In this document: in pieces, positions 1 to 64,000 of the stretch
Position numbering within the stretch: position 1 is the stretch's first letter
How the letters are laid out: each line of letters begins with the position of its first letter
Made by a program: the position numbers and the translations under genes
From: Octopus vulgaris
Taxonomy: Eukaryota
Direction of reading: 5' to 3'
Length of the DNA stretch: 64,000 nt
NCBI GenBank assembly: GCA_951406725.2
Contig: OX597835.1
Span: forward strand, 35,464,001 to 35,528,000
The notes under the pieces: generated by a model
Told to the model about the DNA's origin: nothing
The model's database searches: none
The model's input: the letters and a program-made list of their open reading frames with translations, nothing else

Positions 1-12211: not shown

Positions 12212-12822
12212 TGTGTGTGTGAGAGGGAGTGTGTATGTATATGTTTATGTATATACGTATATGTTTGCGTGTGTATACATGCGCTCACACACACACACGC
12301 ACACACACATACACGTATATACATAGTCAACTGTTCTTTAAACTCTTTTTCCCCGAATTCTTCGATATTGGCACTGGAAGAAGTAAACGATAAGAAAGCA
12401 AAAGATAAAGGAAGAAGAAAAACAAAATAGAAAGACAAAAACACACACACAAAAAAAACACAATATCCCAACAAATTTGGAAATCTCATCCAACGACCTA
12501 CCACACCTTCACCCTAACACAAACTTACCTGAAAATAAGGAAAGAACAACAAAATAACAACACTAACAACTAAAAATAACAATAATAAACAAGGAATCAA
12601 AGAATCGTAAACAATGGTAAATGTTTGGATATTGCTTTACTTAACGTTTCTACATCCGGGTATCAAGTAGAATTTTCTTGTCACATGTCTCTCTCTCTCT
12701 CTCTCTCTGTTTCTCTTTCCCCCTCTCTCTCCTCTTGCTCTCTCCTCTCTCTTTCCTTTTCAACTCCCCTTCACTTATTTTTCTTTCTCTCCCTCTGTCT
12801 GTCTGTAAGTCTCTCTCTCTCT

Positions 12823-12855
<33 letters not shown>

Positions 12856-12945
12856 CCTGTCACTGTCTTTGTCTCTGTCTCGTCCTGCCTCTCATAGTCT
12901 CTCTCTCTGTGTCTGTCTGTCTGTCTCTTTCTGTGTCTAACTTGT

Positions 12946-13001
<56 letters not shown>

Positions 13002-13045
13002 TATATATATGTATATATGTATGTATATGTATATAGTTATATATG

Positions 13046-13086
<41 letters not shown>

Positions 13087-13160
13087 TATTTATATTGATA
13101 TGTATATATATATATATACATATATATACATACATATCTATATCTCTTTCTATATATATG

Positions 13161-13241
<81 letters not shown>

Positions 13242-13357
13242 TACATATATAAATACATATATGTATATATGGATATAAATATGTATGTATATATGTATAT
13301 ATATATATATATACATATCTATATCTCTCTCTATATATGTATTTATATATATATATG

Positions 13358-13408
<51 letters not shown>

Positions 13409-13531
13409 CAGATGTACATGTACACATTTTATAAATATATATCATATATGCAGTCATATTTGTGTATCTGTATGTGCGACTCTCTGATTGTGTTCATAAT
13501 ATTGATAAGAAATGCATTACATACATCCACG

Positions 13532-13614
<83 letters not shown>

Positions 13615-14244
13615 TTGAATGCATCCATTTATCTCTCTCTCTATATATATGCAGATATCGTCTGTCTCTTTCATTTTGTATCTCTCTCCCTTTTCAGATT
13701 CTCTTTCATTATTTCTTTACTGATCCTTTCAATGTTTATTTGCTTATCTAATTAGTTTTTGTTTTTCTTGACACACACACACACATATATATATATACAC
13801 GCGCGCACACACACACACACACACATATATTTAGTTTATTTGTTTATTCAGTTTTCATTTATATCGCTGATTTTTTTTCTTTTGTGTGTTTGTTGTTGTT
13901 GTTATTTTTTTTTAAACGGAAACTCTATACGATGACTCTAATGGAATGCTGTAATTTCAAAAACAGTTGCTAAGCTTTTAGTTGTAATCGCTCCCAGAGA
14001 AAGTTGAGAGATGTAGAAAATGAATTCCGAAAAAGTAATTCCTCACGAAACAGCTAAAATTGTTTCGATTTCAAAACGAAAACAATACACGCGAAAACAT
14101 TGCAAAAAACCTTCACGCAAACTAGAAAACGAAAAGCACCAAAAACTAAGAGCTATAGCGAAAAAAATATATATAACAAATATACACATGCTTCAGAACT
14201 TTTTTATATACACCCAACTATCCATCTCTGCCATCTCTGTTCTA

Positions 14245-14440
<196 letters not shown>

Positions 14441-14739
14441 TTATTTTTGTCTTTAATCCTTTTTATCTTTATGACTAGGTTTATATGCTGGTCGAGTGTT
14501 TAAGTCAAATTCTACGTGGAGTTTTTCCTTTGATATTTCTTTTGCTCCGTCATTTTCTTTTTATTTCTGTGTCAATTCTTTCCGTGGTAATCATTTTTCT
14601 TGGTGTGCTACAGTGGCTAATCAAATTATTTGAATGATGAATGTTCCGTGTTCGAATCTTTTACGGGTAACTCGTACAGAAGTCAGAGTTGAAATATATT
14701 TCTACTTTGTTAATCATGCCTTAAATTCTGATCATTTTC

Positions 14740-15550
14740 AGGCATGATTGTGTGGTTAAGAAGCACGCCATGCACCCACAAGGTTCCGGGTTCAGTCCCA
14801 CTGTGCAGCACCTTGATCAAATATCGTTTTCTGTAGCCCTGAGCCGATCAATGTTGCTGGACCAATCTGATGAACGAAAACTGTGTGTAAGCCCGTCGTA
14901 TATATGCATACGTACATATACGCACATATATGTATATGTGTGTGTGTATCGTGTCTGTGTTTGTTCCACCCACTATCGTTTGCCAACCGGTGTTGGTTTG
15001 TTTGTGTTCTAATAATATAGTAGTTTGGCGACAGAGTCAGGAAAAATAAGCACTAGACATTAAAATGTGGTAAGTAGCTTGCTTACCAACCACATGGTTC
15101 CGGGTTCAGTCCCATTGCGTGGTACCTTGGGCAAGTGTCTTCTACTATAACCTCGGGCCAACCAAAGCCTTGTGAGTAGATTTGGTAGACGGAAACTGAA
15201 AGAAGCCCGTCGTATATATGTATATATATATATATATATATGCGTGTGTGTGTTTGTGTGTCTGTGTTTGTCCCCCTAGTATTGCTTGACAACCGATGCT
15301 GGTGCGTTTATGTCCCCGTCACTTAGCGGTTCGGCAAAAGAGACCGATAGAATAAGTATTGGGCTTACAATGAATAAGTCCCGGGGTCGAGTTGCTCGAT
15401 TAAAGGCGGTGCTCCAGCATGGCCGCAGTCAAATGACTGAAACAAGTAAAAGAAAGATAAAAGAAAGGTTGATTTATTCGACTGAAAACTTCTCAAAGCG
15501 GTGCTCCAGCTTTGCCGCTGTCCATTGACTAAAACAAATAAAAGATAAAA
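14740..15550 (+). mobile_element. Young SINE family B (15064-15465) nested in an older family B-like copy
   Basis: Diverged head at 14741, a clean copy from 15064, then the older tail resumes at 15466-15550. Confidence 0.8.
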
Positions 15551-15819
15551 GTGATATCTACAGTTGGCTATAAAGTAAATCTATTTCCACTGAGTTTCGA
15601 TGAATGGAAGCAGTTATATTTTCTTTCTTTTCCTCTAGAGGGCAATGCTTACTTCTTATTTGCGTTTCATCAGATGCAGAAGTATTATCTGATATCCTAT
15701 CATTGTCATTGCTTAGTCATTGAAAGAAAAGCAGCTCTTATAACACTTTCATTTTTTCCTAGTTTCGAGACATTATCATGAATCCAGACTCCTCACCTGA
15801 ATTCTTGCAATAGAGGCAA

Positions 15820-15950
15820 TCCTGCTAGAGGCTCCCAATGTCCTCGCCATAGAAATGGGTTCGAGAGGGTTTGTGAGAAAATAATGGCAGAAGAAGCCGA
15901 GATTTCCAGCTAGATCTGGTCAAGGAGGAAAAGAGGTGAGCCTCGGAATT
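15820..15950 (+). pseudogene. Hero/NeSL-type RLE LINE C-terminal fragment
   Basis: LAIEMGSRGFV...IMAEEAEISS*IWSRR resembles VEVGCRGF...AE.AS.WIW.KR, with an internal deletion. Confidence 0.55.
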
Positions 15951-15977
15951 TTCACAAGTTGTTCACAAGGAAAGCAT

Positions 15978-16312
15978 CGAGCTGGCAGAATCGTAGGCAC
16001 GCCAGCCAAAATGCTTAGCGGTATTTCGTCTGCCGTTACGTTGTGAGTTCAAATTCCGCCGAGGTCGACTTTGCCTTTCATCCTTTCAGGGTCGATTAAA
16101 TAAGTACCAGTTAAGCACTGGGGTCGATGTAATCGACATAATCCCTTTGTCTGTCCTTGTTTGTCCTCTCTGTATTTAGCCTCTTGTGGGTAGTAAAGAA
16201 ATAGGTATTTCGTCTGCCGTTACGTTCTGAGTTCAAATTCCGCCGAGGTGACTTTGACTTTTATCCTTTTGGGGTATTTAAATTCAGTACCAGTTGAGCA
16301 CTGGGGGGTCGA
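15978..16312 (+). mobile_element. SINE family C, 1.5-mer
   Basis: Full copy ending AAAGAAATA (about 16203), immediately followed by a restart at GGTATTTCGTCTGCCGTTAC. Confidence 0.88.
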
Positions 16313-16996
16313 TGAGAGAGACAGACAGACACAGAGAGAGACTAAGAGAGGCGGGTTGAGACAGAGTGACAGTGACAAAGACGGAGACACAGAGAGAGAG
16401 AGAGAGAGAGAGAGGGGGAGAGGGAGAGACAGAGACAGAGGGAGAGAAAGAAAAATAAGTCGAGAGTTGAAACGGAAAGAGAGAGGGGAGAGAGAGAGGA
16501 GCGATTACAACACACAAGGTGCTTTGACTTCGAGGCATTCTAACAACCCAGAAGGGCTAAAATGCGGACAATAGCGCAATGTGGCAGCAGAGTGATGTCC
16601 TGGAGTCATCGTCTGGATGTGGCCTGGACCCCTTATGGTGTACGGAGTTAAGGGCCGAAGGCTTGCATGAGATGGGGATAAGGTTTCAGCTCTTCCTACA
16701 GTTATTTTCTATTTAGCTACTATTAGGTGATGGGCGTCATCTATGACACAAGAAATGAGGATGCTCTAAGCCCTCGGCCAATCCGCTGTCATGGGCTGGT
16801 ACTTTATTTTACTAAAAGAGACAAATGTGAAGCTGACTCAGGTGGGGTTTGAACTTAGAGCGCAATGAATCGGAACGAATATCGTGAAACATGCTTATTT
16901 CAAGACACTCTGCCCGACCTTCTTTTAACAAATGTCAATAATTAGATTCATGGCTGATTAAGCATTAATGTTATTATTATTGTTCACAAGGAAAGC

Positions 16997-17092
16997 GTCG
17001 AACTGGCTGAATCGTTAGCACGCCGGGCGAAATGCTTAGCTGTATTTCGTCTGCCGTTACGTTCTGAGTTCAAATTCCGCCGTTGTCGATGT
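16997..17092 (+). mobile_element. SINE family C head fragment
   Basis: GAATCGTTAGCACGCCGGGCGAAATGCTTAGC...GAGTTCAAATTCCGCCG. Confidence 0.85.
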
Positions 17093-17099
17093 TATTTGT

Positions 17100-17590
17100 A
17101 AGTTTTAACTGCTGCTCCAGAGATTTGCAGATGCTCATGATATGGCTTTGAGCCGTTGGTGATCACCTTTTTACACATAAACCTGTCATGGGTAAGATCC
17201 ACCGATGAGTTCGGATGATTTCTCAGTCTTTTGAGGTTTTGTTCTCTCCATCTTTGAATCTTTTATGGGATGCGTTAATATCGCACCTTCCATTTGCAAG
17301 CCTGAATAAGGAAAAAAAAAACTGGCTTTGGTATTCTACGGTCAGGCATTCGGATAATATGGCCAGCCCAACTCAGCTAGACTTTGTTTAGCAAACAAAC
17401 TGGGAGAATAGTTATGTCTGTGAGTCTTAGTATTGGGAATTTGATTCTGCTAGTTAATGTTGAAAATCTTCCTTAGACACAAGGAAGATATTAATTATTT
17501 GAAAATAGGATTGATCCTCTGTCCAAGTTTTCATACGACAGAGGAAAGCTGGGAGTTTGACAGCATGGTTAATTTTGATTTTACTAACAA
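17100..17590 (-). pseudogene. RTE-clade LINE ORF C-terminal fragment
   Basis: Minus strand CLRKIFNIN..NQIPN... and AGHIIRMPDRRIPK match RTE 'LRWAGHVVRMPD.RIPK'. Frameshifted. Confidence 0.7.
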
Positions 17591-17614
17591 TATCCAGCAC
17601 TCCTTCGTTGCAAC

Positions 17615-17950
17615 AATGAGAGTTCCAGTTGATCCAATCGATGGAATAGCCCGCTCATGAAATTAACGTAAAGTGGTTGAGCAGCACTCCACAGAAACGT
17701 GTACCCTTAAAGTTAGTTCTCAGGGACATTCAGCGTGACACATCGAATGTGACAAAGGCTGCTGGACTTTTGAAATACAGGTACTACTCGTATTTAGTAC
17801 CTCATTACAGGTACTAGACAACACCTCATTAGTAGTACCTCATTGCAGTACCTCATTACAGGAACTACACAACACACCGCAGGGTATCGAACTCACGACC
17901 TTACGACCCTGAACCAATCACCCTAACCGCTAAGCCATGCGCCTTCACAT
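17615..17950 (-). mobile_element. tRNA-headed SINE (family D; body shared with 4000-4115 and 62925-63283)
   Basis: Minus head GAAGGCGCATGGCTTAGCGGTTAGGGTG...GAGTTCGATACC; body GTACCTGTATTTCAAA...TTAAGGGTACACG. Confidence 0.8.
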
Positions 17951-18079
17951 TGGTATCAATATAAATACCTGGGATAAGCCACACTCTATGTCACAATTTT
18001 GTAAAAGCCCTACTCGCCTTTGGGCCCCATAAAACAATAGAGAAAAAGCAAAATTCAATCGTTTCCAGCTTACTAAAGG

Positions 18080-18644
18080 TAGGCGCAGGAGTGGCTGTGT
18101 GATAAAGTAGCTTGCTTACAAACCACGTGGTTCTGGGTTCAATCCAACTGCGTGGCACCTTGGGCAAATGTCTTCTTCTATAGCCTCGGGCCGACCAAAG
18201 CCTCGTGAGTGGATTTGGTAGACAGAAACTGAAAGAAGCCCGTCGTATATATATATATATATATATCTATATATAAACGGCAGTTTGTCTGTGCGTTTTC
18301 TGTGTGTCTGTTTTCTCGTACCCTCACTCTGACCACGGCTTTCAACCGATTCTGATGAAACTTGACACACACATAGCCCAATGTCATAATTCAAAACTAA
18401 CGCAGCGAAAATTTTGAAAAGTTCCCCCAGTTCTGAAAAAAATCGATAAATTCCACATGGGGTCGAGAATCAGAAACCCAAACCACAGACCGTCTAGGGG
18501 ACGCAACTCCACCTTTTTTAACTCTCAAAAAAAATTTACCATCATTTTTTTTCCATTTTTTTTCTATTTTTTGGCTGTAACTCTCTAAAAATGCTTTATA
18601 GTTATTTCCCTTACAAACCTGAGCAACGCCGGGCGATACTGCTA

Positions 18645-18711
<67 letters not shown>

Positions 18712-18955
18712 TGTGTGTAAGTGTGTGTGTGTATGTTTCTGTATATGTGTTTGCCCCGCCAACATCGCTTGACAACCAATGCTGGTGTGTTTACGTCCTC
18801 GTAACTTAGCGGTTCGGCAAAAGAGAACGATAGAATAAGTACTAGGCTTACAAAGAATAAGTCCTGGGGACGATTTGCTCGAATAAAGGCGGTGCTCCAG
18901 CATGGCCGCAGTCAAATGACTGAAACAAGTAAAAGAGTAAAAGAGTAAAGAGAGA
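18080..18955 (+). mobile_element. SINE family B interrupted by a Helitron in its internal (TA)n
   Basis: Head at 18080 and (AAGAGTAA)n tail near 18950; the two halves flank 18266-18645. Confidence 0.9.
18266..18645 (+). mobile_element. Non-autonomous Helitron
   Basis: 5' TC(TATATATAAA); 3' GC-rich hairpin CCTGAGCAACGCCGGG about 10 nt before CTAG; inserted at A|T without a TSD. Confidence 0.85.
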
Positions 18956-18974
18956 TTGAAGAGTTACTAAAGGT

Positions 18975-19250
18975 AAAGCAGGGTGAGTACGCATTCCGAG
19001 AAAACGGGGATCAATTGAATCGACAGCAATCACTACATAGAAGTGTTTGGTAAAATCATTTCCTGTTAGATGTGTAGAATTCAATGTTTCGAGCTGGGAC
19101 ACTTCGTCTGTGGATATGAAAGACAGTAAAAATGTTATTATCACGTCTTTAAGCACCAATTTCGTCGCTGTTTCTCCTTCTTTAAAGTACAGTAGAGTGA
19201 AAGGTCTAATTTTTCACATCTTACTGAATTTAAACGTAGCAAAGTATTCT
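18975..19250 (-). pseudogene. Possible DIRS-type tyrosine recombinase fragment
   Basis: TATKLVLKDVIITFLLSFISTDEVSQLETL...IDPRFLGMRTHP resembles LTLKTVFLLALASARRVSELQAL...P.FLAK. The catalytic Arg is not retained. Confidence 0.4.
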
Positions 19251-19525
19251 AGGAAGTTCTTGTTAATCCTATTGTTAATCTGAATTAGTCTTGTAACCAT
19301 GGTTACGATCTGCAGATTTAGTAACCATGGAAACTGATTGGAAAGAATTCTAGAAATAATCATTCCTAGTGGAAGCGTAAAAAAATGTAAATAAGAAAAT
19401 GTGATGCAAGAATGGTAAGAAACAATGATATTAAATAGAAAATGTCTTTAGAATTTAATAATACATATATAGCTCTATAGCTATATATACATATAGACAG
19501 TCATACATAAATACATACATATATG

Positions 19526-19623
<98 letters not shown>

Positions 19624-20692
19624 AGAGAACAGAGCACTCAGCTCATTTGGTCTGGAGTTAAATATATTATTTAATAACAGTTTGGTTCGACTCCATGTGA
19701 CTTAAAGTTTTAGTAGGCTCCTGGAACGAACCTAACTCGGCTGGCTTCTAGAGAGTATAACAGTGTATGAAACAAATTGAAGATGGCTTATAAATGTTAG
19801 GTCTATATTTGTCAACTCAGGTCACATGGTGTCTTCTTTGTTCTTAGGCCCGGGTGTATAGCTGTCAGGAGGCTGCGGTATGTTTTATTTAGCGATATCA
19901 GATCGCTGTATTGGCAGGGCAGGTTAGTGGGGAACTAAAATTTAACGGTCTCGTATCCTTTTACTCTGTCTACATGCCTGACGAATTCGGTTCGCTCTAC
20001 GTGTCTACAAAACTTCAAATTAAATATTACATTAATCTGTGTGTCTGTGTGCATTCTTATGTGTGAATGATAGCCTTTCCCCTTTGATTTTGACGTATGA
20101 TCACGCGGTTGTGCAACCCTCTGAACAAATTTCTAGTTGGTTAGTGCACCAACTGATGATTGTCTAATGCTTGTGAAACCTTAACGTATTTATCATCAGT
20201 AAATGTTTATGTTAGTAATTTGTATATATTTACATCTGATATAACCTCTAATTACAAAGACATAATTACTAAAAACATCGAGTGAAAACTCCGAGCTGCA
20301 GAAGGTGGCAATTTCTGGAGAAATTTATTTTGGGTTACGGAAATAAAATTTATACTTTAATCCTTATAACCATTTTTTTCATTCAGAGGATGGGCTCGGA
20401 ACGACATGAATCTTAATGGACTAATTGAGGTAGAAAAAGTATTGTCTTCAAATAAGGAATGAAAACTAATTAGAAAACAGGAAAAATTCTTCACTTGAAA
20501 AGAAACATCATGAAAGGAAACAATGGCGTCCGTATCATAAGTGTGCAGAAAAGCTATTCTCTATTCATATACACACACGCCGACGCGCGCGCACACGTAC
20601 TATTCACACGTACGCACGCGTCATGCTCACACATGCCCATATCATGTGCACACATGTATAGATCCTTGCTACATATATGTATTTACATTTGA

Positions 20693-20735
<43 letters not shown>

Positions 20736-20766
20736 CACAGATCGTGAGCTGAAACTAGATGAAATG

Positions 20767-20804
<38 letters not shown>

Positions 20805-21107
20805 ATGTGTATATATGTACACCCACATATACACACGTGCACACACGCAAACACACACGTATGTGTCTACTCAGTTCCACATTTCAAAGTTTCATACACA
20901 TACATGTAACGCCCACATCTTCAGATGAACGAACCATGACGCTGTACATCTGAAGACGAAGGCTTCTACTGTCAGTAAAAATTCAATAATGGAATAGTAG
21001 CGGGGGTTTGGTAGGGAGCGCTGACTCAACATTTTAATAAAAATAATTACAACCTCAACGATATACGCCGAGGATTCATTTCTTTTGTTTCTTCATCTAA
21101 CTACTCC

Positions 21108-21164
<57 letters not shown>

Positions 21165-21561
21165 AACACGCTAAATTTTCTATAAGAAACGAACCCCAAA
21201 AGAGATCTAAAACGTATGATAATGGTATATAGTAACAATAAGAATGTGAAAGGGAATTTAAAGAATGCGTTCGAGTTTTTCTTGTTTTAAATATTGTCTC
21301 CGAATTAAGTTCCATTTATTTTTGTAATATTTTAACATTTGTTCATTATTTAAGCCTATTCAACAGAAATTAGTATTTTCTATTGAAACACAAAAATCCA
21401 TTATCACCTCCTCGTTTATATATATATTTTTTCTCATTAAGCGAAATGAATAACGAGCAAGCCTACACATACGTACACACAGTTATATAGACAAAAAGAT
21501 ATACATACGTACACACACATCTATCTATATATGTCCGTATGCATGTATGTATATGTGTGTG

Positions 21562-21608
<47 letters not shown>

Positions 21609-22221
21609 TTGCATACATAACTATATATATATGTGATAACATATATACATATATCCGTGTGTGTGTGTATATATGTATATGCGTATATGCATATATATAT
21701 TGTAGATTTATATATACATATATCCGTGTGTGTGTGTGTATATATGTATATGCGTATATGCACATATATATATTGTAGATTTATATATACATATGCACAT
21801 ACACATATGATGTAGATCTATATCTGCATTCAGCAATAGATATGTTGCAGTTTTATCTAGCTTATTCTCTCTGCTTCTGACTAGATGAATGCATAGATAT
21901 ATATATGTTTGTATGTATGAAGGTAAGTATCTGCAGATATATGCTTCTACCTATGGATGTATATGTTTGCACCAATACATACTCACTTACCCACGTACAC
22001 GCATATATGTACCACATAGAATTATATATACATGCATGATAATGATAACGAACTGAAAATAGAGTACTCAATACTAGACTTAAAGTATAAATAATTTAAT
22101 TCAATCCGGTAAAGCCATTAGGCTTCATGTGATTGAATTAAATTATATTTTATATATAAGTAAGTATGTATATACGTATCTAAATACGTTAGTGTGTGTA
22201 TGCATACATATAAATATATAC

Positions 22222-22260
<39 letters not shown>

Positions 22261-22407
22261 GTTCGTTTATCATGTATCAGTATGTATGTGTAGGTTACGT
22301 AGGTCCATGCATGCGTGTGTGGGTGTGTGTGTTGCGATGACGTGTGTGTGTGTTTGTGTGGAATTGTGTGTGATTACATACAAAATATAGACATATATGT
22401 AAATGCA

Positions 22408-22466
<59 letters not shown>

Positions 22467-22689
22467 GTTACACCTCCGTTCTTTCCATGCTCTTGCTTCT
22501 ACACACACGCCCGAAACACATTTATATACATACACTTATGTTTGTATATATATATTTGTATACATAATATATATATATACATATGTACACACATATACTC
22601 GGACGCCTATATAATTAAACATGTATATGTATACTTATATACATATACACACGTATACATACGTATATACCTATATATAAGTATAGGTA

Positions 22690-22730
<41 letters not shown>

Positions 22731-22969
22731 GTATATATATATACATACATATATATGTATATGGGAATTACACATATATAGCTACATATACATATATACA
22801 CACACACATTTATATATATATGTATATATATACACATACATATATATATATATATATACATATACGCACATACATATATACTTACGTATATACATACATA
22901 TATACATACATATATGTATATATGTATATACATATATGTATGTATATATATTTATTATATATATATATC

Positions 22970-23006
<37 letters not shown>

Positions 23007-23911
23007 TTATATGTATGTATATAATTCACTTAAATTTAAGAATTCTTCAGAATGATCCAATTAGCAAACAACTATAAATGTTAATCATTTGTTCATCTCG
23101 CTTTATCTGGAATAATGACTTCTGCTGTTGTTCATTTTCATTTCGCTGTCATTTCCATTGTATTTTCGTTCTACTTATTCTCTCCCATCTATTATGTGCT
23201 TCTGAAGCCAATTTCAAGAGATAATTCCTTGTAAGTATTTAGTATTATTACCATTAAAATGCCATTAACATTTCGAAATTAAAAATTCAAACACAAGCTA
23301 AGTTTCTCTGCTGAAACCTTACAACTTTTGAAGTGTTAGTGTTGTAGCTATGGATACCGCTAACGACTTGACTGTTGTTCGTATATTTGTATATATATGT
23401 CAGTATAAATGAACTGATCTTTATCTTTCTTGCTATTGTGTATATGTGTGTCCGTGTGTCACACACATATATATATATATATATATACAGACATAATTAT
23501 TTATATATATAAAACGATATATATATATATATGCTTATATATATATGTACAAATATACACATATATATGTATATAATTAACTCTCATTATACTTAAATGC
23601 AAACCTTATACGTATTCACAAACGATAGTATTTAAGTATTTACATACACAGTAACTAACTCATTTACACACATACAACCTCACACACACATATGCATCTA
23701 TACGCGTGATTCCGCTATATTGCATAGGCTTAGCGTTTGGTGGAAGTTTGTATGCAATTAAACGAATTCACGTTACACATGATAAATTAGGCTGATTACA
23801 CTATTAATTTTAGTATTAATATTATTTTGATTAATTCGTATGCATGTAGGTATTAAACAGTAACAATAAAATACATCATTGTTCATACACATGTTAGTGT
23901 TTATACATACA

Positions 23912-23996
<85 letters not shown>

Positions 23997-24305
23997 GTGG
24001 AGGCGCAATGGCCCAGTGGTTAGGGCAGCGGACTCGCGGTCGTAGGATCGCGGTTTCAATTCCCAGACCGGGCCTTGTAAGTGTTTATTGAGCAAAAACA
24101 CCTAAAGCTCCACGAGGCTCCGGCAGGGGGTGGGGGATTGATCCCTGCGGTACTCTTCCACCACTCTTTCTCTCACTCTTTCTTCTGTTGGCCTGCTCGC
24201 TTAGCCTGCGGGGTGGCGTCATTCGAAGGCTAAAACAATGCGAACGCATTGTGACCAGCGATGTGTAACAACATCTGATGGTCTGGTCGGTCACGAAAGT
24301 CACGA
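23997..24305 (+). mobile_element. SINE family A, tail type 1
   Basis: Clean head and tail, inserted after (TG)n. Confidence 0.92.
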
Positions 24306-24347
24306 AATATATATATATATGTATATGTGTGTCCGTGTGTCACACAC

Positions 24348-24387
<40 letters not shown>

Positions 24388-24611
24388 GGACATAATTATT
24401 TATATATATAAAACGATATATATATATATATGCTTATCTATATGTACAAATATACACACATATATGTATATAATTAACTCTCATTATACATACATACATA
24501 GACAAAGACATGCACACACATATTTGAATATATATATATATGTAGCCTTGGAGTTGAAATATATAAAAAAATTCGAGACAATACATACATACGTACATAC
24601 ATACTACATAC

Positions 24612-24671
<60 letters not shown>

Positions 24672-24689
24672 ATGTATGTATATATATAT

Positions 24690-24905
24690 ACTCTTTTACT
24701 CTTTTGCTTGTTTCAGTCATTTGACTGTGGCCATGCTGGTGCACCGCCTTTAGTCCAGCAAATCGACCCCAGGACTTATTCTTTGTAAGCATAGTAATTA
24801 TTCGATCGGATCCTTTTGCCGAACCGCTAAGTTATGGGGACATAAACACACCAGCATTGGTTGTCAAGCGATGTTGGGGGGGGGGGGGGGCAAACACAAA
24901 CACAC
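24690..24905 (-). mobile_element. 3' half of SINE family B
   Basis: CTCTTTTACTCTTTTGCTTGTTTCAGTCATTTGACTG on the plus strand. Confidence 0.85.
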
Positions 24906-25371
24906 AAACACATACACACACACATATATCTATCTATGTATCTTTATATATATATATATTTACAAACAAGTACACATACATAAATATACATATATATATC
25001 CATACATGTGTGTGTGTGTGTGTATATAACGGAATAAAGGTTATAAACAATTAATCGACGTGTGCCAAGCCAGTTTATAACATACTTATTCTTAGATACT
25101 AGCGCCTGTTCCAAGCATCTTTCTTAAACCATCTTCCCAACTGATTGGAGGTCTTCCGAGTGGTGTCTTCCGCTCGTGCGTGTACTCCTCAACAGCTACG
25201 CGTGTCCACCAATTGTCTGCGAGCTTTACGACATGAATGGCCCATTGTAGCTTTGCGTGGTGATATTCTGTGGTGACGTACTTCACTCCAGTTCTATCCC
25301 AGAATTCCTCGTTCCGGATATGATCTCTTAACGAGATTCCCGACATCGAACTTTCCATGGCTCTCTGCACC

Positions 25372-25602
25372 CATTTCTTTACTGCCCACAAGGAGATAAA
25401 CACAGAAGGGACAAACAAGGACAGACAAACGGATTAAGTCGATCACATCGACTCCAGTGCGTAACTGGTACTTATTTAATCGACCCCGAAAGGATGAAAG
25501 GCAAAGTCAACCTCGGCGGAATTTGAACTCAGAACGTAGCGGCAGACGAAATACCTCTAAGCATTTTGCCCGGCGTGCTAACGATTCTGCCAGTTCGCCA
25601 CT
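25372..25602 (-). mobile_element. SINE family C with 15-bp TSD
   Basis: TSD ATGGCTCTCTG(C/T)ACC at 25357-25371 and 25603-25617. Confidence 0.92.
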
Positions 25603-26316
25603 ATGGCTCTCTGTACCTCTGCTTATATAACATACTGAAAAGAAATAATAATTTACATAAAAGAACCTATATATAGCAGACAAGCATTGTGTGGAACATG
25701 AAGAGTTACAGTTCCGATGTAGATAGATACATTCGAAGATATGGCACAAACGTAGTCCATAGTTTTCCTGAGGCATGGTTTGGTAAGTAGATCAATGGCG
25801 TCTCAGGTAAGCATTTGCTCTAATGGAAAATTGATGTACAGGTTATCCTTTACAGCTGTTTCTAGAATTGTTGTGCTATAGGTACAGATCTCTGCATTTT
25901 ACCCTCTCCACTGAAATTCACTGGCAACCTTTTTTTATCGTTAGAAGGATGATCTACCTTATCCCGGAGTATTCCTTGCAAATTCGAATAGAGAGTTGCA
26001 TTTAGAGTGTCGATGGTTTGTCTTCTTTCTTGGTGCCGTTTGATATTATGGCGTCTCTTTCTTAGCTGTATTTCGAAATAACGTTGAAAAAGGCAGGGCT
26101 AGTTAAGGTGAAAATAGGTGTGTCGCAATGTTGTGTGATGGCAACTCGAATTATTTAGGGGACTTATAACTCTGAAGCCAAGCCTTGAGTGTCTTGTGAA
26201 GTTGATACCGACTTCGCTTGAACAGTGTTGATGGACTATATTCTACAATGTACAAATTATGTAGTACACACGGTGGCGTGATGAGGGAGAAGAGTGGATC
26301 TATTTGAGGCGATGCA

Positions 26317-26548
26317 AGGCAGCAAGCTGGCAGAAACGTTAGCACGCCGGGCGAAATGCGTAGCCGTATTTCGTCTGTCGTTACGTTCCGAGTTCAAATT
26401 CCGCCGAGGTCGACTTTGCCTTTCATCCTTTCGGGGTCGATAAATTAAGTACCAGCTACGCACTGGGGTTGATATAATCGACTTAATCCGTTTGTCTTTC
26501 CTTGTTTGTTCCCTCTGTGTTTAGCCCCTTGTGGGTAGTAAAGAAATA
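26317..26548 (+). mobile_element. SINE family C with 16-bp TSD
   Basis: TSD TATTTGAGGCGATGCA at 26301-26316 and 26549-26564. Confidence 0.93.
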
Positions 26549-27094
26549 TATTTGAGGCGATGCATTTAGTTAAGGTCTGTCATGCAATTCAATGTTTTTG
26601 TGATGGGTAGTTTGGGGTACATAATTTCTCATTATTAAGGAGATTCATAGTGGATAACAACACTCAAATTGAAAACTAGCAAACAGGAATGGAAAGATAA
26701 TGTTTCAGTATCTCTGAACTCGAAAATTCTAAGGATCCTTTAGCACATTCTGCGAGTCGTATCACCTTTATCGTTGATATGTACTCTATATCTTAGGTTG
26801 TTAACACCAGTTATAGCTATCTTTGATATTCTGTGGTGCGACGAGGATCTCAACCGAAAGAAAGGAATGTGGCTGTTTAAGTACCTTGTTTATACCAAAG
26901 TGGATGAGCTCCAATTATTTGTTGTTTTGCAGCATTTGTCTATGTACATATGCATGTATGTTTATGAGTGTCTGTGTGTGTGTGAGTGTGTGCGTGCCAT
27001 TTTGTTTATTTGTTCGGCCGAACCTTCGATAAATAAACGGACAGAGTTCAAAATCAGTAGTGATAGCACTATAAATATGTGTGCATGTGGGCAA

Positions 27095-27440
27095 GTGGCA
27101 CCTTGGGCAAGTGTCTTCTACTATAGCCTCGGGTCGACCAATGCCTTGTGAGTGGATTTGGTAGACGGAAACCGAAAGAAGCCTGTCGTATATATGTATA
27201 TATATATATATATATGAGTGTGTATTTGTGTGTCTGTGTTTGTCTCCCCAACATCGCTTGACAACTAATGCTGGTGTGTTTACGTCCCCGTAACTTAGCG
27301 GTTCGGTAAAAGAGAGCAATAGAATAAGTACTAGGCTTACATAGAATAAGTTCTGGGGTCTATTTTCTCGAATAAAGGCGGTGCTCCAGCATGGCCGCAG
27401 TCAAATGACTGAAACAAGTAAAAGAGTAAAGAATAAAGAG
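27095..27440 (+). mobile_element. 5'-truncated SINE family B
   Basis: Starts at GTGGCACCTTGGGCAAG; full tail. Confidence 0.88.
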
Positions 27441-27551
27441 TATACACAGACAATGACAGAAATAAATAGACATACTTATAATCATTAAAATTTATCTAAA
27501 TCTGTAATTACATATATTCAAATTATTTATTAATTGTTATAATATGAATAT

Positions 27552-28570
27552 TCAATATTTAGTAGACAGGCCCTTTGCATTATTCAATGCAAGGACCCTA
27601 TTAGGTATTTTACTGCTCAGATGACGAATATCCTCCAGCGGAATTTCTTGCCAAATTTCATGCAGTCATCTCAAAAAACCTGGTTTTGAAGATGCTTTCT
27701 CGTTCTTTTTATGAAGTCTCCTGTCCATTATGCCCCAGATGTGTTCAATACGGTTCATACCTGGTGTCTGGCTTGGCCATGGAAGCTTTTTAATGCTACT
27801 CTCATCCAACAAATCTTGAGTCATTTCACCCGTGTAATAAGGAGCCCCATCTCCTATAAATAAAGAGTCTTCTTTGATCATGTCAACACTGGAGAAGATT
27901 GGAAGGAATCCTTTCTGCAATATGGACACGTATTTATCTGAGATTATGCTTTCCTCACAATCCACCAGTTCTAATCAACCAGTGCTCCAGACTGCTCCGC
28001 AGACCATCACAGAATAGCTGCCGTGTTTCATTGTTGGCTGCAATCTTTTCATATCAAATTCTTGATCACAGAGTCCAGAGCCACACTCGACAACTTTCAG
28101 GAAATACAGTAAATCTTGGCTCATCAGAGAATGTGACAGTGACCCAAAATGCTAGTGGTTTCTTCACCATCTCACTGGCCCCAACTTTTCTGCCCTTGAT
28201 GTTGGCTGGTCAAAGAAGTGGCTTACTTCTTGATGCTCTTCCATAGTAACCAAGTTTGTGGAGATAGCTGACAGCTGTTCTGGTACTGACATCAATGTGT
28301 TTTGCTATGTTAGAGGCCTTGCAATGAGGATTATCCTCTAGACTTCCCTTAACAAAGAGGAGTGTCCTGTCAGAGAGGCCCGGTTGATCTGGGCGAGGCG
28401 ATGTGGATTCCCACCCCTTTCTGGTAAATTGCACAGTCACTCTATTAACTGTAGAAAGCGGGATCCTAAGGGTTTTTTTGCGATTTTACGCTATGTTCAC
28501 TTTCAGAATGACCCAAAATACAGCCTCTTCGAAATTCGCACAGTTCCAAGGCTTCTTTTGTGCATGGCAT
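27552..28570 (-). pseudogene. Tc1 (DD34E) transposase pseudogene
   Basis: MPCTKEALELCEFRRGCILG..., KPLL, TFSDE, DGAP-(34 aa)-NRIEHIW, ending KGLSTKY*. Stops and frameshifts present. Confidence 0.9.
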
Positions 28571-28640
28571 GATTAAACAGTCACTTATTAAAAATATAAA
28601 CCGTTACAAGTGAGAATAAATAGAAAACTATGTTTTATGG

Positions 28641-29031
28641 AGTGGTTGTACAAAGTCAACATAACGTGACAGACCCGTAGAGGGAATTACACCACCGCTA
28701 TATAGCCCTAGGAAGCATCGACGCTTCCTGTCGGCTTTGACACATTTCCTCTGTCCTTATACTTGCAAAGGGGAGGCAAGCACCCCAACCAGCTAGGACT
28801 AGCAAACTGAAGATATGATGTTTCTGGGTCTTGCCCGTCATCAGTCCAGGCTAACGTGTCCCCGCTAGCGGTGATACTTGCCAAGCCTTCGAAAAATATA
28901 TCTATTTACAGTGAAATCTATTCACTGGTCACCGTAATTAGAAATATTGAATTTCTAAATGTCTCAAAGAGACATGAGCGGTGGTGGAGCGATAGAGTGG
29001 TTGTATAAAGTCAACATAACGTGACAGTCCC
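28641..29031 (-). mobile_element. Non-LTR retrozyme-like insert: 355-bp unit, 39-bp terminal redundancy, 9-bp TSD
   Basis: 28640-28678 is repeated at 28995-29033 (2 mismatches). GTTTTATGG occurs at 28632-28640 and 29032-29040. Sits in the Tc1 5' region and contains a hammerhead. Confidence 0.8.
28792..28869 (-). ncRNA. Type I hammerhead ribozyme with extended helix I, slightly decayed
   Basis: Minus strand: GCTAG..GGAC..TAGC CTGGA-CTGATGA-CGGG CAAGA CCCA-GAAA-CATCAT-ATC-TTCAG..GCTA GTCC TAGC. Core intact; mismatches at the base of helix II and in helix III. Confidence 0.75.
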
Positions 29032-29166
29032 GTTTTATGGGGTGTCTATTTACTTCTGTTATGTCTGTGTACATGCCTGCAACAACCGGCTATTTCTTCC
29101 CGACGGGTTTTTCGACCCCATATTTACACGCTTTTAACTTTATGTATATGTATGTATATGTATGTA

Positions 29167-29244
<78 letters not shown>

Positions 29245-29249
29245 AGTAT

Positions 29250-29305
<56 letters not shown>

Positions 29306-29446
29306 CATGTATATGCATACATATATTCATTACGAGGGCAGGGGCAGCAGCAGCAGCAGGAATAGTAATTGTGGTAGTAGTAGCAGGAGTAGCAGCAGCA
29401 GCAGCAAAGGTATAATTAGAAAAAGTGGCAAAATTGAAGAGCAATA

Positions 29447-29483
<37 letters not shown>

Positions 29484-29509
29484 TAATACAACAGAAATAT
29501 ATTTATAGC

Positions 29510-29590
<81 letters not shown>

Positions 29591-30379
29591 TTTACATACA
29601 TAGATATTACATACATAGATATAATTATTGATATACTTATATATGTATATATATATATATAATATATATATATAACAGATAAGTACTCACAAACAAATAC
29701 ACAACACACACATGCACACATGCACACACGCACACACACACAAACAAACCTCCACGCACACATATATACGTAGGCGCAGCCGCCACAAACGGAAAACAGG
29801 TTCCATCAAATGCTTTGTATTCTTCGGAAAGTTTGGAAGGTAAACCGAATAAAAAACGTCACGAGTTAATTCCATGAGTGGTTGGCTTTTTATTAATTTG
29901 TTTAATGTAGCTGGTCGTATTATTATTATTATTATTATTATTATTGTAGTTCTTGTTGTTGTTGTTGTCGCTCATAATGTTGTTGCTTTTATAATTATTG
30001 TTGTGCTGCTGTTGTTGTTGTCGTTGTTTTTTTGTTTTGTTTTTTTACATAGTTATCGTAAATCAAACGATGGAGCGCATTAGAAAAGCGAACGAAAAAA
30101 TATATACAACAAATAATACAAAAGTTATATAACCAGAAAGAAATCAGTGTGGAGCTGTATCTCTAGTTTATATCTGCCATTTAGGCACGCATGCGCACAC
30201 ACAGGAACGAATATGTACGTATAAGCATAGGTTTTTATTTATAGATACATGCATATTAATATATATGCGATGTAGGCATACAAGTATATATGTGTGTAAA
30301 AGTATAAAGTTGTGTGTGTGTATATATGTATATTTATGTATATATATCTATATATCTATATAAATATATATACTCGTGA

Positions 30380-30410
<31 letters not shown>

Positions 30411-30440
30411 CACACACATATATATACATATACACACATG

Positions 30441-30507
<67 letters not shown>

Positions 30508-30674
30508 GTACATAACCTTTTATCGCTCCGTGTATCCTCTCTCTCTCTCTCTCTCTCACTCGCTCTCTCTCTCTATATATATATACATATATACACGCAC
30601 ATGTGCATATTTATACAAATATATATCTACATATCTATCTATTTCTCTATCTATCTATCTATCTATCTATCTAT

Positions 30675-30727
<53 letters not shown>

Positions 30728-31694
30728 AAGGGTTGTGTCTACCCTTGGTAAGGATACATGCATAAAACAAAGTTATTATATATATATATGTATATCTATA
30801 TATATGTGTGCATGTGTGTGTGCGTGAGTGTGTGAGTGTGTGTGTGTAGATAGAGTGAGAGAGACAACTTGAGATAAACAGGGAACATGAGAGGGAGAGA
30901 GAGAAAAAGGTACACATTCATGTAACGTATTTTTCTATAATTTCCTTGTTTCCATTTAACATTTAGACATCCTCGCGTGCGCGCGCGCACGCACATGCAT
31001 ACATGCACGCACTCACATACACACACACATACACACACACCGAGGCACATATGTAAATGTGTGTGGGAATGTATCTTAGGTGTAAACTTGTAATTCATCG
31101 GAAATAATTGAAAAACTTCAAGAATCTGAAACAAATACATATTTTTGCATAAAATAGCACGTACACTTCACTTTCTCTTCCAATTTTGATATACATACAT
31201 GTATATATATATATATATATCATGTATTCTCAGAAGCTTACACATATTCATTTTTATACCATATATAACCACATTCATTCTTGTTTGTACAGGATGCTTT
31301 TTAGATACATTTCGCAATGTTTGCTTTTGTTGTTATTATTGTAGTTGTTTCTTTGTCTTGTTATTTGAAAGTGGTGAAGGGGAGCATTTTTTTTTTCATG
31401 CGAGACAAATATGAAAAACTTGATACAATGAACACTGGCAGTGAAGAAAAACAGGACCCTCCATTGAAATCTTTACGTTCTTGTGTTTATTTGTTGTATG
31501 CTCATAGAAATACTGTGAGCTTTTAGAAAAAATGATACACGAAAAGCACAAGCACACGTATGTGCGTGTGTTTGTATGTATGTATGTATGTACACACACA
31601 CACACACATATATATATACATTTATATCTATACACACAAACGCATCTTTGCGTATATGTAGATTGTTAAAAATCTATAAATTCTCCCCCCACAC

Positions 31695-31740
<46 letters not shown>

Positions 31741-31771
31741 CATGTATGCTTGTATATATACACACATATAT

Positions 31772-31809
<38 letters not shown>

Positions 31810-32329
31810 TATAAATGTACCATTACGTTTGAGGGCACATTTGATAATATATGTGCATTAATGATTATTTTTTCGAAAGATATATATATATACATATATA
31901 TATATATACACGCACATATGAATATGTAGACACGTATATGTAATAAAATTTTGCTCCATTTCCAAGTAGCTCTTCCCGATTGGTTTTCTGCTATTATTAG
32001 GGATATTTCTTTATTGTCAATATTTTGAAATAGTAAACTAGTAAACCTATTAAGTTAATAACTTTGATAATTTAGGATCTTATTCATGATCTTACTCCTC
32101 TGTATGGAAGCAGATTTAGTGCAATAACTTCAACAGTTACCACAACTCTACCATACCATTCTTGTCAGAACTACACCAAGTGAGAACTGCTACTAACAGA
32201 ACTGCAGCAATTTAATAATAATGCATGTATTTAGTACTGCAGCCAACGCAATTTTGTCTGGGTAGATAGTAACTATAAGAGCATCCATTGCAGCTATGAG
32301 TGTACCACTGTATTTTCCATCTATAATAA

Positions 32330-33040
32330 TAACTACTTAATGAACAGAATTATAACAACACTATTTACCGGAACCACAACTGGAACACTGTAGCTCCAAA
32401 GGCAGTAATTACTATTGCAACTATTATTGTAACAAAACAATACTTCCTACTGGACCCACAGCTAGAACACTTTAGCTCCAACAACAACTGTTAAAATCGC
32501 AAGTAGAATGTAACAAAACAACAATATTTACTGGAGCCATAATGGGAACAATGATGCCCCAACATAAGCAATTACTATAGCAACTAGAATTGTAAAAAAT
32601 CATCAATACCTACTGGATCCACAGCTAGAACACAAAAGTGTTCCAACAACGACACTTAAAATCGCAAGTAGATTGTAAAAAGAAAAACAATACTTACTGG
32701 AACCATAATGGGAACAGTGATGCCCCAACTTTAGCAATTACTATAGCAACTAGAATTGTAATAAAGCAACAATACCTACTGGAACCACAACCAGAACGCT
32801 GTTGCCCCAACAATAACAGTCACTATTGCAAGTAGATTTATAGTAAAAAACAACAATATCTACTACCAGCAGAATTATAAACAAAACAACAATATGTATT
32901 TGAATAATTACTGTACCACTGTAACTCTAACAACTGAAGCAACTACTATTGCAAATAACTTTATAAGAAACTAACACTATCTGCCGAAACCACAATTCTA
33001 GCCCCAACAAGAGCAACTACAAATGGAACTGGAACTCTAC
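32330..33040. repeat. Degenerate 81-85-bp minisatellite with alternating A/B units
   Basis: TACTGGA recurs near 32449, 32530, 32611, 32696 and 32778. CCACAGCTAGAACAC units alternate with CCATAATGGGAACA units. Confidence 0.85.
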
Positions 33041-33483
33041 TATCATAGGAACCGGATACAAATTAAGAAGAAGATGAAAAAGAAGAAGAACAACAACAAA
33101 ATTGCACGAAACAACGAGTGCACTCGTTGTTGTCTTGTAGGATAATGAACGATTTAGTGTTCGTTGGCCCGCCAGAAATTGCAGCTGCATAATCTTAAAT
33201 TTTACACGTTATTTACTCTCACTGAAAAGAAAATGACACTTTGGTTAATAAACTCTTCATAATACTTTTAAAAAGATATTGTCTTTTCCGAAATGCCTCT
33301 GGACGTCGTCCTGCTTAAACAGGATAGAATATAACTGTAAAAGAAACAAAAACAGCCGCACAGGAAATAACAAAGAGCAATAGCAACAACAACAACATTA
33401 ACGAGAGTAATAATAACAACAAAAACAACAACAACGACGACGAAAAGATCTACAACAAAAACGAGGACAAAAACAACAGCAGT

Positions 33484-33942
33484 AGATGCGCAATGGCCCA
33501 GTGGTTAGGGCAGCGAACTCGCGGTCATAAGAACGCGGTTTCGATTCTCAGACTGGGCATTGTGAGTGTTTATCGAGCAAAGACACCTAAGCTCCCCGAT
33601 GCTCCGGCGGGGGAGGGTGGTGAACCTCGCTGTACTCTTTCTTCCTACTTCTGTCACAAATCAGAGGAACCATGGTGTAACACACTATGGTGTGGTAAAC
33701 TTTCAGACCCTAGTCTAGATTTCGAATCCTCTGTACCCCAGGATGGTTCAGCTCTCCACCCGTTAAAAAAGCCACCGTTTACGGAATGAGGATAACAACG
33801 TAGCTTTCCCGCCCATGCAACCGCCAGTCTACAGCGTGTGGTGGGTGGATCTTCAAGTTGCCACACGAGCATTCTTAGTAGCTTAGGGTAGGCTCGAATT
33901 AGAGATTATTCTTTGTGGCTAATGGCGTGAGCCCTGATTGGA

Positions 33943-33945
<3 letters not shown>
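33484..33945 (+). mobile_element. SINE family A head fused to a different body
   Basis: Head at 33484-33640; downstream sequence is unrelated to tails 1-3 and ends at (AAT)n. Confidence 0.65.
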
Positions 33946-34013
<68 letters not shown>

Positions 34014-34103
34014 AAGGAGGAGGAGGAGGAGAAGAAGAAGAAGAAGAAGAAGAAGAAGAAGAAGAAGAAGAAGAAGAAGAAGAAGAAGAAGAAGAAGAAG
34101 AAG
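33946..34103. repeat. (AAT)n(AAG)n(AGG)n microsatellite
   Basis: Direct reading. Confidence 0.95.
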
Positions 34104-34608
34104 GAAGACAACAACGGCAGCAACAATTGCAATAATAATCGAACAAGCAACACCTTCAAGACAAACAAAGAAATCCCAACGAAAATATAATTCTAAAAAC
34201 TATGAGAAGAACAAGAACAACAACAGCAATAATATCAACAACAACATAAACATCAGAAATGGCTGCAATAACTACGGTAACCACAGCAATCAGTCATTTT
34301 AGAGTTTAACAGAATATATTTCAGATTTCTCGAGGAGAATTCCTGTTTTTTTTTAAAAATCTGCTTTAAATATACATTTGTCATTAAACGTGATAATGTA
34401 GGAAAAGATATAGACATTTAAATGCATATAAACTTTCCGGTAGGTCAAAAAGAAAATATTGTATATAATGTATATGAGTGAGTGTGGGTCTGATATGTGT
34501 GTGTATGTATATATTTCAAATATAAAACGATTATATATATATATATATATATATATAAAGTGTATCATGTATCATATTTTTATATATATAAATTCATATA
34601 TATATACA

Positions 34609-34640
<32 letters not shown>

Positions 34641-34728
34641 CCTTTGTGTGTGTGTTTGTATGTGTATATATGATATATGTATATATCATACACATTTATA
34701 TGTATATGTATGTATGTATATTTAGACA

Positions 34729-35027
34729 TGTGGAGGCGCAATGGCTTAGTGGTTAGGGCAGCGGACTCGCGGTCGTAGGATCGCGGTTTCGATTCCCAGA
34801 CCGGGCGTTGTTAGTGTTTATTGAGCGAAAACACCTAAAAGCTCCACGAAGCTCCGGCAGGGGGTGGTGATCCCTGCTGTACTCTTTCACCACTCTTTTT
34901 CTCACTCTTTGTTCTGTTGGCCTGCTCGCTTGACCAGCGGGGTGGCGTCATTCGAAGGCTAAAACAATGCGAACGCATTGTGACCAGCGATGTGTAGCAA
35001 CATCTGATGGTCTGGTCGGTCACGTGA
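34729..35027 (+). mobile_element. SINE family A, tail type 1
   Basis: Clean copy; probable TSD ATATTTA(GA/TG)CAT. Confidence 0.92.
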
Positions 35028-35078
35028 TATTTATGCATGCATACATACCTACATGCATACACATACATGCATACATAC

Positions 35079-35150
<72 letters not shown>

Positions 35151-35449
35151 GCACCGTCATGTCAGCATCTTGTTTCAAAAACTTTGAAAGCGCTCAATAT
35201 ATATTTCCGTAAAAGACTATTCGTTCTTCAAAACCTGAGACTATACACGCTCCACATATGTGTGCTCAAGAAAATATAGACGCTCATATGCATATGTATA
35301 CACGCACACATATGTAACCTTGTACGGAAGTCTCCATTTATTTATGAATTGTATACTGGTGTATTCATTGGTTATGATGATAACTGTGTACAACAAAAAT
35401 ACATGTACGCCTCTATATTGGTTCATCATATACATACATGCATTATATA

Positions 35450-35485
<36 letters not shown>

Positions 35486-35486
35486 T

Positions 35487-35684
35487 ATACTAAGTAATTA
35501 AGGGTTCAGCAACGATTTGCCTCACCACACACCGAATTTAGAAATAGCAGTCAAAAAGTTTTGGCTATTCTTTCTACTTAAAAGTACTTTTAATTAGAAA
35601 GAATAGCCAAAACTTTTTGACTGCTATTTCTAAATTCGGTGTGTGGTGAGGCAAATCGTTGCTGAACCCTTAATTACTTAGTAT
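35487..35684. repeat. 198-bp spacerless palindrome with one visible mismatch, at the start of a (TA)n-embedded insert that runs to about 35789
   Basis: ATACTAAGTAATTAAGGGTTCAGC...AAAAGT|ACTTTT...GCTGAACCCTTAATTACTTAGTAT; centre 35585/35586. Confidence 0.95.
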
Positions 35685-35783
35685 TACTTAAACCTTCCTT
35701 GAATGGGTATTTTACATGCCGAACTCTACTTGGTGAAATTAATGATTATTTCTAAATGAATTAATTTCACCCTTTATTATTGA

Positions 35784-35864
<81 letters not shown>

Positions 35865-36120
35865 TCTTGTTGTTGATGTGTGTATGTAATTAAAGCAGTC
35901 GCCTCTGCTGCTGCTACTATTATTAAGAACTAGCAATAATCAGACGCAGAAGAAATTTCAGCAGCACGTGAATTTTGTAAAAAAAGATGTCAATTCCCAG
36001 ATTTGATATCTTGAAAGATTAATTTAGCTTAATTCATTTCAAATGGTTTTCCTTATTGTTTCAGCAAGACTACATCTCTTGAACCGACTGGACCCGTTAG
36101 TGTATCGAGATCAAAATATA

Positions 36121-36341
36121 TATTTCTTTACTACCCACAAGGGGCTAAACACAGAGGGGACAAACAAGGACAGACAAAGGGATTAAGTCGACTACATCGA
36201 CCCCAGTGCGTAACTGGTACTTAATTTATCGACCCCGAAAGGATGAAAGGCAAAATCGACCTCGGCGGAATTTGAACTCGGAACGTAACAACAGACGAAT
36301 TTCGCCCGGCGTGCTAACGTTTCTACCAGCTCGCCGCCTTA
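36121..36341 (-). mobile_element. SINE family C with 13-bp TSD
   Basis: TSD AGATCAAAATATA at 36108-36120 and 36342-36354. Confidence 0.92.
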
Positions 36342-36390
36342 AGATCAAAATATAATTGATTTCCTTTATCCTTTTATGTACTGTATATAT

Positions 36391-36462
<72 letters not shown>

Positions 36463-36635
36463 CATATATATGCGAGTGCAATGTCATGTTATGTCTCCTA
36501 ACATCATGTGCTGAGGGGCAGGTCCATAGGAGATGTTATTACAACTGGCCTATCGACAGCGTGTATAAATTAAGTAGGATAAACAGATGACTATTTCAAT
36601 TAAACACACACACTCACACAGATACACAGATACAC

Positions 36636-36672
<37 letters not shown>

Positions 36673-36886
36673 TACATACACACACACATGATAGGGGTTC
36701 TACAATTGCCGCCTCCAAAATTCACTCAGAACATTTTAGCCTGACCTAGGCAACGGGACAAGATAAAGCGCTGCATATTGAAATGAACCAGAAGCCACAA
36801 AGTTGTAAAGCGAACTTCGTAACCAAACAACCATTCTCGCGAGAACTTAATTTGAAGTTAAGTCCTATAAGTTTGTCTAGTATTAG

Positions 36887-36940
<54 letters not shown>

Positions 36941-36949
36941 TATACATAT

Positions 36950-37168
36950 ACTCTTTTACTCTTTTATTTGTTTCAGTCATTTGACTGCGGCCATGCTGGA
37001 GCACCGCCTTTTTAGTCGAGCAAATCGACCCCGGGACTTATTCTTTGTAAGCCCAGTACTTATTCTATCGGTCTCTTTTTCCGAACCGCTAAGTGACGGG
37101 GACGTAAACACACCAGCATCGGTTGTCAAGCGATGTTGGGGAGACAAACACAGCCACACAAATACACA

Positions 37169-37206
<38 letters not shown>

Positions 37207-37360
37207 TACGACAGGCTTCTTTCAGTTTCCGTCTACCAAATCCACTCACAAGGCATTGGTCGGCCCGAGGCTATAGTAGAAGACACTTGCCCAAGATGCC
37301 ACGCAGTGGGACTGAACCCGGAACCATGTGGTTGGTTAGCAAGCTACTTACCACACAGCC
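36950..37360 (-). mobile_element. SINE family B
   Basis: Near full-length reverse copy. Confidence 0.92.
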
Positions 37361-37740
37361 ATATACGTGTATATTTAATGTAGGATAAAATAATTTTCGA
37401 AAAAAAAATTTCTGTCAACGGCCAGCCTATTAAAAAATATCTTTAAAGGTAAAAATTATAAACAACTTATAACTAAGGGCAAACGAAAACATTTCTATTG
37501 CCAAATATGCCGAAAATTGGACATATTGTCCATTACCATATAATTTTTCACAATACACACGCTACTCAAAAAAAAGCCGACAGAAATTTCTAAAGAATTC
37601 CATTATTACCATATCGGACCGATTTCAGGATTAGTTCGCAAGAACCCTCTCTTCGTCAGTGAGAGAGATATATAACTGTATAGGGTACTTATCTTATAGA
37701 TAGGCGCAGGAGTGGCTGTGTGGTAAGTAGCTTGCTAACC

Positions 37741-64000: not shown

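Follow-up and report, generated by a model that had tools for sequence, protein, structure and literature searches.

Metazoan non-LTR retrozymes (PMC7229834; bioRxiv 10.64898/2026.07.22.740005), as described in the accessible parts of both sources, have in common with the octopus family reported here a non-coding unit of about 355 nt (350-390 bp in the mussel repeats), a type I hammerhead and a multi-copy occurrence, and both sources propose Penelope-like elements as their mobilisers. Retrozymes and their proposed dependence on Penelope are already published. The return of animal retrozymes to DNA has so far been argued mainly from co-occurrence and from similarity to pseudo-LTRs (pLTRs), whereas in the octopus family the ends of the insertions have been mapped. 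The latter also differs in consisting of dispersed insertions of 0.3-2.1 units; no sequence match of its unit to a pLTR was found, and the available sections of PMC7229834 and 10.64898/2026.07.22.740005 hold no mention of octopus. A description of the 355-nt family was not found in a literature search, repeat databases (Repbase, Dfam), subscription papers and bioRxiv supplements lying outside its scope.

The EN+ Penelope-like elements (Penelope/Poseidon, Neptune; PMC8557442, PMC3846280, PMC8969392, PMC11167929), to the extent that these sources were accessible, likewise show partial tandems with head-to-head inverted arms and an optional 3' tail that corresponds to a pair of internal RT starts. 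Their targets, too, are AT-rich or microsatellite DNA with short target-site duplications (TSDs), and their hammerheads also combine a palindromic helix III with one unpaired base following A9. The consulted portions of PMC8557442, PMC3846280 and PMC8969392 report partial tandems together with an inverted copy truncated at its 5' end, a tail of 30-40 bp at one end and TSDs of 8-10 bp; the second of these sources places the tail on one inverted pLTR and describes action in trans, while the excerpts of PMC11167929 ascribe the tail to two internal RT starts, with both strands cut and extended and with uncleaved RNA as the main substrate. The octopus family differs from these elements in the absence of an ORF, in a tail of 55-60 rather than 30-40 nt, in a very long helix I and in an extra A before G12. 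The Chlamys MRC1-type elements (PMC8557442) are likewise non-autonomous, of Penelope type, with pLTRs and head-to-tail copies, but they have 3' sequence in common with autonomous families, none of which was found for the octopus unit, and the MRC1 clade is described, in the available text, without canonical hammerheads, unlike the octopus unit.

The insertion considered here lies in a 64,000-nucleotide stretch of Octopus vulgaris DNA, the whole of which is called the window. Judged from its anatomy, it is with a probability of roughly 0.8 a single-armed and likely inactive copy of a 355-nt hammerhead retroelement (retrozyme), whose mobilisation is likely due to a GIY-YIG Penelope-like (Neptune-type) RT acting in trans and not to a LINE. 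The family gives countable end-anatomy evidence for such a Penelope route.

The insertion in a Tc1 element and its repeat family

The host Tc1 copy has terminal inverted repeats (TIRs) at 27445-27472 and 29043-29069 with TA on both flanks, and what remains of its transposase gives matches below the curated cut-off to DDE_3 (E 2.5e-5) and HTH_Tnp_Tc3_2 (E 0.003). A direct repeat inside it (28637-28678 and 28992-29033) is spaced by 355 bp with an identity of 93%, and over 39 nt (28640-28678 against 28995-29033) only two mismatches occur. The sequence GTTTTATGG stands at 28632-28640 and again at 29032-29040 as a 9-bp duplication; strictly between these target copies the insert measures 391 bp (355 + 36), the rest of the 39-nt redundancy being 1-2-nt microhomology with the target at both junctions. 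An earlier note on the window had pointed out the 355-bp period with its redundancy, which is confirmed at 36-39 bp, and the 9-bp TSD, which stands with 6-9 bp derived from the target, the figure varying with the assignment of the microhomology. Among the other Tc1 loci fetched (1,124 first-look candidates, 40 scored, 20 loci returned including the window copy), all 19 lack the unit and read through a single copy of the target site, their bodies being about 75-85% identical. The 355-bp unit is therefore an insertion into a Tc1 element with both TIRs, as had been claimed. The unit contains no frame of 100 aa or more (the longest has 65 aa), in line with the absence of an ORF noted before. The window copy is, from its sequence, an old insertion and probably dead, and its own worth lies in the clean empty-site proof of the 9-bp duplication. 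The features are collected in Table 1.

Table 1. Positions, in the window, of the host element, the insertion and its predicted features. Unit n corresponds to window position 28640+n; the hammerhead (RNA) strand is the minus strand.
Feature	Position	Strand	Basis or remark
Host Tc1/mariner copy, TA to TA, broken transposase	27443..29071	-	TIRs, transposase remnants
Left TSD copy; last base(s) microhomologous to site B	28632..28640	+	
Full 355-bp monomer of the hammerhead family; 28641 is the 3' end, at site B	28641..28995	-	RNA strand = minus
5'-truncated second pass, pLTR-like partial tandem, 36 nt (38 nt with microhomology)	28996..29031	-	
Right TSD copy, 2 nt inside of the right TIR	29032..29040	+	
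Predicted type I hammerhead core, predicted cut 28812/28811	28806..28850	-	Motif parsing and covariation
Predicted helix I arms	28845-28850 / 28806-28811	-	
CUGAUGA box	28838-28844	-	
Unpaired C	28837	-	
Predicted helix II	28826-28836	-	
Unpaired A	28825	-	
GAA (GAAA 28824-28821)	28822-28824	-	
Predicted helix III	28813-28821	-	1-nt loss and G>A in the window copy
Predicted extended bulged helix I	28775..28882	-	31 pairs, 95% of cells paired, 48 close copies
Zone of ORF1-only Tx1-like cassette insertion in relatives	28842..28880	-	Empty in the window copy
TATA-like stretch upstream of the insertion zone, putative promoter only	~28896-28910	-	
Fixed 3' end A, internal position	28936..28939 (unit 296-299)	-	
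Optional tail stretch	28937-28995	-	Absent from the 3' end of the window copy
Fixed 3' end B, internal position	28987..28996 (unit 347-355/1)	-	AC-rich, single-stranded in the predicted fold

The insert gave 2,828 first-look candidates in this 2.8-Gb genome, and exact family patterns matched 1,010, 394 and 1,161 times against 0 for the reversed controls, a few of the 394 core-pattern matches coming from other families; the multi-copy retrozyme-type family foreseen in the earlier note was in this respect recovered, at 1,010-1,161 exact motif matches. Copies differ by 3-18% from the column majority (median 6.8% over 85 loci), the window copy by 4.3%, and among the loci examined none forms a long array. 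The unit is short and non-coding, with one hammerhead per unit and one in the window copy, and parsable cleavage-to-cleavage monomers of 349-355 nt occur in three of 88 insertions, of which the longest arm has 2.1 units. The sequences support a real multi-copy, non-coding, hammerhead-bearing retroelement family of retrozyme size.

The predicted hammerhead ribozyme

Rfam scans of the insert, of the whole window and of 12 further loci gave no hammerhead family, and the assignment therefore rests on motif parsing and covariation. The core could be parsed in 79 of 132 loci, with C17 in 71 of the 79 and with helix III counted among them partly by construction. A GUC triplet, predicted earlier for the consensus, is found in 90 of 93 base calls across the family. 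The accompanying prediction that the consensus would restore helices II and III holds for helix III, which in the family is the palindrome ACAU-GC-AUGU (10 nt with a 2-nt loop), and fails at the base of helix II, where 59 of the 79 cores have C.A. The G10.1-C11.1 pair is G-C in 70 of the 79, with an additional C or U on its 5' side and an additional A or U on its 3' side. Compensatory double-sided changes occur among the 79 cores in three pairs of helix I (A-U to G-C in nine, G-C to A-U in 11 and C-G to U-A in nine sequences) and two of helix II (G-C to A-U in seven and four sequences), the counts being of sequences rather than events, with the changes lying across subfamilies; the 48 close copies show no double-sided covariation. 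These five pairs and the parsed cores speak for the type I motif with a long bulged helix I that the earlier note had described, as a prediction.

The folding energy compared with shuffles gives z = -5.3 for the minus strand and z = -3.9 for the plus strand. RNAalifold did not recover the catalytic fold, which in three copies lies 4-7 kcal/mol above the minimum-energy fold, and natural monomers are predicted to form an elongated rod that bears the ribozyme at one of its ends, the two 3' sites A and B lying in a branched head. The predicted energy of dimer pairing through helix III is -13.3 kcal/mol for the family palindrome against +1.0 for the window copy, in which one helix III base is lost and GUC has become AUC, with the core boxes kept. 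As helix III is broken, the ribozyme of the window copy is probably inactive. According to the available part of PMC4209133, hammerheads whose helix III is palindromic act as dimers, and Penelope hammerheads typically leave one base unpaired after A9. An extra base before G12 was not found described in the accessible portions of the hammerhead literature compared; the extra A of the octopus family is atypical and may lower the predicted ribozyme activity.

That the hammerhead-like motif arose by chance in a local duplication, or belongs natively to Tc1, would be in keeping with the missing Rfam match, and yet has hardly any probability left in view of the 19 of 19 empty Tc1 sites, the 394 exact core-pattern matches against 0 in the reversed control and the five compensatory pairs.

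Ends of the insertions and the route of mobilisation

The catalogue of ends comprises 117 locus rows, reduced to 88 insertions with 121 arms by dropping 29 rows as duplicates by sequence, about four of which are probably distinct near-identical copies. In 104 of the 121 arms the 3' end lies at one of two fixed sites about 55-60 nt apart, A (unit 293-304, centred at about unit 297; 48 arms) or B (unit 344-5, centred at about unit 352-1; 56 arms), and the 5' ends are scattered over the whole unit, none of the 121 falling at unit 166-176 around the predicted cleavage site. Fixed ends without permutation, which the earlier note had named as a refuting sign, were thus found in part, on the 3' side and not on the 5' side, and the free circular permutation suggested in that note is not supported, only the 5' end being variable. 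Head-to-head twin arms occur in 33 of the 88 insertions, 25 with A+B, none with like ends and eight eroded (binomial p 6e-8); the position-ordered subset has 17 twins (14 A+B, none alike, three eroded), and 16 new loci held out yielded three clean A+B twins and one possible B+B. The latter (L313:970-1523), which has an adjoining 79-nt piece starting at A, was counted against mobilisation by a Penelope-like enzyme. Both arms of the twins begin at 3' sites and overlap, and no poly(A) tail was found on family insertions.

Microsatellites adjoin 54 of the 88 insertions. Exact duplications of at least 7 bp (7-14 bp) flank 10 of 34 unique-flank insertions compared with 32 of 1,122 swapped controls (2.9%), and their absence from the remaining 24 likewise weighed against a Penelope-like enzyme. 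Flanks of (AG)n accompany 19 of 56 B ends against one of 48 A ends (p 2.6e-5); as the RNA at B reads CUCU, this preference suggests that target-RNA pairing assists priming at this site. The junction in the window, where the target has ATGG and the unit ATAG, fits such pairing-assisted priming at B, and the 3' end of this copy has no tail at all. The microhomology at B differs from the homology-free priming described in vitro for PAc in the text available. Arms longer than one unit number 45 of 121, up to 749 nt, a count inflated by the full-length query. The duplicated parts differ by 7.6% within one insertion and by 11.9% between insertions, and non-majority bases are shared at 29% within against 7% between insertions (53 loci); as parts within an insertion are more alike, both arms and both passes come from one source.

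A LINE-type TPRT that copies a circular retrozyme RNA from random starts, the route put forward in the earlier note, would produce permuted 1.x-mers with TSDs, and is compatible with the 9-bp duplication and 1.1-mer of the window copy, with the arms exceeding one unit (inflated as they are) and with the activity around the family of LINE relatives that we take to be Tx1-like. The starts are, however, fixed at two sites instead of permuted, there are two 3' ends rather than one and no poly(A) tail, and the twin arms both start at 3' sites and overlap, unlike the twin-priming inversions of L1, which makes this route highly improbable. Inverted arm pairs, a tail that may be lacking and insertion at microsatellites are hallmarks of Penelope-like elements.

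The unit contains no ORF with RT and GIY-YIG, and is thus not an autonomous Penelope-like element. It might instead be only the pLTR, or truncated 3' end, of an autonomous Penelope with an unsampled coding body, since its architecture is the same as that of autonomous Neptune ends and since vertebrate retrozymes are stated to be related to pLTRs in the accessible part of 10.64898/2026.07.22.740005. Such an origin is unlikely, as the 45 of 121 arms that extend past one unit lead back into the unit rather than into coding sequence, three monomers of 349-355 nt run from one cleavage site to the next, no RT was found directly joined upstream of the unit in 104 family loci with flanks of about 1.5 kb, and the only long upstream sequence common to loci is an RT-less ORF1 cassette.

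A GIY-YIG search of this genome gave 6,136 candidates, of which 150, a small part, were scored, and the intact 781-aa RT-GIY-YIG frames among the matches represent autonomous elements. No nucleotide match of the unit was found to an autonomous Penelope in 45 GIY-YIG loci or to another Penelope family in 24 further loci, and this absence of an autonomous partner among the sampled loci, together with that of an upstream RT in the 104 family loci, counts against a Penelope-like enzyme, as does the family tail, longer than in the Neptune families. In this genome autonomous Penelope insertions end at either of two sites separated by about 40 nt, and their twins are mixed in five of six inspected (L063, L084, L085, L086, L072); L071 is a same-end autonomous twin and again counted on the negative side. 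At least three autonomous Penelope families have hammerhead-like motifs with a palindromic helix III, identified by eye. Among candidate links, a Penelope family beside L006 was rejected as a partner because the 3' ends are unrelated, that at L030 because a SINE-like repeat lies in between, and those at L015 and L029 because they look like insertions into old Penelope copies.

Other observations concern the autonomous elements themselves. L081-L084 represent a very young element with a 781-aa RT-GIY-YIG frame, which we take to be Neptune-like because its endonuclease is C-terminal and follows a cysteine motif; it has a second ORF of 330-380 aa upstream of the RT frame, with a sub-threshold best Pfam match, its two 3' ends lie 40 nt from each other, and it carries a hammerhead-like motif that is degenerate. 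Minimal hammerhead-like motifs with a palindromic helix III, again by eye, are seen at the Penelope 3' ends of L054, L086, L195, L202, L207, L071 and L072, and in the L054/L086 family the base of helix II is an unpaired U.U, similar to the C.A of the 355-bp family.

Mobilisation in trans by a Penelope-like RT, the preferred reading, could proceed as follows. A locus longer than one unit would be transcribed on the hammerhead strand, and the palindromic helix III would pair two ribozymes as a dimer, such that multimers cleave and a lone unit is slow; the cleaved products may be ligated to 355-nt circles. A Penelope protein would bind the hairpin-rich head and nick AT-rich DNA with a stagger, and cDNA would be primed internally at A and/or B, aided by 1-5 nt of target-RNA pairing. 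With a circle or an uncleaved multimer as template, synthesis would pass the cleavage site, continue for more than one unit and halt at a random point, where microhomology joins the end. In the window copy it would have started at B in the subterminal region of Tc1, run for 391 nt and left the 9-bp duplication, helix III being broken by later mutations.

Arms of up to 749 nt cross two cleavage sites and none stops at one, from which it follows that the templates would be uncleaved multimers or re-ligated circles; for circles against uncleaved linear multimers the odds are about even. Direct and inverted overlaps are alike in the sharing of rare variants (6 of 127 and 7 of 121 cases), which fits, weakly, a circle or a homogeneous multimer. 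A steep drop of contig depth near the cleavage site in guessed-RNA runs was rejected as a signal because larger unlabelled runs are similar, and joints that go back 350-354 occur in both kinds of run and reflect genomic tandems. A more detailed scenario, which is tentative and probably not correct in full, is that a dimeric Penelope enzyme copies one ribozyme-made 355-nt RNA circle from both nicked strands, with one subunit at A and the other at B, the choice of target repeat at each site being set by short stretches of target-RNA pairing; ORF1-only Tx1-like cassettes would have in the circle RNA a constant insertion site, and could then travel by the Penelope route as a protein-coding passenger (L172). 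Why the Penelope tail is one-sided could be explained mechanistically by the near-strict A+B pairing, and the family is a small substrate for a direct priming test.

CCHC cassettes and other repeats near the family

In the position-ordered sample, four insertions (six of 26 locus rows) run into a common 1.7-kb RT-less cassette encoding a CCHC-knuckle protein, with an ORF of 440-480 aa and an AATAAA end. The cassette ORF has 35,113 first-look candidates in this genome (loci L156-L159 and L162-L191, e.g. L157:6440-8741, L165 and L180), and in 21 of the 30 best ORF matches the cassette is inserted a short way upstream of the hammerhead and flanked by duplications of 13-20 bp. Its own AATAAA end, these duplications and its occurrence at other sites and in stacks indicate a separate target-specific insertion, probably a half-Tx1 element; the name Tx1-like ORF1 is presumptive, a lead drawn in part from the features of the encoded protein. 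The cassette protein has a sub-threshold zf-CCHC match and a feature-level likeness to CCHC/ZCCHC3-like clusters, and no homologue was found at E 0.001 in a word search or among PDB sequences.

At L172:168-2470 a twin-arm insertion has cassette sequence on both arms, with one end near B and one at A, which implies that a composite RNA was copied by the twin-arm (Penelope) route, in one clear case among 37 loci mapped. This locus, a sign of at least one such copying event, and the presence of the unit ends at 21 of 30 ORF loci would suit a 2-kb protein-coding hammerhead element (unit plus CCHC ORF1) as the mobile entity, with the 355-bp unit as its deletion derivative. That the cassette has its own AATAAA end, duplications of 13-20 bp at shifted positions in different subfamilies and several independent junctions with the unit, and that it lies at unrelated sites in nine of 30 loci and forms stacks without the unit, leaves very little probability for a 2-kb element; a 355-nt retrozyme mobilised by a Penelope-like RT is preferred.

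Head-to-tail stacks of two to seven ORF1-only cassettes, with a 1.8-kb period and without the 355-bp unit, are present at L196-L199, L202-L206 and L214, some of them mixing divergent ORF families. At L181, L191 and L215 cassettes are followed by other hammerhead-like repeats, which suggests several target families. The window itself holds a degraded CCHC-knuckle ORF1-like fragment at 38347-39502 (tblastn E 3e-6, 214-aa frame). In a comparison aimed at an snRNA-type promoter upstream of the insertion zone, alignments of five U2/U6 upstream regions with one family copy gave p 0.003-0.22 in sense, with antisense controls alike (p 0.003-0.38). At L288:1400-1500 a U2 snRNA gene has its upstream region replaced by a retroelement-like 3' end with AATAAA.
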